Source: a virus. Taken from it: a stretch of 40,674 nucleotides of DNA. Positions within the stretch are counted from its first letter, which is position 1; every line of letters starts with the position of its first letter. Both the position numbers and the translations under genes were made by a program. Below the pieces are notes generated by a model, which was not told where the DNA came from, did not search any database, and saw nothing but the letters and a program-made list of their open reading frames with translations. This document shows, in pieces, positions 1 through 40,674 of the stretch. The stretch lies in the IMG/VR virus record IMGVR_UViG_3300043932_000061. One strand, written 5' to 3'.

Positions 1-127
1 CGCCTGCCCATTGCCTGTCGGAAAGCAGGCGTAAAAATAATATTATTCAGATCACGAATATATTTTGTTTGTCTGATTTTAATTTACAGAATTGCATCTG
101 GTTTAGCTCTGTACCTAACAGAGCATT
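1..127. repeat. Terminal overlap identical to 40548..40674 (circular closure or assembly overlap)
   Basis: Compared base by base: 1..127 equals 40548..40674 exactly, so the window ends are contiguous and the unique unit is 40547 bp. Confidence 0.95.
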
Positions 128-129
128 CT

Positions 130-237
130 AGGATATAGCCAGCCATTGGCGAGCTGGGGTAGTGGCAATTCTACCGAGATATAGCTAAGCATGCCAGCGA
201 CAATTATCTCTTATCGGTTCAATTCCGATGTATCCTC
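130..237 (+). ncRNA. Oversized tRNA-like module (class II-like with an expanded variable arm)
   Basis: Acceptor AGGATAT/GTATCCT. D arm CCAG-CCATTGGCGAG-CTGG. Helix GGTAG/CTACC with 8-nt loop TGGCAATT. 6-bp arm GAGATA/TATCTC with 24-nt loop. T arm ATCGG-TTCAATT-CCGAT. Confidence 0.5.
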
Positions 238-301
238 TAGATTAGCTTTTAGTTATTACGGTTTTCCCAGGTTTGTTTGTTTCGTGACAAAAGCTAATCT
301 A
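238..301 (+). ncRNA. Perfect 13-bp hairpin spacer between tRNA-like modules
   Basis: TAGATTAGCTTTT (238-250) pairs perfectly with AAAAGCTAATCTA (289-301). 38-nt loop contains (GTTT)3. Confidence 0.6.
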
Positions 302-306
302 AACTT

Positions 307-402
307 GGCTCGTTGGTCAAATGGCTAAGAAATGGGTGGATTAACTGACAAGGTAGTTGCCCTTTAACGGTGGAGTTACAAGTTCAATTCTTGTACGAGC
401 TA
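307..402 (+). ncRNA. tRNA-like module with an insertion in the D region
   Basis: Acceptor GGCTCGT/ACGAGCT (G1.U72). T arm ACAAG-TTCAATT-CTTGT. Two alternative internal folds: TAACT/AGTTG with 8-nt loop, or TTGCC/GGTGG with 7-nt loop CTTTAAC. Confidence 0.45.
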
Positions 403-420
403 TTAGATCTAAAATAAAAA

Positions 421-495
421 AGTAGTATTGAAGATGGTATAATCAGGATGCCGGCAATCATGGAGAATGTAGGTTCAAGTCTTACCCTTACTACT
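421..495 (+). ncRNA. Degenerate tRNA-like module (possible tRNA pseudogene)
   Basis: T arm GTAGG-TTCAAGT-CTTAC. Acceptor AGTAGTA pairs perfectly with TACTACT only after a 3-nt CCT bulge. 3-bp D-like stem. Weak central arm with loop CCGGCAAT. Confidence 0.4.
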
Positions 496-500
496 TATCT

Positions 501-574
501 GGTAACTTAGCTCAGTTAGTAGAGCATTGGTGTGAAGTACCAAGCTAGCGATGGTTCGATCCCATCAGTTGCCA
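501..574 (+). tRNA. tRNA, anticodon GAA (Phe-like), with atypical positions
   Basis: Full cloverleaf read by hand: acceptor GGTAACT/AGTTGCC, D arm GCTC-AGTTAGTA-GAGC, anticodon arm TTGGT-GTGAAGT-ACCAA, 6-nt variable loop, T arm GATGG-TTCGATC-CCATC. Deviations: A at a conserved D-loop G, G32, and no encoded CCA. Confidence 0.6.
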
Positions 575-611
575 TAGGAGGCTGATCACCTCCACGATTC
601 ATGAAAAGGGT

Positions 612-682
612 AGCGATATAGCTTAATCGGTGGAGCGGGCCGTGAAAACGGCTGCGGGGCGGTTCGAATCCGTCTATCGCTA
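612..682 (+). tRNA. tRNA-like gene with a shortened anticodon loop (TGAAAA; GAA-type)
   Basis: Acceptor AGCGATA/TATCGCT, D arm GCTT-AATCGGTG-GAGC, T arm GGCGG-TTCGAAT-CCGTC. The anticodon stem GGCCG/CGGCT encloses only 6 nt, and can also fold as GCCGT-GAAA-ACGGC. Confidence 0.5.
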
Positions 683-717
683 TTGCTGGAACAACCAGCT
701 TTCAATTTATTCATCTC

Positions 718-750
718 AAAGAGTAATTATTTTTTAGTTACTCTTTTTTT
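718..750 (+). terminator. Rho-independent terminator closing the RNA locus
   Basis: AAAGAGTAA/TTACTCTTT 9-bp stem followed by a T-run. Confidence 0.6.
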
Positions 751-761
751 GTTACCTCCTC

Positions 762-790
762 TTGATTATGCATACTATTATATGTATAAT
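762..790 (+). promoter_or_regulatory. Sigma-A type promoter of the hicAB/late-side operon
   Basis: TTGATT (762-767), 17-nt spacer, TATAAT (785-790). ATGCAT motifs at 768-773 and 789-794 flank the -10. Confidence 0.6.
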
Positions 791-822
791 GCATGTATAA
801 AGTAAAGAGAGGAGGCGAGAAT

Positions 823-1044
823 ATGCCATGGAAACCTGCTAAAATGCTAAGATTTCTGAAAAAACATGGTTTTGTTGAGATTGGAAGATATACTCATAAA
901 GGTACAAGTCACATCAAACTTATCAATCATGAAACAAACCGCTATACCGAAGTTCCTATGCATAAAAGCAAAGAGCTTAAAAAAGGTATGGAGGCAGGAA
1001 TCTTAAAGCAAGCTGGTTTGACCAAAGAAGCACGTTCTAAGTAA
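823..1044 (+). CDS. hicA: HicA-family mRNA interferase toxin
   Basis: ORF 793..1044, with the best SD (GAGGAGG) before the ATG at 823. The LRFLKKHGF...GSHIK...VPMH..KELKKG..ILKQAGL pattern is typical of HicA/YcfA. Confidence 0.8.
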   Translation: MPWKPAKMLRFLKKHGFVEIGRYTHKGTSHIKLINHETNRYTEVPMHKSKELKKGMEAGILKQAGLTKEARSK

Positions 1045-1067
1045 CGCGCTTTTGGCGTATTCAGATT

Positions 1068-1463
1068 ATGAAGAAACAAGTTTTATATCCTGTAATTGCA
1101 AAAGAATACAATGACGAAGATGGTCATTATTTTGTTATTACGTCTCCTAATGTACAAGGAATGGTTGTTGAAGGAGACACATTAGAGGATGCAGTCGAAG
1201 AGGCAGCAATTGATATTGCTGATTGGTTCGAAGTAAAAGGAAAAGTAGAAGAAGCACAAGATCCTTCTAACTGGTCTTTAGAGAATGATGAAAGATTAGT
1301 TTACGTTCCTGTAAATCTTTCAAAGTTTTATGAAAAATACGGTAAAACAGTAAGAAAGAGCATAACCATTCCTGAATATCTTGCCTTGTGGGCTAAAGAA
1401 AATAAGATTAATGTTTCAAGAGTAGCTTCTGATGCTTTAAGAGGCTTACAAGAAAGCAAATAA
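1068..1463 (+). CDS. hicB: HicB-family antitoxin with a ribbon-helix-helix-like C-terminus
   Basis: N-terminal HicB pattern (YPVI..DG.Y.V..P...G....GDTLEDAVEEA) and C-terminal KSITIPEYL...VSRVASDALRGL. Lies immediately after hicA. Confidence 0.75.
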   Translation: MKKQVLYPVIAKEYNDEDGHYFVITSPNVQGMVVEGDTLEDAVEEAAIDIADWFEVKGKVEEAQDPSNWSLENDERLVYVPVNLSKFYEKYGKTVRKSITIPEYLALWAKENKINVSRVASDALRGLQESK

Positions 1464-1473
1464 GGAGATAGTT

Positions 1474-1941
1474 ATGAAGGCTTTGTCAATCCATGGTAAT
1501 TACATTATGGATATTATCAACGGTACCAAAACAATTGAATATAGAACGTGGACAACAAACTATAGAGGTCCATTGCTACTGTGTGCTTCAGCAAAGAAGT
1601 ATCCTAATTCAATCTATGGTCATGCTATTTGTGTAGCTATGATTAAAGATATTGAATGGAATGAAGAAGATCAGCTTTATTACTGGCACATTGAACCATT
1701 CAAAAAGGGTGGTAGCTATCTAATTGAACCGATTAAGGTAAAGGGGCAGTTAAAGCTATATAATGTTGATGACAAACTGATTAAGTCAGCTCCATTTGTA
1801 AAAGTAGAACATAGTAATCCCAAGTTTGATGAATGGTATAACAAAAAAATCAAACCGTTAATCTATGTTCCAAAAAGAAAAGTAAAAAAGAACGTTGAAC
1901 CACAGCTCAGCAAATTTAAAAAGTTTCATATTGTTCACTAA
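1474..1941 (+). CDS. ASCH (PUA-like) domain protein
   Basis: N-terminal ALSIHGNYIMDIINGTKTIEYR resembles the ASCH domain; recalled similarity only. Confidence 0.45.
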   Translation: MKALSIHGNYIMDIINGTKTIEYRTWTTNYRGPLLLCASAKKYPNSIYGHAICVAMIKDIEWNEEDQLYYWHIEPFKKGGSYLIEPIKVKGQLKLYNVDDKLIKSAPFVKVEHSNPKFDEWYNKKIKPLIYVPKRKVKKNVEPQLSKFKKFHIVH

Positions 1942-1966
1942 GCGCTTTAGTAGCGCTTTTTATTTT
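1940..1966 (+). terminator. Rho-independent terminator after the hicAB-ASCH unit
   Basis: AAGCGCT-TTAGT-AGCGCTT hairpin followed by TTTTATTTT. Confidence 0.65.
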
Positions 1967-1980
1967 ACAGAGGATTAAAA

Positions 1981-2634
1981 ATGAGCTTACTTGATGCAAT
2001 TAAGACACAGGCACAGATCACTGATAAAGTGCTTGTGTCTTTTTCTATGGGAAAAGATAGTATTGTGACACTTGATTTATGTATGAAGTACTTCAAGACA
2101 GTACAACCATTCTTTATGTACTTAGTTCCTGGACTTAAGTTTCAAGAAGAAGCGCTAGCTAAGTATGAGCGTCACTATGGTGTTGACATTATTAGAGTGC
2201 CACACTTTGAAAATGCTGATTTTTATAGATATGGTTCTTTTAGGGATGCTGATTATTCAGTGCCTAGAGTTAAGATTAGAGCTATTTATGAAGCAATCAG
2301 ACGAGAAACTGGTATTCAGTGGATAGCCGGCGGAGAAAAGATTAATGACTCTGTAGTACGTAGAGCTATGCTGAAGCATTCAGGATCAATTGACGTTGAG
2401 CGTGGACGATTCTATCCCGTTATGTACTGGCGAGATGCGGACATCAAAAGGTACATGCAAGTTAATAACTTATTGTATCCAGAATTTAACCGTAAATTAG
2501 GTTTTAGTTTTCATAGCTTAGCCGGCAAAGAGTTGTCAGCAATTAAACGCATATATCCACAGGATTATCAAAGAATTTTAAAGTTTTTCCCAGAAGCAGA
2601 AGCCGGTGTGCTGCAATATGAAGTTTACAAGTGA
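1981..2634 (+). CDS. PAPS reductase / PP-loop ATP pyrophosphatase family protein
   Basis: PP-loop-like VLVSFSMGKDS near the N-terminus; size and layout fit phage PAPS-reductase-like proteins. Confidence 0.7.
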   Translation: MSLLDAIKTQAQITDKVLVSFSMGKDSIVTLDLCMKYFKTVQPFFMYLVPGLKFQEEALAKYERHYGVDIIRVPHFENADFYRYGSFRDADYSVPRVKIRAIYEAIRRETGIQWIAGGEKINDSVVRRAMLKHSGSIDVERGRFYPVMYWRDADIKRYMQVNNLLYPEFNRKLGFSFHSLAGKELSAIKRIYPQDYQRILKFFPEAEAGVLQYEVYK

Positions 2635-2639
2635 GGTGA

Positions 2640-3143
2640 ATGTCAATGGCTAAAGAAATAAAACTAAATACTTTCGCAGATTATGTTGCTAATGCACGTT
2701 ATATTCCTTTAAACGATCGGCAAAAAAGAGCTAGAGCTAAAGAAGAAAAAGCACGAAAGAAGAGAATAGCTGATCGGACAAAGGAAGTTCGAAGGATGAA
2801 ATATACTTCTAAAGAAAGGCAAGCTTATTTAAAAGCTTTACGTTACGGTCGTAGACAAAAAGCTGGTGGAGAATTTAAGGCGGTTCCTAAGGTCAAATTT
2901 AACGGTGGAAGCTTAGGAGTAATGAAAGATGGCAACGGTGTTGTTAGAGTGATTGCTAATCACCCAGAGAAAGGTATGGTTACTATTCTAGGTCCTAGAG
3001 GTCCAAAAGATGCAACAAATTTTAGTACAGTAGCTGTTTCTACTAGCCATGGCTCAAAGGCTGCAAAAATGATTAAAAGTGCATTAGCAAGCGTTAGCAA
3101 AGGTAAATATAAACTGGGCTCAACTGGAAGTAGGGGAGGATAG
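2640..3143 (+). CDS. Hypothetical basic protein
   Basis: 167-aa Lys/Arg-rich ORF; the start is more likely the ATG at 2646 because of SD spacing. No family recognised. Confidence 0.5.
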   Translation: MSMAKEIKLNTFADYVANARYIPLNDRQKRARAKEEKARKKRIADRTKEVRRMKYTSKERQAYLKALRYGRRQKAGGEFKAVPKVKFNGGSLGVMKDGNGVVRVIANHPEKGMVTILGPRGPKDATNFSTVAVSTSHGSKAAKMIKSALASVSKGKYKLGSTGSRGG

Positions 3144-3145
3144 CT

Positions 3146-3526
3146 GTGGTAGTTTCTAATGAACGTAAGAAGCAACGAATTTTACATCATGCTTCTTCTG
3201 TCGCCTCAACGATGAAAAATGGCCAAAGAAAGTTTATTCCACGTCAAAAAGTAAATGGCGGTAAAGTCATGATAGAAAAAGCTTCTGGAGATAAATTTAA
3301 AGTCTATATGGCATCAGACAAAAGATTTCAAGGTATGCGTGGTAAACAGCAATATGCTATTGAAGTTTATGATGGTTCTAAAAAAGGCATAAGCAATAGT
3401 GGTGGTGTTTATCGACAAGGTAGTGATATGTTCAAAAAATACGGTCTAAGCTTTTTACTTATAAATCAGGTAGAAAGTCTTTTAAAGAGGGATCAACAGG
3501 GAGCAGAGGAGGTTAGTTATGTCTAA
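3146..3526 (+). CDS. Hypothetical basic protein (GTG start)
   Basis: 126-aa ORF with SD AGGGGAGGA upstream. Shares a P..K.NGG....K..G motif with the preceding ORF. Confidence 0.5.
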   Translation: MVVSNERKKQRILHHASSVASTMKNGQRKFIPRQKVNGGKVMIEKASGDKFKVYMASDKRFQGMRGKQQYAIEVYDGSKKGISNSGGVYRQGSDMFKKYGLSFLLINQVESLLKRDQQGAEEVSYV

Positions 3527-4220
3527 ACCATTGCAGCAATTTGAATATGGAACAGTTAAGCGCAGTCAGATCAAGTTTGCTGATTATAATCCACGTATTA
3601 TTGACGAAGGCAACCAAAAGAAACTTGTTAAAGCAATTCGAGAGAATGGATTAATAGAACCGCTAGTTTGGAATAAACGTACAGGCGTCCTTGTAGGTGG
3701 TCATCAACGGTTAACGGCAGCAGATAAGATTTATCGTAAAAAAGATTATGATGTTCCAGTAGCAATCATTGATGTTGATGAAAAGACGGAAAAGAAATTA
3801 AATGTGCAGCTTAATAATCCAAGTATGCAAGGTGACTGGGATTTAGACGAGCTATTTAATCTTTCGCAAGATGTCTCTTTTGAGGATATGGGCTTTAACA
3901 AGTCTGATATCGACTTTATGTTTGACGGGGATGTTGATTTTGATGGAAGTTTGTCAGAAAACGATGAACCATCAAAGACATCAACACCTTACGATGATGA
4001 AGTTGAAGATGAGAAAGATAAGATGACTAAACTTGCTGAATTTAATCAGACTAAAAGTGAGTTTAGAAAGAAAGAAAATGATTCAACCATTATTAATTTT
4101 TATACAAAAGTAATCTTTCCTAGTAATGAAGTTAAGGAAGAAGTATATAGAAAAGCTAGCATCCCTGCTAATGAAGAATACATTACATGGGATCAGTTGA
4201 AGAGATACTTCAATAGATAG
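3519..4220 (+). CDS. ParB/sulfiredoxin-like N-terminal domain protein
   Basis: ADYNPR...LVKAIRENGLIEPLV....GVLVGGHQRL matches the ParB-N nuclease-like motif. Acidic C-terminal half. Confidence 0.7.
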   Translation: MSKPLQQFEYGTVKRSQIKFADYNPRIIDEGNQKKLVKAIRENGLIEPLVWNKRTGVLVGGHQRLTAADKIYRKKDYDVPVAIIDVDEKTEKKLNVQLNNPSMQGDWDLDELFNLSQDVSFEDMGFNKSDIDFMFDGDVDFDGSLSENDEPSKTSTPYDDEVEDEKDKMTKLAEFNQTKSEFRKKENDSTIINFYTKVIFPSNEVKEEVYRKASIPANEEYITWDQLKRYFNR

Positions 4221-4245
4221 TTTGTGAAAAAATGGAGGTGATTTA

Positions 4246-4524
4246 ATGGCTCAACAGTTAGATCTATTTAGTGCTAGTCGTACGACGGCTTACCGAAATC
4301 AACACCGAGTAATACAACGAAGATTAAAGACAACTGGTAGTGGTGACCGTAAGATTGAAAGAATGACTAATCGTATTACTGGTGGACAAAGTATGAGAGC
4401 TAACGGCAATAGATTAAATCAAGCATTAACTAGTGTTAGACGAAGTGTTAGATCAGTAAAGATTGCTTTAAGAAGAAGTGGAGTTAAGGTTAAAAGAAGT
4501 TCTTTTGGTAGCAAAGGTGGTTAA
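4246..4524 (+). CDS. Hypothetical highly basic small protein
   Basis: 92-aa Arg-rich ORF with SD GGAGGTG upstream. Confidence 0.45.
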   Translation: MAQQLDLFSASRTTAYRNQHRVIQRRLKTTGSGDRKIERMTNRITGGQSMRANGNRLNQALTSVRRSVRSVKIALRRSGVKVKRSSFGSKGG

Positions 4525-4542
4525 AGTTATGGGGTGGATTAG

Positions 4543-5208
4543 ATGGCACATGCTGAATACAAGAAATGGCTAGAGCCTGATAATCTCACTAAGCTTAGAT
4601 CATGGGCTAGAGATGGCTTAACCAATGAACAGATAGCCAAGAAGATTGGTGTTAAACGTCAAACCTTTCAAAGATGGTTAAGTACATATAGTGACATGAG
4701 TGACGCCCTGAAAAAAGGTAAAGAAATAGTTGATGCTGAAATTGAAGACTCTTTCATTTCAGTTATGAAGAAACACACTCTTACCACTACACAATATAAG
4801 ATGGTCAAGAAAGATGAGTTTAATCTTAAAGCTGAACGTACTAAGTTTGCTAACATTTATAAGCTAGATCATCCACAAGCTACACGGGAAGAGATAGCAA
4901 TTGCAACAGCAGAGAATGTTGACGTTTATGAAAAAATACCTATAAGCAAGACAGTAACAGAAGTGGATCCAAACGCCTCTGCTATTATTTTTTGGCTTAA
5001 AAATAGGCGTCCAGACATTTACCGTGATCAAACATTCCAGAAACTTAATGAAGCTAATGCTCGTAAGACACTTGCAGAGGCACAACTTAGTGAAGCACAG
5101 CTTAAGGCGCTTGAAGAAAATGATGATCCAAGCAATAAGACAATCATTGTAGACGATATAAGGGAGATTGATAGCAATGGCAATAGTAAAACTAAGCCAG
5201 GAGATTAA
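4543..5208 (+). CDS. terS: Terminase small subunit
   Basis: N-terminal HTH (GLTNEQIAKKIGVKRQTFQRW) and position directly upstream of, and overlapping, terL. Confidence 0.7.
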   Translation: MAHAEYKKWLEPDNLTKLRSWARDGLTNEQIAKKIGVKRQTFQRWLSTYSDMSDALKKGKEIVDAEIEDSFISVMKKHTLTTTQYKMVKKDEFNLKAERTKFANIYKLDHPQATREEIAIATAENVDVYEKIPISKTVTEVDPNASAIIFWLKNRRPDIYRDQTFQKLNEANARKTLAEAQLSEAQLKALEENDDPSNKTIIVDDIREIDSNGNSKTKPGD

Positions 5209-6481
5209 TCCTCACTTTTATACCGCATGGAATAGTAATAAGCCTTATCAAGTTTATAAGGGTGGCCGTGGTTCTTTTAAGTCGTCAGTAATCAGCTTCA
5301 AGCTTGTTACCACAATGATGAAGTATATTGCGCAAGGCAAAACAGTAAACATCATTTGTGTACGTGAAAATCAACGCTATTTACGTGACAGTGTTTATAA
5401 CCAGATTCTATGGGCTATGAATAAGTTGCACGTTGAAAGTGAGTTCAGAACTCGTGTATCACCTTTAACGATTACTCATATAAGGACAGGATCAACATTC
5501 TACTTCTACGGTGCTAATGATCCAATGAAACTTAAATCCAACATTGTGGGTAATGTGATAGCGGTTTGGTTTGAAGAGTTTGCTAACTTAAAAAGTGTTG
5601 ATGTATTCGATCAATCGGTACCTACGTTCATTAGACAAAAACCCGATTTTGCAGAGCAGGTAAAGGTTTATATTTCATACAATCCACCGCGCAATCCTTA
5701 CGCATGGGTGAATGAATGGATTACACAGCGCCAAACTGATCCTGATTACTTCATAGACACAAGCACCTACTTAGACGACAAGCTAGGCTTTACCACTAAG
5801 CAGCAATTAGACCTGATTGAGACATATAAGCGTAATGATCCGGACTATTACCGCTGGCTATACCTTGGTGAAGCTGTTGGATTGGGTACTAATGTCTATA
5901 ATATGAATCTGTTTAAGGTTGTGGATAAGATACCAGATGATGAATATATCACTGAAATCTTTTACGGCATGGATACCGGATTTATGGTATCTGCTACCGC
6001 TTGTGTAGCGTGTGCTTTAACTAACAAGTACAACGTTTATGTACTAGATACCTTTTACTATGATCCAACTAAGTACGCTCGTAAGCTGTCAGCATCTGAA
6101 CAGGCTGAGCGTGTGCATGACTTTATCAATGAGATAACCAATAAATACGGCGTTCTACCTTATAATCAGACAATCGACTCTGCTGATGGTGGTATCTATA
6201 CACAATATTGGCAAATGTACAACACGCAGTGGTCTAAGGTACATAAGTTGAGTGAAGCAGCAATGATTGACCGTGTTGAGGATCTTCTAGCACAAGGGCG
6301 TTTATATGTTTTGAAAACACCAGGCAATGAGATATTTCTACAAGAACACCAAAAATATCAGTGGGATCCAGCTACAGTTAATAGCGATAATCCGCGCGTT
6401 ATCAAGGAAGACGATCACTCTTGCGATGCCATTAAGTACGCTATTGTGGATAATGAGCAACTACTCGGACTAGCAGCATAA
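5168..6481 (+). CDS. terL: Terminase large subunit (PBSX/Terminase_3-like)
   Basis: Walker A GGRGSFKS, Walker B-like IAVWFEEF and C-terminal nuclease acidic motifs (DSADGG, DDHSCDA). The start may be the ATG at 5177. Confidence 0.9.
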   Translation: MIAMAIVKLSQEINPHFYTAWNSNKPYQVYKGGRGSFKSSVISFKLVTTMMKYIAQGKTVNIICVRENQRYLRDSVYNQILWAMNKLHVESEFRTRVSPLTITHIRTGSTFYFYGANDPMKLKSNIVGNVIAVWFEEFANLKSVDVFDQSVPTFIRQKPDFAEQVKVYISYNPPRNPYAWVNEWITQRQTDPDYFIDTSTYLDDKLGFTTKQQLDLIETYKRNDPDYYRWLYLGEAVGLGTNVYNMNLFKVVDKIPDDEYITEIFYGMDTGFMVSATACVACALTNKYNVYVLDTFYYDPTKYARKLSASEQAERVHDFINEITNKYGVLPYNQTIDSADGGIYTQYWQMYNTQWSKVHKLSEAAMIDRVEDLLAQGRLYVLKTPGNEIFLQEHQKYQWDPATVNSDNPRVIKEDDHSCDAIKYAIVDNEQLLGLAA

Positions 6482-6493
6482 GGTGGTGAGTAT

Positions 6494-8125
6494 ATGGGAC
6501 TATGGGCTAGCATTAAGAGTTTATTCAGGAAAGGAGGTGCTAAGTTAGGGATGATTAAATCACTAGGAGCTATTACAGATGATCCAAGAATTGCAGTGCC
6601 GGCAGAAGAATATACACGTATTCGCAGGGCTAAAGATTATTATTCTGATAAGCCTGTAGACGTTAAGTATTGGGTACTTGGTAATGAACGAAAGCGTAAG
6701 ATGAACACCGTCAATATGACGCAAAAAGCTTCTAAACGCCTAGCGTCAATTATCTTCAATGAACAATGTTCCATTAAGGTGAATGATAATGATTTACAAA
6801 AACAACTTGATGAGATTTTTCGTGAAAGTCGCTTTTACACAACATTTGAAACCAATCTACAGCGTGCTATAGCGTTAGGATCAAGTGCAATTAGGCCGTA
6901 TGTTGAAGATGACAAGATTAAATTGAATTGGTCTGACGCGTTAGGCGTATATCCATTGAATGCTAATACTACAGAAGTTAGAGAGATTGCATTAGCTCGT
7001 AAAATTGTTAAGACCGTTAACGATGAGCCACACTATTACACACTGCTAGAATTTCATCAATGGGGCAATAAACAAGCAGATGAGAACGGCCACGAATACA
7101 CACCTTACACAATTACTAATGAGCTGTATGAGTCAACTGATGAAAGCGAAACGGGCACTCAGGTATCTTTAAATTCAATTGAAGAGTATGCTGACTTGCC
7201 GAAACAAGCTACTTTTACGCATATAAATAAGCCCCTGTTTGCCTTCTATCGAAATCCTGGTGACAACAATAAGAGTTTTACTAGCCCACTAGGCTTAGGA
7301 CTATGTGATAATTGTCGGAATATCTTGGATGATATCAATTTGACACAGGACGGCTTTTATTGGGACGTTAAGACCGGCCGAAGACGTGTAATCATCCCTC
7401 AAAGCTGGGTAAGACGTCAAACTCAGATTAACGGCAATCCTATTCCGGAAAATCAGCAAATGTATTGGGACACAGATGATGATGTATTTGTGCCAGTTAA
7501 TGCCAGAATGGACGACAGCAGCGCCTTTAAGGATCTAACCATTAACATTCGTGCAGATCAATATCAAGCAGCGATGAGCTACTTCTTACATGAATTTGAG
7601 AATGAGATTGGATTAAGTGAAGGCACGTTCACAGCAACGCCTACTGGCATTCAGACAGCTACTGGTGTTGTCTCAAGCAACTCAATGACTTATCAAACTA
7701 GATCAAGTTACTTAACGCAGGTAGAGGACACTATAGACCAATTAGTTTATGCAATTGCTGAACTGCTACAGACACCAGAATTATGGAACGATCAACAGCC
7801 TAAATGGACCGGTGACTTAGATAGTTTAGTAATCACGCCTGACTTTAATGACGGCATATTCGTAGATCAAGATGCACAGTTTAAGAATGATTTATCAGCT
7901 CTTAACGCTGGTGCAATGCCTGTTAAAGAGTTTGTTAAGCGTAACTATAATTTGAGCGATGATGAGGCTGAAAACTGGGCGGAACAACTTCAAAAAGAAA
8001 AGGCCACACCAGCCCCTGACTTTGAGCAATTCAATCCATTAGCACTAGATACTAAGAACAAGGGAACTGATAAGCATGGATCCGGAACTAAACAAGATGA
8101 TGAAACAGGCAAGCAAAATAGTTGA
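6494..8125 (+). CDS. Portal protein (SPP1 gp6-like)
   Basis: 543 aa, directly after terL, with an acidic C-terminus. Confidence 0.85.
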   Translation: MGLWASIKSLFRKGGAKLGMIKSLGAITDDPRIAVPAEEYTRIRRAKDYYSDKPVDVKYWVLGNERKRKMNTVNMTQKASKRLASIIFNEQCSIKVNDNDLQKQLDEIFRESRFYTTFETNLQRAIALGSSAIRPYVEDDKIKLNWSDALGVYPLNANTTEVREIALARKIVKTVNDEPHYYTLLEFHQWGNKQADENGHEYTPYTITNELYESTDESETGTQVSLNSIEEYADLPKQATFTHINKPLFAFYRNPGDNNKSFTSPLGLGLCDNCRNILDDINLTQDGFYWDVKTGRRRVIIPQSWVRRQTQINGNPIPENQQMYWDTDDDVFVPVNARMDDSSAFKDLTINIRADQYQAAMSYFLHEFENEIGLSEGTFTATPTGIQTATGVVSSNSMTYQTRSSYLTQVEDTIDQLVYAIAELLQTPELWNDQQPKWTGDLDSLVITPDFNDGIFVDQDAQFKNDLSALNAGAMPVKEFVKRNYNLSDDEAENWAEQLQKEKATPAPDFEQFNPLALDTKNKGTDKHGSGTKQDDETGKQNS

Positions 8126-8924
8126 TTACTATGGTTACTTGCAACAGCATACCTTTTACTTGCTGATTGACGCTTTTAAAAAGCACAAGGGTATGCTTAC
8201 ACGTGTTGATGATAAAAGTATCTTAGAATGGCGTTTAAAGGCACTGGCTGAAATGGGTGGATTAACTGATAAAGTAGTTGACTTTATTGCTAAAAACATT
8301 GGCTATAGTAAACAGGCTATTTATGATCTTATTCAAGGCCAAGGTTTAACAGTTGCTAAAAGAATGAACAGTGAATTATCCACAGCATTAAAGCAACCAA
8401 TGCGAGGTGTGAGTGATGATACAGTAGCAATTATTAATGCTTATGCCGATCAAACCTTTAGAAATGTCAATAACTATGTTAATCAAACGCTGCTAACTAC
8501 TAATGTTCAAAAAAATAGTGCTCTTAAGACCTATCAGCAGATAGTAGACAAGACAGTGCTAGATGTATCTACTGGGAACAAGACAGCCGACAGGGCATTA
8601 AAAGACAACATTCTGCAATGGTATGACAAAGGTCTACCCACAGCCCTAACTGATAGAGGAGGACATGAATGGACGCTAGAAGGCTACACACGAACCGTTA
8701 TTACTTCTACAACACATCGAGTATTTAACGAAGCAAGAGCGCAATCTATGAAAGAGTTCGGAAGTGTGCTTGCTACTATGTCTAGTCATCCAGCAGCAAG
8801 ACCAGCTTGTGCACCTATTCAGGGCAAAGTGGTGTGTATTGTTCCTAAAAGTGATCCAAAGGCTGATCTTTCGTACCCTAATATTTACGATTATGGATAC
8901 GGCAAGCCGGCCGGCACACAGGGT
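8076..8924 (+). CDS. Minor head / head morphogenesis protein (SPP1 gp7 / Mu F-like), exon 1
   Basis: Lies after the portal gene. The reading frame stops 2 codons past the predicted 5' splice site. It ends ...YDYGYGKPAGTQG, just before the family's conserved NC(R/S)H motif. Confidence 0.75.
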
Positions 8925-9878
8925 AGACGTTAATGCCCTGTATAAACATTGTGAACCCTTAGCTTAGGGGTGTTTTAACGGTATTAATTGTCTACATAAA
9001 TGATATAATAGTTATATAGATTAATATTGTTAAAGCTAACGGGGAAAGCCTAATTTAGGTTAATCCCGTGCCAAGTTTAAGAGGTTCTCAGCGATGAATA
9101 AAACTATTGGAATTTATATAATTATTAATAAGGCAACTGGTAAAGTATATATTGGTCAGTCAACTGATATTCATCAAAGATTTATAGATCACTTTAAAAA
9201 AAGTGCAATAAATCAAAGACCTTATAATTTACATAAAGATATTGCTAAATATGGGATTCAAAATTTTAGTAAAAAAATCTTAGAAGAATGCAAAATCTCA
9301 GATCTTGATTTTTTAGAGAAAAAATGGATATTACTTTACAGAAAAAGAAATATTCCAATGTATAACGTAATAGACGGCGCTCCTACTAACGCTGAAAATA
9401 TGGCAAAAGCCAAAAGCGTTCAATTTTCTCAAATGAATAAAAGAAACTGGCAAAACAAAGAATATAGAGAAAGACATTCTAAGCTATCTAGTCAAATTCA
9501 AAAAGAAAGGCTAAAAGATCCAAAATATTTAGCAAAGAAAAGCCAGCAATTAAAAAAATACACTGATTCTCTTAAAAAGAGAGTTGGTCAATATACTAAA
9601 GATGGCAAACTAATTAACACTTTTGATGGTGTGCGAGAAGCTGAAAGAGCAACTGGCATAAATTCAAGACAAATTAGTGCAGTTTGCTTACACAAAAAGT
9701 ATAGAAAGAGTGCTGGCGGTTATCGCTGGGAATTTATTAAAAAGGTGTAGAGACTATCGAAAGAGTAAAAATCGAGTAGAGTAGACCGGAAGACAAGCTA
9801 CCGGTCGAAGTGCAATGCGAGGCGAAAGCCTTAGATGATATAGTCCGACACTTGTAGTAATACAAGATTACAGAAAAG
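8925..9878 (+). mobile_element. Group I intron carrying a GIY-YIG homing endonuclease gene
   Basis: P1: exon ACAGGGT (8918-24) pairs with intron GCCCTGT (8935-41), with U.G at the splice site. The last intron base is G9878. GNRA hairpins AGGC-GAAA-GCCT (9820-31) and CTTGTA-GTAA-TACAAG (9851-66), plus helix GACCGG/CCGGTC (9784-9806). Splicing restores an in-frame ...GTQG|INCSHILYPYIKGVS... Confidence 0.75.
9094..9750 (+). CDS. GIY-YIG homing endonuclease (intron-encoded)
   Basis: GIYIIINKATGKVYIGQS...R..DH motif. C-terminal I-TevI-like DNA-binding repeat (GINSRQISAV...GGYRWEF). Extended -10 TGATATAAT at 9001-9009. Confidence 0.85.
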   Translation: MNKTIGIYIIINKATGKVYIGQSTDIHQRFIDHFKKSAINQRPYNLHKDIAKYGIQNFSKKILEECKISDLDFLEKKWILLYRKRNIPMYNVIDGAPTNAENMAKAKSVQFSQMNKRNWQNKEYRERHSKLSSQIQKERLKDPKYLAKKSQQLKKYTDSLKKRVGQYTKDGKLINTFDGVREAERATGINSRQISAVCLHKKYRKSAGGYRWEFIKKV

Positions 9879-10175
9879 ATTAACTGTAGCCACATTCTTT
9901 ATCCTTACATAAAGGGTGTGTCTCATAACTTTCAAAAGCATTATGATCCTGAACAAGCTGTTAAAAACGCTAAAATACAACAACAGCAAAGATATTATGA
10001 ACGTAGTATTAGGCATCTTAAACGAAAAAAAGAACTTGCTGAAAGGGATGATGATCCCGAAAGTGTTAGAAAACTAAATCAAGGTATTAGAGGCTATCAA
10101 GCTAAATTAAGACAAATCGTCAAAGATAATGATTTCTTAGCACGACAATATAGCCGTGAACAAATAATAATATAG
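9879..10175 (+). CDS. Minor head protein, exon 2
   Basis: The frame is open from 9879 (INCSHILYPYIKGVSHNFQKHYDPEQ...), and the track ORF 9918..10175 is its tail. No SD or ATG of its own. Confidence 0.7.
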   Translation: MNCSHILYPYIKGVSHNFQKHYDPEQAVKNAKIQQQQRYYERSIRHLKRKKELAERDDDPESVRKLNQGIRGYQAKLRQIVKDNDFLARQYSREQIII

Positions 10176-10269
10176 AAATAAATCGACCTGAGTAAGTCGC
10201 TAAACTTCTCTTTTATTATGCTCTGAACGAGGTCGTCCCTCGTATAAATTAAACGTTAGGAGAACCAAA

Positions 10270-10899
10270 ATGGAACGTGATTTTTTAGAAAAACAAGGCT
10301 TAAATGCTGATCAGATCAAAGCTGTTATGGCACAAAATGGTAAGGAAACAAATGCCTTACGTGATGACTATGACCGTAAACTAGCTAGCTTAAACGATCA
10401 AGTAGACGGCTATAAGTCACAGATCTCAGACCGAGACAAGCAAATTAAGACCTTGGGTAGTCAAGCAAAGAATAATGAAGAGCTTAAAGCTAAAGTAGCT
10501 GAATTTGAAAAGGCTAATAAAGAAAAGGACAAAGAATGGTCCAGTAAGTTAGCCAGACAGCGCAAGGAGTTTGCTGTTTCAACGGCTCTCAGTAAAGCTG
10601 GAGCACTTGAAAACAAGGCTGTCCTACCTTTTATTGATACTGGTAAGGTATCACTCGATGAAAATGGTAACTTACTTGGTTTTCAAGAACAAGTTGATGC
10701 TGCTAAACAAAATTACGGCTTTTTATTCAAAAAGGATGAGCCAGCAGAACCACAAAAGCCGGCTACTCACGTAGTTGTTTCAGGGAATGGCACATCCGAA
10801 GTCCCACAAGATCCATCTAAGATGACACTTTCACAACAAAATGAATTGTATAAGGAAGATCCTTCGAGATGGACACAATTATTTAGAAAGAAGCAATAG
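10270..10899 (+). CDS. Capsid scaffolding protein
   Basis: Coiled-coil, charged 209-aa protein directly upstream of the major capsid gene. Confidence 0.7.
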   Translation: MERDFLEKQGLNADQIKAVMAQNGKETNALRDDYDRKLASLNDQVDGYKSQISDRDKQIKTLGSQAKNNEELKAKVAEFEKANKEKDKEWSSKLARQRKEFAVSTALSKAGALENKAVLPFIDTGKVSLDENGNLLGFQEQVDAAKQNYGFLFKKDEPAEPQKPATHVVVSGNGTSEVPQDPSKMTLSQQNELYKEDPSRWTQLFRKKQ

Positions 10900-10903
10900 A
10901 TAA

Positions 10904-11941
10904 ATGGCAGAAACACACTTAAAAGACCTTATTATCCCAGAAGTTTTTGATAACTGGGTGCAAAATGATTCTACAAAGACAAATAATTTAGTAAATTCCG
11001 GTATTCTTACTCCCGATCCTGATTTAGACGGTAGATTAATGGATGCAGGTACAAAAGTTATCATTCCTTTCATTAATGACTTAGAGGGAGATGCCGATAA
11101 TTGGACAGATGATGTAGATATTGAGGTATCAAACCTTACTTCAGGTTCACAAGTCGGTATGAAGTTCTATCAAGCAAAAGCTTTTGGCCAAACTGATATT
11201 TCAACATTAATTTCAGGAGCACCAGTTTCTGAACGAATTGGTAGTCGTTTCTCTAACTTTTGGAACACTTGTGACGAAACTATGTTACTCGCTGTTTTGA
11301 ATGGTGCATTCCAAGTTGATGATGTGGCAAACGCAAAAATCTTAGACTTAACTGCAAAGTCCCCAACTAGTGCTGAATTTAGCGCAAAAGGATTTATTGC
11401 TGCACTAGGATTAATGGGAGATCAACCAGAAAACTTATTGACTGGTATTGTCGTTAACTCAGCAACTTACGCAATGATGAAAGCACAAAACTTAATTGAT
11501 ACTATTCAACCTTCAAACGGTGGGAATCCAATTAATGTATATAACGGTAAGCAGGTAGTTATTGACGATGCTATTCCAGTAGAAACAGCAAGCAGCAAAT
11601 CTACATCAGTAGCTTACTTGTTTGGAGCTGGTGCTGTTCGTTACTCTAGTCAACTTTACGGCACAAAAGTAGTAGACGAGCCACTTAAACAAGGTGGACG
11701 TGAAAGTGTTGTTCAAAAGCGTGTTGGCTGTATCCATCCAGCAGGTATTTCAATTGATCCAGCCTTTGTGCCAGACAAACCTAATTTTCCAACTCCAGAC
11801 GATTTCAAGAAGAAGGCAGCTTGGACATTACCAAAGGGAATGGATGTACGCAATGTGCGCTTAGTTCAATACAAATTCCAACTTGATCCGTTATTTGTAC
11901 CTGCTAGCACTCCAAAAGCAACAAGCGGTTTAGGAAAATAA
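10904..11941 (+). CDS. Major capsid protein
   Basis: 345 aa, lies after the scaffold gene; synteny with SPP1-like head modules. Confidence 0.8.
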   Translation: MAETHLKDLIIPEVFDNWVQNDSTKTNNLVNSGILTPDPDLDGRLMDAGTKVIIPFINDLEGDADNWTDDVDIEVSNLTSGSQVGMKFYQAKAFGQTDISTLISGAPVSERIGSRFSNFWNTCDETMLLAVLNGAFQVDDVANAKILDLTAKSPTSAEFSAKGFIAALGLMGDQPENLLTGIVVNSATYAMMKAQNLIDTIQPSNGGNPINVYNGKQVVIDDAIPVETASSKSTSVAYLFGAGAVRYSSQLYGTKVVDEPLKQGGRESVVQKRVGCIHPAGISIDPAFVPDKPNFPTPDDFKKKAAWTLPKGMDVRNVRLVQYKFQLDPLFVPASTPKATSGLGK

Positions 11942-11966
11942 CAATTAATTGAGTAGGAGGTTCTTG

Positions 11967-12356
11967 ATGCAATTACTTAGCCAAAATGAATTTCAAGAAC
12001 TAACAAACAGATCTACTAATGCTGATTTTGACACTCTTGAAAAAGCCGCTGAGAACATGATTAATCCTTTAACAGGGATGTATTATGAACGCAATTCAAT
12101 TGATGAAGATACTGATGCAAATCGTGTTAAGTGGTTTAAGAAAGCACTGGCTTTACAGATTGAGTATATGGACGATATTGGCGCAACTAGTACATATGAG
12201 ATGGCCCAAAAAGACGTTAAAAGTATCTCAATTGATGGAACGAGCGTCTCAACAGGTACTAGTCCAACGGATTCGGCAACTAATGGTGTATACAATCTAG
12301 CATTAGAATATCTTTTCTATACTGGCTTGCTTTATAGAGGTGTTTCATCATGTTAA
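11967..12356 (+). CDS. Head-tail connector protein (gp6-like)
   Basis: Position; SD TAGGAGG precedes the ATG at 11967 (track ORF starts at 11949). Confidence 0.55.
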   Translation: MQLLSQNEFQELTNRSTNADFDTLEKAAENMINPLTGMYYERNSIDEDTDANRVKWFKKALALQIEYMDDIGATSTYEMAQKDVKSISIDGTSVSTGTSPTDSATNGVYNLALEYLFYTGLLYRGVSSC

Positions 12357-12700
12357 AGCCACCAAAGTCAATGTGCAATCAATCCATTATCATTAAACGC
12401 AAAGTTAAAGATGATTTATATGGTGAAGCTACTTACGATGATGGTGTTCAGATTGATAATTGCGTGGTTCATTTACGGACCATCTATTCAGGCACTAACA
12501 ACAATCGGCAGATTGTCGCAAATGGTACTGTAATGTTTTATAAAGATATATCAGAGCCACTTATTTCACTATCTAAGCAAGATATTGAAAATAAGGCGAA
12601 GATTATCTATGAAGACCAAGAATACACGCTAACCAATATAAACGAAGACTACGAGCCTTTTAGCAAAGAAATCTATCAATATAGGCTATCAATGATTTGA
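12350..12700 (+). CDS. Head closure / head-tail adaptor protein
   Basis: Synteny only. Confidence 0.45.
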   Translation: MLKPPKSMCNQSIIIKRKVKDDLYGEATYDDGVQIDNCVVHLRTIYSGTNNNRQIVANGTVMFYKDISEPLISLSKQDIENKAKIIYEDQEYTLTNINEDYEPFSKEIYQYRLSMI

Positions 12701-12709
12701 GGTGAGAGG

Positions 12710-13081
12710 ATGGGTATTAAAGTACATGTAGATATTGCAAAATTGCAGCAGAAACTAAATGATGCCCAGTTAAGACGTGGCCGTTTGGCTATGGCTAACG
12801 ATGCTCATCAAGCAATGGAAAAATACGTGCCTAAAAAAGAAGGTACTTTGCGAGAAACTTCAAAGGTGGCAACTGATGGTTCTAGCGTGTATTATGTGCA
12901 GCCTTATGCTAGGGCACAATTTTATGGATTTATCACCAATCAATACGGTGGACCATTTAGGATACATAATTACTCCACGCCCGGAACATCAAGACGCTGG
13001 GATTTAAGGCTTAAGGGTAATTTATCGGAGATGGCAATGGTTAAAGAAGCATTTATCAATGGGGCAAAATGGCATGAGTGA
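12710..13081 (+). CDS. Tail-completion / 'minor capsid protein' family protein
   Basis: Synteny, plus an EKYVPKKEGTLRE...PYARAQFYG pattern recalled from siphovirus neck proteins. Confidence 0.5.
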   Translation: MGIKVHVDIAKLQQKLNDAQLRRGRLAMANDAHQAMEKYVPKKEGTLRETSKVATDGSSVYYVQPYARAQFYGFITNQYGGPFRIHNYSTPGTSRRWDLRLKGNLSEMAMVKEAFINGAKWHE

Positions 13082-13475
13082 TGTAAAATTCGATTTACAA
13101 GAAGCACTTGCTGAATCAATTATCAAGGGTACAGGATTGCCAATTAAAATTGCTTATTTAGCGCCTGATAACTCCATTGGGCTAGTCCCAGAACAAGGAT
13201 CACATAAGATTTCAACTGACTTTAGCGGTCGTGAGTATTGGGTATATAACTACGCAATTACCGAACGTGGCAAAAGTGGCCGAGATATCAAGAATGATCT
13301 ATTTAAGATCAGCATGTATTTAAACGATTTAGAGCTAGGAGCTATCAAAAGTGATGATAATACCTTCACCTTTGACAAAATTAATGTTTCAAGCGCTCCT
13401 AGTGAGACAGAACAAGATTTACAAGGAACAGTAACGTATTTATTAGACGTTGCTGTTTTTGTTTATACGAAATAA
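13059..13475 (+). CDS. Tail terminator / neck protein
   Basis: Synteny; the start may be the ATG at 13074. Confidence 0.45.
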   Translation: MGQNGMSDVKFDLQEALAESIIKGTGLPIKIAYLAPDNSIGLVPEQGSHKISTDFSGREYWVYNYAITERGKSGRDIKNDLFKISMYLNDLELGAIKSDDNTFTFDKINVSSAPSETEQDLQGTVTYLLDVAVFVYTK

Positions 13476-13489
13476 AAGGAGATTAAAGA

Positions 13490-14089
13490 ATGGCAACAAA
13501 TTTAGTTCAAATTAAAGGGACAGAACTCCCTACTGACGGTGCAGCATTAAACGTTGCTAATCGTCTTTATATTGATACTACTGACAACGATGAAGACTTA
13601 ACAGATATTACTACTGGTAAGTGGGCTTGGTTAGCCCGTGGTATTAGTGAAATTACTCCATCTTGGCAAGAAAAAACGCAAAAGACGGCTTACTACGATG
13701 GAGATGGTCACGATGACACCGAAGTAACTGGTAAATCTATGCAATTGGCTGTTAAAGGTGTTCGCTACTTAGGCGATCCAGCACAAGATTACATTGACGG
13801 TAAGCAATATGCTATTGGATCAGCTGCTAAAACCCGTGTATTGTGGATCAACAATGGCATGCCTGTAGTTTCAGCATGTACTTTAACCGCAGTAACTCCA
13901 ACCGGTGGTGCAGCTGATGCACAACAAAACTTCTCACTTACTATTGCCTTTAACGGTGCACCAAAGACAACCACAGGAAAGTTAACTTTGAATGAATCAG
14001 ATCAAGCCCGCGTGTTTACTGCTTCTGTTGGCGATAAGACACCAGCAGTTCCTTCAACAGGAACGCACGATACACAAAATCAACATTAG
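13490..14089 (+). CDS. Major tail protein
   Basis: Strong SD; position just before the chaperones and tape measure. Confidence 0.7.
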   Translation: MATNLVQIKGTELPTDGAALNVANRLYIDTTDNDEDLTDITTGKWAWLARGISEITPSWQEKTQKTAYYDGDGHDDTEVTGKSMQLAVKGVRYLGDPAQDYIDGKQYAIGSAAKTRVLWINNGMPVVSACTLTAVTPTGGAADAQQNFSLTIAFNGAPKTTTGKLTLNESDQARVFTASVGDKTPAVPSTGTHDTQNQH

Positions 14090-14100
14090 GAGGTTAGTCA

Positions 14101-14529
14101 ATGTCAATTATTGATTTAGATAAGCGAATTAAAGTAGATAACAAGGTAGATGTTAAGCTGGCTGGCAAGACTTATAAGATCTTGTTTGATGATAATTTTC
14201 AAAAGACTGTAGCAAAAGCTTCTGTTGAAGTCATGAACGGTCTTAAAGCTTTAGATGATCCAAACTGGGAAGATAAAGATATGGCTGTTCAAAAGAAAGA
14301 CGTAGAGAATAGTTTCAACTCTGTGAAAGCGTCAGCTATTTCAGCATTGGATAAACTCTTGGGCAATGGAGAAGGTAAGCGACTTTACAATTATTACAAC
14401 TATTCAACTGATGCCTTAGGTGCTGTACTAAATGCTTTAAATGATGAAGCGATTAAATCTGTTGAAGTTAAGGAAAAGAAGCGCAAGAAACTTAAGCACT
14501 TAGCTACTCCTACCTCAGCAAGAAGTTAA
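14101..14529 (+). CDS. Tail assembly chaperone
   Basis: Position between the major tail protein and the tape measure. Confidence 0.55.
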   Translation: MSIIDLDKRIKVDNKVDVKLAGKTYKILFDDNFQKTVAKASVEVMNGLKALDDPNWEDKDMAVQKKDVENSFNSVKASAISALDKLLGNGEGKRLYNYYNYSTDALGAVLNALNDEAIKSVEVKEKKRKKLKHLATPTSARS

Positions 14530-14533
14530 AACT

Positions 14534-15151
14534 ATGTTAAGTCTAACTGATACGCCTTTATCAGCTATCAAGTTTGACGGAGAGACATATCAAATAAATT
14601 TGGCTTTTGATAACGTAATCAAGTATTTAGAGCTAGTAGAAGATGATAGTGAAAACAAGGAACTAGAAGCCCTTAAATTATTCTTTGGCAACCAAGAAAT
14701 ACCTTTAGATCCTGATTTTATTGAGAGCAGTTTCAAGTTAATCAACGAAACCATTACTAAATCAGCATATCAAGGTAGTTCTTCGGAGGATTGGAGCATG
14801 AATATAGCACCACAGCATATTTACTCATATAAGCAAGATGCTGATGCTATTTACTCTTCTTTTATGATGCAGTATCACATAGACCTTCTTAAAGAGCGCG
14901 GAAAAATGCACTGGTGTGTATTCCGTGCTCTTTTTGATGGACTGAATGAAGATACACCAATCCAAAGAATAATTGAACTAAGACAAAAGAATTTAACCGA
15001 TGTACCCGATGAACAACTAGGCAAGGTAATGCAACTTCAACAGTATTACGCTTTGAAGTTAAAGAAACCTAAGACTGAAGAAGATGTCTTTAACAGTAGT
15101 TCCTTATCATCTGCCTTTGCTTCCTTGATAAATACAGCGAAAGGAGGTTAG
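14534..15151 (+). CDS. Tail assembly protein (Gp15-like)
   Basis: Position immediately upstream of the tape measure. Confidence 0.5.
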   Translation: MLSLTDTPLSAIKFDGETYQINLAFDNVIKYLELVEDDSENKELEALKLFFGNQEIPLDPDFIESSFKLINETITKSAYQGSSSEDWSMNIAPQHIYSYKQDADAIYSSFMMQYHIDLLKERGKMHWCVFRALFDGLNEDTPIQRIIELRQKNLTDVPDEQLGKVMQLQQYYALKLKKPKTEEDVFNSSSLSSAFASLINTAKGG

Positions 15152-15154
15152 TAA

Positions 15155-18100
15155 ATGGCTGATGGAAAGATAACTATTGATATAGACATCCCCGTTGATA
15201 AGGTTAAAACCGATGCACAGTTAATAGATCAGATTTTAAATTCAGTTGGTAGGGATGCAGGCAAAGAGCTAGATAGTAGCTTTGAAGAGTCGACTGATAA
15301 GGTTAAACAAAAGGCTGATGAAACTAGCAAGGACGTTAACGAAAAACTTAGCAAACCAGTTGATATTAAGGCAGATCTTGATACTAAAGACGTTCAGGAA
15401 AAGACCAATCAAACTAAGGAAGAACTTAACTCTGTTCCTAAGGAAACTAAGACTGAACAGAAAGCCGATAACAAGGACGTTGTAGAGAAATCTAAGCAGA
15501 CTAAAGAAGAACTTGATGATGTTCCTAAAGACGTGCACACCAAGTTTGAAGCTTACACGGACTCGGCTAAGTCTAAAACTATTGAGTTGCAGAGTGCTTT
15601 TAAAGCAATACCTCAGAAGACAGAAACCAAAAATGAAGCTGATAACTCTGATGCTAAGAATAAAGCAGAAGAAACTAGACGTAGTTTCAGCTATGTTCCA
15701 AAGCAGACCAAAACCGAACAGACTGCAGATAATAAAGATGCCTTAGAAAAGTCAAAGCAAACTAAAGAAGAAGTCGAGAAAGTGCCTGAAAAGCATAAGA
15801 CTGATTTAGATGCTGACGATAACACCAAGAAGGCCACGGATAGTGCTAGTCGTAATGCTGATAATGCGGGAAAGCATTTTTCTAAGTTGCACGAAATCAT
15901 TAAGGGTACTTTTATTGGTAACTTTGCCGCTAATGCTGCTCAAACTGCTTTAGGGACTATTAAAAATGCAATCGGTGGAGTAATTACAGAAGGTACTCAT
16001 TACAACAGATTGCAACAAGACATGCTTGCACAATGGAATACCTTAACCGGTTCGGCTGGCAAAGGTAAAGAGCTAGTTAAAGAAACTAATGACTTAGCTA
16101 TTGCAGCACAAAACAGCGTGGAGATGGTTAATGATTTAAACCAGAAGTTCTATGCTGTTACTAACTCATCTAGCAAGACTAGAGATTTATCTAAAGCTGT
16201 TCTTACTTTACAAGATGCCTTTGGTCAAAGCGATGACGCTGTAAAGAACTTCGCTATGCAGTGGTCACAAATGATTGGTAATGGTAAAGCTAATGCGCAA
16301 GACATGATGTCTATTCAAAACGTATTCCCTAAGTTCATGGAAGAATTAGTAGAGTACGAGCGTAAGGTTACTCACAATAGTAAGCTAACTACCGCGCAAG
16401 TTCGTGACATGATGTCTAACGGTAAGATATCAGCTGATGCAATGAATACTGTTCTGATAGGGATGGGTAAGAAGTATAAGAATGCTACTGACAACTTTTC
16501 TCAAACTATGGACGGTATGGAACGTACTATTCATGCACGTATTCCTGTTTTAGCTGGTGCTATCGTTAAACCATTTCAAGATCTAAAGAATCCATTACTC
16601 GGCAAGATGAGTAACTGGATTACTTCTATCGGTGCTGAGAAGAGCTTTGAAAACTTTGGTAAGTCAATTGCAAGGATTATGAACGGTGTGATGACTGTAA
16701 TTAATACCTTTGCAATGTCTTTTAGAGCTAATATAGCTGGTGCTTTTCAAGGTTCTCACTTAAGTGATATAGGTAATTCATTTAGAGATATTGGTAAGGC
16801 TGTTACTCCAGCACTTCAAGCTATAGCCGGTTTTGTAGGCGTAATTAGTGCTGATATTTTCAAGGTTTTCACCACTCAAATTAGTGGGATTGTAAATGGA
16901 TTTAAAAATGTTGGCAAGCAAAAATCTTCTTTAAATTTTTCTGGAGTAACAAAAGCATTTCAAAGCTTAAGTCAAGCAATAAATGCCGTTTATTCTTATT
17001 TAATCCCTTTGAATAAACGCATAGGTGAGTTTGTTGGAATATTTGCAAAAGGTGCAATTGCTGGTATTGTTACTGTCTTTCAAGATATTAGCGGTGCTAT
17101 CGGTAAAGTAACATCTAAGATTACGGAATTAATTCCGCCAGTGCAAAATACTGATAAAGCTGTTGACGGCGTAACCAAACACAGAGCTGGAATTGAAAAG
17201 CTAGGTAAGGTTTTTGGTGGATTAATTGCGGTTATTTTAACTGGTAAAGCTACTTTCTCCGTATTAAATGGTATGAAGAGCGGTATTGAAAGCTTAGGTA
17301 AAGCTATATCTGCTATTAAGAATGCACCAGGTATTATTGCAAAAATATCAAAGGCTTTTCCTGCATTAGGCAAGGCTTTTGGAGCTTTAAAAGCAGTCTT
17401 TATGGCTAATCCGTTTATGGCTACAGTCGCAGTTATTGCAGCACTAGGTCTAGCCTTCTATGAAGCTTATAAGCATATCAAACCATTTAGAGAATGGGTT
17501 AATAAGGCAGCTGATACCGTACATAAATCCTTTGATGGCATGGTACGGAATATACAAGCTTTTAATAAATCGTTCGTAAATGGATTAAAAGTAGTAATTG
17601 ATTGGGTCAAAAAGAATTGGCCAACTTTACTTAGAATGCTTGTTGATCCAATAGGCGGTGGCTTAAAGCTTCTATATGACAACAATCCTAAATTCAAAAA
17701 ATGGGTTGATGATTTAGGAAAGAATATTTCTAACGGCTGGTCTTCAATTAAGAAAAACACGTCTAAGTTCTTTACCGACTTACCTAAAAACATCTCTAAA
17801 GGGATGAAAGCAGCTATTGACTGGATCAAGAAGAACTGGTCCGGCTTAACACTTCTGATGGTTGCACCAATTGCCGGCGCAATTAAGTTGCTATATGACA
17901 ACAATCCTAAGTTTAAGAAGTGGGTCGACAATTTGGGCCAGAACCTCAAAAAAGGTTTTGATGGCATGCTTAAAAACAGTCACAACTTTTTTAAAGGTTT
18001 GTGGACTGGTATTGGTAACTGTGGTAAGCAAGTATCTAAGAACTGGGGCAACTTTGTTAAAGGGCTAAGTGAGAATAGATATGTAAAGGCTTTTAAGAAA

Positions 18101-20500
18101 GGTAATCTATTCGGCACTCTCTTTAAAGATGCTCAGTCCAGAATGAAAGACTTTGGCAAGAAGTGGGACAAGGCTTGGAAGAATAATAAAAAAGCACTTG
18201 CTGACTCATTCAGCAATATGCAGAGCAACATAAACAAGTGGGGCACTAATACTCACAAGTGGTACGACAAGTTCAACAAGCAGTTCAAAAAGAAGTGGGA
18301 TAACGGTTGGAAGAACAACAAGCAAGCTCTTATTGATTCTTTTGATCGCATGAAACAAAATACCAGCAATTGGGGTAACAATATCCATAAATGGTATGAC
18401 AATTTCAATAAAAACTTTAGCAAGAACTGGAATCGTGGCTGGTCTGACACTAGAAAGAATCTAAGTACCGCCTGGTCTAAAATGCAGGACAGAACCTCAC
18501 GTTTTGGTTCTGATATGCAGAACTGGTTAAATAACTTTGGTCCTAATTTCAAAGCTGGCTGGAAGAGCTTATCTAAAGGCGTTCAGAATATCTTTGGTGA
18601 TATGTGGACTGCAATGAAAAAGCTAGGCAAGGACGCGATGGGTGGCTTAATTGATATCGTTAATGGTGGTATTAGTGGTATCAACACGGTTATTTATGCT
18701 TTTGGTGGTAAAGGCGACACAATTAAAAAGATCCCTAAGAAGTTCGCTAGTGGTACTGGTGCATTTAGTGGACCTAGACGTGCAATAACTGAACCTACAT
18801 TAGCAATGGTTAATGACGGCTTTGATAGCCCTGAAACAGGCAATAAAGAAGCCTTATTTAGACCATCAACCGGAGAATTTGGCGTTTTCCAAGGTAGAAA
18901 TACTACAACTATGCTTATGCCTGGTGATGAGATACTCAATGCGTCTGAGACCGCTATGATTATGCAAGGCATGGGTATTACTCACTTTGCTAAGGGTACT
19001 GGCTGGCTAGGCAATATAACCAGTTCAGTAGGTAGTTTCTTTGGAAGCATTGGTAGTTGGGTAAAAGATAAAGTTGATGACTTAAAGAAATACTTTGACT
19101 TAGCTAAAAAGATTATTTCAAATCCAACTCAATACGTTGAAAGCATTTTTAACTTCAAAGGCTTCAATAGTGGTCAACGCTCAATGAAGGCACTGGCTAG
19201 CGGCTTATTCGATCAAGCAAATAAGAATGTTCAAAGCTTCTGGAAAACGTTGTGGAACATGGTATCTGGTCAATTCAACGGAGGCGCAGCTAATTCAGAT
19301 TTATTAGCAGCTGCACAAAAATATGGTTCTGGTCACCCTTATGTATGGGGTTCTAAAGGTGCAGATGCTTTTGACTGTTCCGGATTAGTTCAATATGCTG
19401 TTGAACATGCTTTTCATAAATCATTCCCGGCTGGATCAAGTGCACAATATGCTGCAACACAGAGCGTAGATAATCCACAACCAGGTGACTTAGTATTCTT
19501 TGGTGCAGGTGGTGCAAATCACGTTGGTATTTATGCCGGCGGAGATAATTACTATTCTGCTCAAAGTCCAAGCGCAAGCCCTAACATTGGTATGGGTAAG
19601 ATCTCAGCAGTACATGAAGGACCTGTGTCTTATAGACGTATTCCTGGTATTAATGCTTTAGGTAAGTCTGGCGACAACGTAAAAGCTAATAGTGGTCTTG
19701 AAAAATGGATTAAGAAAACTATTGCTCCTGGATTCTGGAAATTTATTGATAAGCTGAATAGCCTATTCAATGTTTCAATTGGTTCAGGTGGCCCAAATTC
19801 AGCACCTACTGGAGATCATAAGCATTGGCTAAAGCAAGCAGGTATTCCTGAGAGCTGGTTTAATGGCTTAAACAGTATTATCCAACAAGAATCCGGCTGG
19901 CGTGTTAATGCAACAAACCCGAGTTCAGGAGCTTACGGTATACCACAGTCATTGCCTGGAAACAAAATGGCTTCTGCAGGTAGTGACTGGAGAACAAACC
20001 CTATAACACAATTGAAATGGATGTATTCTTACATTAAGGGACGATATGGAAGTTTACAGAATGCTTTATCATTTAGAGCTGCTAATGGTTGGTACGGCAA
20101 CGGTGGAGAATTTGATAGTCCAAAAGTTATTGGCGTTGGCGAAGACGGGTCAGAGTTCGTAATAAACCCACAAAAATCAACCGCTGACCATCTGATTGAT
20201 AAGGCTATACTTCAGCGTGCTAAAGCCGCTCCTGAAAGCCCAACAGCGTCACTAGCTAGAATAATGGAACAAGTAAAGTACAGTTCAGTAGCTGGTTATG
20301 GAACATCTGATAGCAGCACTGTAGCAGGCCAAAATATTGTTAAAGTTAATAATCAAGGTCAAGCAATTGATGGCAATACAGTAATTAAATTTATAGTTTC
20401 TGATAAAGAAATGGCGAGAACCATTTATCCAACCATTAAGATGTTACAAGCACACGACATCACTATTAAGCAGCAAGGAGGTGCAGTACCAGTTGTCTAG
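15155..20500 (+). CDS. Tape measure protein with C-terminal NlpC/P60 and lytic transglycosylase domains
   Basis: 1781 aa with hydrophobic/Gly-rich central segments. NlpC/P60 motif DCSGLVQY...HVGIY (about 19331-19640). SLT motif QQESGW...GAYGIPQ (about 19840-20070). Confidence 0.9.
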   Translation: MADGKITIDIDIPVDKVKTDAQLIDQILNSVGRDAGKELDSSFEESTDKVKQKADETSKDVNEKLSKPVDIKADLDTKDVQEKTNQTKEELNSVPKETKTEQKADNKDVVEKSKQTKEELDDVPKDVHTKFEAYTDSAKSKTIELQSAFKAIPQKTETKNEADNSDAKNKAEETRRSFSYVPKQTKTEQTADNKDALEKSKQTKEEVEKVPEKHKTDLDADDNTKKATDSASRNADNAGKHFSKLHEIIKGTFIGNFAANAAQTALGTIKNAIGGVITEGTHYNRLQQDMLAQWNTLTGSAGKGKELVKETNDLAIAAQNSVEMVNDLNQKFYAVTNSSSKTRDLSKAVLTLQDAFGQSDDAVKNFAMQWSQMIGNGKANAQDMMSIQNVFPKFMEELVEYERKVTHNSKLTTAQVRDMMSNGKISADAMNTVLIGMGKKYKNATDNFSQTMDGMERTIHARIPVLAGAIVKPFQDLKNPLLGKMSNWITSIGAEKSFENFGKSIARIMNGVMTVINTFAMSFRANIAGAFQGSHLSDIGNSFRDIGKAVTPALQAIAGFVGVISADIFKVFTTQISGIVNGFKNVGKQKSSLNFSGVTKAFQSLSQAINAVYSYLIPLNKRIGEFVGIFAKGAIAGIVTVFQDISGAIGKVTSKITELIPPVQNTDKAVDGVTKHRAGIEKLGKVFGGLIAVILTGKATFSVLNGMKSGIESLGKAISAIKNAPGIIAKISKAFPALGKAFGALKAVFMANPFMATVAVIAALGLAFYEAYKHIKPFREWVNKAADTVHKSFDGMVRNIQAFNKSFVNGLKVVIDWVKKNWPTLLRMLVDPIGGGLKLLYDNNPKFKKWVDDLGKNISNGWSSIKKNTSKFFTDLPKNISKGMKAAIDWIKKNWSGLTLLMVAPIAGAIKLLYDNNPKFKKWVDNLGQNLKKGFDGMLKNSHNFFKGLWTGIGNCGKQVSKNWGNFVKGLSENRYVKAFKKGNLFGTLFKDAQSRMKDFGKKWDKAWKNNKKALADSFSNMQSNINKWGTNTHKWYDKFNKQFKKKWDNGWKNNKQALIDSFDRMKQNTSNWGNNIHKWYDNFNKNFSKNWNRGWSDTRKNLSTAWSKMQDRTSRFGSDMQNWLNNFGPNFKAGWKSLSKGVQNIFGDMWTAMKKLGKDAMGGLIDIVNGGISGINTVIYAFGGKGDTIKKIPKKFASGTGAFSGPRRAITEPTLAMVNDGFDSPETGNKEALFRPSTGEFGVFQGRNTTTMLMPGDEILNASETAMIMQGMGITHFAKGTGWLGNITSSVGSFFGSIGSWVKDKVDDLKKYFDLAKKIISNPTQYVESIFNFKGFNSGQRSMKALASGLFDQANKNVQSFWKTLWNMVSGQFNGGAANSDLLAAAQKYGSGHPYVWGSKGADAFDCSGLVQYAVEHAFHKSFPAGSSAQYAATQSVDNPQPGDLVFFGAGGANHVGIYAGGDNYYSAQSPSASPNIGMGKISAVHEGPVSYRRIPGINALGKSGDNVKANSGLEKWIKKTIAPGFWKFIDKLNSLFNVSIGSGGPNSAPTGDHKHWLKQAGIPESWFNGLNSIIQQESGWRVNATNPSSGAYGIPQSLPGNKMASAGSDWRTNPITQLKWMYSYIKGRYGSLQNALSFRAANGWYGNGGEFDSPKVIGVGEDGSEFVINPQKSTADHLIDKAILQRAKAAPESPTASLARIMEQVKYSSVAGYGTSDSSTVAGQNIVKVNNQGQAIDGNTVIKFIVSDKEMARTIYPTIKMLQAHDITIKQQGGAVPVV
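15400..15800 (+). repeat. In-frame repeats in the tape measure N-terminus (KQTKEE..VPK..KTEQ.ADNKD units)
   Basis: Units begin near 15407, 15493 and 15754, with a partial unit near 15690. Confidence 0.7.
18130..18560 (+). repeat. Three ~44-aa Trp-rich repeats in the tape measure
   Basis: KKWDKAWKNNKKAL..SF..MQ.N...WG.N.HKWYD.FNK.F repeated three times. A separate duplicated LLYDNNPKFKKWVD unit lies at about 17669 and 17888. Confidence 0.75.
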
Positions 20501-21314
20501 TATTTTCGTTAAAAGATTAGATGGTACAGAGTACGACTTAGACAAATTAGGTTTTAGAGTTATTACTTTTGAGCCACCGGGCGTTAATTACGCCCACACT
20601 TACGTGCAACAAAGCAAAGTTGGCCAAGTTCTAACTGATGTAGTTATTGATAAATTGACTATCCCATTAACCTTAATGATCCAAGCAGAAGATACAATAG
20701 ATCTAGAACTTAAGAGGCTGGATTTAAAGCGCATCTTTAATAGTGATGAACCATTTTATGTTTACACTAACCGTATTCCTTATTTACGCTGGAAGTGCGT
20801 TGTTGATGGAGCTATCTCTTATCCGCAGATAGAAAACTTTTGGCAAGCTACAGCAACCATTAATTTGAGTTGTCCTTTAGGACTTGCCGAAACAGTTGCG
20901 ACTACTGGAGATAGTGCTTTCACTTACGAAAGTGGAAAGTGGGGCTTAGGTCTTAACATTCCGCATGGTCAAGAATTGAAATACATTTTTAATTCAAGCC
21001 CTTGCCGAGTGTACAATGCTTCTAACATTGATCTAAGAGCTGATGAGTTACCTGTAGAAATCACTTTTAACGGTAACGTTAAAGATGGCTTGACGATCAC
21101 TAATAGCACCACAAACCAGGTTTTTAAGCTTAATGGAAGCTACAGCAAACAAGACATGATTGTGATTGATGGTATTGTTCCCACCGTAAATGGCACAGAA
21201 CAATATTCAAAGACTAATCATGCTTATCTCGACTTTGCTAAAGGCTGGAATGAGATCAGCGTAGACGGAGCAACCGACTACACCATTAAATTCAATACGC
21301 GCTTTTACTACTAG
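20481..21314 (+). CDS. Distal tail protein (Dit)
   Basis: Position after the tape measure and size. The start is probably the TTG at 20493, given SD spacing. Confidence 0.7.
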   Translation: MQYQLSSIFVKRLDGTEYDLDKLGFRVITFEPPGVNYAHTYVQQSKVGQVLTDVVIDKLTIPLTLMIQAEDTIDLELKRLDLKRIFNSDEPFYVYTNRIPYLRWKCVVDGAISYPQIENFWQATATINLSCPLGLAETVATTGDSAFTYESGKWGLGLNIPHGQELKYIFNSSPCRVYNASNIDLRADELPVEITFNGNVKDGLTITNSTTNQVFKLNGSYSKQDMIVIDGIVPTVNGTEQYSKTNHAYLDFAKGWNEISVDGATDYTIKFNTRFYY

Positions 21315-21325
21315 GAGATGGTAAC

Positions 21326-22678
21326 TTGATATCAATTAAGAATGCTGCCGGGCAAGTAGCAATCGTTAAAGGACAAGATGTTCAAGTAACGTCAACCTTG
21401 GGTAGCTTAGACACGTTGAGTTTCAATTTCTATAATCTGCATACCAACAAGGTAGATGGCGATGTTCTATCACCTTTTAGTGTGATTAACGTTCCTGAAA
21501 GTGGAGAAGACTATGTACTGCAGACTTACAATACTGATGATATAGGCAACTATATACAGTACTCAGTAAGTGCAATGCAAATAGCCCGAATGTTCCATTA
21601 TCACTATATCAAAGATAAGATTGGTGTAGAGACTACCACAACTAAGAGTGGTGATAGTACAGATACATCAACAATATCTAAACCAATTAAAATCAAAGAT
21701 GCTCTGAACTTTTTATTCAAGGATTCAGGCTTTGAAGTAGTTATTAATTCAGACGTGAATCAAAACTCGGTTAAGACATTTAGTGATGGGCTAGGCGGTG
21801 GATATGCTGACGAACTTTTACAAACTGCAGCAACTAGTTACGGTTTTGAATACTATTGGAAAAACAAGACTTGCTATGTAGCAAAAGAGATTGGTAGTAA
21901 AGATAAGTTTGTGTTTGTCGATAATGTGAACTGCACTAAAATCTCAGTTCAAGAAGACGATACAGCAATAACCACTAGAGCTACTGGCACGATTAACGTA
22001 ACTAAGCAGAATGGAGACAACTCAACTGTAAACACCCTAACGTCAACTTATGTTTCACCGCTGGTTAAAGAAAAAGGCTGGCCGATTATTGATGCCACAC
22101 CTTATATAGAAGATTTTACCGATGATGGAAAATCATTTGTGATGAGTCAGCAGTTACTTGATGATAAGGTTAAAAAGCTGGTTCATGACTACCCTAGTAT
22201 TCAATACACCGTAGATGGTGCGAACTTTAAAAAGTTTGCTCGATACTTACATGATGTGCAAGTTGGCGATTATGGTTACCTAAGGACAAGGCAAGGAATT
22301 GACGTTGAAACTAGAGTCCAATCAATTACTTCTTATCCTCAAGATGATAGCAAAGGTAATACGATTACGTTTGGTAATTTAGCTTTTAACTTAATCGACT
22401 ATCTGACGTATCAGCACAATCAAGAAAACAAGTATCGAGAATGGTATAGCAGTATGAGCCTTAAGATGAATAATCTGGCCGACATAGTGCATAAAGCTAA
22501 TGCAGGCTTGGATAAATTCACAACCACCTGGGGAGAAAGCCAACTAGAAAATACGCAAAGCATTGAAAAGCTACAGCAGAAATTGCAGCAGCTTTTAGAA
22601 AGTCAAAAAGATAAGGATAAAGATACAACTGATAAAGGCAATAATGAAAATGATAATAGCACTAAACAGTCCAATTAG
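21326..22678 (+). CDS. Tail-associated protein (Tal, N-terminal structural domain type)
   Basis: Synteny after Dit; TTG start; coiled-coil acidic C-terminus. Confidence 0.65.
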   Translation: MISIKNAAGQVAIVKGQDVQVTSTLGSLDTLSFNFYNLHTNKVDGDVLSPFSVINVPESGEDYVLQTYNTDDIGNYIQYSVSAMQIARMFHYHYIKDKIGVETTTTKSGDSTDTSTISKPIKIKDALNFLFKDSGFEVVINSDVNQNSVKTFSDGLGGGYADELLQTAATSYGFEYYWKNKTCYVAKEIGSKDKFVFVDNVNCTKISVQEDDTAITTRATGTINVTKQNGDNSTVNTLTSTYVSPLVKEKGWPIIDATPYIEDFTDDGKSFVMSQQLLDDKVKKLVHDYPSIQYTVDGANFKKFARYLHDVQVGDYGYLRTRQGIDVETRVQSITSYPQDDSKGNTITFGNLAFNLIDYLTYQHNQENKYREWYSSMSLKMNNLADIVHKANAGLDKFTTTWGESQLENTQSIEKLQQKLQQLLESQKDKDKDTTDKGNNENDNSTKQSN

Positions 22679-22709
22679 GGCTGTTTTTTCTTGCAAAGGA
22701 AGTGAGTAG

Positions 22710-23039
22710 ATGGCTAATGTATTTGAACAAGAAGGATCACCAACACAAGATTCTTCTTTTAGGGAACATTTGAACAGAAACTGGGAGGCTGGTAACCGAA
22801 AGTTTGCTGAACTTGAGGGGAAAGTACAAAGTACGGAACAGAAGTATGATGATGTTCTTGGCGACCAAGATAGTAATGTCAAAGATAAGAAAGAAAAAGA
22901 AACCAGGATCAAGAAATTAGAAGATCAAGTAGCTAAGTTAAGCTTGGCCGTCTTTGGCGATGGTGCTACAGCGGTTCATACAATTAGTTCTAATGAAGAC
23001 AACCATAGTCAAATAGCTGAGGAGGTGAAACTTGACTAA
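22710..23039 (+). CDS. Hypothetical coiled-coil baseplate-associated protein
   Basis: ORF with an SD and ATGA-type coupling to the next gene. Confidence 0.45.
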   Translation: MANVFEQEGSPTQDSSFREHLNRNWEAGNRKFAELEGKVQSTEQKYDDVLGDQDSNVKDKKEKETRIKKLEDQVAKLSLAVFGDGATAVHTISSNEDNHSQIAEEVKLD

Positions 23040-25555
23040 TGAATAATATTCCAACAATTAACAATAACGGACAACCATATTACTTTCCTGCTGACGTTGC
23101 TAAAGAAGGTGAAGGCTATGTAAGACTTAGCAACTTTTTTAAAGTTCGTGTAAGTGATAATGGCAAGGTTCTTCCTTTTAAATGGTATGACCAAGGACGA
23201 GTGATGAACGTTCACGGATTCATTCCATTTATCCAAGGTGCAGTAGGTAAGCATTACGAAGATCCTGATACTCACGAGATTATCATGGCTCCAGATGCTC
23301 TTTACCGTGAGTGGCAAGGCTCAATGGAAAATGCACATGATGGCGGAGTGATGGACTACATCTTAGAAGATCAGATGTTTCCTCAAGAAGGTATTTTTAA
23401 GGGACACTTTGGCTTAAAAGATGGTAATGGCAACGTCTTAACCAGTGTAAACATCGTGTTCGAAGTGCTAGGAAATGATCTTAGAATTGGTAACACTTAT
23501 AAGTATTACAGTTCACAGCTTGATAGCTTAGAACGTGAATATCAAGTTAAAACAGATCAAATGGTTGCTGATGGTACTCAGAAAGTAAATCAATTAATAG
23601 TTACAACCAAGAACAACATTGATACTTCACTTCAAACTTCAAGAGAAACTTTAGACGCTTTAAATGGAGAAATTAAAGCTAACCGTGCAGAGCAAGCTAA
23701 TATTTCTCAACATTTAGCAGGCACGCAACAACAGATTGCTAACTATGACATTGTAACCAGACCTGAATTTCAAACGGGTATGGATACGATGAATAATGCG
23801 ATAAATGACCGTCTATCTCAGATGAAGACTAATCCGATTGCAGTTGCTAACGCCGGAGAGTTAACTACCAACTATCCTAATGGTGCAGACGGTATCTTCA
23901 TTACTGCTGATACTGGTCACAAGTGGGTATACCTTTATGGAGCATGGAAAGATTGCGGAGAATATCAAGCTATCGGCATTGAGAACTCTGAACTAGCACC
24001 TCTTAAAGAAGACTTGATAAAGCAAGAGGGGCAAATTAACCAAAATACCCACGATATTGGACTTAATTCACTAGGAATTAAGAAGAATAGCGTTGATATT
24101 CAAAACTTAGAGGGTGCTGGTCACCTGATGGATATCTTACTAGTTGATGACTTTGGCAACCATATCACAGATGACTATGGCAATCGCATTGGTGGCTATA
24201 AGTGGCTACCATTGACTGATGTCACTCTTACGCAAGCTGGATTACCAGCCGATGGTCAAGCAGTCGGGAAAGCAATCAAGAATGCTACTAGTTTTAAGCC
24301 TGAAAAGTATGGTATGCCAGTTCTTTACCTGTGGGGGAGCAATATTCTATCTCTAAAGGATAAATCTAAAACTTTGAAGAATGAGGTTACTTATAGTTTC
24401 CCAGCATATGGAGTTTCTGGGACTGTAGAAAAGTTTAAGGTGCAAGGTGCTTCAAGTGCGGCTCTTCCTAAGAAAAATTACACTTTAAATCTTGATAAAA
24501 GTTTTGAAGCTTTTAGAGGATACGGCAAGAATCACAAGTACGTAATCAAGGCTAACTACACTGAACCATCACAAGCGCTCAACGTGGTTGGTGCTAGACT
24601 TTGGGGAAGTATCAGAGCTACGCACAGGACTGCTGATACGGGAATTCTCAACACAAACGGTGACCAATTAGTTGACGATAAAGGTAATCGAATTATCGCT
24701 GAAACTGATCCACAATTATCAATTGGCAGTACTTATGGTGCGGTAGATGGATTTCCAATTGCTGTTTATATCAACGATCAATATTGGGGACTATATACCT
24801 TCAACATTCCTAAAGATGATTGGATGGCTAAGATGCCTAAGGAGTCTGAGAATAAATACGCAATTATTGATACTATTTGGACGCCACAAGGTGCTTTTTT
24901 GAAAGAAACTAACTTGAAAAACGACCAGATGGAATTGCAGTTCTGTAGCACTAAAGATACTACATGGGCTAAGGATTCAGTTAATGAGTTAATCAGAGCA
25001 GTTATGGCAAGCTACGATTCGGCAGATGACTTCAATAAGGCAGTTAGTCCATTACTAGATATTGACAGTGCAATTGACTATTACATCTTTTCAGTTTTAG
25101 TCGATAACGATGATGGCATTTTCAGAAACTATTTACTTCAAACATTCGATGGCAAGAAGTGGTATTTCGCAGCATATGACTTAGATTCAATCTTTGGACG
25201 TACACCGGACTTCTTAGAGCATATGACAGCTAAGTCTGATACTAATGATTGGCGAGATCATGGTGTAACTTTTGAAAATGTTACAAATGATAATCGCTTG
25301 ATGTATCAGCTTTGGAAATTTTATAAAGATGAAATCTTAAAGCGCACCAAAGCTTTAGTTGATGGAGTTATGTCTGATTCAGCAGTAGATACAGCTTTTG
25401 TTGATTTTGTCAGACATATTCCACTCAAAGCATTTGATGCAGAACTTGATGTGTGGCCTTACACGCCTAACACGTCAGTTGATAACGTCAACCGTATTGG
25501 AAGATGGTACATGCAAAGAGTTGCATGGTTGAAGAATAGATATTTTAACAATTAA
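23039..25555 (+). CDS. Baseplate / receptor-binding protein: BppU-like N-terminus, coiled coil, CotH-like C-terminal domain
   Basis: The N-terminus resembles baseplate upper proteins. The C-terminal region carries CotH-like motifs (KKNYTLNL...YVIKANYTEPS, VYINDQYWGLYTF, NYLLQTFDGKKWYFAAYDLDSIFG). Confidence 0.6.
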   Translation: MNNIPTINNNGQPYYFPADVAKEGEGYVRLSNFFKVRVSDNGKVLPFKWYDQGRVMNVHGFIPFIQGAVGKHYEDPDTHEIIMAPDALYREWQGSMENAHDGGVMDYILEDQMFPQEGIFKGHFGLKDGNGNVLTSVNIVFEVLGNDLRIGNTYKYYSSQLDSLEREYQVKTDQMVADGTQKVNQLIVTTKNNIDTSLQTSRETLDALNGEIKANRAEQANISQHLAGTQQQIANYDIVTRPEFQTGMDTMNNAINDRLSQMKTNPIAVANAGELTTNYPNGADGIFITADTGHKWVYLYGAWKDCGEYQAIGIENSELAPLKEDLIKQEGQINQNTHDIGLNSLGIKKNSVDIQNLEGAGHLMDILLVDDFGNHITDDYGNRIGGYKWLPLTDVTLTQAGLPADGQAVGKAIKNATSFKPEKYGMPVLYLWGSNILSLKDKSKTLKNEVTYSFPAYGVSGTVEKFKVQGASSAALPKKNYTLNLDKSFEAFRGYGKNHKYVIKANYTEPSQALNVVGARLWGSIRATHRTADTGILNTNGDQLVDDKGNRIIAETDPQLSIGSTYGAVDGFPIAVYINDQYWGLYTFNIPKDDWMAKMPKESENKYAIIDTIWTPQGAFLKETNLKNDQMELQFCSTKDTTWAKDSVNELIRAVMASYDSADDFNKAVSPLLDIDSAIDYYIFSVLVDNDDGIFRNYLLQTFDGKKWYFAAYDLDSIFGRTPDFLEHMTAKSDTNDWRDHGVTFENVTNDNRLMYQLWKFYKDEILKRTKALVDGVMSDSAVDTAFVDFVRHIPLKAFDAELDVWPYTPNTSVDNVNRIGRWYMQRVAWLKNRYFNN

Positions 25556-25570
25556 TGAGGAGAAATAATA

Positions 25571-26001
25571 TGGCAGATATTAAATTTATGAGCTTAAGTG
25601 AAAACGGTAACCCAGCTACTACAGATAGCGTATTGATTGGAAATTCACAAGATGGATTAAAGCGTACAACTTTAGGTACTATTGGAAACATGTTTGCGGT
25701 ACATGGCGCTTTACATTTTGAAGAAGTTTCAGTTTTAACTTCTACAAAAGCAAGTGAAGTTACTGATCCAAATAAGGCCTTCAGTATAGGCTATGACATT
25801 ACCGCTCCAGCCGTCCCAGGCTATACTTTCAAATGCTGGATTGGTTCTCAATCTAACGGTTTCACCTGTGGAAACTATGTAGCCAACAAGACAAGCAGTG
25901 CAGCTCAAGTTTGGGTTGATGCTGTAATTGGAAGTATTCTTAAAGATTCAAACAATTCAGTTACCGCAACTGCTCTTTATGTTAAAAATGAATTAGCTTA
26001 A
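25571..26001 (+). CDS. Hypothetical tail/baseplate accessory protein
   Basis: SD AGGAG precedes the ATG at 25571 (track ORF starts at 25555). Confidence 0.45.
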
Positions 26002-26061
26002 ATAAAAGCAGTCGCCTAATAAATAAACAGTACGCAAGGGCGGCTATTAAAGGTGATAAAA

Positions 26062-26463
26062 ATGCTAAAGAATTATCAAAAAATCAGATCCGATCCACTT
26101 AAGTTAGTTTTGACAATTTTACAAGCTTTGATTTCGCTTTGGGTTACTGGAATTGGGCTATTTCTATATAGCGATCAGCATTACTTCTTTTGGCCACCAG
26201 ACTGGTCAAATGTTGAGAACGACATTCGAATTGACACTTTTATAGTACTAGTTGGGCTAGTGCTTTTTTTATGCACAATTTTTGGTTTAAGGAACCGCAA
26301 GATTATAGCAATTCTACTAGTTTGCTCTGGCGCTATAAGCCTATCAATGGCTACCTTGTCACTGCTTCATGTAGTCATGTCTAGTTACTGGGTTATGGGG
26401 CTTAATGTTATTGGAGAGTTAATTTTGTTTAGCTTAGTTCTATTAGTGGCTCATTACTTATAG
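26062..26463 (+). CDS. Membrane protein with four predicted TM segments
   Basis: Hydrophobic stretches throughout; the start at ATG 26062 has an SD. Confidence 0.5.
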   Translation: MLKNYQKIRSDPLKLVLTILQALISLWVTGIGLFLYSDQHYFFWPPDWSNVENDIRIDTFIVLVGLVLFLCTIFGLRNRKIIAILLVCSGAISLSMATLSLLHVVMSSYWVMGLNVIGELILFSLVLLVAHYL

Positions 26464-26475
26464 GAGGTGGGGCGC

Positions 26476-26661
26476 TTGCAAGACTTAAGCAATCTGTTAC
26501 TGGCGATCTCAGCCTTAATTGGTTCGATATCTACCTTTTATCAGATCATCGCAAAAACCAAGCACAACGCTCCACCAGACAAGTCAGATATGAGTGTTGA
26601 CGATATTCAAAATAAAATTAAGAAGTTACAGAAGAAACTTAAGGAGGACAAACATGATTAA
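26476..26661 (+). CDS. Small membrane protein (N-terminal TM, charged tail)
   Basis: TTG start 8 nt after AGGAGG; LLAISALIGSISTFYQIIA TM segment. Confidence 0.45.
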   Translation: MQDLSNLLLAISALIGSISTFYQIIAKTKHNAPPDKSDMSVDDIQNKIKKLQKKLKEDKHD

Positions 26662-26848
26662 GAAGCTAGAAAAAGAATTGAAAGAGTTAAATACCAAGCG
26701 TAATAAGTTATCCAAATTTTTATCAAAGCAAAACAAAAAGACCTTGTCAGCTAACCAATTGTCACTATTACAAGAACAAAAGCAAGCAATGGGTAAGTAT
26801 GCAAAAGTCTTAAAGCTACGCATTAAGGATTTAAAGGAGACTAAATAA
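26654..26848 (+). CDS. Small coiled-coil protein
   Basis: ATG at 26654 after AAGGAGG; lysis-cassette context. Confidence 0.4.
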   Translation: MIKKLEKELKELNTKRNKLSKFLSKQNKKTLSANQLSLLQEQKQAMGKYAKVLKLRIKDLKETK

Positions 26849-27246
26849 TGAATTTCAACCAATTATTAGAAACAGCAATTGTCGTTTTATCAGTTGCAGC
26901 GGTTTTTATTGCTTCTATTTATAGTAAGCACAAAATTGAGATTGATAGAAAAGCAGCACAGGGTGACTTACTTGCTAAGTCTGAGCAACTTGCAGCTCGT
27001 TCTGTAACTCCCCTTGTCTATCAGGCCGAGAAGAGGGGAGGGAGTGGCGAAGATAAGTTAGAATTCGTAATCAATACTCTCAATATTCTTTTAACTATGG
27101 CTCACTTGCCAAGTCTACCAACAAGCTTCTTAAAGGGGCTAGCTGAAAAGGCTGTGACTGCTATGAAACAAGCACAATCAATTGCAGATACAGTGGATAA
27201 GCCTAAGACGACCATTGTTGGCGAGTTAAAGGAAGTTAAGAAGTAG
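26848..27246 (+). CDS. Holin (LL-H-family-like)
   Basis: N-terminal TM segment, about 130 aa, directly upstream of the endolysin. Confidence 0.6.
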   Translation: MNFNQLLETAIVVLSVAAVFIASIYSKHKIEIDRKAAQGDLLAKSEQLAARSVTPLVYQAEKRGGSGEDKLEFVINTLNILLTMAHLPSLPTSFLKGLAEKAVTAMKQAQSIADTVDKPKTTIVGELKEVKK

Positions 27247-27255
27247 GAGGTAACT

Positions 27256-28203
27256 ATGAAAGTTGTAAAAAGAAGTTATGGTGTAGATGTTTCAAGTTTT
27301 CAAGGAACAGATTTATCTAAATATGCTAATCTTGGTGCTAAATATGCGTTTGTAAAAGTATCTGAAGGACTAGATTATCGTAATCCCAAAGCAGAGTCTC
27401 AAATTAAAAGTGCTAAAGATAATGGAATGATGGTTAGTGGATATCACTATGCACGTTTTAGCGCCAATAGTGGTGTAGCAGTACAAGAAGGTAATTATGC
27501 CGTTAACTCTGCTGTAGCAGTTGGATTGCCAAAGGGCTCGTACCTAGCTTGCGACTGGGAAACTGGTAGTGGTAATGTAACTAATCAAGGCTATGAAGCT
27601 AGTGCAGATGCTATTCTTGCTTTCATGGATACGGTAGCAACTGCAGGATATAAGCCACTTTTATATTCTGGCAAAGCCTTATTACCTAATAACGTAAATG
27701 TTAAGAAGATCACTGCCAAGTATGGGACTTGTTTATGGGTTGCATCATATAAGACTATGAATCGTCAAGATACAGCAGATTTTGGTTATTTTCCATCAAT
27801 GGATAATATCGCAATTTGGCAATTTAGTAGCAATTGGTACGGTTTAGATGTCGATGCTAATGTTACCTTAATTGACCTTAAGTCTGATGTACCATCTCTT
27901 AAACCACAACCATCTAACCCAGCTCCTGCTAAACCAACTGCTAAGACTTGGACTGACGTTCAAGGCATGACTTGGCACGCAGAAGACGGTACTTTCATTA
28001 CAGGCGGTGCAATTAATCTGAGATGGGGCGCTAATACGGATAGCATGTTGATTACCACATTGCCAGCAGGTTCAGTGGTTAAATACAACGCTTGGGCTAG
28101 AGATAGTGCTGGAAGAGTTTGGTTACAACAGCCACGTGGAAGTAATCATTACGGCTACTTAGTGGGGCGTGTAGGCAGTGATGCTTGGGGAACTTTTAAA
28201 TAA
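27256..28203 (+). CDS. Endolysin: GH25 muramidase with a C-terminal SH3b-like cell-wall-binding domain
   Basis: GVDVSSFQG... GH25 signature at the N-terminus, a Pro-rich linker, then a Trp-rich C-terminal domain. Confidence 0.9.
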   Translation: MKVVKRSYGVDVSSFQGTDLSKYANLGAKYAFVKVSEGLDYRNPKAESQIKSAKDNGMMVSGYHYARFSANSGVAVQEGNYAVNSAVAVGLPKGSYLACDWETGSGNVTNQGYEASADAILAFMDTVATAGYKPLLYSGKALLPNNVNVKKITAKYGTCLWVASYKTMNRQDTADFGYFPSMDNIAIWQFSSNWYGLDVDANVTLIDLKSDVPSLKPQPSNPAPAKPTAKTWTDVQGMTWHAEDGTFITGGAINLRWGANTDSMLITTLPAGSVVKYNAWARDSAGRVWLQQPRGSNHYGYLVGRVGSDAWGTFK

Positions 28204-28307
28204 TAAAGTGATATAATTTAATCACTGGGCAGTTAGTGCCAAAGATAGATTCCTTCGAAGCTTCTGTTTCTATCATCATTAATGAAGCGAATTAAAACAT
28301 GTTTTAA

Positions 28308-28350
28308 AAGCCACTCTGGAGAATTGATTTTCTCTAGGGTGGCTTTTTTT
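28308..28350 (+). terminator. Strong rho-independent terminator of the late/lysis operon
   Basis: A hairpin of about 16 bp (28308-28345) followed by T7. Confidence 0.8.
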
Positions 28351-28516
28351 CGGCTAAAAATGGCTAAAAAGAATTGCTGAATTATAAAGACATAAAACAA
28401 TGAATGCTGGTGCATCAATATTTTAAGTGCTTTATGTAAACATAAATAATCAAACACTGAAACCTGTACTCTCCTTATTTGAATAAAGGAATGTTGATAT
28501 AGCAACGTTTTAAGTA

Positions 28517-28564
28517 ATAAAAATACCTTTTTGGCTAAGAAATGGCTAAAAAGGTGTTTTTTTT
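28517..28564. terminator. Bidirectional terminator downstream of int
   Basis: 11-bp stem ACCTTTTTGGC/GCTAAAAAGGT flanked by an A-run (28517-24) and a T8 run (28557-64). Confidence 0.65.
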
Positions 28565-28568
28565 GTGT

Positions 28569-29744
28569 TTATATATTTAATTGTTTTAATGCATTGACTG
28601 CATCTTCTGTATTTTTCTTGTTAATATGAGTATAAATGTCTAAAGTCATTTGAATATTTTCATGACCAAGTAACATCTGAACTGTTTTAGGTTTTACATT
28701 AGTTTCCGCAATAAGTAGTGTTGCAAAAGTATGTCTAAAACCGTGAACTGTAATATGACGTAAATCCGGTTGTGGCTTTTTTAAGTTATATTTTTTTGCA
28801 TATTCAGCTTTTTCTTCGTGGTCTTTAGCGTAAATCGATTTTAACCATTGATCTGGTTTACTTATTCTTAAATAAGTTCCCTTATTAGTGTGAAATAACT
28901 CTTTAGAGATGATTTTCTGATTTCGCTTATAATCTATCAAAACTTCTTTCAAGCCGTCTGAAATAGGTAAAATTCGCTTTGATTTGGGTGACTTAGGAGG
29001 TTGAATAATTGTTTTTCCATTTAAACCATATGCTAAAGTTTTATTTACTGATAGAGTGCCGGCATTTAGGTTAATATCTGACCATGTTAAAGCAAGAGCT
29101 TCCGATTTTCGAAGACCGGTAGCAGAAAGTAGTTTGAAGTATGTATATGGGACTAATCCATAATCTTTGGCAACTTCAAGGAATTGATTTAGTTCATCTC
29201 GTGTATAAACATTATGTTCAGTATCTCTACGCGGCCGAGATGTCTTCTTTGGAATAATGATCCGTTTTAATGGATTTTCAGAAACATAGTTTAAGCGAAT
29301 ACCGTACTCAAAAAGGGCATTGAATTCATTAATTGCATCCCTATATTTGACAATCTGTTTTGCTTTTCTATCAGCCCACTGTTGTAATTCAGCCACTGTA
29401 ATCTTATCAATATATTGATTACCAAAATCCGGAATAACATGGTTATCAAAGACTTGTTTATTTTTATTTGCAGTGGATTCTTTTACTTGAGTCTTATAAT
29501 TTTCAAACCATAGATCACGTAATTCAGCTACTTTAATTTGTTTTTGTTTTACAAAATTATCTGGTTTAATTTGTGACATTTTATTGAATACGGCTTCTGC
29601 TTCAGCATAGGATTTAAATCCACGCCTGCGGGTAATGATTGGCTTACCATTACTGTTAGTGCCTAGATAAATTTGAAACATATACCGTTTCTTACCAGAT
29701 TTTAATTTGTAATCTTTAATACTTGTGTTTTTTCTTTTTGGCAT
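28569..29744 (-). CDS. int: Tyrosine integrase
   Basis: HGFRHTFATLL...LGHENIQMTLDIYTH catalytic box; SD AGGAGG. Confidence 0.95.
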   Translation of the reverse strand: MPKRKNTSIKDYKLKSGKKRYMFQIYLGTNSNGKPIITRRRGFKSYAEAEAVFNKMSQIKPDNFVKQKQIKVAELRDLWFENYKTQVKESTANKNKQVFDNHVIPDFGNQYIDKITVAELQQWADRKAKQIVKYRDAINEFNALFEYGIRLNYVSENPLKRIIIPKKTSRPRRDTEHNVYTRDELNQFLEVAKDYGLVPYTYFKLLSATGLRKSEALALTWSDINLNAGTLSVNKTLAYGLNGKTIIQPPKSPKSKRILPISDGLKEVLIDYKRNQKIISKELFHTNKGTYLRISKPDQWLKSIYAKDHEEKAEYAKKYNLKKPQPDLRHITVHGFRHTFATLLIAETNVKPKTVQMLLGHENIQMTLDIYTHINKKNTEDAVNALKQLNI

Positions 29745-29869
29745 AATAAAAAACCTCCTATTGTAGCCTAAATAGGAACTCTGCTACAATAAGAGGGCAG
29801 AGTTCATAATTTTATGGCTTTGTTAATTAAAACATTCATTTGAGCTATTGGCGTAGCTCATTTTCTTAT

Positions 29870-29903
29870 CCCACTGATGTTGGCGCATCAGTGGGATTTT
29901 TTT
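29870..29903 (+). terminator. + strand rho-independent terminator antisense-side of int
   Basis: 10-bp stem CCCACTGATG/CATCAGTGGG, loop TTGGCG, then T7. Confidence 0.6.
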
Positions 29904-30039
29904 GTTTAATAATTAATAGTTTAATCATTATCATCGGTATCATAATCAGAACTATCGGAATCATCATCTGAAACTTGCCGCTTTAGTTGTTTACCTTTTT
30001 CATTTATTTTCCTATACTTTAATAATTTCTTTACTTTAT

Positions 30040-30318
30040 CTATTTTATGAATTTGATTAGAAACCCAATAATGGTACAAGTAATGGATACAATGGCAATG
30101 CCGGTTCCATAAAACCAAACCTTTTGCTTTTCAAATTTAGTATTAATTTTTTCGTTGGTTAAATCGATTTTCTTGTCAATATTGCGAAATTGATTTTGCA
30201 TATTTGCAAACTTGTTATCCATTTTGCTTTGCATGTCTGCAAATTTATTATCTATATGCCGCAGCATTTTTTCGTTACTTAATTCTAATTCCTGATGAGT
30301 TACATATTTATTATCCAT
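30040..30318 (-). CDS. Membrane-anchored coiled-coil protein (XhlA-like architecture)
   Basis: SD GGTGGAGG precedes the internal ATG (track ORF 30040..30456). Repeated DNKFA.MQ motifs and a C-terminal TM segment. Confidence 0.5.
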   Translation of the reverse strand: MDNKYVTHQELELSNEKMLRHIDNKFADMQSKMDNKFANMQNQFRNIDKKIDLTNEKINTKFEKQKVWFYGTGIAIVSITCTIIGFLIKFIK

Positions 30319-30551
30319 AGGTGGTTCACCTCCACCATTATTATCAGATAGTCTTGAGGGTTTCTTCAAGCCAATAGGGCAAGGATTTAAATTTTTGCTG
30401 ATAGTGATATTTATTTGGCTCGGAAACTTGCTTAAATTTTCTAGCTGCAGAGTCAATATGCTTGTTTTTATCCAATTGATTTCCTCTCTAAAACTATAAA
30501 TTGCTTTTATTTTTCTGGTAGTATTCTTTAAATACTTTCTAATAGTTATAC

Positions 30552-31202
30552 CTATAAATCTAGCAACTGCTTCTTTTTGGCTTCAAATTCTTCTTGCGTG
30601 ATTGCTCCAATGTCTAGCAAGCCTTTGAGTTTCTTGATTTCGTCTAGTGGATCAGAAGCAGGGGATGATTGGGTGGCAGAAATAGGTTCATTAGATGATT
30701 GATTGTTAGAATTATTAAGAGCTTTTTGAGGAAAACTATTAATTAAATCCACTAAAGCAACAGCCTTTGAAACAGTGCTCTCTCTATAGACAGCATCAGT
30801 TCCTTTAATTTTGCCTTTATAATATTCTATTTTTTCATCTTTTCTATTTTTAAATTTAATAACAATAGTAAGCTCAACTTTTTGTTTTTTCTTACCACCA
30901 GTAACAAGACCAGCAATAGCTCCATAGCCCCCGGTTGCTAAACCTAAACCAATACCACGAGCTATATTTAATCCATGCGTAGTTTTACCATTTTCTTGTA
31001 ATTCTGCACCGACTACGTCTGAATAGGGAATGAAATCTTGAGGTATTATGGGCTCTTTTTTAAAGGATAAAATTTTCTTTTCATCACTGTACATAAAGTT
31101 ACCACTTGGATCAGATATACAAGAGTTAGTCATATCTGATACCTGATCTCTCATTTTTTCAGCACTTTCATTAAACTTTTTAAATGCGTCTCTTAGTCCC
31201 AT
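30552..31202 (-). CDS. SHOCT-domain protein (lysogeny-module accessory gene)
   Basis: C-terminal LDEIKKLKGLLDIGAITQEEFEAKKKQLL matches SHOCT. Gly-rich hydrophobic segment mid-protein. SD before the second ATG. Confidence 0.65.
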   Translation of the reverse strand: MGLRDAFKKFNESAEKMRDQVSDMTNSCISDPSGNFMYSDEKKILSFKKEPIIPQDFIPYSDVVGAELQENGKTTHGLNIARGIGLGLATGGYGAIAGLVTGGKKKQKVELTIVIKFKNRKDEKIEYYKGKIKGTDAVYRESTVSKAVALVDLINSFPQKALNNSNNQSSNEPISATQSSPASDPLDEIKKLKGLLDIGAITQEEFEAKKKQLLDL

Positions 31203-31234
31203 TTTTACTTCCTCCATATATATTTTTTTAGTTT

Positions 31235-31954
31235 TTATAACTTGCTAGTAAACTGAATTGCCTTGCCTATAATAGTGGCAGGGTTGCTAGGTGTGATAAT
31301 GATTGGATCGTAAGCATCATTATCAGGCTTTAGCATTACTAACCCGTCAATATGTTTGACACGTTTTAAAGTAGCTTCGGTATCGCCGTTAACTTGAACT
31401 GCAGCGATTTCTCCATCTTCAACTTCTGGTTGCAACCTAATAGTTACAATTGAACCGTCTGGAATAGTAGGCTCCATTGAGTGGCCTTTGGCTCGTAAGT
31501 CGATTAAGTCGCCAGAGGGAACTTGCCCCTTCGGAAATACATGAGTGATATATTCCTCAACATTTTCTTCTGCAGTAATTGGATCACCGCAGGCAATTTC
31601 TCCTATAAGAGGGATATGCTTAGTAGTAGTTTCAACCATATTTTTAGGCTTGATTTCGTAGCTACTGAGATCATCATTTATAGAATAATCGTCCCCCTGA
31701 GTAGGGTAGGCGGCAGACTGAGCATTATCTTTCGGAGGAAAGAAATCATCCAAAGTCTTGTTAAATATATTTGCCAGTTCAAATAAAACATCCTGATTTG
31801 CCTTCCTAGTTCCATTTTCATACCGTGTCACTGTAGGTCTTGATGTTCCTAATTTATTAGCGAGTTCTTCAACTGTATACCCTCGCTCAATACGAAATTG
31901 CTTAATCTTATTTCCGATATAATGACTTAAGCTGTAGTCCTTGGAATCCTGCAT
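31235..31954 (-). CDS. CI-like repressor (XRE HTH + S24 LexA-type peptidase)
   Basis: N-terminal HTH. C-terminal GHSMEPTIPDGSIV and ...LKRV Ser/Lys dyad context. Confidence 0.9.
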   Translation of the reverse strand: MQDSKDYSLSHYIGNKIKQFRIERGYTVEELANKLGTSRPTVTRYENGTRKANQDVLFELANIFNKTLDDFFPPKDNAQSAAYPTQGDDYSINDDLSSYEIKPKNMVETTTKHIPLIGEIACGDPITAEENVEEYITHVFPKGQVPSGDLIDLRAKGHSMEPTIPDGSIVTIRLQPEVEDGEIAAVQVNGDTEATLKRVKHIDGLVMLKPDNDAYDPIIITPSNPATIIGKAIQFTSKL

Positions 31955-31993
31955 TTTCTCACCTTCTTTATAGAATTAATTATAGTCCATTAA

Positions 31994-32008
31994 ATACCGT
32001 TTTGGAAC
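31994..32008. promoter_or_regulatory. Degenerate operator-like site ATACCGTTTTGGAAC
   Basis: Resembles the two GTACCA-N3-TGGTAC sites. Confidence 0.35.
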
Positions 32009-32035
32009 AAAGATATGTTTTTTAGAAAAAAAGTG

Positions 32036-32064
32036 TTGCATAAAAATCAAAATGGTATTAATAT
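32036..32064 (+). promoter_or_regulatory. Early rightward promoter (TTGCAT-17-TAATAT)
   Basis: Read directly; lies upstream of cro with an operator just downstream. Confidence 0.6.
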
Positions 32065-32070
32065 AGTGAT

Positions 32071-32085
32071 GTACCAAATTGGTAC
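32071..32085. promoter_or_regulatory. Operator candidate GTACCAAATTGGTAC
   Basis: 6-bp inverted arms with a 3-nt spacer, between the -10 and the cro SD. Confidence 0.6.
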
Positions 32086-32103
32086 TGGAAAGGAAAGAGG
32101 TAA

Positions 32104-32325
32104 ATGCAAATTAAACTATATAACTTACGAAAAAACCAAAAACATCTAACACAGAAAGAATTAGCTGCTATGTTAGGTATTAGTACTAAATCTTATCGTG
32201 ATAAAGAACTTGGACATCAACAGTTTACTCAAGATGAAATGTTTAAAATATCAGATATTTTTAATGCTAAATTAGAGGATATTTTTTTGCCTCGAAAGTA
32301 CCAAAATGGTACAAGAAACAAATAG
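32104..32325 (+). CDS. Cro-like XRE-family HTH regulator
   Basis: HLTQKELAAMLGISTKSY HTH; divergent from the repressor. Confidence 0.75.
   Translation: MQIKLYNLRKNQKHLTQKELAAMLGISTKSYRDKELGHQQFTQDEMFKISDIFNAKLEDIFLPRKYQNGTRNK
32298..32312. promoter_or_regulatory. Third operator-like site GTACCAAAATGGTAC inside the 3' end of cro
   Basis: Same arms as the 32071 site. Confidence 0.4.
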
Positions 32326-32334
32326 GAGGGCTAG

Positions 32335-33102
32335 ATGGAACTATTAAATTTTGAAGGTCAATCTGTTTTAGACAGTAGAGATGTTGCTGAAATGATTAAT
32401 CAAAGACACACCGATTTATTAAGGAGAATCGAAACTTATTCTCGTGATATTGGTCAAAACGCAAAATTGCGTTCTGATAGTTTCTTCATCCCAAGTACTT
32501 ATCAATCTGGAACAGGAAAGAATTATAAATGCTACCTCCTCACTAAACAAGGATGTGAGTTTGTAGCAAATAAGATGACTGGGAAGAAAGGTAATCAATT
32601 CACTGCTCAATATGTAACATTGTTCAATTCAATGAAAGAAACAATTGAAAATGGACCTCAGACAATCCTTAATCAATTACATAAAGAGTGGGGCGTCCCT
32701 ACAACTTTAGGTGGCGCATTACAATTAGCTGCTAATCAGCAAGTAGAGATTGAAAAGATGAAGCCCAAGGTTGATTACTACGATAGTCAAATGAGAAATC
32801 CAGGGCTTATGACAGTAACTGAGATTGCTAAGGACTATGGTTGGTCAGCTAAAACATTAAATAAGGAACTGCATAAACGAGGAATCATTTTCAAGCAAGG
32901 TAAGCATTGGGTACCTTACGCAAAATATGCCGGTAAAGGATATACCCAATATGAACCATTTGACTATCAACATAGCAATGGTCAACCGGGAGTTCACAAC
33001 AATTTGAAATGGACTCAAAGAGGTAAGAAGTTCATTTATGATTTGTTGGCCAAAGATGGTATTAAGCCGGTAACTGAACAGATGAATTTATTAGAAGCAT
33101 AG
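32335..33102 (+). CDS. Antirepressor (Rha-like N-terminus + KilAC/ANT C-terminal domain)
   Basis: LDSRDVAEMINQRHTDLLRRIE (Rha-type) and DYYDSQMRNPGLMTVTEIAKDYGWSAKTLNKEL (KilAC-type). Confidence 0.7.
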   Translation: MELLNFEGQSVLDSRDVAEMINQRHTDLLRRIETYSRDIGQNAKLRSDSFFIPSTYQSGTGKNYKCYLLTKQGCEFVANKMTGKKGNQFTAQYVTLFNSMKETIENGPQTILNQLHKEWGVPTTLGGALQLAANQQVEIEKMKPKVDYYDSQMRNPGLMTVTEIAKDYGWSAKTLNKELHKRGIIFKQGKHWVPYAKYAGKGYTQYEPFDYQHSNGQPGVHNNLKWTQRGKKFIYDLLAKDGIKPVTEQMNLLEA

Positions 33103-33196
33103 GTAATAAAGATGGAAAAAGAGCAAAAGAAAAGCCCTGCTTCAGAAGAAACAGGACATAACATGAAAAAATTGGAATTAAAAAGGAGATGATTTC

Positions 33197-33406
33197 ATGC
33201 AAATCGCAATCCCAGAACGAGTTATTGAAAGAGCTATTCAACAGAAGTATTTTAACGTGACAGCATCAGCAAACTTCTTAGGAGTTAGCCCATCTACATT
33301 TAGAATTTGGCTGAAAAAGTTTGATTTTAAGCCAATTAGTATTGATGGCCAAATCTTATATGACAAGGATGTCTTACAAAAGTTTATGGAGGATCACAAA
33401 TTATGA
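33197..33406 (+). CDS. Small HTH protein, possible excisionase
   Basis: SANFLGVSPSTFRIWLKK HTH; 69 aa. Confidence 0.4.
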   Translation: MQIAIPERVIERAIQQKYFNVTASANFLGVSPSTFRIWLKKFDFKPISIDGQILYDKDVLQKFMEDHKL

Positions 33407-33552
33407 GTAAATGGATTAACCACAAGATCAACGAATTCATGGGGACTGATTTCACAGTACGTGAAACAGAAATACTTACGCTAGGTACCATGTGTACAGC
33501 ATTAGTAGCACTTATTTTTACGATGTATACAGCGATTTTTCCAAATATTTAG
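33403..33552 (+). CDS. Small hydrophobic-tail protein (49 aa, below the ORF-track cutoff)
   Basis: ATGA overlap with the upstream stop; C-terminal TM-like LGTMCTALVALIFTMYTAIF. Confidence 0.35.
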   Translation: MSKWINHKINEFMGTDFTVRETEILTLGTMCTALVALIFTMYTAIFPNI

Positions 33553-33565
33553 GGAGATGAGATAA

Positions 33566-33718
33566 ATGACATTAGAAACAAAATTAATCAGTAACAGTAA
33601 TGCTTTCTTCACTAGAGAAACACGACAACCGCTTATACCGGATGAATATCAAAAACAATTTGAGACAGATTTAATGACAACAAAAAAGCCGTTAACTGCG
33701 CCAACAGCTAACGACTAG
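33566..33718 (+). CDS. Small hypothetical protein (50 aa)
   Basis: SD GGGAGATGAG 5 nt upstream of the ATG. Confidence 0.35.
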   Translation: MTLETKLISNSNAFFTRETRQPLIPDEYQKQFETDLMTTKKPLTAPTAND

Positions 33719-33748
33719 AAAAATATATATAACCAAAGGAATTATAAC

Positions 33749-34639
33749 ATGAATAAGATTAACAAAACACAAGCATTAATCACATTTGAAAATGAGAACT
33801 TTCCAATTAATTTTGAGCCAGCAAAAGTAGACTTTCCTGGCTATCAAGATTTAAAAGCAAAAGTAGATGAGATAGCCCAGGGCTGGGATACCTATGTAGT
33901 AACTTCTAAGTCCTACCCTTATGACAAGAAGACTAAAGCTGAGCTGAATCGTATTCGTAAGGCGTTAAATGATAGACGCAAAGAGATTACTAAACAGGCT
34001 AGTCAACCTATAGATGAGTTTACGGCATTAATTAAAGGATTAGACCTTGAAATTAAAGAAGCTGTGGATCATATCAATGAGGGCATTAAAGCCTTTGATG
34101 AAAAGGCTAGGAAGGATAAGCATCAACAGAATTTAATCAAACTTGGTGAGATTGCTACAGAGTACGGAGTAGCCCTTCAAAAATTAGAATACAACCCTAA
34201 GTGGGATAACAAGTCCACTTCTTGGAACACTATTGAAGAAGAAGCTAGACAGCAATTTGAGGCTATTCTTGAACAAGAAAAAGCCAGAAAAGAAGCTGAA
34301 CAAGTTATTGCTAATAAGGCTAATGAATACACTAAGCTCGCTATGACCGCAAGTCCTTATTTACAGATGCTTGATTATAAGTCACTGCCTGACGTTCTTA
34401 CTCAAATGGATAATGACCATGAATATTTAATTAAGCAGGCTAAACAGCAAGAAGAAAATCGTAAGAAAGCTATAGAATCGCTTGAACAACATGGCGATAA
34501 GTATGTTGATGCCAAAACAGGTGAAGTAGTTGATAAGGTACATAGCGTCACACTTAAACTTACTGGCACCACAGAACAATTAACGGCCCTATCTAACTTC
34601 ATCCACGATTGGGGTATTAGCTATGAAAGGGTGAACTAA
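33749..34639 (+). CDS. DUF1351-like protein (recombination-module partner)
   Basis: Coiled-coil 296-aa protein immediately upstream of ERF; this arrangement is recalled from Firmicute siphoviruses. Confidence 0.5.
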   Translation: MNKINKTQALITFENENFPINFEPAKVDFPGYQDLKAKVDEIAQGWDTYVVTSKSYPYDKKTKAELNRIRKALNDRRKEITKQASQPIDEFTALIKGLDLEIKEAVDHINEGIKAFDEKARKDKHQQNLIKLGEIATEYGVALQKLEYNPKWDNKSTSWNTIEEEARQQFEAILEQEKARKEAEQVIANKANEYTKLAMTASPYLQMLDYKSLPDVLTQMDNDHEYLIKQAKQQEENRKKAIESLEQHGDKYVDAKTGEVVDKVHSVTLKLTGTTEQLTALSNFIHDWGISYERVN

Positions 34640-34641
34640 GC

Positions 34642-35433
34642 ATGGAAATTTATGGAAGAGAAGAAGATAGAGCTAAGTGGGCAATGCATTACGCACAAGT
34701 GAAGGCTAATATTAGCCAGCCTAAAAGAACACATAATGTTACTGTTTCAGGCAAAAACAAACAAGGAAAACCTTATAGCTATGACTATAAGTATGCCGAT
34801 CTAGCAGACATTGATAAAGCAGTAATGGATGGTATTAAAAAAGCTACAGATAAAGAAGGTAATGTAACTTTTAGTTATTTCTTCGATATTCAAACAACTA
34901 ACACTGCAGTAGCCGTCCAAACACTTTTAGTTGATGCCTCAGGCTTTACTGTCAAAACAAATAAAATCGTTTTTCAAAACGGTAAAGCATATGATGCACA
35001 AGCAACCGCCAGTCTTATCAGTTATGCAAAAAGATATTCACTTAGTGGAGCCTTTGGGATTGCTGCAGACGATGATAATGACGTACAAGATCAAAAGACT
35101 ATCTATGAACCTAAAATCTTAACCAAGCAGGAACTTGAAAATTATCAGGTGTATTACAATGGCGTTCAAGCTAACTTGTATGACTTATATCAAGAAGCAA
35201 GAGATGGTATCAAAGACGCGCAGGATTGGTTTAAAGAGTCACATACACCAGAAGATGCACAAGCTATCCATCAAGTAGCACAAATCTTTAAAAAGAAGCA
35301 TAAGAAAACTGATACTTCAAAGACAAAAGAAAAACAAGCTGTTCTTGATAAGATTCAACAAGCCAAGAAAGATCCATTTGAAGACAAGAAGGTGGTATCT
35401 GACGCTGACTCTACAGTAGATAGATTATTTTAG
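34642..35433 (+). CDS. erf: ERF-family single-strand annealing protein
   Basis: YKYADLADIDKAV...SYAKRYSLSGAFGIA pattern. Confidence 0.75.
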   Translation: MEIYGREEDRAKWAMHYAQVKANISQPKRTHNVTVSGKNKQGKPYSYDYKYADLADIDKAVMDGIKKATDKEGNVTFSYFFDIQTTNTAVAVQTLLVDASGFTVKTNKIVFQNGKAYDAQATASLISYAKRYSLSGAFGIAADDDNDVQDQKTIYEPKILTKQELENYQVYYNGVQANLYDLYQEARDGIKDAQDWFKESHTPEDAQAIHQVAQIFKKKHKKTDTSKTKEKQAVLDKIQQAKKDPFEDKKVVSDADSTVDRLF

Positions 35434-35445
35434 GTGGTGAATTAA

Positions 35446-36333
35446 TTGGCACAACGTAGAATGTTCTCACAACGTATTGTTGAAAGTGCAAGATTTCTTA
35501 AAATGCCTCCTTCAACTCAATGTCTTTATTTTCATTTAGGGATACATGCTGATGATGATGGAGTTGTTGAAGGTTATAACGTAATGAAACAAACAGGCTC
35601 TACTGAAGATGATTTAAAAATTCTGGCAGCTAAAGGGCTTATAACAGTTTTAAATGCTGATCTTGTTACTTTTATAAATGATTGGAAAGAAAACAATCAC
35701 ATTCGTTCCGATAGAAAAGTTGATTCGATATATCGAGACTTACTTGTCAGGATGTTGCCAGACATTGAAATTCAGCAAGCCAAAGCAAGAGCAGATACTG
35801 GAAAAAAGACTGGCATCAAAAAAATTGAAAATGATGGACGTCCAGTGGACAACCAATGGACGTCAAATGGACCGCATAGGTTAGGTAAGGATAGGTTAGG
35901 TAAGGATAGTATAAATAATATAGTCGATTCTTCCGAATCTCCGACACAAATTTATGAGTCAGAATTTGAGCAATTATGGTCAATGTATCCTAAGAAACAA
36001 GGTAAAAAGGCCGCTCTTAGACACTATAAGACGTGGAGAAAGCGTAGCAAAGATAATACATTTGAAGTGATGAAAGAAAAACTAGAGCACTATCTTAAGT
36101 TTCTTAAAATTAAACAAACACCGCTAGAATACACACTTAATGGCTCAACTTGGTTTAACGGCAGGTATGACGATGAACTTGATATGACACCTGCTAAACC
36201 ACGATTTAATCAACAAGCTAAGCCAGTTCGAAGGGCTACAAACTGGGATAAGGTTCAGCAACAACAATCGCAAACAACACTACAAATGACGCGAGAAGAA
36301 CGTAACGCAATTTTCAGAGAGTACGGGAGGTAA
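35446..36333 (+). CDS. Replisome organizer / DnaD-like replication initiation protein
   Basis: N-terminal RRMFSQRIVESARFLKMPPSTQCLYFHL motif; internal iterons; TTG start after GGTGGTG. Confidence 0.7.
   Translation: MAQRRMFSQRIVESARFLKMPPSTQCLYFHLGIHADDDGVVEGYNVMKQTGSTEDDLKILAAKGLITVLNADLVTFINDWKENNHIRSDRKVDSIYRDLLVRMLPDIEIQQAKARADTGKKTGIKKIENDGRPVDNQWTSNGPHRLGKDRLGKDSINNIVDSSESPTQIYESEFEQLWSMYPKKQGKKAALRHYKTWRKRSKDNTFEVMKEKLEHYLKFLKIKQTPLEYTLNGSTWFNGRYDDELDMTPAKPRFNQQAKPVRRATNWDKVQQQQSQTTLQMTREERNAIFREYGR
35834..35909. repeat. Putative origin iterons inside the replisome organizer gene
   Basis: Four RTGGAC motifs at 35834, 35845, 35856 and 35867 (11-bp phasing), then ATAGGTTAGGTAAGG x2.3 (35876-35909). 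Confidence 0.7.
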
Positions 36334-36338
36334 CCACC

Positions 36339-36644
36339 ATGCAAAATAGGCTAAAGAAATTGAGATTGGAAAAGAGATTAACTCTTGCCGATATACAAGC
36401 TAAAACCAACATTGATTTTAGAATTTTAGAAAATTTCGAAAAAGGATTGGAAAATGGAATACATAACTCTTTAGCAATTTGGCAAAAGTTGGCTAACTTT
36501 TTAGAAGTTCCAATTGAGTACCTAATGGGATTAAACGACGATAGAAAGACATTAACTGTTAACGACTTGAACCCAGCCAAAGAAGATGCTTACGAGCGTA
36601 TTACGGATATGCTATGCGAAGATGAGGACGATGAAGATGAATAA
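36339..36644 (+). CDS. XRE-family HTH protein with an acidic tail
   Basis: RLEKRLTLADIQAKTNI HTH. Confidence 0.6.
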   Translation: MQNRLKKLRLEKRLTLADIQAKTNIDFRILENFEKGLENGIHNSLAIWQKLANFLEVPIEYLMGLNDDRKTLTVNDLNPAKEDAYERITDMLCEDEDDEDE

Positions 36645-37392
36645 CGAATTAATCAAAGTAACGGTCAAGAATGACCAACAGCTAGTTAGTGCAAGAGAGC
36701 TATATAAAGGACTAGGTATCAAGCGAAGATTTTCCGCTTGGTGGGAACAGAACAGCAATGGTTTTGAAGAAAATTCAGATTTTACCAGTGTACTTATAAG
36801 TACGGAGGTTCAAAACAACGGTGGTGTGCAAGCTAGAGAGCTTCAAGATTACGCACTCACAATTGATATGGCTAAGCAGCTGTGTCTTTTAAGCAGAACC
36901 AAAAAGGGTAAAGAATACCGTGAGTATCTAATCGAAATCGAAAAGAAGTGGAATGATCCACAGAATGTTGTTCAACGTGCTATGGATATTCTGCACAGTG
37001 AAAACTTGCAACTTAAGTTAGAAAACAAGAGTTTGAACCGCCAACTTGAAGAGAGCAACAAGAAGGCTAGTTACTTAGATGTCATTCTTGGTACTACCGA
37101 TGCGATGGTTACTACTCAAATTGCTATGGATTATGGTTACAGTGCGATTAAGTTCAACAAATTGCTACACCAGCTAGGAATCCAGCATAAAGTCAACGGC
37201 CAATGGATCTTATATAAGGCATACATGGGCAAGAAATACACAACAACGAAACTTCGCACATACACCGACAAGCACGGTAAGGATCATGCTAAGCCACTTA
37301 CTGCTTGGACTCAAAAGGGTAGGCGCTTAATTTATGACATTTTGAAAGAAAACGATGTCCTACCGTTGATTGAAAGAGAGGACATTGCTTAA
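36637..37392 (+). CDS. Second antirepressor (AntA/ORF6N-like N-terminus + KilAC-like C-terminus)
   Basis: QLVSARELYKGLGIKRRFSAWW and SYLDVILGTTDAMVTTQIAMDYGYSAIKFNKLL. ATG at 36637 overlaps the upstream stop. Confidence 0.7.
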   Translation: MNNELIKVTVKNDQQLVSARELYKGLGIKRRFSAWWEQNSNGFEENSDFTSVLISTEVQNNGGVQARELQDYALTIDMAKQLCLLSRTKKGKEYREYLIEIEKKWNDPQNVVQRAMDILHSENLQLKLENKSLNRQLEESNKKASYLDVILGTTDAMVTTQIAMDYGYSAIKFNKLLHQLGIQHKVNGQWILYKAYMGKKYTTTKLRTYTDKHGKDHAKPLTAWTQKGRRLIYDILKENDVLPLIEREDIA

Positions 37393-37601
37393 TGCTTGAA
37401 GAAAATCACGATTTAAAAAAGATTATCGAAGACGCTAAAAAGTACCGCTGGTACTCAGTTCCTGATATGTACATGGTTGAAATATTAGACACTACAGGAC
37501 GATCAGCTGGATTTGTTCAGTCAATTTTCATAGACAAGAAAGAAGCCAATGAGGTTGCTAAGGTGCTTCATGGCGTGGTTAGAGAAGTAGTTGGAGGTTA
37601 A
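37392..37601 (+). CDS. Hypothetical protein
   Basis: ORF coupled to the upstream stop. Confidence 0.4.
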   Translation: MLEENHDLKKIIEDAKKYRWYSVPDMYMVEILDTTGRSAGFVQSIFIDKKEANEVAKVLHGVVREVVGG

Positions 37602-37605
37602 GCAA

Positions 37606-37905
37606 ATGGAAGTTATAGATAAGCGTAAAGAAAATAAAGATGAAGAGTGGAAAGTCGGAGATGTAGTTTGTTATTACAACGATAAAAAAGAAAGCGCTAA
37701 TTATGGATTAATTGTAGGACCAACAGGCGAGAATGAATATTACATTGCTTTTCTTGATGATGATGCAATACGTGGATTATCAATAGATGGAGGTTTTCCT
37801 GAACCAAATGTTAGCGGAACAAGTAGTGTTAATGAATTAATTTCAATATTGAAATCTAATTGGAAATACGTTGAAAAAGTAAACGCAAAACTGGTGATTG
37901 AATGA
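37606..37905 (+). CDS. Hypothetical protein
   Basis: SD GGAGG before the ATG at 37606. Confidence 0.4.
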   Translation: MEVIDKRKENKDEEWKVGDVVCYYNDKKESANYGLIVGPTGENEYYIAFLDDDAIRGLSIDGGFPEPNVSGTSSVNELISILKSNWKYVEKVNAKLVIE

Positions 37906-38060
37906 TTAAAACAAAGATTATTACTAGACCAAAATACGAAAATTATGAGTTTGAATTTGATATAGAACGTTTTTCTAATCAATTAAATAGAAAAATTATA
38001 GATATTCAATACACATCAAATAATTCAAACTACGAAGCAATTATTACTTACGAAGTTTAA
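37902..38060 (+). CDS. Small hypothetical protein (52 aa)
   Basis: ATGA overlap with the upstream stop; below the track cutoff. Confidence 0.3.
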   Translation: MIKTKIITRPKYENYEFEFDIERFSNQLNRKIIDIQYTSNNSNYEAIITYEV

Positions 38061-38152
38061 TTGAGGATAAGTAGCATGTCAGATTGGATTTTTGCAGCAG
38101 CATTTTTAATTCTGCTAGGGATATTGATTTTGTATATGGGGAGTTTATAAAC

Positions 38153-38455
38153 ATGATTTTTGAAATATGGTCTGTAAATGACATATTTGAAGATGGTTCT
38201 ATGTCTCAAAAATATTTAAATGCACTTGCTAAAGCCGGTTTTAAGTTGGTGAAAGCAAAGGACGAATTAAGTGATCGGATATATAAGATTTACATTAAAA
38301 ATCTTTCAGATTTACGCCTTTTACACAAGATAGTAAATCATGATTTAATCATTTCGTTTCCTGAATCGAAGCCAACGACCAAAGATACTATGAGCGTGAT
38401 GTGTGATAGTGATGATGACCCAAAAATTGTAATTTATGACGATTGGATTGAATAA
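38153..38455 (+). CDS. Hypothetical protein
   Basis: Track ORF 38084..38455; the likely start is the internal ATG at 38153. Confidence 0.4.
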   Translation: MIFEIWSVNDIFEDGSMSQKYLNALAKAGFKLVKAKDELSDRIYKIYIKNLSDLRLLHKIVNHDLIISFPESKPTTKDTMSVMCDSDDDPKIVIYDDWIE

Positions 38456-38460
38456 GTTTT

Positions 38461-38922
38461 ATGAGAGTTAACTTTACGATTGAAGGACCGCCAATTGGTA
38501 AGGCGAGACCGAGAGTTACTAGAACGGTAACTTACACGCCAGCTAAGACGGCACGATATGAAGATTTAGTTAGGTATACAGCGATTAATAGCTTCAAAGG
38601 CATATTTGATAAAGATGAGCCGTTAGACGTTAAGATCATGGCATATTTTGAAGTCCCGAAGAGTTTAAGCAAGAAACGTAAGGCTTTATGTTTATCTAAC
38701 CAAGAACTGCCAACTAAGAAACCTGATGCTGATAACGTGGGCAAGATCATCATGGACGGCATGAATCCGAAAATGAAGAGGGATAAACGACTTCACAAAA
38801 TGGTTGAGGTTATGAGAGGTGTTTACCACGATGACAAACAAGTAACAACTTTGCTAGTCAAAAAAAGATATGCCGAACGTCCTAGAGTTGAAGTGAGAAT
38901 TAAGAGAGATATGGGAGCTTAA
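38461..38922 (+). CDS. rusA: RusA-family Holliday junction resolvase
   Basis: GPPIGKARPR...KPDADNVGKIIMDG motifs. Confidence 0.85.
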   Translation: MRVNFTIEGPPIGKARPRVTRTVTYTPAKTARYEDLVRYTAINSFKGIFDKDEPLDVKIMAYFEVPKSLSKKRKALCLSNQELPTKKPDADNVGKIIMDGMNPKMKRDKRLHKMVEVMRGVYHDDKQVTTLLVKKRYAERPRVEVRIKRDMGA

Positions 38923-39157
38923 ATGCACGATTTTATTTTGATTAAGGATTTAATAAAACATGAAGTATAGTGCAGAAGTAATCGCTGCAGCAGTAATGCT
39001 AATTTGCCTAGGAGCAGTTGGATTTGTGGTGTTTGTACTATGAGTGATCTTAAGTATCAAAAAGGCGAATGGTATCACGTACAGGAAGACGGAACACTTA
39101 AGCCTGTAGACTATGACAAAGAAGTAAAAGAATATTACAAGAAGTGGATTGATAACT

Positions 39158-39370
39158 ATGAAATTGTACGGATATGAAGTCAACACTTGCAATTATAAGA
39201 AGTTTTCAACAGGACAACTTGATGAGTTTAGATCAATGTTGAAATCGAATATTAGAAATTTTAATGAACTTGTTGAACCAACAATTGAAGCAATGATTGA
39301 TGAAGACAAGGCAGAAGAGTTACTAGCTTATATAGAAAGTGAAATCAAAGTAAGAGACAGAAATAATTGA
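39158..39370 (+). CDS. Hypothetical protein
   Basis: Track ORF with an internal ATG at 39158. Confidence 0.4.
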   Translation: MKLYGYEVNTCNYKKFSTGQLDEFRSMLKSNIRNFNELVEPTIEAMIDEDKAEELLAYIESEIKVRDRNN

Positions 39371-39392
39371 TAAGTGAGAGGAAGGATCAGTA

Positions 39393-39584
39393 ATGAATAA
39401 TGATTATAGGCGCTATCACTTAGCGCATGATGAAGCGTATAAGAGCTTAAATTTGATCCATAAGTATGATACTGCATCCCTTACGGTTAAATACTTATGG
39501 GAGCTAAAACAAATAGCATATCGTGAAGGATATTTACACGGTATGGATGTAAGACAGTACAGAGATTACGGCTTAGAAGGCTAG
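39393..39584 (+). CDS. Hypothetical protein
   Basis: SD GAGGAAGG upstream. Confidence 0.4.
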   Translation: MNNDYRRYHLAHDEAYKSLNLIHKYDTASLTVKYLWELKQIAYREGYLHGMDVRQYRDYGLEG

Positions 39585-39599
39585 TTTGGAGTTGGAAAC

Positions 39600-40142
39600 G
39601 TGGAACACAAAAACATTGATTTAGGGCTAAGTATGAACATGGAAAAGACTGCAAGACGGGTTACAGGCTTTCTTAAGTACGCGTTTCCAGAGTATGTAAA
39701 AGGTGCTGCTCTTAGCTTAGACGATCTAGCTGGCCAACCTTTTACAGGGATGCCAGCATCTCACAGTGCTACTAACTCGCAAGAGAAAAAGCTAGACCGA
39801 GCTTGGAAGAAAGTTGAAAAGAACGAGCTTAAAGCAGCAACCGTTTATCAAACTATATTGCTATGCCAAAAGAGTCCTACATATCCGTATCAGCAAATAC
39901 TTCTCAACAAATTCGTAAAAAAGCTTCCTGATTGGAAGATACAGCCGATAGTAGGGTATTCTAACAGCCAGTATTATTTAAAGCGCAGAGACGCCTTATG
40001 TGAGTTTGCTGAATTGCTTAATTCCAAGAAGGTAAAAAATGGGTGTTTCGATATACCTGATTTAGTCATTGAGATTGAACCAGAACCGGAAAAAAGTAAA
40101 TCGGACGATCACCGGACAGTTTCCGGACACTTATCGGATTGA
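39600..40142 (+). CDS. arpU: ArpU-family late transcription regulator
   Basis: Last gene of the early module. The EKTARRVTGFLKYAFPEY... and ...YQQILLNKFV layout fits recalled ArpU-family phage regulators. Confidence 0.65.
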   Translation: MEHKNIDLGLSMNMEKTARRVTGFLKYAFPEYVKGAALSLDDLAGQPFTGMPASHSATNSQEKKLDRAWKKVEKNELKAATVYQTILLCQKSPTYPYQQILLNKFVKKLPDWKIQPIVGYSNSQYYLKRRDALCEFAELLNSKKVKNGCFDIPDLVIEIEPEPEKSKSDDHRTVSGHLSD

Positions 40143-40155
40143 AACCATGGTAAAT

Positions 40156-40193
40156 TGTTATTGTCGAAAAAATAAAAAGTTTCGACAATAACA
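40156..40193 (+). terminator. 14-bp perfect hairpin after arpU (terminator-like, no clear U-tract)
   Basis: TGTTATTGTCGAAA / TTTCGACAATAACA with a 10-nt A-rich loop. Confidence 0.45.
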
Positions 40194-40547
40194 CCCTTTC
40201 AAACAAGGAAGATCCTAGAATCCTCCAAGAATTTTTAGTAATTACAATTTTAGATCTTTATTCAAGATCTCCTAGTACATCAACCATTATTTGTTTATCT
40301 CTGTCAAATAGTCTCATGATTGATGTGCAGCAGCATTTAGGTTCGATTCCTACTTGTTGCTTACCTAGGCCACGCTACGACCTAGGATTAAATATGCGAT
40401 GACCCCACGCTCGGGCGAGCGTGTTGTAGTTAAGAGTTGGCTAGTCGTTCAGCGGACTGCGCGATAGCCGTGGGCAGTACGACACAATTGGAATTTTAGA
40501 AAGAAAGCAGGAATTTTCTTTCACAATATGAAGTGGGTTCGATTCCC
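40194..40547 (+). ncRNA. 5' part of the ORF-free structured RNA locus (continues at 1..751)
   Basis: No ORF >=60 aa on either strand. Consecutive helices: 40252-40270, 40330-40360, 40364-40386, 40406-40423, 40439-40469, 40471-40557. Confidence 0.55.
40330..40360 (+). ncRNA. Acceptor/T-arm minihelix (tRNA top-half-like)
   Basis: GCAGCA (40330-35) pairs with TGTTGC (40355-60, one G.U). TAGG/CCTA stem closes T loop TTCGATT (40342-48). Confidence 0.4.
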
Positions 40548-40557
40548 CGCCTGCCCA
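40471..40557 (+). ncRNA. tRNA-shaped element with no canonical D or anticodon arm
   Basis: 7-bp acceptor TGGGCAG/CTGCCCA. T stem GTGGG/CCCGC with 8-nt loop TTCGATTC. Central 8-bp helix GAAAGAAA/TTTCTTTC (40499-40522) with 8-nt loop GCAGGAAT. Confidence 0.45.
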
Positions 40558-40674
40558 TTGCCTGTCGGAAAGCAGGCGTAAAAATAATATTATTCAGATC
40601 ACGAATATATTTTGTTTGTCTGATTTTAATTTACAGAATTGCATCTGGTTTAGCTCTGTACCTAACAGAGCATT
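40548..40674. repeat. Second copy of the 127-nt terminal overlap
   Basis: Identical to 1..127. Confidence 0.95.

What the first reader, a model, noticed from the sequence alone, without database searches (positions are those of the whole stretch)
128..495. Three tRNA-shaped modules that keep acceptor and T arms but carry expanded or 8-nt central loops
The modules at 130-237, 307-402 and 421-495 each have a 7-bp acceptor stem and a 5-bp T stem with a TTCAAxT loop. Those are the parts recognised by RNase P, RNase Z and the CCA-adding enzyme.

Their D and anticodon regions are non-canonical:
- The loops are 8 nt (TGGCAATT, GACAAGGT, CCGGCAAT).
- Module 130-237 has a 6-bp variable arm with a 24-nt loop.
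- Module 307-402 has an insertion of about 25 nt in the D region.
- Module 421-495 needs a 3-nt bulge for a perfect acceptor stem.

The upstream element at 40471-40557 also has an 8-nt central loop, so this is a recurring pattern. It may reflect decaying tRNA genes. It may instead reflect tRNA-like processing or punctuation signals, or scaffold modules of a larger RNA.
Basis: seen in the sequence. Interest (0 to 1): 0.65.

Follow-up and report, generated by a model that had tools for sequence, protein, structure and literature searches.

The report
Remodelled tRNA genes in phage island
Three tRNA-shaped elements in a Lactobacillus phage are tRNA genes that kept the half read by tRNA-processing enzymes and lost the decoding half; one was broken by a copied scrap of the phage's own capsid gene, and another is conserved across related phages.

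Summary
The window is a circular, roughly 40.5-kb temperate phage of the Lactobacillus gasseri/johnsonii group. Positions 130-683 form a five-gene tRNA island, and only tRNA-Phe (500-575) is canonical.

A 7-bp acceptor plus a 5-bp T stem with a TTCRANY loop occurs exactly five times in the genome, all here. Shuffled genomes average 0.16.

The three modules have different histories:
- **M2 (307-402)** is tRNA-Glu(UUC), which is intact in relatives. Here a 29-nt patch replaces the 5' strand of the anticodon stem. The 31-nt matching stretch (patch plus a shared GA) agrees 29/31 with the phage's own minor-capsid gene (8250-8280). This is a pseudogene with an identified donor.
- **M1 (130-237)** is a coherent 108-nt five-arm element sitting in the slot that tRNA-Gln occupies in other phages. 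I found 8 variants. Every stem change keeps pairing, one is compensatory, and the loop is always 8 nt. M1 is far better conserved than its flanks.
- **M3 (421-495)** keeps its acceptor and T arms, with one compensatory pair. Its centre has no stable fold.

The 8-nt loop is not a shared motif. Upstream elements (a 12-bp T-loop minihelix, and a tRNA-like domain at 40470-40558) show strong covariation. Selection therefore appears to act on the tRNA top half, which fits processing signals or tRNA mimics. That function is inferred, not shown.

The parts
130..237 (+). M1, a 108-nt five-arm tRNA-like cassette. Acceptor 130-136/230-236. D arm 139-157. Anticodon-like stem 158-162/171-175 with the 8-nt loop 163-170 (TGGCAATT). 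Variable arm stem 176-181/205-210 with a 23-nt loop 182-204. T arm 213-229. Discriminator C237.
   Evidence: The minimum-free-energy fold is the cloverleaf. In 8 distinct variants all 224 stem cells are paired. C11-G27 changes to U-A as a compensatory pair, and three other changes give wobble pairs. The loop is 8 nt in every variant. M1 is more conserved than its flanks. ARAGORN and Rfam do not call it.
307..402 (+). M2, a tRNA-Glu(UUC) gene disrupted by a templated patch. The tRNA-derived parts are 307-330 and 360-402. The foreign patch is 331-359. The anticodon-loop remnant is CTTTAAC, where relatives have CTTTCAC.
   Evidence: Aligned with the intact tRNA-Glu of jlb1, Lj771 and Lj965. Rfam tRNA score is 15.1 bits against a 29-bit cut-off. 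An identical array occurs in a second assembly, L047.
329..359 (+). The 31-nt stretch of M2 that is 29/31 identical to window 8250-8280. It contains the hairpin TAACT-GACAAGGT-AGTTG.
   Evidence: BLAST E-values of 2e-7 to 4e-7 against the window. The same gene segment is found in JNU_P7 and three IMG/VR phages.
8250..8280 (+). Donor-like segment inside the minor capsid protein gene (ORF 8076-8933). It encodes E-M-G-G-L-T-D-K-V-V.
   Evidence: The ORF matches Pfam Phage_min_cap2 at 1.9e-49 and PHROG 581, minor head protein. The two differences from M2 are third-codon-position synonymous changes.
421..496 (+). M3, a 75-nt cassette. Acceptor 421-427/489-495. T arm 469-485. A 3-nt bulge CCT at 486-488. 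The unstructured centre contains TGGTATAAT and the palindrome TGCCGGCA. Discriminator T496.
   Evidence: Five variants. Acceptor and T stems are 100% paired, and T-stem pair 52-62 appears as G-C, G-U and A-U. Folding does not recover a central arm.
500..575 (+). Canonical tRNA-Phe(GAA).
   Evidence: Called by ARAGORN. Rfam scores it 53.5 bits.
611..683 (+). tRNA-like gene with a 6-nt anticodon loop UGAAAA, referred to here as 'odd6'.
   Evidence: ARAGORN reports an anticodon of 'aa'. Rfam scores it 45.1 bits. There are 12 variants, and 8 of them have UGAAAA.
94..125 (+). Conserved leader with the hairpin GCTCTGT-ACCTA-ACAGAGC (106-124), which lies just 5' of the first tRNA slot.
   Evidence: Almost every position is identical in six phages. 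The motif is present in 36 IMG/VR loci. It is duplicated before tRNA-Phe in Lj965.
238..301 (+). Spacer hairpin between M1 and M2. It is a 13-nt inverted repeat: TAGATTAGCTTTT (238-250) and AAAAGCTAATCTA (289-301).
   Evidence: Self-BLAST of the window. The Lj965 counterpart carries one compensatory change.
685..750 (+). End of the island. There are terminator-like hairpins at 685-699 and about 718-746, followed by a run of T.
   Evidence: The first is. The second is read directly from the sequence.
40470..40558 (+). M0, a tRNA-like domain with an 8-bp acceptor, a central hairpin and a T arm. It is the 3' part of a conserved structured RNA that starts near 40396 and is followed by a conserved hairpin at 40559-40578.
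   Evidence: The consensus fold of 29 sequences has 36 pairs, 9 of them with compensatory changes. There is no Rfam match.
40329..40362 (+). tRNA minihelix. In relatives it is a continuous 12-bp helix capped by a 7-nt T loop. The window copy has a 7-bp acceptor-like stem and a 4-bp T stem.
   Evidence: 23 distinct variants. 8 of 12 pairs have compensatory changes. No shuffle out of 500 reaches the observed covariation.

Best explanation
**What it is.** The stretch is the front of a phage tRNA island that runs from the leader (94-125), through the genes (130-683), to the terminators (685-750). The phage is a Lactobacillus gasseri/johnsonii temperate phage. The three modules are tRNA-gene derivatives. 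Each keeps the acceptor/T-arm 'top half' and has lost a decoding 'bottom half'. Each has its own history.

- **M2** is tRNA-Glu(UUC) knocked out by a short templated insertion. A 29-nt patch was copied from the phage's minor-capsid gene at joints with microhomology. It replaced the 5' strand of the anticodon stem.
- **M1** is a coherent 108-nt cassette in the slot that tRNA-Gln fills in other phages. Its five-arm fold and 8-nt loop are maintained.
- **M3** keeps only its acceptor and T arms, and its centre drifts.

**How it most likely works (inferred).** The island is transcribed as one precursor. RNase P, RNase Z and the CCA-adding enzyme recognise the retained top halves and cut the modules out as they would tRNAs. 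None of the three can decode.

Selection acts on the top half. M1, M3 and the upstream minihelix and M0 domain would then serve as processing or punctuation signals, or as stable tRNA mimics. M2 is a recent, probably neutral, casualty that still carries an intact top half.
For: **Origin (shown)**
- Relatives carry canonical tRNA-Gln, Glu, Phe and Tyr in the same slots.
- M2 aligns with intact tRNA-Glu on both sides of the patch.
- The 31-nt stretch matches 8250-8280 at 29/31, E about 1e-7.
- The donor gene is a minor capsid protein.
- The M2 array is identical in a second assembly.

**Top half retained (shown)**
- The acceptor-plus-T-arm geometry occurs five times, all in the island, against 0.16 expected.
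- M1 stems are 100% paired in 8 variants, with one compensatory and three wobble changes.
- M1 is 90-97% identical where its flanks are 54-80%.
- M3 acceptor and T stems are 100% paired in 5 variants. One pair appears as G-C, G-U and A-U. T-loop variation is confined to positions 57, 59 and 60, and the centre carries an indel and several substitutions.
- The upstream minihelix has compensatory changes in 8 of 12 pairs, and no shuffle of 500 matches it.
- The M0 RNA has 9 compensatory pairs.
- The odd6 gene keeps a 6-nt loop in 8 of 12 variants.

**Not decoders (shown)**
- ARAGORN and Rfam do not call them.
- The M1 loop has no U33.
- TAA is the commonest stop codon, and there are no interrupted genes.

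**Precedent for the mechanism**
- Plant mitochondrial t-elements are non-canonical cloverleaves with a conserved T arm. They are cut by RNase P and RNase Z and acquire non-encoded C or CC, occasionally followed by A, at their 3' ends (PMC1920247).
- RNase P processes many non-tRNA substrates, including phage RNAs (PMC11143913).
Against: - There are no expression, processing or CCA-tailing data for any module.
- M1 and M3 families are narrow: 8 and 5 variants, all at least 90% identical. Covariation is one pair each, and shuffle controls are not decisive (12/500 for M1, 199/500 for M3).
- Phage mosaicism could spread a neutral cassette into diverged backgrounds. That would mimic the result that the cassette is better conserved than its flanks.
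- The 3-nt bulge between the T stem and the acceptor 3' strand of M3 breaks the coaxial stack that RNase P and the CCA-adding enzyme read.
- In the window copy of M3 the T arm is not part of the minimum-free-energy fold.
- It is unclear why a 40-kb phage would need so many processing signals.
Confidence: 0.55

Rival explanations
1. All three modules are neutral, decaying tRNA pseudogenes. They persist only because they hitch-hike in a recombining tRNA island and have no RNA-level function.
For: - M2 is clearly a fresh knock-out of tRNA-Glu.
- The M1 and M3 families are young and narrow, with no divergent relatives.
- M3 has no stable fold in its centre.
- The shuffle controls for M1 and M3 are weak.
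- The cassette order differs between phages, so recombination could explain a cassette that is better conserved than its flanks.
Against: - Every one of the stem changes seen in M1 and M3 preserves pairing.
- The length of the M1 8-nt loop never varies.
- M1 identity exceeds that of both flanks in every cross-group comparison.
- Non-decoding top-half mimics next door, the minihelix and M0, are under unmistakable structural selection.
Confidence: 0.28
2. The modules, M1 above all, are tRNA decoys. They would soak up or block host tRNA-directed defence enzymes such as anticodon nucleases or acceptor-end toxins. Alternatively they are phage tRNAs whose anticodon loops were altered to escape such enzymes.
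For: - Anticodon loops are specifically non-canonical while the rest of the body is kept. M1 has 8 nt, odd6 has 6 nt, and Lj965 slot 1 and L016 slot 1 are degenerate.
- The canonical tRNAs in these islands include Gln(UUG) and Glu(UUC). By established knowledge these carry xm5s2U34, a class targeted by some anticodon nucleases.
- Evasion of nucleases through anticodon-loop changes has been proposed for phage tRNAs (PMC10264068).
Against: - No defence nuclease is identified in the host.
- Loops of 6 or 8 nt without U33 cannot replace a cleaved decoder.
- No decoy tRNA of this architecture is known.
- The evidence does not distinguish this idea from the processing-signal idea.
Confidence: 0.1
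3. The modules are working decoders. M1 would be a quadruplet or frameshift-suppressor tRNA with an 8-nt loop. M2 would be an ochre suppressor with anticodon UUA and an extra arm.
For: - M1 has an 8-nt loop on a 5-bp stem in a cloverleaf.
- The M2 remnant CTTTAAC would read as anticodon UUA if TTGCC/GGTGG paired.
Against: - The M1 loop UGGCAAUU has G, not U, at the position of U33. M1 also has no nucleotide 26 and a 35-nt variable arm.
- The M2 canonical anticodon stem would need three G-U pairs, and it is not in the minimum-free-energy fold.
- TAA is the most used stop codon (20 of 38 long ORFs). No genes are split by in-frame stops.
- Rfam and ARAGORN reject both.
Confidence: 0.02
4. M1-M3 are domains of one larger structured RNA, acting as scaffold modules rather than separate genes.
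For: - The upstream M0 element really is the 3' domain of a longer conserved RNA.
- Conserved hairpins lie between the modules.
Against: - M1, M2/tRNA-Glu, M3, tRNA-Phe and odd6 occur in many different combinations and orders in related phages. They are interchangeable with ordinary tRNA genes.
- No long-range pairing between modules was found.
- No Rfam family matches, including GOLLD and ROOL, which lie near tRNAs in Lactobacillales phages.
Confidence: 0.03

Closest known systems
Plant mitochondrial t-elements (PMC1920247)
   Same: They are non-canonical cloverleaves that keep a conserved T arm (GGTTCRANYCC) and an acceptor stem. They do not decode, and they lie between genes. In mitochondria they are cut by RNase P and RNase Z and acquire non-encoded C or CC, occasionally followed by A, at their 3' ends.
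   Different: They belong to a different domain of life and have an independent origin. Here the elements sit in a phage tRNA island beside working tRNAs, and no transcript ends have been mapped.
tRNA pseudogenes and tRNA gene fragments in prokaryotes and prophages (PMC9897764)
   Same: M2 is a tRNA gene made non-functional while keeping recognisable arms. It is of the kind that annotation tools may miscall.
   Different: Described fragments are mostly truncated copies at integration sites. M2 is full-length with an internal templated patch whose donor is identifiable. M1 is not a fragment but an enlarged and conserved cassette.
Pseudo-tRNA 'tRNA-Other' of Bacillus cereus (PMC3399842)
   Same: It is a tRNA-shaped gene in a Firmicute mobile-element context. 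It does not act in translation, yet it has a phenotype.
   Different: There is no sequence relationship. tRNA-Other has a near-canonical size. M1 has an 8-nt loop and a 35-nt variable arm, and no phenotype is known for it.
Phage tRNAs with altered anticodon loops that evade tRNA-targeting defences (PMC10264068)
   Same: These are phage-borne tRNA genes whose anticodon loops depart from the host consensus while the body is kept.
   Different: Those tRNAs keep 7-nt loops and still decode. The elements here have loops of 6 or 8 nt, or no anticodon arm at all.
Prophage tRNAs of Lj965 proposed to complement a host tRNA lost on integration (noted in PMC10865867)
   Same: This is the same phage group and the same tRNA island. 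It explains why canonical tRNAs are kept here.
   Different: It cannot explain the non-decoding cassettes M1, M2 and M3.
Small stable tRNA-like RNAs encoded in the phage T4 tRNA cluster ('species 1 and 2' RNAs; recalled from memory, with only the catalogue paper cited in PMC11143913)
   Same: They are extra RNAs that are not tRNAs. They are co-encoded with phage tRNAs and matured by the tRNA-processing machinery. Their function is unknown.
   Different: The phage, host and sequences are all different. The comparison rests on recall and was not tested here.

Membership tests
Canonical tRNA (Rfam RF00005 / ARAGORN) | Covariance-model score at or above the gathering cut-off (29 bits), or a default ARAGORN call | tested here: not met
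   M2 scores 15.1 bits. M1 and M3 get no tRNA hit even at E up to 10. ARAGORN calls only 500-575 and 611-683.
Canonical tRNA (Rfam RF00005 / ARAGORN) | 7-bp acceptor stem stacked on a 5-bp T stem with a T54-T55-C56-R57-A58 loop | tested here: met
   Met by M1 and M2. Met by M3 only if a 3-nt bulge is allowed.
Canonical tRNA (Rfam RF00005 / ARAGORN) | 5-bp anticodon stem closing a 7-nt loop with U33 and a purine at position 37 | tested here: not met
   M1 has the 8-nt loop UGGCAAUU with G in second place. The M2 stem was replaced by the patch. M3 has no such arm.
tRNA pseudogene | Orthologous position holds an intact tRNA in relatives, and there is a disabling lesion here | tested here: met
   Met for M2 only. 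tRNA-Glu(UUC) is intact in jlb1, Lj771, Lj965 and others, and a 29-nt patch replaces 5 nt here.
tRNA pseudogene | Random, structure-breaking decay among copies | tested here: not met
   For M1 and M3 all stem cells remain paired across 8 and 5 variants. One compensatory pair is seen in each.
t-element-like processing signal | Non-canonical cloverleaf with a conserved T arm and acceptor stem | tested here: met
   The upstream minihelix and M0 also qualify.
t-element-like processing signal | Ends coincide with mapped transcript ends, with cleavage by RNase P and RNase Z and CCA addition | not testable with these tools
   There are no RNA data. The only observation is that a T follows the discriminator in M1, M2, tRNA-Phe and odd6. 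Recalled knowledge says this suits RNase Z.
Frameshift-suppressor (quadruplet) tRNA | Otherwise canonical tRNA body with an 8-nt anticodon loop that keeps U33 | tested here: not met
   The M1 loop lacks U33, nucleotide 26 is absent, and the variable arm is 35 nt.
Nonsense-suppressor tRNA | Intact cloverleaf with an anticodon complementary to a stop codon, and a genome that tolerates read-through | tested here: not met
   The M2 anticodon stem is destroyed. TAA ends 20 of 38 long ORFs.
tmRNA, or GOLLD/ROOL large RNAs of Lactobacillales phages | Match to the Rfam model, or an ARAGORN tmRNA call | tested here: not met
   The only tmRNA hits are T-arm fragments of 7-11 bits. There is no GOLLD or ROOL hit.

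The most novel reading that the evidence does not exclude
This phage lineage maintains a set of non-decoding tRNA 'top-half' mimics: a 12-bp T-loop minihelix, the M0 domain of a structured RNA of about 180 nt, the five-arm M1 with an invariant 8-nt loop, M3, and the 6-nt-loop odd6. These would be functional RNAs acting as processing punctuation between the early and late regions, or as decoys for tRNA-directed host enzymes. New members would be generated by short templated patches copied into the centre of tRNA genes, and M2 would be a caught-in-the-act example. In M1 the loop UGGCA may pair with the invariant UGCCA of its own variable-arm loop.
Probability: 0.2. Interest if true: 0.65.

Novelty: new variant of a known kind. 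Interest (0 to 1): 0.45.

Why it matters
Why phages carry tRNA genes is still debated, and non-decoding tRNA-like genes are usually dismissed as annotation noise.

This locus offers three things:
- A datable mechanism for how a phage tRNA gene is remodelled: a 29-nt templated patch from a capsid gene.
- A conserved five-arm tRNA-like RNA that cannot decode.
- Neighbouring tRNA mimics, absent from Rfam, with clear covariation.

If these RNAs are processed, the locus would extend the plant-mitochondrial t-element idea to phages. It would also provide small, testable substrates for RNase P, RNase Z and the CCA-adding enzyme in Lactobacillus.

If they are not processed, the locus is still a clean example of tRNA-island turnover.

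Tried and rejected
- **Relaxed ARAGORN.** Lowered thresholds and the intron option gave assorted weak calls, such as 'tRNA-SeC' for M3 and intron-containing calls for M2. I did not use them as evidence.
- **Shared 8-nt loop or GRCAA(T) loop motif.** I noted it by eye in several modules and did not pursue it statistically. The M2 instance comes from a coding patch.
- **M1 loop pairing with its variable-arm loop (UGGCA with UGCCA, -7.4 kcal/mol).** A 5-nt complement arises in 8% of shuffles. Both pentamers are invariant while their neighbours vary. This is suggestive only.
- **Ancestry of M1 and M3.** Local alignment to the island's tRNAs shows only a 13-nt 5' match between M1 and tRNA-Gln, plus T-arm similarity. 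Neither parent is identified with confidence.
- **Donors for the M1 and M3 centres.**
  - None was found in the window, in 0.49 Mb of related loci, or in GenBank phages.
  - A 15-nt match links the M3 segment TGAAGATGGTATAAT to an intergenic, promoter-like site in three relatives. It is borderline, E about 0.01.
- **Divergent or intermediate forms of M1 and M3.** A covariance model and four pattern scans found none.
- **Exact allele of the capsid gene matching the M2 patch.** Not found. All five alleles read GAT AAA.
- **Species spread.** Genome-collection scans found only L. johnsonii representatives.
- **Sigma-70 promoter before M1.** None was detected. How the island is transcribed remains open.
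Full report
**Context**

The first 127 bases of the window repeat at its end, so it is a circular unit of 40,547 bp. BLAST places it among temperate phages of Lactobacillus gasseri and johnsonii: phi jlb1 (91% identity over 1-525), KC5a, Lj771, Lj965 and JNU_P11.

The finding lies in a non-coding stretch of about 1.2 kb. Upstream is a 'transcriptional activator' gene (39600-40142, PHROG 248). Downstream is a HicA/HicB pair with its own promoter.

In relatives the same stretch holds annotated or detectable tRNA-Gln(UUG), Glu(UUC), Phe(GAA) and Tyr(GUA). In the window ARAGORN and Rfam call only two genes. One is tRNA-Phe at 500-575. The other, at 611-683, has a 6-nt anticodon loop.

**Observation check**

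I scanned the whole genome on both strands for a 5-bp T stem closing TTCRANY, followed after 0-3 nt by a 7-mer that pairs fully with a 7-mer upstream. The scan finds five sites, all between 130 and 681 on the + strand: M1 (130-236), M2 (307-401), M3 (421-495, with a 3-nt bulge), tRNA-Phe and the odd tRNA. One hundred dinucleotide shuffles average 0.16 sites. The acceptor and T arms are real.

- M1 folds on its own into a five-arm cloverleaf with a 5-bp stem and the 8-nt loop UGGCAAUU.
- The M2 8-nt loop lies inside a foreign patch.
- The M3 loop is closed by only three pairs, and folding does not recover it.
- The upstream element has a central loop of about 5-7 nt that varies between phages.

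**M2**

Alignment with jlb1, Lj771 and Lj965 shows that M2 is their tRNA-Glu(UUC). The first 24 nt (acceptor 5' strand and D arm) are identical. So are the last 43 nt, apart from one base in the anticodon loop (CTTTCAC becomes CTTTAAC). Between them, 29 nt replace the 5 nt that form the end of the D stem, nucleotide 26 and the 5' strand of the anticodon stem.

A BLAST of this region against the window finds 329-359 matching 8250-8280 at 29 of 31 positions, on the same strand, with E between 2e-7 and 4e-7. That site lies in ORF 8076-8933, a minor capsid protein (Pfam Phage_min_cap2, 1.9e-49; PHROG 581).

The two differences are GAT to GAC and AAA to AAG. Both are synonymous third-position changes, and both fall in the loop of the hairpin TAACT/AGTTG. 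All five gene alleles I could read have GAT AAA.

Short identities flank both joints (TGGCT.A on the 5' side, CTTTA on the 3' side). I read this as a microhomology-guided templated insertion. That is an inference.

The M2 array is 100% identical in an independent 582-kb contig, L047, so it is not an assembly artefact. No other phage in IMG/VR has the patch. M2 is therefore a recently disabled tRNA-Glu.

Reading it as an ochre suppressor (anticodon UUA) fails on two counts. The anticodon stem would need three G-U pairs and is not in the minimum-free-energy fold. TAA is also the most frequent stop codon.

**M1**

Pattern scans of IMG/VR and metagenomes gave 8 distinct variants from about 17 loci. 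On the cloverleaf all 224 stem cells are paired. The D-stem pair C11-G27 becomes U-A in three variants, and three other stem changes give G-U pairs.

Every copy has 8 nt, either UGGCAAUU or UGGCAGUU.

Across the two main backgrounds M1 is 90-97% identical. The 120 nt upstream are 70-78% identical and the 120 nt downstream are 54-80%.

M1 always follows the leader directly and never co-occurs with tRNA-Gln, which holds that slot in 20 of the mapped loci. It shares the 5' 13 nt AGGA(C)TATAGCCA with tRNA-Gln. It may therefore descend from tRNA-Gln, but I found no intermediates and no donor for its centre.

M1 cannot be a normal decoder. The loop has G where U33 should be, there is no nucleotide 26, and the variable arm is 35 nt.

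The loop pentamer UGGCA is complementary to UGCCA in the variable-arm loop. Both are invariant while their neighbours vary. However, a 5-nt complement arises by chance in 8% of shuffles.

**M3**

There are five variants, one found only by a partial match in L048. Acceptor and T stems are paired in all of them, and T-stem pair 52-62 appears as G-C, G-U (in the window) and A-U. T-loop changes fall only at positions 57 (purine), 59 and 60, as in real tRNAs.

The centre differs by a 2-nt indel and several substitutions. It has no stable or conserved fold. With five sequences the statistics are not decisive (199 of 500 shuffles match).

**Neighbourhood**

Three more non-decoding tRNA-like elements surround the finding.
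1. The gene at 611-683 has 12 variants, and 8 of them keep the 6-nt loop UGAAAA.
2. The element at 40470-40558 has an 8-bp acceptor, a T arm and a central hairpin, but no D or anticodon arm. It is the 3' domain of a longer conserved RNA. The consensus fold of 29 sequences has 36 pairs, 9 with compensatory changes, including pairs in the T arm and in two flanking hairpins; the acceptor pairs vary on one side only and stay paired. It has no Rfam match.
3. At 40329-40362 lies a tRNA minihelix. In 23 variants a 12-bp helix capped by a T loop has compensatory changes in 8 pairs, and no shuffle of 500 reaches the observed covariation.

These show that selection in this locus can act on the acceptor/T-arm half alone.

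**Mechanism**

The shown facts are these:
- The modules derive from tRNA genes.
- Their top halves are retained.
- Their bottom halves are remodelled or lost.
- M2's lesion has an identified source.

The inferred step is that the island is transcribed as one precursor from the conserved leader to the terminators at 685-750. RNase P, RNase Z and the CCA-adding enzyme would then recognise the retained halves. By established knowledge all three enzymes read the acceptor/T minihelix.

The closest working analogy is the plant mitochondrial t-element (PMC1920247). RNase P is also known to cut many non-tRNA substrates, including phage RNAs (PMC11143913).

I rate the composite explanation at about 0.55, and pure neutral decay of M1 and M3 at about 0.28. 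A decoy role against tRNA-directed defences (compare PMC10264068) is possible but untested.

**Novelty**

Phage tRNA islands, pseudo-tRNAs and tRNA-like processing signals are all known. Three things are new here: the conserved five-arm M1 cassette, the templated capsid-gene patch in M2, and two covarying tRNA mimics that are absent from Rfam. All are restricted, as far as the scans reach, to L. gasseri/johnsonii phages.

Noticed in passing
window 40396-40578 (continues into 1-31 of the circular unit): A conserved structured RNA with no Rfam match. It has a hairpin at 40406-40423, a long hairpin at 40439-40469, a tRNA-like domain at 40470-40558 and a 3' hairpin at 40559-40578. Across 29 sequences it has 36 pairs, 9 of them compensatory. 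It may be a leader or small RNA lying between the activator gene and the tRNA island.
   Followed up: partly
window 40329-40362: A tRNA acceptor/T-arm minihelix, a 12-bp helix with a 7-nt T loop in relatives. It is conserved in 23 variants with 8 compensatory pairs. It is followed by a conserved CCTAGG(C) palindrome.
   Followed up: partly
window 611-683: A tRNA-like gene with the 6-nt anticodon loop UGAAAA, resembling tRNA-Phe(GAA) without nucleotide 32. It sits beside a canonical tRNA-Phe. The 6-nt loop is kept in 8 of 12 variants from different phages.
   Followed up: partly
window 94-125: A leader with the hairpin GCTCTGT-ACCTA-ACAGAGC. Almost every position is identical in six phages, and its core motif is present in 36 IMG/VR loci. 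It is duplicated before tRNA-Phe in Lj965. No sigma-70 promoter is detected near it, so it could be an activator-dependent promoter or an RNA processing element.
   Followed up: no
window 435-443, inside M3: The sequence TGGTATAAT is a perfect extended -10 promoter element. The 15-mer TGAAGATGGTATAAT recurs in an intergenic, promoter-like site of three related phages (L011, L023, L031). It is weaker in other M3 copies (TATAAC) and absent from L048.
   Followed up: partly
window 449-456, inside M3: The 8-nt palindrome TGCCGGCA appears as TGCTAGCA in L048, a symmetrical double change that keeps the palindrome. It is broken in L024 (TGCCGACA).
   Followed up: no
window 238-250 and 289-301: A perfect 13-nt inverted repeat forms a spacer hairpin between M1 and M2. 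The Lj965 counterpart carries a compensatory change.
   Followed up: partly
L005 about 1180-1240 and homologous positions in L001, L003 and L006 (absent from the window): Relatives carry a further small tRNA-like element (TAACCG...CAGTCGTTCGATTCGACTGG CGGTTA) and a pair of GCCTAGGC palindromes flanking a TATAAT box. Both lie upstream of the structured RNA. The window and L045/L047 have a shorter variant with two CCTAGG sites 11 nt apart.
   Followed up: no
window 793-1463: A HicA toxin and HicB-like antitoxin pair with its own promoter (TTGATT-17-TATAAT, 762-790). It sits directly after the tRNA island, and relatives have other genes at this position.
   Followed up: no
window 1-127 and 40548-40674: The two ends are identical over 127 bases. 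The window is therefore a circular or circularly permuted assembly, and features near the ends are continuous.
   Followed up: yes

What the first reader, a model, noticed from the sequence alone, without database searches (positions are those of the whole stretch)
501..682. Two adjacent near-canonical tRNAs, both with GAA-type anticodon loops that deviate from the canonical 7-nt pattern
The element at 501-574 folds as a full cloverleaf with loop GUGAAGU (anticodon GAA, Phe). It has G32, an A in place of a conserved D-loop G, and a 6-nt variable loop.

The element at 612-682 has excellent acceptor, D and T arms, but its anticodon stem encloses only UGAAAA (6 nt). It can also close into a GAAA tetraloop.

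Two neighbouring Phe-like genes with altered anticodon loops are unusual. Phage tRNAs are known to replace or evade host tRNAs that are cleaved by anticodon nucleases. Altered-loop variants could therefore be nuclease-resistant substitutes or decoys. That interpretation is an inference.
Basis: partly seen in the sequence, partly recalled or inferred. Interest (0 to 1): 0.6.

Follow-up and report, generated by a model that had tools for sequence, protein, structure and literature searches.

The report
Phage tRNA-Phe plus non-decoding tRNA mimic
A Lactobacillus phage carries a working-looking phenylalanine tRNA with a loop variant found here almost only in viral DNA, next to a conserved tRNA-shaped RNA whose decoding loop is too short to read codons, so the pair may show how phages reshape tRNAs for uses other than ordinary decoding.

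Summary
Both elements are real. ARAGORN and Rfam call tRNAs at 501-574 (53.5 bits) and 612-682 (45.1 bits).

**501-574** is a selection-maintained tRNA-Phe(GAA).
- Nine variants in L. gasseri/johnsonii phages are 99% paired, with three compensated pairs.
- Its loop has the normal 7 nt.
- G37 is the host norm: the L. johnsonii tRNA-Phe loop is UUGAAGC.
- The true oddity is purine-32 opposite U38 (GUGAAGU).
- That loop occurs in 49 viral contigs (43 distinct tRNA-Phe sequences). It was absent from 400 other Bacillota genomes.
- A18 is private to this phage.

**612-682 ("X")** is not a Phe gene.
- I found 12 variants in about 30 loci. All have a 5-6-nt loop whose sequence drifts (UGAAAA, UUAAAA, CUAAAA, UGACGA, GACAA).
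- The stems, the D/T-loop core, U-1, A73 and U74 are kept.
- X stays about 89% identical where both flanks are unrelated.
- It is always the last gene before a terminator.

X is therefore most likely a tRNA-derived, non-decoding RNA that is matured like a tRNA. Its job is unknown; a processing or end-protecting module, or a decoy, are the candidates.

The nuclease-evasion idea is plausible for Phe but untested. X cannot be a substitute tRNA. The scan had already noted remodelled tRNA modules at 128-495 of this same window.

The parts
501..574 (+). Phage tRNA-Phe(GAA) gene, with no encoded CCA. T precedes position 1 and T follows A73.
   Evidence: ARAGORN. Rfam 53.5 bits. Family alignment A3 is 99% paired, with compensated pairs at 3-70, 29-41 and 31-39.
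532..538 (+). Anticodon loop GUGAAGU: G32, U33, GAA, G37, U38. G32.U38 can extend the stem to 6 bp.
   Evidence: Host loop is UUGAAGC. 44 of 45 distinct host tRNAs have a pyrimidine at 32. The loop occurs in 49 viral contigs and in 0 of 400 other Bacillota genomes.
518..518 (+). A at the conserved G18 position of the D loop. This change is private to this phage and an identical metagenome copy (L029).
   Evidence: Alignment A3. Variant list.
577..593 (+). Spacer hairpin GGAGG-CTGATCA-CCTCC between the two genes. It is shared with Lj771 and L015 and replaced by other sequence in JNU_P11.
   Evidence: Read from the sequence. Alignment A1.
612..682 (+). X: tRNA-shaped, non-decoding RNA gene. It has a 7-bp acceptor stem, a D arm with G18G19, a 5-bp 'anticodon' stem, a 4-nt variable loop, a T arm with UUCGAAU, and A73.
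   Evidence: ARAGORN 'tRNA-???'. Rfam 45.1 bits. 12 variants are 92% paired. X is 89% conserved between unrelated flanks.
643..648 (+). 6-nt loop UGAAAA of X, closed by G642-C649. It can close further into a GAAA tetraloop.
   Evidence: Homologues have 5-6-nt loops of varying sequence.
683..683 (+). T directly after the discriminator of X. It is invariant in all 30 loci although seven different downstream sequences follow.
685..699 (+). Small hairpin GCTGG-AACAA-CCAGC followed by TTTCAATTT. Analogous hairpins follow X in most relatives.
   Evidence: Terminator scan. Downstream sequences.
719..751 (+). A/T-rich hairpin plus a T run that ends the RNA array, just before the hicAB promoter at 762-790.
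   Evidence: Read from the sequence. Promoter at 762-790. Relatives have clear GC-containing terminators at the same place.

Best explanation
**501-574** is a functional phage tRNA-Phe(GAA).
- Inferred pathway: it is transcribed with the array that lies between the ArpU-like late regulator gene and the late genes. RNase P and RNase Z cut it out (no CCA is encoded, and U follows the discriminator). It receives CCA, is charged by host PheRS (G34 A35 A36, A73), and adds Phe-decoding capacity during infection.
- It belongs to a class found here almost only in viral DNA, in which purine-32 faces a pairable pyrimidine-38 (here G32.U38). This closes the loop by one more pair than in the host tRNA-Phe.

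**612-682 (X)** is a tRNA-derived RNA that has lost decoding.
- Its loop is 5-6 nt and drifts in sequence.
- It keeps the whole tRNA body and the flanking bases that maturation enzymes read.
- It is most likely matured like a tRNA and acts through its shape.
- My preferred role is the terminal processing or end-protecting module of the array transcript (t-element-like). A body-binding decoy is the second choice.

**Shown:** the structures, their conservation, the covariation and the distribution.

**Inferred:** expression, processing, charging and any function of X.
For: **Phe**
- Nine variants are 99% paired, with compensated changes at 3-70, 29-41 and 31-39.
- G37 matches the host loop.
- Position 32:38 is G.U in eight variants and A-U in one.
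- Among purine-32 viral tRNA-Phe arms, 64 of 67 distinct sequences have a base at 38 that can pair with position 32.
- The GUGAAGU loop is in 49 viral contigs. Among 401 Bacillota genomes searched it appears only in the prophage of the centre genome G002. Positive control: 32 of 61 genomes match the scaffold with a pyrimidine at 32.
- The gene is 81-82% identical to Streptomyces-phage and cyanophage tRNA-Phe, against 66% to the host tRNA-Phe.

**X**
- There are 12 variants in about 30 loci. All loops are 5-6 nt, although the search patterns allowed 7 nt or more.
- Pairs 4-68, 7-65 and 50-62 are compensated, and 31-39 is G-C in most variants but U-A in jlb1.
- The anticodon stem is 100% paired, with only wobble-compatible changes.
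- G18G19, the T loop, U8 and A14 are invariant.
- X is 89% identical in 39 locus pairs whose two 80-nt flanks are at random-level identity.
- X diverges only about 1.5 times as fast as the neighbouring Phe gene.
- T at -1 and T at +74 occur in 30 of 30 loci.
- X is always the 3'-most gene, and a terminator follows in most loci.
Against: - There is no expression, processing or charging evidence.
- Eight of the first ten X variants (9 of 12 in A4) carry U6.U67 and G49.A65 mismatches. Their Rfam scores fall to 24-38 bits, as expected under relaxed constraint.
- Pseudo-tRNAs do arise in these arrays: the Gln-like gene of Lj965 with a 6-nt loop, the broken Glu gene of this window, and the remodelled Phe homologue in L066.
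- Lj965 and JNU_P7 do without X.
- RNase P and RNase Z need only the acceptor/T half, so a pure processing role does not explain why the anticodon stem is kept.
- A18 may weaken this phage's own Phe tRNA.
- Some of the covariation could have been imported by recombination between array genes.
Confidence: 0.55

Rival explanations
1. X is a dead tRNA pseudogene with no function. It persists because it is short, recent, and sits between useful elements (tRNA genes and the terminator), or because it serves as a recombination joint.
For: - Mismatches U6.U67 and G49.A65 occur in most variants.
- Loop sequence is unconstrained.
- Other decayed tRNAs lie in the same arrays.
- X is missing from Lj965 and JNU_P7.
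- It is confined to 3 of 99 Lactobacillus species genomes, so the family is young.
Against: - The short loop is ancestral to all 12 variants. Since then the stems have changed only by compensated or wobble changes at 7 or more pairs, and the anticodon stem stays 100% paired.
- X is 89% identical where both flanks are unalignable.
- The boundary bases T-1 and T+74 are invariant across seven downstream contexts.
- There are no indels outside the D loop and the anticodon loop.
Confidence: 0.3
2. First reader's model. The phage tRNA-Phe is a substitute that resists a host anticodon-loop nuclease, and X is a decoy for the same or another tRNA-directed defence.
For: - The loop differs from the host's at positions 32 and 38 only, leaving the anticodon and G37 intact.
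- The purine-32:pyrimidine-38 loop was found in viral contigs and not in the cellular genomes searched.
- PMC10264068 proposes exactly such loop changes in phage tRNAs, and PMC11555353 shows phage tRNAs rescuing retron-mediated tRNA depletion.
- X keeps a full tRNA body without an anticodon, as a decoy would.
Against: - I know of no nuclease that targets tRNA-Phe in these hosts.
- AAA_13 (PrrC/RloC type) passes its cut-off in 1 of 81 Lactobacillus genomes. DUF4435 is absent from the searched lysogen.
- The phage Glu and Tyr loops equal the host's.
- A decoy for a loop-reading nuclease should keep the target loop, yet X's loop is short and variable.
- My two literature searches returned no paper on a phage tRNA-like decoy RNA.
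Confidence: 0.15
3. X still decodes in a non-canonical way. Either the 31-39 pair opens to give an 8-nt loop that reads four bases (+1 frameshift suppressor), or the 6-nt loop causes -1 shifts.
For: - G-UGAAAA-C can be drawn as an 8-nt loop.
- The tail-chaperone ORFs 14098-14529 and 14504-15151 overlap in the +1 frame.
Against: - The 31-39 pair is kept as G-C, G.U or U-A in all variants.
- Loop sequences differ (UGAAAA, UUAAAA, CUAAAA, UGACGA, GACAA), so no common codon could be read.
- The overlap region of the tail genes has no UUU/UUC site.
Confidence: 0.03
4. The tRNA-Phe gene exists to replace a host tRNA gene that prophage integration destroys (tRNA-dependent lysogeny, PMC10865867).
For: PMC10865867 cites earlier reports that Lj965 integration fails to rebuild a tRNA and that the prophage encodes a cognate tRNA.
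Against: - The only host-tRNA match next to the integrase is 13 nt of the 3' end of tRNA-Ser(CGA), at 28463-28475. It is not Phe.
- The phage has no Ser tRNA.
Confidence: 0.03

Closest known systems
Canonical bacterial/phage elongator tRNA-Phe (Rfam RF00005)
   Same: 501-574 has the cloverleaf, a 7-nt loop, U33, the GAA anticodon, A73 and the T loop. It passes the Rfam and ARAGORN thresholds.
   Different: It has G32 paired with U38, whereas 44 of 45 distinct host tRNAs have a pyrimidine at 32. It also has a 6-nt variable loop, and A18 in this phage only.
Phage tRNAs with anticodon-loop changes proposed to evade host tRNases (van den Berg et al. 2023, PMC10264068)
   Same: The tRNA has the same anticodon as the host tRNA but differs from it at loop positions outside the anticodon. 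The variant was found in viral DNA and not in the cellular genomes searched.
   Different: No cognate nuclease or cleavage site is known for tRNA-Phe. The phage is temperate and carries only 1-4 tRNAs. Other tRNAs of the same arrays are not loop-mutated.
tRNA-Ala(GGC) A32-U38 tuning element (Uhlenbeck laboratory work; recalled from memory, not read here)
   Same: There is a Watson-Crick or wobble pair at 32-38 in an otherwise normal elongator tRNA.
   Different: The known case lowers ribosome affinity of a tRNA with a G/C-rich anticodon. Here the anticodon is A/U-rich, so the effect is unpredictable.
Pseudo-tRNA tRNA-Other of Bacillus cereus (PMC3399842)
   Same: It is a tRNA-derived element that does not work in translation yet has been recruited as a tRNA-like module of an RNA.
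   Different: It is chromosomal and flanks an island, not a phage. It is embedded in a larger regulatory RNA. There is no sequence relation, and X's function is untested.
Plant mitochondrial t-elements (PMC1920247)
   Same: These are tRNA-like structures kept as cleavage signals for RNase P and/or RNase Z at transcript ends. X sits at the 3' end of its transcription unit with conserved -1 and +74 bases.
   Different: The organelle and the enzymes differ. t-elements are usually partial tRNA shapes, whereas X keeps all four arms. No cleavage data exist for X.
Streptococcus sRNA SpF41 (Rfam RF02435)
   Same: The architecture is the same: acceptor stem, central hairpin with a short loop, T arm with GGUUCGAAUCC, then a terminator hairpin. 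It is found in strain-specific regions.
   Different: X scores 22.8 bits against a gathering score of 52, so it is not a member. The function of SpF41 is also unknown.

Membership tests
tRNA (RF00005): element 501-574 | Score at or above the gathering threshold, with a full cloverleaf | tested here: met
   53.5 bits against 29. The minimum-free-energy fold is a cloverleaf. The family is 99% paired.
tRNA-Phe decoder: element 501-574 | 7-nt loop with U33, anticodon GAA, and discriminator A73 | tested here: met
   Loop GUGAAGU, A73 at 574. These are invariant in 9 variants.
tRNA-Phe decoder: element 501-574 | Pyrimidine at 32 and G18G19 in the D loop | tested here: not met
   G32 is family-wide (A32 in one variant). 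A18 occurs in the window and L029 only.
tRNA-Phe decoder: element 501-574 | Expressed, CCA-tailed and charged with Phe | not testable with these tools
tRNA (RF00005): element 612-682 | Score at or above the gathering threshold | tested here: met
   45.1 bits. Homologues score 24-45 bits.
Decoding tRNA: element 612-682 | 7-nt anticodon loop with a conserved anticodon | tested here: not met
   The loop is 6 nt here and 5-6 nt in all 12 variants, and its sequence varies.
Frameshift-suppressor tRNA with 8-nt loop: element 612-682 | Positions 31 and 39 unpaired, so that the loop has 8 nt | tested here: not met
   31-39 is G-C in nine variants and G.U in two, and U-A in jlb1.
SpF41_sRNA (RF02435) | Score at or above the gathering threshold of 52 bits | tested here: not met
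   22.8 bits, E = 0.55.
Nuclease-evading phage tRNA (PMC10264068) | Same anticodon as the host tRNA, with loop bases changed relative to the host | tested here: met
   GUGAAGU against host UUGAAGC.
Nuclease-evading phage tRNA (PMC10264068) | A host nuclease that cleaves the corresponding host tRNA loop | tested here: inconclusive
   AAA_13 passes its cut-off in 1 of 81 Lactobacillus genomes. DUF4435 gives no hit in G002. Other tRNase families were not searched, and the true host genome is not held.
t-element-like processing signal | tRNA-like fold at a transcript end, with conserved RNase P/Z context | tested here: met
   X is the last gene before the terminator. T-1 and T+74 occur in 30 of 30 loci.
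t-element-like processing signal | Mapped endonucleolytic cleavage at the element | not testable with these tools
   No reads were available.

The most novel reading that the evidence does not exclude
The two genes form a two-part phage counter-measure against a tRNA-directed host defence. The tRNA-Phe, with its loop closed by a purine-32:pyrimidine-38 pair, would be a cleavage-proof replacement. X would be a matured, undecodable tRNA body that soaks up a nuclease or sensor recognising the tRNA elbow or acceptor. More broadly, closure of the 32:38 pair would be a general phage device for protecting tRNA-Phe.
Probability: 0.1. Interest if true: 0.85.

Novelty: new variant of a known kind. Interest (0 to 1): 0.5.

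Why it matters
Phage tRNAs are now seen as weapons against host tRNA-cleaving immunity, but which sequence features matter is mostly guesswork. This work gives two concrete, testable objects.

1. **A tRNA-Phe loop type (purine-32 paired with pyrimidine-38).** It was found in viral DNA of phages with very different hosts and not in the cellular genomes searched. Position swaps can probe it directly.
2. **A small, conserved tRNA-shaped RNA that cannot decode.** If it proves to be processed and functional, it would be a clear bacterial-virus example of a tRNA body recruited for a non-translational job.

If neither has a phenotype, the locus becomes a well-documented case of tRNA gene decay in temperate phages.

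Tried and rejected
- **8-nt loop / quadruplet reading of X.** Rejected because the 31-39 pair is kept in every variant.
- **GNRA tetraloop as the conserved feature of X.** Rejected. Only the UGAAAA variants can form GAAA; UUAAAA, CUAAAA, UGACGA and GACAA cannot.
- **X as a duplicate of tRNA-Phe.** No support. It matches the phage Phe at 43 of 74 positions and the host Phe at 48 of 73, like other tRNAs. The best-scoring host match to the X covariance model (46.3 bits) is a tRNA with a CAU anticodon.
- **G37 as a phage deviation.** Rejected because the host has it.
- **tRNA-dependent lysogeny.** The attP-like match is to tRNA-Ser(CGA), not Phe.
- **Host anticodon nucleases.** I searched only AAA_13 and DUF4435, and the results were essentially negative.
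- **Rfam beyond tRNA.** There is only a sub-threshold SpF41 match, and nothing in the upstream 40100-40674 stretch.
- **Whole genome of the window.** Not held.
- **The 582-kb metagenome contig carrying the identical prophage (L029).** Not searchable.
- **Ventura et al. 2003 (PMC165743).** Not held.
- **Actinobacterial control for the loop scan.** The scaffold pattern does not match the one Streptomyces genome tried, so 'not in cellular genomes' is shown for Bacillota only.
- **Codon-usage comparison of phage and host.** Not done.

Full report
**Context**

The window is a circularly closed genome of a temperate Lactobacillus gasseri/johnsonii-type phage. Its last 127 bases repeat its first. Its nearest relatives are phi jlb1, Lj771, JNU_P11, KC5a, Lj965 and JNU_P7. 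The two elements lie in a roughly 1.25-kb non-coding RNA locus. This locus sits between the ArpU-like late regulator gene (39600-40142) and the late genes. It ends at an A/T-rich hairpin plus T run (719-751), just before the hicAB promoter at 762-790. Everything below is therefore comparative.

**Observation**

ARAGORN calls tRNA-Phe(gaa) at 500-575 and a 'tRNA-???' with a two-base anticodon (a six-base loop) at 611-683. Rfam's tRNA model scores them at 53.5 and 45.1 bits against a threshold of 29. Both fold as cloverleaves at minimum free energy.
- G32.
- A in place of G18.
- A six-base variable loop.
- The loop UGAAAA, which can close to GAAA.

**The tRNA-Phe gene (501-574)**

Relatives carry variable arrays at the same place: Gln, Glu, Tyr and Phe in different combinations.

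*It is a real, maintained tRNA.*
- Nine distinct variants of the Phe gene are 99% paired. Changes at 3-70 (C-G, U-A, U.G), 29-41 and 31-39 are compensated.
- The loop has the normal seven bases.

*What is and is not unusual.*
- I fetched the tRNA set of an L. johnsonii lysogen. Its own tRNA-Phe loop is UUGAAGC, so G37 is the host norm and not a phage oddity.
- 44 of 45 distinct host tRNAs have a pyrimidine at position 32.
- The true peculiarity is G32 facing U38. It is conserved in eight variants and replaced by A32-U38 in the ninth.
- The minimum-free-energy fold closes this pair, giving a 6-bp stem and a 5-base loop.
- A18 is private to this phage and an identical metagenome copy.

*The loop recurs in other phages.*
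- The same GUGAAGU loop is present in Streptomyces phage Wofford.
- A scan of IMG/VR found it in 49 contigs, on 43 distinct tRNA-Phe sequences with very different acceptor stems and G+C content.
- Among purine-32 viral tRNA-Phe arms, 64 of 67 distinct sequences have a base at 38 that can pair with position 32.

*It was not found in cellular genomes.*
- In 400 other Bacillota genomes the RUGAAGU arm was not found. The only hit was the prophage of the centre genome.
- The same scaffold with a pyrimidine at 32 matches the cellular gene in 32 of 61 genomes.
- The window's gene is 81-82% identical to the Streptomyces-phage and cyanophage genes, but 66% identical to the host gene.

So the loop change is non-random and was seen in viral DNA only. 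It fits the proposal of PMC10264068.

*Why evasion remains unproven.*
- The Glu and Tyr tRNAs of the same arrays have host-identical loops.
- I know of no tRNA-Phe nuclease in these hosts.
- A PrrC/RloC-type ATPase domain passes its cut-off in 1 of 81 Lactobacillus genomes. DUF4435 (the family I took to be PARIS AriB) is absent from the lysogen searched.

Evasion is therefore plausible and untested. Tuning of decoding by the 32-38 pair is an equally open alternative.

**The second element, X (612-682)**

*Distribution.*
- Pattern scans of viral, genome and metagenome collections, plus a covariance model, found homologues in about 30 loci. Those that could be placed are L. gasseri/johnsonii phages or prophages.
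- The model scores 75 bits or more in only 3 of 99 Lactobacillus species genomes. The next best hits, at 48 bits or less, are ordinary tRNAs.

*The loop.*
- There are twelve distinct variants.
- Every one has a 5- or 6-base loop, although the patterns allowed seven or more.
- The loop sequences are UGAAAA, UUAAAA, CUAAAA, UGACGA and GACAA.
- GAA, and the GNRA option, are therefore not conserved.

*The body is conserved.*
- 92% of stem cells are paired.
- Pairs 4-68, 7-65 and 50-62 change on both sides.
- Pair 31-39 is G-C, G.U or U-A.
- The anticodon stem is paired in all variants, with only wobble-compatible changes.
- The D stem, G18G19, U8, A14 and the T loop are invariant.

*X is conserved as a discrete module.*
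- X stays 89% identical in 39 locus pairs whose flanks on both sides are at random-level identity.
- It diverges only about 1.5-fold faster than the neighbouring Phe gene.
- T precedes position 1 and T follows the discriminator in all 30 loci, despite seven different downstream sequences.
- From my own knowledge of Bacillus tRNA maturation, not checked in a paper here, this is the context expected for RNase P and for RNase Z acting on CCA-less precursors.
- X is always the last gene of the array, and a terminator follows in most loci.

*Evidence against strong constraint.*
- Most variants carry U6.U67 and G49.A65 mismatches. The window's copy is the best formed.
- Decayed tRNAs do occur in these arrays.
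- Two relatives lack X.

*Relation to other tRNAs.* X is no closer to tRNA-Phe than to other tRNAs.

**Interpretation**

X cannot decode. An 8-base-loop reading is excluded by the conserved 31-39 pair, and the variable loop rules out a common codon. The short loop is ancestral to the family. Since it arose, the tRNA shape has been kept, which argues for a function carried by the body.

I favour tRNA-like maturation with a role at the end of the array transcript, analogous to t-elements (PMC1920247). A body-binding decoy is second. Simple decay remains a serious rival, at about 0.3. The closest described parallels are the pseudo-tRNA tRNA-Other (PMC3399842) and, by architecture only, the Streptococcus sRNA SpF41. 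X scores 22.8 bits against that family's threshold of 52.

An earlier report of this scan on 128-495 of the same window reached a similar reading for three upstream modules. I confirmed its claim that the broken Glu-like module carries a copy of 8255-8277.

**Verdict**

The Phe loop variant looks selected in phages. X is neither Phe-like nor a possible substitute.
- Novelty: a new variant of known kinds, namely a phage tRNA with an altered loop and a tRNA-derived non-coding RNA.
- Interest is moderate, because both parts are directly testable in laboratory Lactobacillus lysogens.

Noticed in passing
window 306-403 and 8255-8277: The Glu-tRNA homologue of this window is interrupted after the D arm by about 24 nt. 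The stretch 334-356 matches 8255-8277, inside a head-module ORF, with 2 mismatches. Its anticodon reads UUA where relatives have UUC.
   Followed up: partly
window 40334-40362 and 40531-40560: Two more T-arm-like motifs (GGTTCGATTCC inside short stems) lie upstream of the array, between the ArpU-like gene and position 128. L015 has a similar stretch. Rfam finds nothing there.
   Followed up: partly
window 28463-28475: A 13-nt exact match to the 3' end of the L. johnsonii tRNA-Ser(CGA) lies between the lysin and integrase genes. This is a likely attP core, implying integration into that tRNA gene.
   Followed up: no
window 14098-15151: The two ORFs before the tape-measure gene overlap by about 25 nt, with the second in the +1 frame (14504-15151). 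This suggests a +1 (or -2) frameshift rather than the usual -1 for the tail assembly chaperone.
   Followed up: no
L066:1628-1709 (-), prophage of a Lactobacillus species genome (G018): A homologue of the phage tRNA-Phe keeps the acceptor and T arms, but its anticodon arm is remodelled into a 7-bp stem with a loop of about 13 nt and no GAA. It lies next to an X copy with loop UGACGA.
   Followed up: partly
L001:1593-1663 (Lj965): The gene annotated tRNA-Ser in GenBank is a Gln-family homologue with a 6-nt loop and stem mismatches. It is an independent case of a shortened loop in these arrays.
   Followed up: partly
L084 (Streptomyces phage Wofford) and 49 IMG/VR contigs (L086-L129): tRNA-Phe genes with the loop GUGAAGU occur in phages of very different G+C content. 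Position 38 can pair with purine-32 in 64 of 67 distinct sequences.
   Followed up: partly
L056 (G002 contig C9, 3057-3206): The lysogen carries a tRNA-Gln(CUG)/tRNA-Glu(CUC) pair. Its Glu member is 93-95% identical to parts of the window's broken Glu-like module. It may belong to another mobile element.
   Followed up: no
window 824-1463: The hicA/hicB cassette directly downstream is specific to this phage. Relatives have a small hydrophobic ORF (MKFLAIV...) or other genes after the array terminator.
   Followed up: no

What the first reader, a model, noticed from the sequence alone, without database searches (positions are those of the whole stretch)
40194..40674. ORF-free ~1.17-kb array of same-strand hairpins and tRNA-like modules between ArpU and the late-side promoter (5' half; continues at 1..751)
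From the arpU stop (40142) to the promoter at 762, reading across the circular junction, no ORF of 60 aa or more exists on either strand. The rest of the genome is packed gene to gene.

The region is nearly continuous helices readable on the + strand:
- hairpin 40156-40193
- AGATCT/AGATCT hairpin 40252-40270
- acceptor+T-arm minihelix 40330-40360
- CCTAGG/CCTAGG hairpin 40364-40386
- CACGCTC-GGGC-GAGCGTG 40406-40423
- nested helix 40439-40469 with a GTTCAGCG loop
- tRNA-shaped element 40471-40557

Seven GTTC(G/A)A-type T loops occur in one orientation across the whole locus. GOLLD and ROOL, the large ornate RNAs of Lactobacillales phages and prophages, are known to lie beside tRNAs, and GOLLD can contain them. 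This locus is therefore either a member or relative of that class, or an undescribed composite of tRNA-derived modules. I cannot assign it to a family from memory.
Basis: partly seen in the sequence, partly recalled or inferred. Interest (0 to 1): 0.85.

Follow-up and report, generated by a model that had tools for sequence, protein, structure and literature searches.

The report
Phage island of tRNA-like RNAs
The gene-free 1.2 kb after the phage's late-gene regulator arpU is a same-strand string of one normal tRNA and several conserved, non-decoding tRNA-shaped RNAs, including a ~150-190-nt structured RNA family with no Rfam match; it is not GOLLD or ROOL.

Summary
Window 40548-40674 repeats 1-127, so the genome is a 40,547-bp circle. 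The stretch from the arpU stop (40142) to 792 is the largest gap in the genome without an ORF of 60 aa or more (1197 nt). Seven of the window's 13 T-loop motifs lie in it, all on the + strand.

The GOLLD/ROOL reading fails. Neither Rfam model matches, even at E<=10, in the window or in a contiguous homologous locus.

What is there is a tRNA/tRNA-like RNA island shared, as a mosaic, by Lactobacillus gasseri/johnsonii phages:
- Only tRNA-Phe(GAA) (500-575) is canonical.
- 611-683 is a tRNA shape whose anticodon stem carries a 6-nt UGAAAA loop (a GAAA-capped stem in the single-sequence fold).
- 130-236 is a cloverleaf with an 8-nt loop and a 37-nt extra arm.
- 307-401 is a tRNA-Glu gene broken by a 31-nt patch copied from a phage gene.

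The most conserved part is a "core" RNA (40432-40579) found in every relative that was fetched. It has a covarying hairpin, a tRNA-like acceptor/T-arm domain with a polypurine hairpin in place of the anticodon arm, and a 3' hairpin. A covarying T-loop minihelix (40330-40360) precedes it.

Wobble pairs put the fold in + strand RNA. The function is inferred, not shown.

The parts
39600..40142 (+). arpU-family late transcriptional activator gene (context, upstream boundary)
   Evidence: TIGR01637 40.8 bits (cut-off 43.1). PHROG 248 at 6.7e-24. The 91%-identical JNU_P7 locus is annotated 'ArpU family'.
40152..40193 (+). Conserved 18-nt box AAATTGTTATTGTCGAAA, forming the 5' half of a 14-bp hairpin (40155-40169 / 40180-40193)
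   Evidence: The box is the only sequence between arpU and the core shared by the short-type and long-type relatives. The hairpin is kept with a different 3' partner in the long type (A3 helix 12-26/33-48, 97% paired). No T run follows it.
40252..40270 (+). AGAUCU/AGAUCU hairpin
   Evidence: 100% paired in 9 short-type sequences, with a U.G wobble in L030/L032. The loop is reverse-complemented in JNU_P7/L021/L080.
40275..40328 (+). Long hairpin GUACAUCAAC...GUUGAUGUGC (12 bp plus an inner 6 bp)
   Evidence: A4 helices 149-161/208-220 (100% paired) and 162-167/197-202.
40330..40360 (+). T-loop minihelix: an acceptor-like stem stacked on a T arm (UAGG-UUCGAUU-CCUA), with no D or anticodon arm
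   Evidence: MFE z = -4.1 when folded together with the next hairpin. Conserved in all types. In the long type it is an 11-bp stem with 6 pairs changed on both sides (A3 helix 327-338/346-357). In the short type 2 compensatory pairs were counted.
40364..40386 (+). CCUAGG/CCUAGG hairpin
   Evidence: 100% paired in both types. In long-type relatives its loop grows to ~40 nt and holds a second hairpin.
40391..40431 (+). 5' stem region of the core RNA (AAUAUGC/GCGUGUU); contains the window-specific perfect hairpin 40406-40423
   Evidence: A2 helices 20-26/55-65, with CG<->AU changes in two pairs. The 40406-40423 helix is perfect only here.
40432..40579 (+). Core RNA, the universally conserved module. 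Sub-parts: AAGAG motif; hairpin P2 40439-40469 with an invariant GG in its loop; tRNA-like domain 40470-40558 (8-bp acceptor stem 40470-40477/40551-40558, polypurine/polypyrimidine hairpin 40499-40522 in place of the anticodon arm, T arm 40533-40549); 3' hairpin GCCUG-N8-CAGGC 40560-40577 (= 13-30)
   Evidence: 25 distinct sequences. 97.9% of cells are paired against 44-51% when partners are slid. 8 pairs have changes on both sides, and 0 of 500 shuffles reach the covariation score. The MFE of the window copy reproduces the consensus. Covariance model R1 scores 163 bits here. No Rfam family matches.
31..127 (+). AT-rich spacer (28% G+C) with hairpins 48-75 and 106-124
   Evidence: 100% identical in about 20 relatives. 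Hairpins appear in the MFE. No sigma-70-like + strand promoter was found.
130..236 (+). X1: 107-nt cloverleaf-shaped tRNA-like RNA (7-bp acceptor, 5-bp D stem, 5-bp stem with 8-nt loop UGGCAAUU, 37-nt extra arm, T arm)
   Evidence: The MFE is a cloverleaf. ARAGORN and Rfam tRNA do not call it. It is present in 8 relatives, and the D stem carries a compensatory C-G to U-A change in L030.
238..301 (+). 13-bp perfect long-range stem (UAGAUUAGCUUUU...AAAAGCUAAUCUA) closing a 38-nt loop
   Evidence: Conserved at 89-100% in 7 relatives.
307..401 (+). Broken tRNA-Glu(UUC) gene: the 5' side of the anticodon stem is replaced by an insert (329-359)
   Evidence: jlb1 and Lj771 carry the intact tRNA-Glu at this position. 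Rfam tRNA scores only 15 bits here. The insert is a 29/31 copy of window 8250-8280 and was found in no other relative.
420..496 (+). X3: tRNA-like element (8-bp acceptor-like stem, T arm GUAGG-UUCAAGU-CUUAC); its interior is not a cloverleaf
   Evidence: Present in 5 relatives. The fold is not significant on its own (z = -0.9). This is the weakest module.
500..575 (+). tRNA-Phe(GAA), the only canonical tRNA
   Evidence: ARAGORN. Rfam tRNA 53.5 bits. Present in 19 relatives.
611..683 (+). tRNA-shaped RNA whose anticodon stem carries a 6-nt loop UGAAAA (folds as a 6-bp stem capped by GAAA)
   Evidence: Rfam tRNA 45.1 bits, but ARAGORN reports 'tRNA-???'. MFE. In 8 relatives the acceptor and T stems carry compensatory changes, while the loop varies (UGAAAA, GACAA, UGACAAA).
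685..746 (+). Two terminator-like hairpins (685-699 followed by TTTCAATTT; 718-746 followed by a T run) that close the array
   Evidence: the first one. (the second: a 9-bp AU-rich stem with a T7 tail).
762..790 (+). Sigma-70-type promoter TTGATT-17-TATAAT of the downstream hicA/hicB-like genes (downstream boundary)
   Evidence: HicA_toxin and HicB-like matches.

Best explanation
The locus is a + strand RNA-gene island of a temperate Lactobacillus gasseri/johnsonii-type phage. It mixes one decoding tRNA with a set of conserved, non-decoding tRNA-shaped RNAs.

Shown:
- The modules are there.
- They are conserved as structures in + strand RNA.
- The island is mosaic and recombines inside T loops.
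- It is not GOLLD or ROOL.

Inferred mechanism:
1. The array is transcribed together with, or just after, arpU and ends at the terminators at 685-746. No sigma-70-type promoter was found between arpU and 762. In a distant relative the first module starts 4 nt after the arpU stop.
2. Each module offers an acceptor/T-arm stack. This is the shape that RNase P (5' side) and RNase Z plus the CCA-adding enzyme (3' side) recognise. No module encodes CCA.
3. The precursor is therefore cut into tRNA-Phe and several stable tRNA-like small RNAs, and the arpU message is separated from them.
4. The tRNA-like products lack a usable anticodon loop, so they cannot decode. They most plausibly act through tRNA-binding factors, as substrates, competitors or decoys, late in infection.

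The core RNA (40432-40579) is the constant member. The other modules come and go between phages.
For: Structure in RNA, + strand:
- Core: 97.9% of cells are paired against 44-51% for slid partners. 8 pairs have double changes, and 0 of 500 shuffles reach the score.
- Whole arpU-to-core RNA of the long type: 148 pairs, 97.4% paired against 37-45% slid, and 21 pairs with double changes against 8.1+/-1.9 in shuffles.
- Many G.U/U.G pairs would be A.C mismatches on the other strand.
- The 3' half folds to -233.7 kcal/mol on + against -189.5 on -.

tRNA shape without decoding:
- X1 has an 8-nt loop.
- 611-683 has a 6-nt loop that varies in length among relatives while its stems covary.
- The core has an 8-bp hairpin with 4-8-nt loops.

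Island character:
- Relatives carry Glu, Gln, Phe and Tyr tRNAs in varying combinations at the same place.

Transcription unit:
- No + strand promoter was called in 40000-40674 or in 1-761. Terminator-like hairpins lie at 685-746.
- In L149 the core-like RNA starts 4 nt after an ArpU-like ORF, and a strong terminator follows.

Generality:
- Nearly all of 80 loci with distant ArpU-like genes have 1-4 T-loop hairpins 200-1000 nt (up to ~1.8 kb in a few loci) downstream, almost exclusively on the gene strand.
- Some of these are not callable as tRNAs, including one that lacks the anticodon arm.

3' ends:
- Every module has a discriminator base followed by U, and none has CCA (read).
- In Firmicutes this is the RNase Z route (own knowledge of B. 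subtilis tRNA maturation).
Against: - No transcript data exist, so the ends, the processing and the stability are all inferred.
- ArpU-dependent promoters need not resemble sigma-70 sites. The conserved box at 40152-40169 could be one.
- The window's own core has a chimeric T stem (3 G-C pairs plus a bulge) and its tRNA-Glu is broken. Part of this particular array may be decaying.
- X3 has no significant fold.
- The core family is narrow: L. gasseri/johnsonii-group phages plus one distant hit at 22.6 bits. Much of the covariation therefore comes from a few lineages. The shuffle control does not correct for relatedness.
- No partner protein is consistently encoded next to the array.
Confidence: 0.55

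Rival explanations
1. One large composite RNA, analogous to GOLLD/ROOL. On this view the ~430-nt (window type) to ~600-nt (jlb1/Lj771/Lj965 type) stretch from arpU to the end of the core is a single ornate RNA. Its T loops dock on the conserved GG-containing loops (the P2 loop; GGUAG motifs) to build a higher-order fold or oligomer. It would be made late in infection next to the tRNA island, as GOLLD and ROOL are.
For: - The whole stretch is structured and covaries.
- It has a universally conserved 3' domain and a variable 5' domain (A2 against A3/A4). GOLLD is described the same way (PMC12286853).
- It lies beside a phage tRNA island, as GOLLD and ROOL do (PMC5737381, PMC12286853).
- The P2 loop holds an invariant GG, and the P2 stem (8-11 bp) is about as long as the acceptor/T stack.
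- One conserved 6-bp long-range pairing links the 5' AGAUCU region to the AAGAGCU motif in the long type.
- The tRNA-shaped RNA at 611-683 folds with a GAAA (GNRA-type) cap in place of an anticodon loop in the single-sequence MFE. A cap of this kind could dock on a receptor.
Against: - Neither the GOLLD nor the ROOL model matches.
- Almost all predicted helices are local. The single long-range helix shows no compensatory change.
- 5' modules are gained and lost between phages: TL1 is absent from the window type, and L010 is only 319 nt.
- In L158 the core is cut after the T arm and fused to tRNA-Phe. That is easier to reconcile with independent modules.
Confidence: 0.15
2. Decoys against tRNA-targeting immunity or toxins. 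On this view the non-decoding tRNA shapes soak up, or are harmlessly modified by, host nucleases or transferases that attack tRNA acceptor ends, elbows or anticodon arms. That would protect the real tRNA pool during late gene expression.
For: - Selection keeps the acceptor, T arm and elbow but not the anticodon loop.
- Several different shapes occur per phage and turn over fast between phages, as expected for arms-race genes.
- Phage tRNAs are known to counter tRNA-cleaving defences (PMC10264068, PMC11555353).
- A defence that removes the anticodon arm has been described (PMC12445682).
Against: - No specific defence system or toxin is linked to the locus.
- The known cases use functional tRNAs with altered 7-nt loops, not anticodon-less mimics.
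- The core is conserved rather than fast-evolving.
- Nothing was tested here.
Confidence: 0.12
3. Debris of a recombining tRNA island. On this view the odd modules are tRNA pseudogenes and recombination scars with no function of their own.
For: - The tRNA-Glu gene is broken by a 31-nt patch copied from ORF 8076-8933, with microhomology at both joints.
- The window's core T stem is a chimera of two lineages, with the breakpoint in the T loop.
- L158 fuses the core to tRNA-Phe.
- Module content differs in nearly every phage.
- X3 has no significant fold.
Against: - Compensatory changes keep the stems of the core, the minihelix, X1 and 611-683. Decay would not do this.
- The core is present in every relative fetched by DNA similarity (7 GenBank phages) and was recovered in about 40 IMG/VR contigs and 23 metagenome contigs.
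- This explanation fits single modules (307-401, perhaps 420-496), not the locus as a whole.
Confidence: 0.13
4. A DNA-level or cis-acting element. Candidates are a packaging (cos/pac) site, ArpU binding sites with a late promoter, or an RNA leader that makes RNA polymerase read through terminators into the late operon.
For: - The position lies between the late activator gene and the packaging genes.
- An invariant 18-nt box directly follows arpU.
- Terminators at 685-746 stand between the array and the late genes.
Against: - Strand-specific G.U pairs and compensatory changes point to RNA, not duplex DNA.
- The array ends in terminators and the next genes have their own strong promoter.
- No record or contig end was seen to fall consistently in the element.
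- cos and pac sites do not need T loops.
Confidence: 0.05

Closest known systems
Phage tRNA gene islands (for example the four annotated tRNAs of L. johnsonii prophage Lj965 at the homologous position)
   Same: - Same genomic slot, between the late regulator and the packaging genes.
- Same strand.
- Homologous flanking sequence.
- tRNA-Phe(GAA) is shared.
- Module content is mosaic.

   Different: - Here only one module is a canonical tRNA.
- The constant element of the island, the core, is not a tRNA at all and is unannotated in every GenBank relative.

GOLLD and ROOL large ornate RNAs
   Same: - Phage or prophage location beside tRNA islands.
- A conserved 3' part and a variable 5' part (GOLLD).
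- No ORF, and high predicted structure.
(PMC5737381, PMC12286853)
   Different: - No sequence or structure match to either Rfam model.
- Shorter: core ~150-190 nt, whole arpU-to-core RNA 430-600 nt.
- Built from local hairpins and tRNA-like junctions rather than multi-junction pseudoknotted domains.
tRNA-like domains of non-tRNA RNAs: the tmRNA tRNA-like domain and bacterial Y-RNA-like YrlA
   Same: An acceptor stem stacked on a T arm with a canonical T loop. The anticodon arm is replaced by other structure.
   Different: - ARAGORN finds no tmRNA, and there is no tag reading frame.
- Rfam tmRNA gives only 7-11-bit T-loop matches against a 47-bit threshold.
- YrlA has no match in the window, and 19.6 bits against 69 in L001.
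- The ends of the core are at the acceptor side, as in tRNA. In YrlA they are not (own knowledge).
Stable RNAs co-processed with phage tRNAs or by RNase P: T4 species 1 and 2 RNAs (rnaC, rnaD), and the P1/P7 C4 and P4 CI RNAs
   Same: Small phage RNAs with tRNA-like acceptor ends. They are matured by the host tRNA-processing enzymes, and the T4 ones are encoded inside the tRNA cluster (own knowledge).
   Different: - No sequence relation could be tested with these tools.
- The host and phage group differ.
- C4 and CI act as antisense RNAs, and no antisense target was found for the modules here.
Streptococcus sRNA SpF41 (Rfam RF02435)
   Same: A tRNA-shaped small RNA (acceptor stem, T arm) followed by a terminator. 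It is the best non-tRNA Rfam match to 610-707.
   Different: The score is 22.8 bits against a gathering score of 52 (E = 0.5), so this is not a member.

Membership tests
GOLLD RNA (Rfam) | Match to the family covariance model | tested here: not met
   No match at the gathering score over the whole window. None at E<=10 in 1-820 and 40100-40674. None at E<=0.1 in seven contiguous homologous loci. None at E<=10 in L001:920-2320.
GOLLD RNA (Rfam) | Length often above 800 nt, with a conserved 3' domain and a variable 5' domain | tested here: inconclusive
   The conserved-3'/variable-5' pattern is present (A2 against A3/A4). The RNA would be only 430-600 nt.
GOLLD RNA / ROOL RNA | Encoded in phages or prophages, often beside tRNAs | tested here: met
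   Temperate-phage genome with tRNA-Phe and tRNA-like genes in the same gap. This is context only and does not define membership.
ROOL RNA (Rfam) | Match to the family covariance model | tested here: not met
   Same searches as for GOLLD.
ROOL RNA (Rfam) | [quoted passage not shown] | tested here: not met
   The RNAalifold consensus of the 512-598-nt long type consists of 22 helices, nearly all local. The only multistem junctions are the tRNA-like ones. Pseudoknots were not searched systematically.
tRNA (Rfam RF00005 / ARAGORN) | Cloverleaf that scores above the 29-bit threshold, with a 7-nt anticodon loop | tested here: met
   Met in full only for 500-575: tRNA-Phe GAA, 53.5 bits.
tRNA (Rfam RF00005 / ARAGORN) | The same feature, for 611-683 | tested here: inconclusive
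   45.1 bits, above threshold. But the loop is 6 nt, ARAGORN reports 'tRNA-???', and relatives have 5-7-nt loops.
tRNA (Rfam RF00005 / ARAGORN) | The same feature, for the core (40470-40558), the minihelix, X1 (130-236), X3 (420-496) and the broken Glu gene (307-401) | tested here: not met
   ARAGORN calls none of them. Rfam tRNA gives no match at E<=10, apart from 15.1 bits (E = 5.3) over 335-402.
tmRNA | tRNA-like domain plus a tag-peptide reading frame and pseudoknots | tested here: not met
   ARAGORN finds no tmRNA. Rfam tmRNA matches only the T loops, at 7-11 bits against 47.
YrlA (bacterial Y-RNA-like) | Match to the family model; a Ro-binding stem formed by the two ends | tested here: not met
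   No match in the window at E<=10. There is a partial 19.6-bit match against 69 in L001.
Substrates of RNase P / RNase Z (functional class) | Acceptor stem stacked on a T arm (about 12 bp) with a T loop, a discriminator base and no encoded CCA | tested here: met
   This is read from the sequence for the core, the minihelix, X1, the Glu remnant, tRNA-Phe and 611-683. Actual cleavage is not testable with these tools.

The most novel reading that the evidence does not exclude
Lactobacillaceae temperate phages carry a previously undescribed class of anticodon-less tRNA mimics directly downstream of their ArpU-type late activator genes. The class would include the gasseri/johnsonii 'core' RNA, T-loop minihelices, and acceptor+D+T 'elbow-only' RNAs.

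In the gasseri/johnsonii group these mimics would be joined into a 430-600-nt composite RNA. That RNA would be a third, independent counterpart of GOLLD and ROOL. It would use T-loop/GG-loop contacts to assemble. It would act on the tRNA machinery or on tRNA-targeting defences at the switch to late gene expression.
Probability: 0.15. Interest if true: 0.85.

Novelty: new variant of a known kind. Interest (0 to 1): 0.6.

Why it matters
Phage tRNA islands are usually read as lists of tRNAs. Whatever tRNA finders miss is left unannotated, and this island is blank in nearly every GenBank relative.

Here the constant, structurally constrained element of the island is not a tRNA. It is a tRNA-shaped RNA that cannot decode. 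Similar anticodon-less mimics sit behind arpU-like genes in L. plantarum-type prophages.

If these RNAs are made and processed as inferred, they form a tractable family. It is small, it occurs in cultivable probiotic-species phages, and it has natural variants. That makes it suitable for asking what non-decoding tRNA mimics do for a DNA phage. Possible roles are RNA processing and timing of the late switch, competition for tRNA-binding enzymes, or protection from tRNA-directed immunity.

The locus also gives a third example to compare with GOLLD and ROOL, whose functions beside tRNA islands remain unknown.

If instead the modules prove inert, the locus still documents T loops as recombination breakpoints that shuffle phage tRNA islands.

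Tried and rejected
- **Known RNA families.** Rfam at the gathering score and at E<=10 gave only the two tRNA matches plus chance-level hits: snoRNAs, miRNAs, a CRISPR repeat, and SpF41 at 22.8 bits.
- **tmRNA.** Rejected.
- **Coding.** A 17-codon ORF begins at the AUG in the core. Relatives have AUG UAG or no AUG there, so it is not conserved. KC5a's annotated orf28 over the core is probably a mis-call.
- **Promoter in long-type relatives.** A 'TATAAT' sits upstream of the core. It lies in the loop of the CCUAGG hairpin and is itself half of an 8-bp palindromic hairpin with a + strand G.U pair. The scan did not call it. It is left open but not adopted.
- **CsrA-type sponge.** GGA motifs occur in three loops. 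The central loop lacks GGA in Lj771 and Lj965, and I am not aware of a CsrA in these hosts. Dropped.
- **P3 hairpin as an intrinsic terminator.** It is followed by an A run, not a T run. Rejected.
- **Wider homologues.**
  - The genome contigs pattern scan gave 3 true loci (L. johnsonii, Lactobacillus sp.) among 36 matches, mostly chance.
  - A loose viral pattern gave mostly chance matches.
  - One viral scan was wasted on a mis-specified gap.
  - The metagenome scan added 23 close members and no intermediates.
  - blastn of the distant L149 locus against GenBank phages found nothing.
- **Other copies of phage genes inside the array.** None apart from 329-359.
- **Literature.** No description of these RNAs was found. 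The J Bacteriol 2003 paper on L. johnsonii prophage tRNAs is not held.
Full report
**1. The observation**

The last 127 bases of the window (40548-40674) repeat bases 1-127. The sequence is therefore a 40,547-bp circle, and the locus is contiguous from the arpU stop (40142) to the promoter at 762-790.

- On the joined sequence the longest ORF with a start codon is 50 aa. The gap with no ORF of 60 aa or more on either strand is 1197 nt (40143->792). It is the largest in the genome; the next is 342 nt.
- The upstream ORF (39600-40142) is an ArpU-family activator: TIGR01637 at 40.8 bits (cut-off 43.1) and PHROG 248 at 6.7e-24.
- The genes after the promoter are hicA-like, hicB-like, ASCH and PAPS-reductase-like.
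- GTTCRANNC occurs 13 times in the window, and 7 of these lie in this 3% of the genome, all on the + strand.
- Folding energy is far below that of shuffles: z = -6.6 and -5.6 on the + strand. The 3' half is much weaker on the - strand, at -189.5 against -233.7 kcal/mol.
- The modules are G+C-richer (0.46-0.55) than the genome (0.37). The spacers are poorer (0.28-0.32).

**2. What is recognised by existing tools**

- ARAGORN and Rfam call two tRNAs: tRNA-Phe(GAA) at 500-575 (53.5 bits), and 611-683 (45.1 bits), for which ARAGORN cannot name an anticodon.
- No other family reaches even E<=10 with a meaningful score.
- GOLLD and ROOL do not appear in the window. They are also absent at E<=0.1 from seven homologous loci where the region is not split by the junction, and at E<=10 from the contiguous jlb1 locus.

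**3. Relatives**

- blastn finds the region only in Lactobacillus gasseri/johnsonii phages and prophages: jlb1, KC5a, JNU_P7, JNU_P11, Lj771, Lj928 and Lj965.
- Each has a long unannotated gap after an arpU-type gene. Each carries a different set of tRNAs there: Glu, Gln, Phe, Tyr and an odd 'Ser'.
- The window is a mosaic. Its 5' half matches JNU_P7 (91%) and its 3' half matches jlb1 (88-100%).
- Pattern scans added 34 IMG/VR loci, then 9 more, 23 metagenome contigs and 3 genomes (L. johnsonii, Lactobacillus sp.).

**4. The core RNA**

One block, window about 40391-40579, is present in every relative fetched.

Across 25 distinct sequences (alignment A2) RNAalifold gives the following elements:
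- a 5' stem;
- a hairpin P2 (40439-40469);
- an 8-bp acceptor-like stem (40470-40477 with 40551-40558);
- a T arm with a canonical GGUUCRANYCC loop (40533-40549);
- an 8-bp polypurine/polypyrimidine hairpin (40499-40522), whose loop varies from 4 to 8 nt, where the anticodon arm should be;
- a 3' hairpin GCCUG-N8-CAGGC (40560-40577).

Support for this structure:
- 97.9% of cells form standard pairs, against 44-51% when partners are slid by 1-3 columns.
- Eight pairs change on both sides, among them three pairs of P2 and two of the 3' hairpin.
- No shuffle of 500 reaches the covariation score.
- Several pairs alternate between G-C/A-U and G.U. Such pairs would be mismatches on the other strand, so the constraint is on + strand RNA.
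- The window copy folds into the consensus on its own.

One caveat applies to the window copy. Its T stem joins the 5' half of the JNU_P7 type to the 3' half of the jlb1 type. That leaves three G-C pairs and a bulge, which marks a recombination breakpoint inside the T loop.

**5. Upstream of the core**

- The minihelix 40330-40360 is an acceptor-like stem stacked on a T arm, with nothing else. It is kept in all lineages with many compensatory changes. In the long type it is an 11-bp stem with 6 pairs changed on both sides.
- The CCUAGG hairpin follows it in all types.
- Long-type relatives (512-598 nt from the box to the core end) carry a further module that the window lacks: an 8-bp stem, a 3-bp hairpin with loop UGGU, and a 6-bp T arm. 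In effect it is a tRNA without an anticodon arm. A GCCUG...CAGGC hairpin like that of the core follows it.
- Over the whole long-type RNA 148 pairs are 97.4% paired, against 37-45% when slid. Twenty-one pairs change on both sides, against 8.1+/-1.9 in shuffles.
- Nearly all helices are local. The one long-range helix has no compensatory support.
- An 18-nt box (40152-40169) directly after arpU is the only sequence shared by the short and long types in this part. It always forms the 5' half of a hairpin.

**6. Downstream of the core**

- **X1 (130-236)** folds as a cloverleaf with an 8-nt loop UGGCAAUU and a 37-nt extra arm. Eight relatives have it, and one has a compensatory change in the D stem.
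- **307-401** is the tRNA-Glu(UUC) gene of jlb1/Lj771 with the 5' side of the anticodon stem replaced.
  - The insert (329-359) is a 29/31 same-strand copy of 8250-8280 inside ORF 8076-8933, with microhomologies at both joints.
  - It was found in no other relative.
  - This module is best read as a recently broken gene.
- **X3 (420-496)** has an acceptor-like stem and a T arm but no significant fold.
- **611-683** keeps tRNA stems, with compensatory changes in the acceptor and T stems across eight relatives. Its anticodon loop is UGAAAA, GACAA or UGACAAA. In the window it folds as a 6-bp stem with a GAAA cap.
- Two terminator-like hairpins (685-699, 718-746) close the array.

**7. Beyond the gasseri/johnsonii group**

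- A covariance model of the core (R1) finds all members at 108-171 bits.
- It also finds one distant full-length match at 22.6 bits (E about 1e-3 to 1e-4, rough calibration) in L149.
  - The match starts 4 nt after the stop of a 150-aa ArpU-like ORF.
  - It shares the six architectural elements.
  - A second anticodon-arm-less tRNA-like hairpin set, a strong terminator, and then terS/terL follow it.
  - ARAGORN finds no tRNA in that locus.
- Eighty loci with distant ArpU-like genes were also examined. These are L. plantarum-type prophages such as Sha1.
  - Nearly all have 1-4 T-loop hairpins 200-1000 nt (up to ~1.8 kb in a few loci) downstream of the gene, almost exclusively on its strand.
  - ARAGORN names tRNA-Asn, Trp and others.
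  - It leaves further modules uncalled, for example L205 3352-3420, which has acceptor, D and T arms but no anticodon arm.

tRNA mimics behind arpU therefore recur across Lactobacillaceae phages.

**8. How it most likely works**

Shown: a + strand, structurally constrained set of tRNA and tRNA-like modules that is mosaic between phages.

Inferred:
- No sigma-70-type promoter is called on the + strand between arpU and 762. In L149 there is no room for one. The array is therefore probably transcribed with arpU, or from an ArpU-type promoter at the conserved box, and it ends at 685-746.
- Each module presents the acceptor/T-arm stack with a discriminator followed by U and no CCA. In Firmicutes this is the substrate form for RNase P, RNase Z and the CCA-adding enzyme (own knowledge).
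- Processing would release tRNA-Phe and several stable tRNA-like RNAs. It would also detach them from the arpU message.
- Selection keeps the acceptor/T-arm shape (plus a D arm in some modules) but not an anticodon loop. The products therefore probably act through factors that recognise tRNA shape.
- Which factor is involved, and to what end, is not known. I give the processing-island model 0.55.

**9. Rivals**

- **A single composite ornate RNA that works like GOLLD/ROOL (0.15).** It fits the context, the conserved-3'/variable-5' pattern and the invariant GG loops. It is weakened by the local helices and by module turnover.
- **Decoys for tRNA-directed defences (0.12).** This fits the selection pattern and recent work on phage tRNAs (PMC10264068, PMC11555353, PMC12445682). 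It has no direct support here.
- **Pseudogene debris (0.13).** This is right for 307-401 and perhaps 420-496. Compensatory changes in the other modules contradict it.
- **A DNA-level or cis-acting site (0.05).** The strand-specific wobble pairs argue against this.

**10. Novelty and score**

- Phage tRNA islands and tRNA-like domains are known kinds.
- The core RNA family, the T-loop minihelix and the anticodon-arm-less mimics behind arpU match no Rfam family, and I found them in none of the papers searched.
- I rate the finding a new variant of a known kind, with interest 0.6.
- The core family is narrow and its function is unproven.
- The structural evidence is solid, and the system is experimentally accessible.

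Noticed in passing
window 329-359 and 8250-8280: The insert that breaks the tRNA-Glu-derived gene is a 29/31 same-strand copy of a stretch inside ORF 8076-8933. Microhomologies (TGGCT, CTTTA) sit at the joints. It was found in no other relative. It turns the anticodon loop into CUUUAAC.
   Followed up: partly
window 40533-40549; L158 6192-6241: T loops act as recombination breakpoints. The window's core T stem is half JNU_P7-type and half jlb1-type. In L158 the core is fused to tRNA-Phe straight after its T arm.
   Followed up: partly
window 40152-40169: The 18-nt box AAATTGTTATTGTCGAAA just after arpU is nearly invariant across otherwise unalignable short-type and long-type relatives. It is a candidate ArpU site, late promoter or RNA 5' element.
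   Followed up: no
window 40252-40270 against L004 (JNU_P7), L021, L080: The AGATCT hairpin loop is TTATTCA in the window and in L018. It is the reverse complement, TGAATAA, in JNU_P7, L021 and L080, as if the hairpin had been inverted.
   Followed up: no
L199-L277 (L. plantarum-type prophages), e.g. L205 3352-3420 and 3466-3575: arpU-like genes are followed by tRNA-Asn and tRNA-Trp plus tRNA-like modules that are not called. One lacks the anticodon arm, and one carries a long insert. The first matches an unannotated stretch of Lactobacillus phage Sha1 at 95%.
   Followed up: partly
L267 4053-4124; L266 3314-3388: Where relatives have tRNA-Trp(CCA), L267 has a 72-nt tRNA with anticodon UCA. 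ARAGORN calls it 'SeC', but it is possibly an opal suppressor. L266 has tRNA-Asn with anticodon AUU instead of GUU.
   Followed up: no
L149 6044-6815: A distant prophage has no callable tRNA. It carries a core-like RNA 4 nt after an ArpU-like ORF, a second anticodon-arm-less tRNA-like element (about 6688-6736) and a strong terminator before terS/terL. Its terL is 60-63% identical to those of Oenococcus phages and Lj965.
   Followed up: partly
window 823-1463: A hicA toxin / hicB-like antitoxin pair sits directly behind the strong promoter at 762-790. It lies between the RNA island and the ASCH and PAPS-reductase-like genes.
   Followed up: no
L007 (KC5a) 1430-1714: The annotated 'orf28 hypothetical protein' of phage KC5a lies over the conserved core RNA and is probably a mis-annotation.
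   Followed up: no
window 33407-33748: This is the second largest stretch without an ORF of 60 aa or more (342 nt). It was not examined.
   Followed up: no
L005 (Lj928) 2172-2325; L055 3017-3170: A weak second match to the core model (17 bits, E about 0.002-0.02) lies downstream of tRNA-Glu in Lj928 and in an L. johnsonii genome. It may be a diverged second copy.
   Followed up: no
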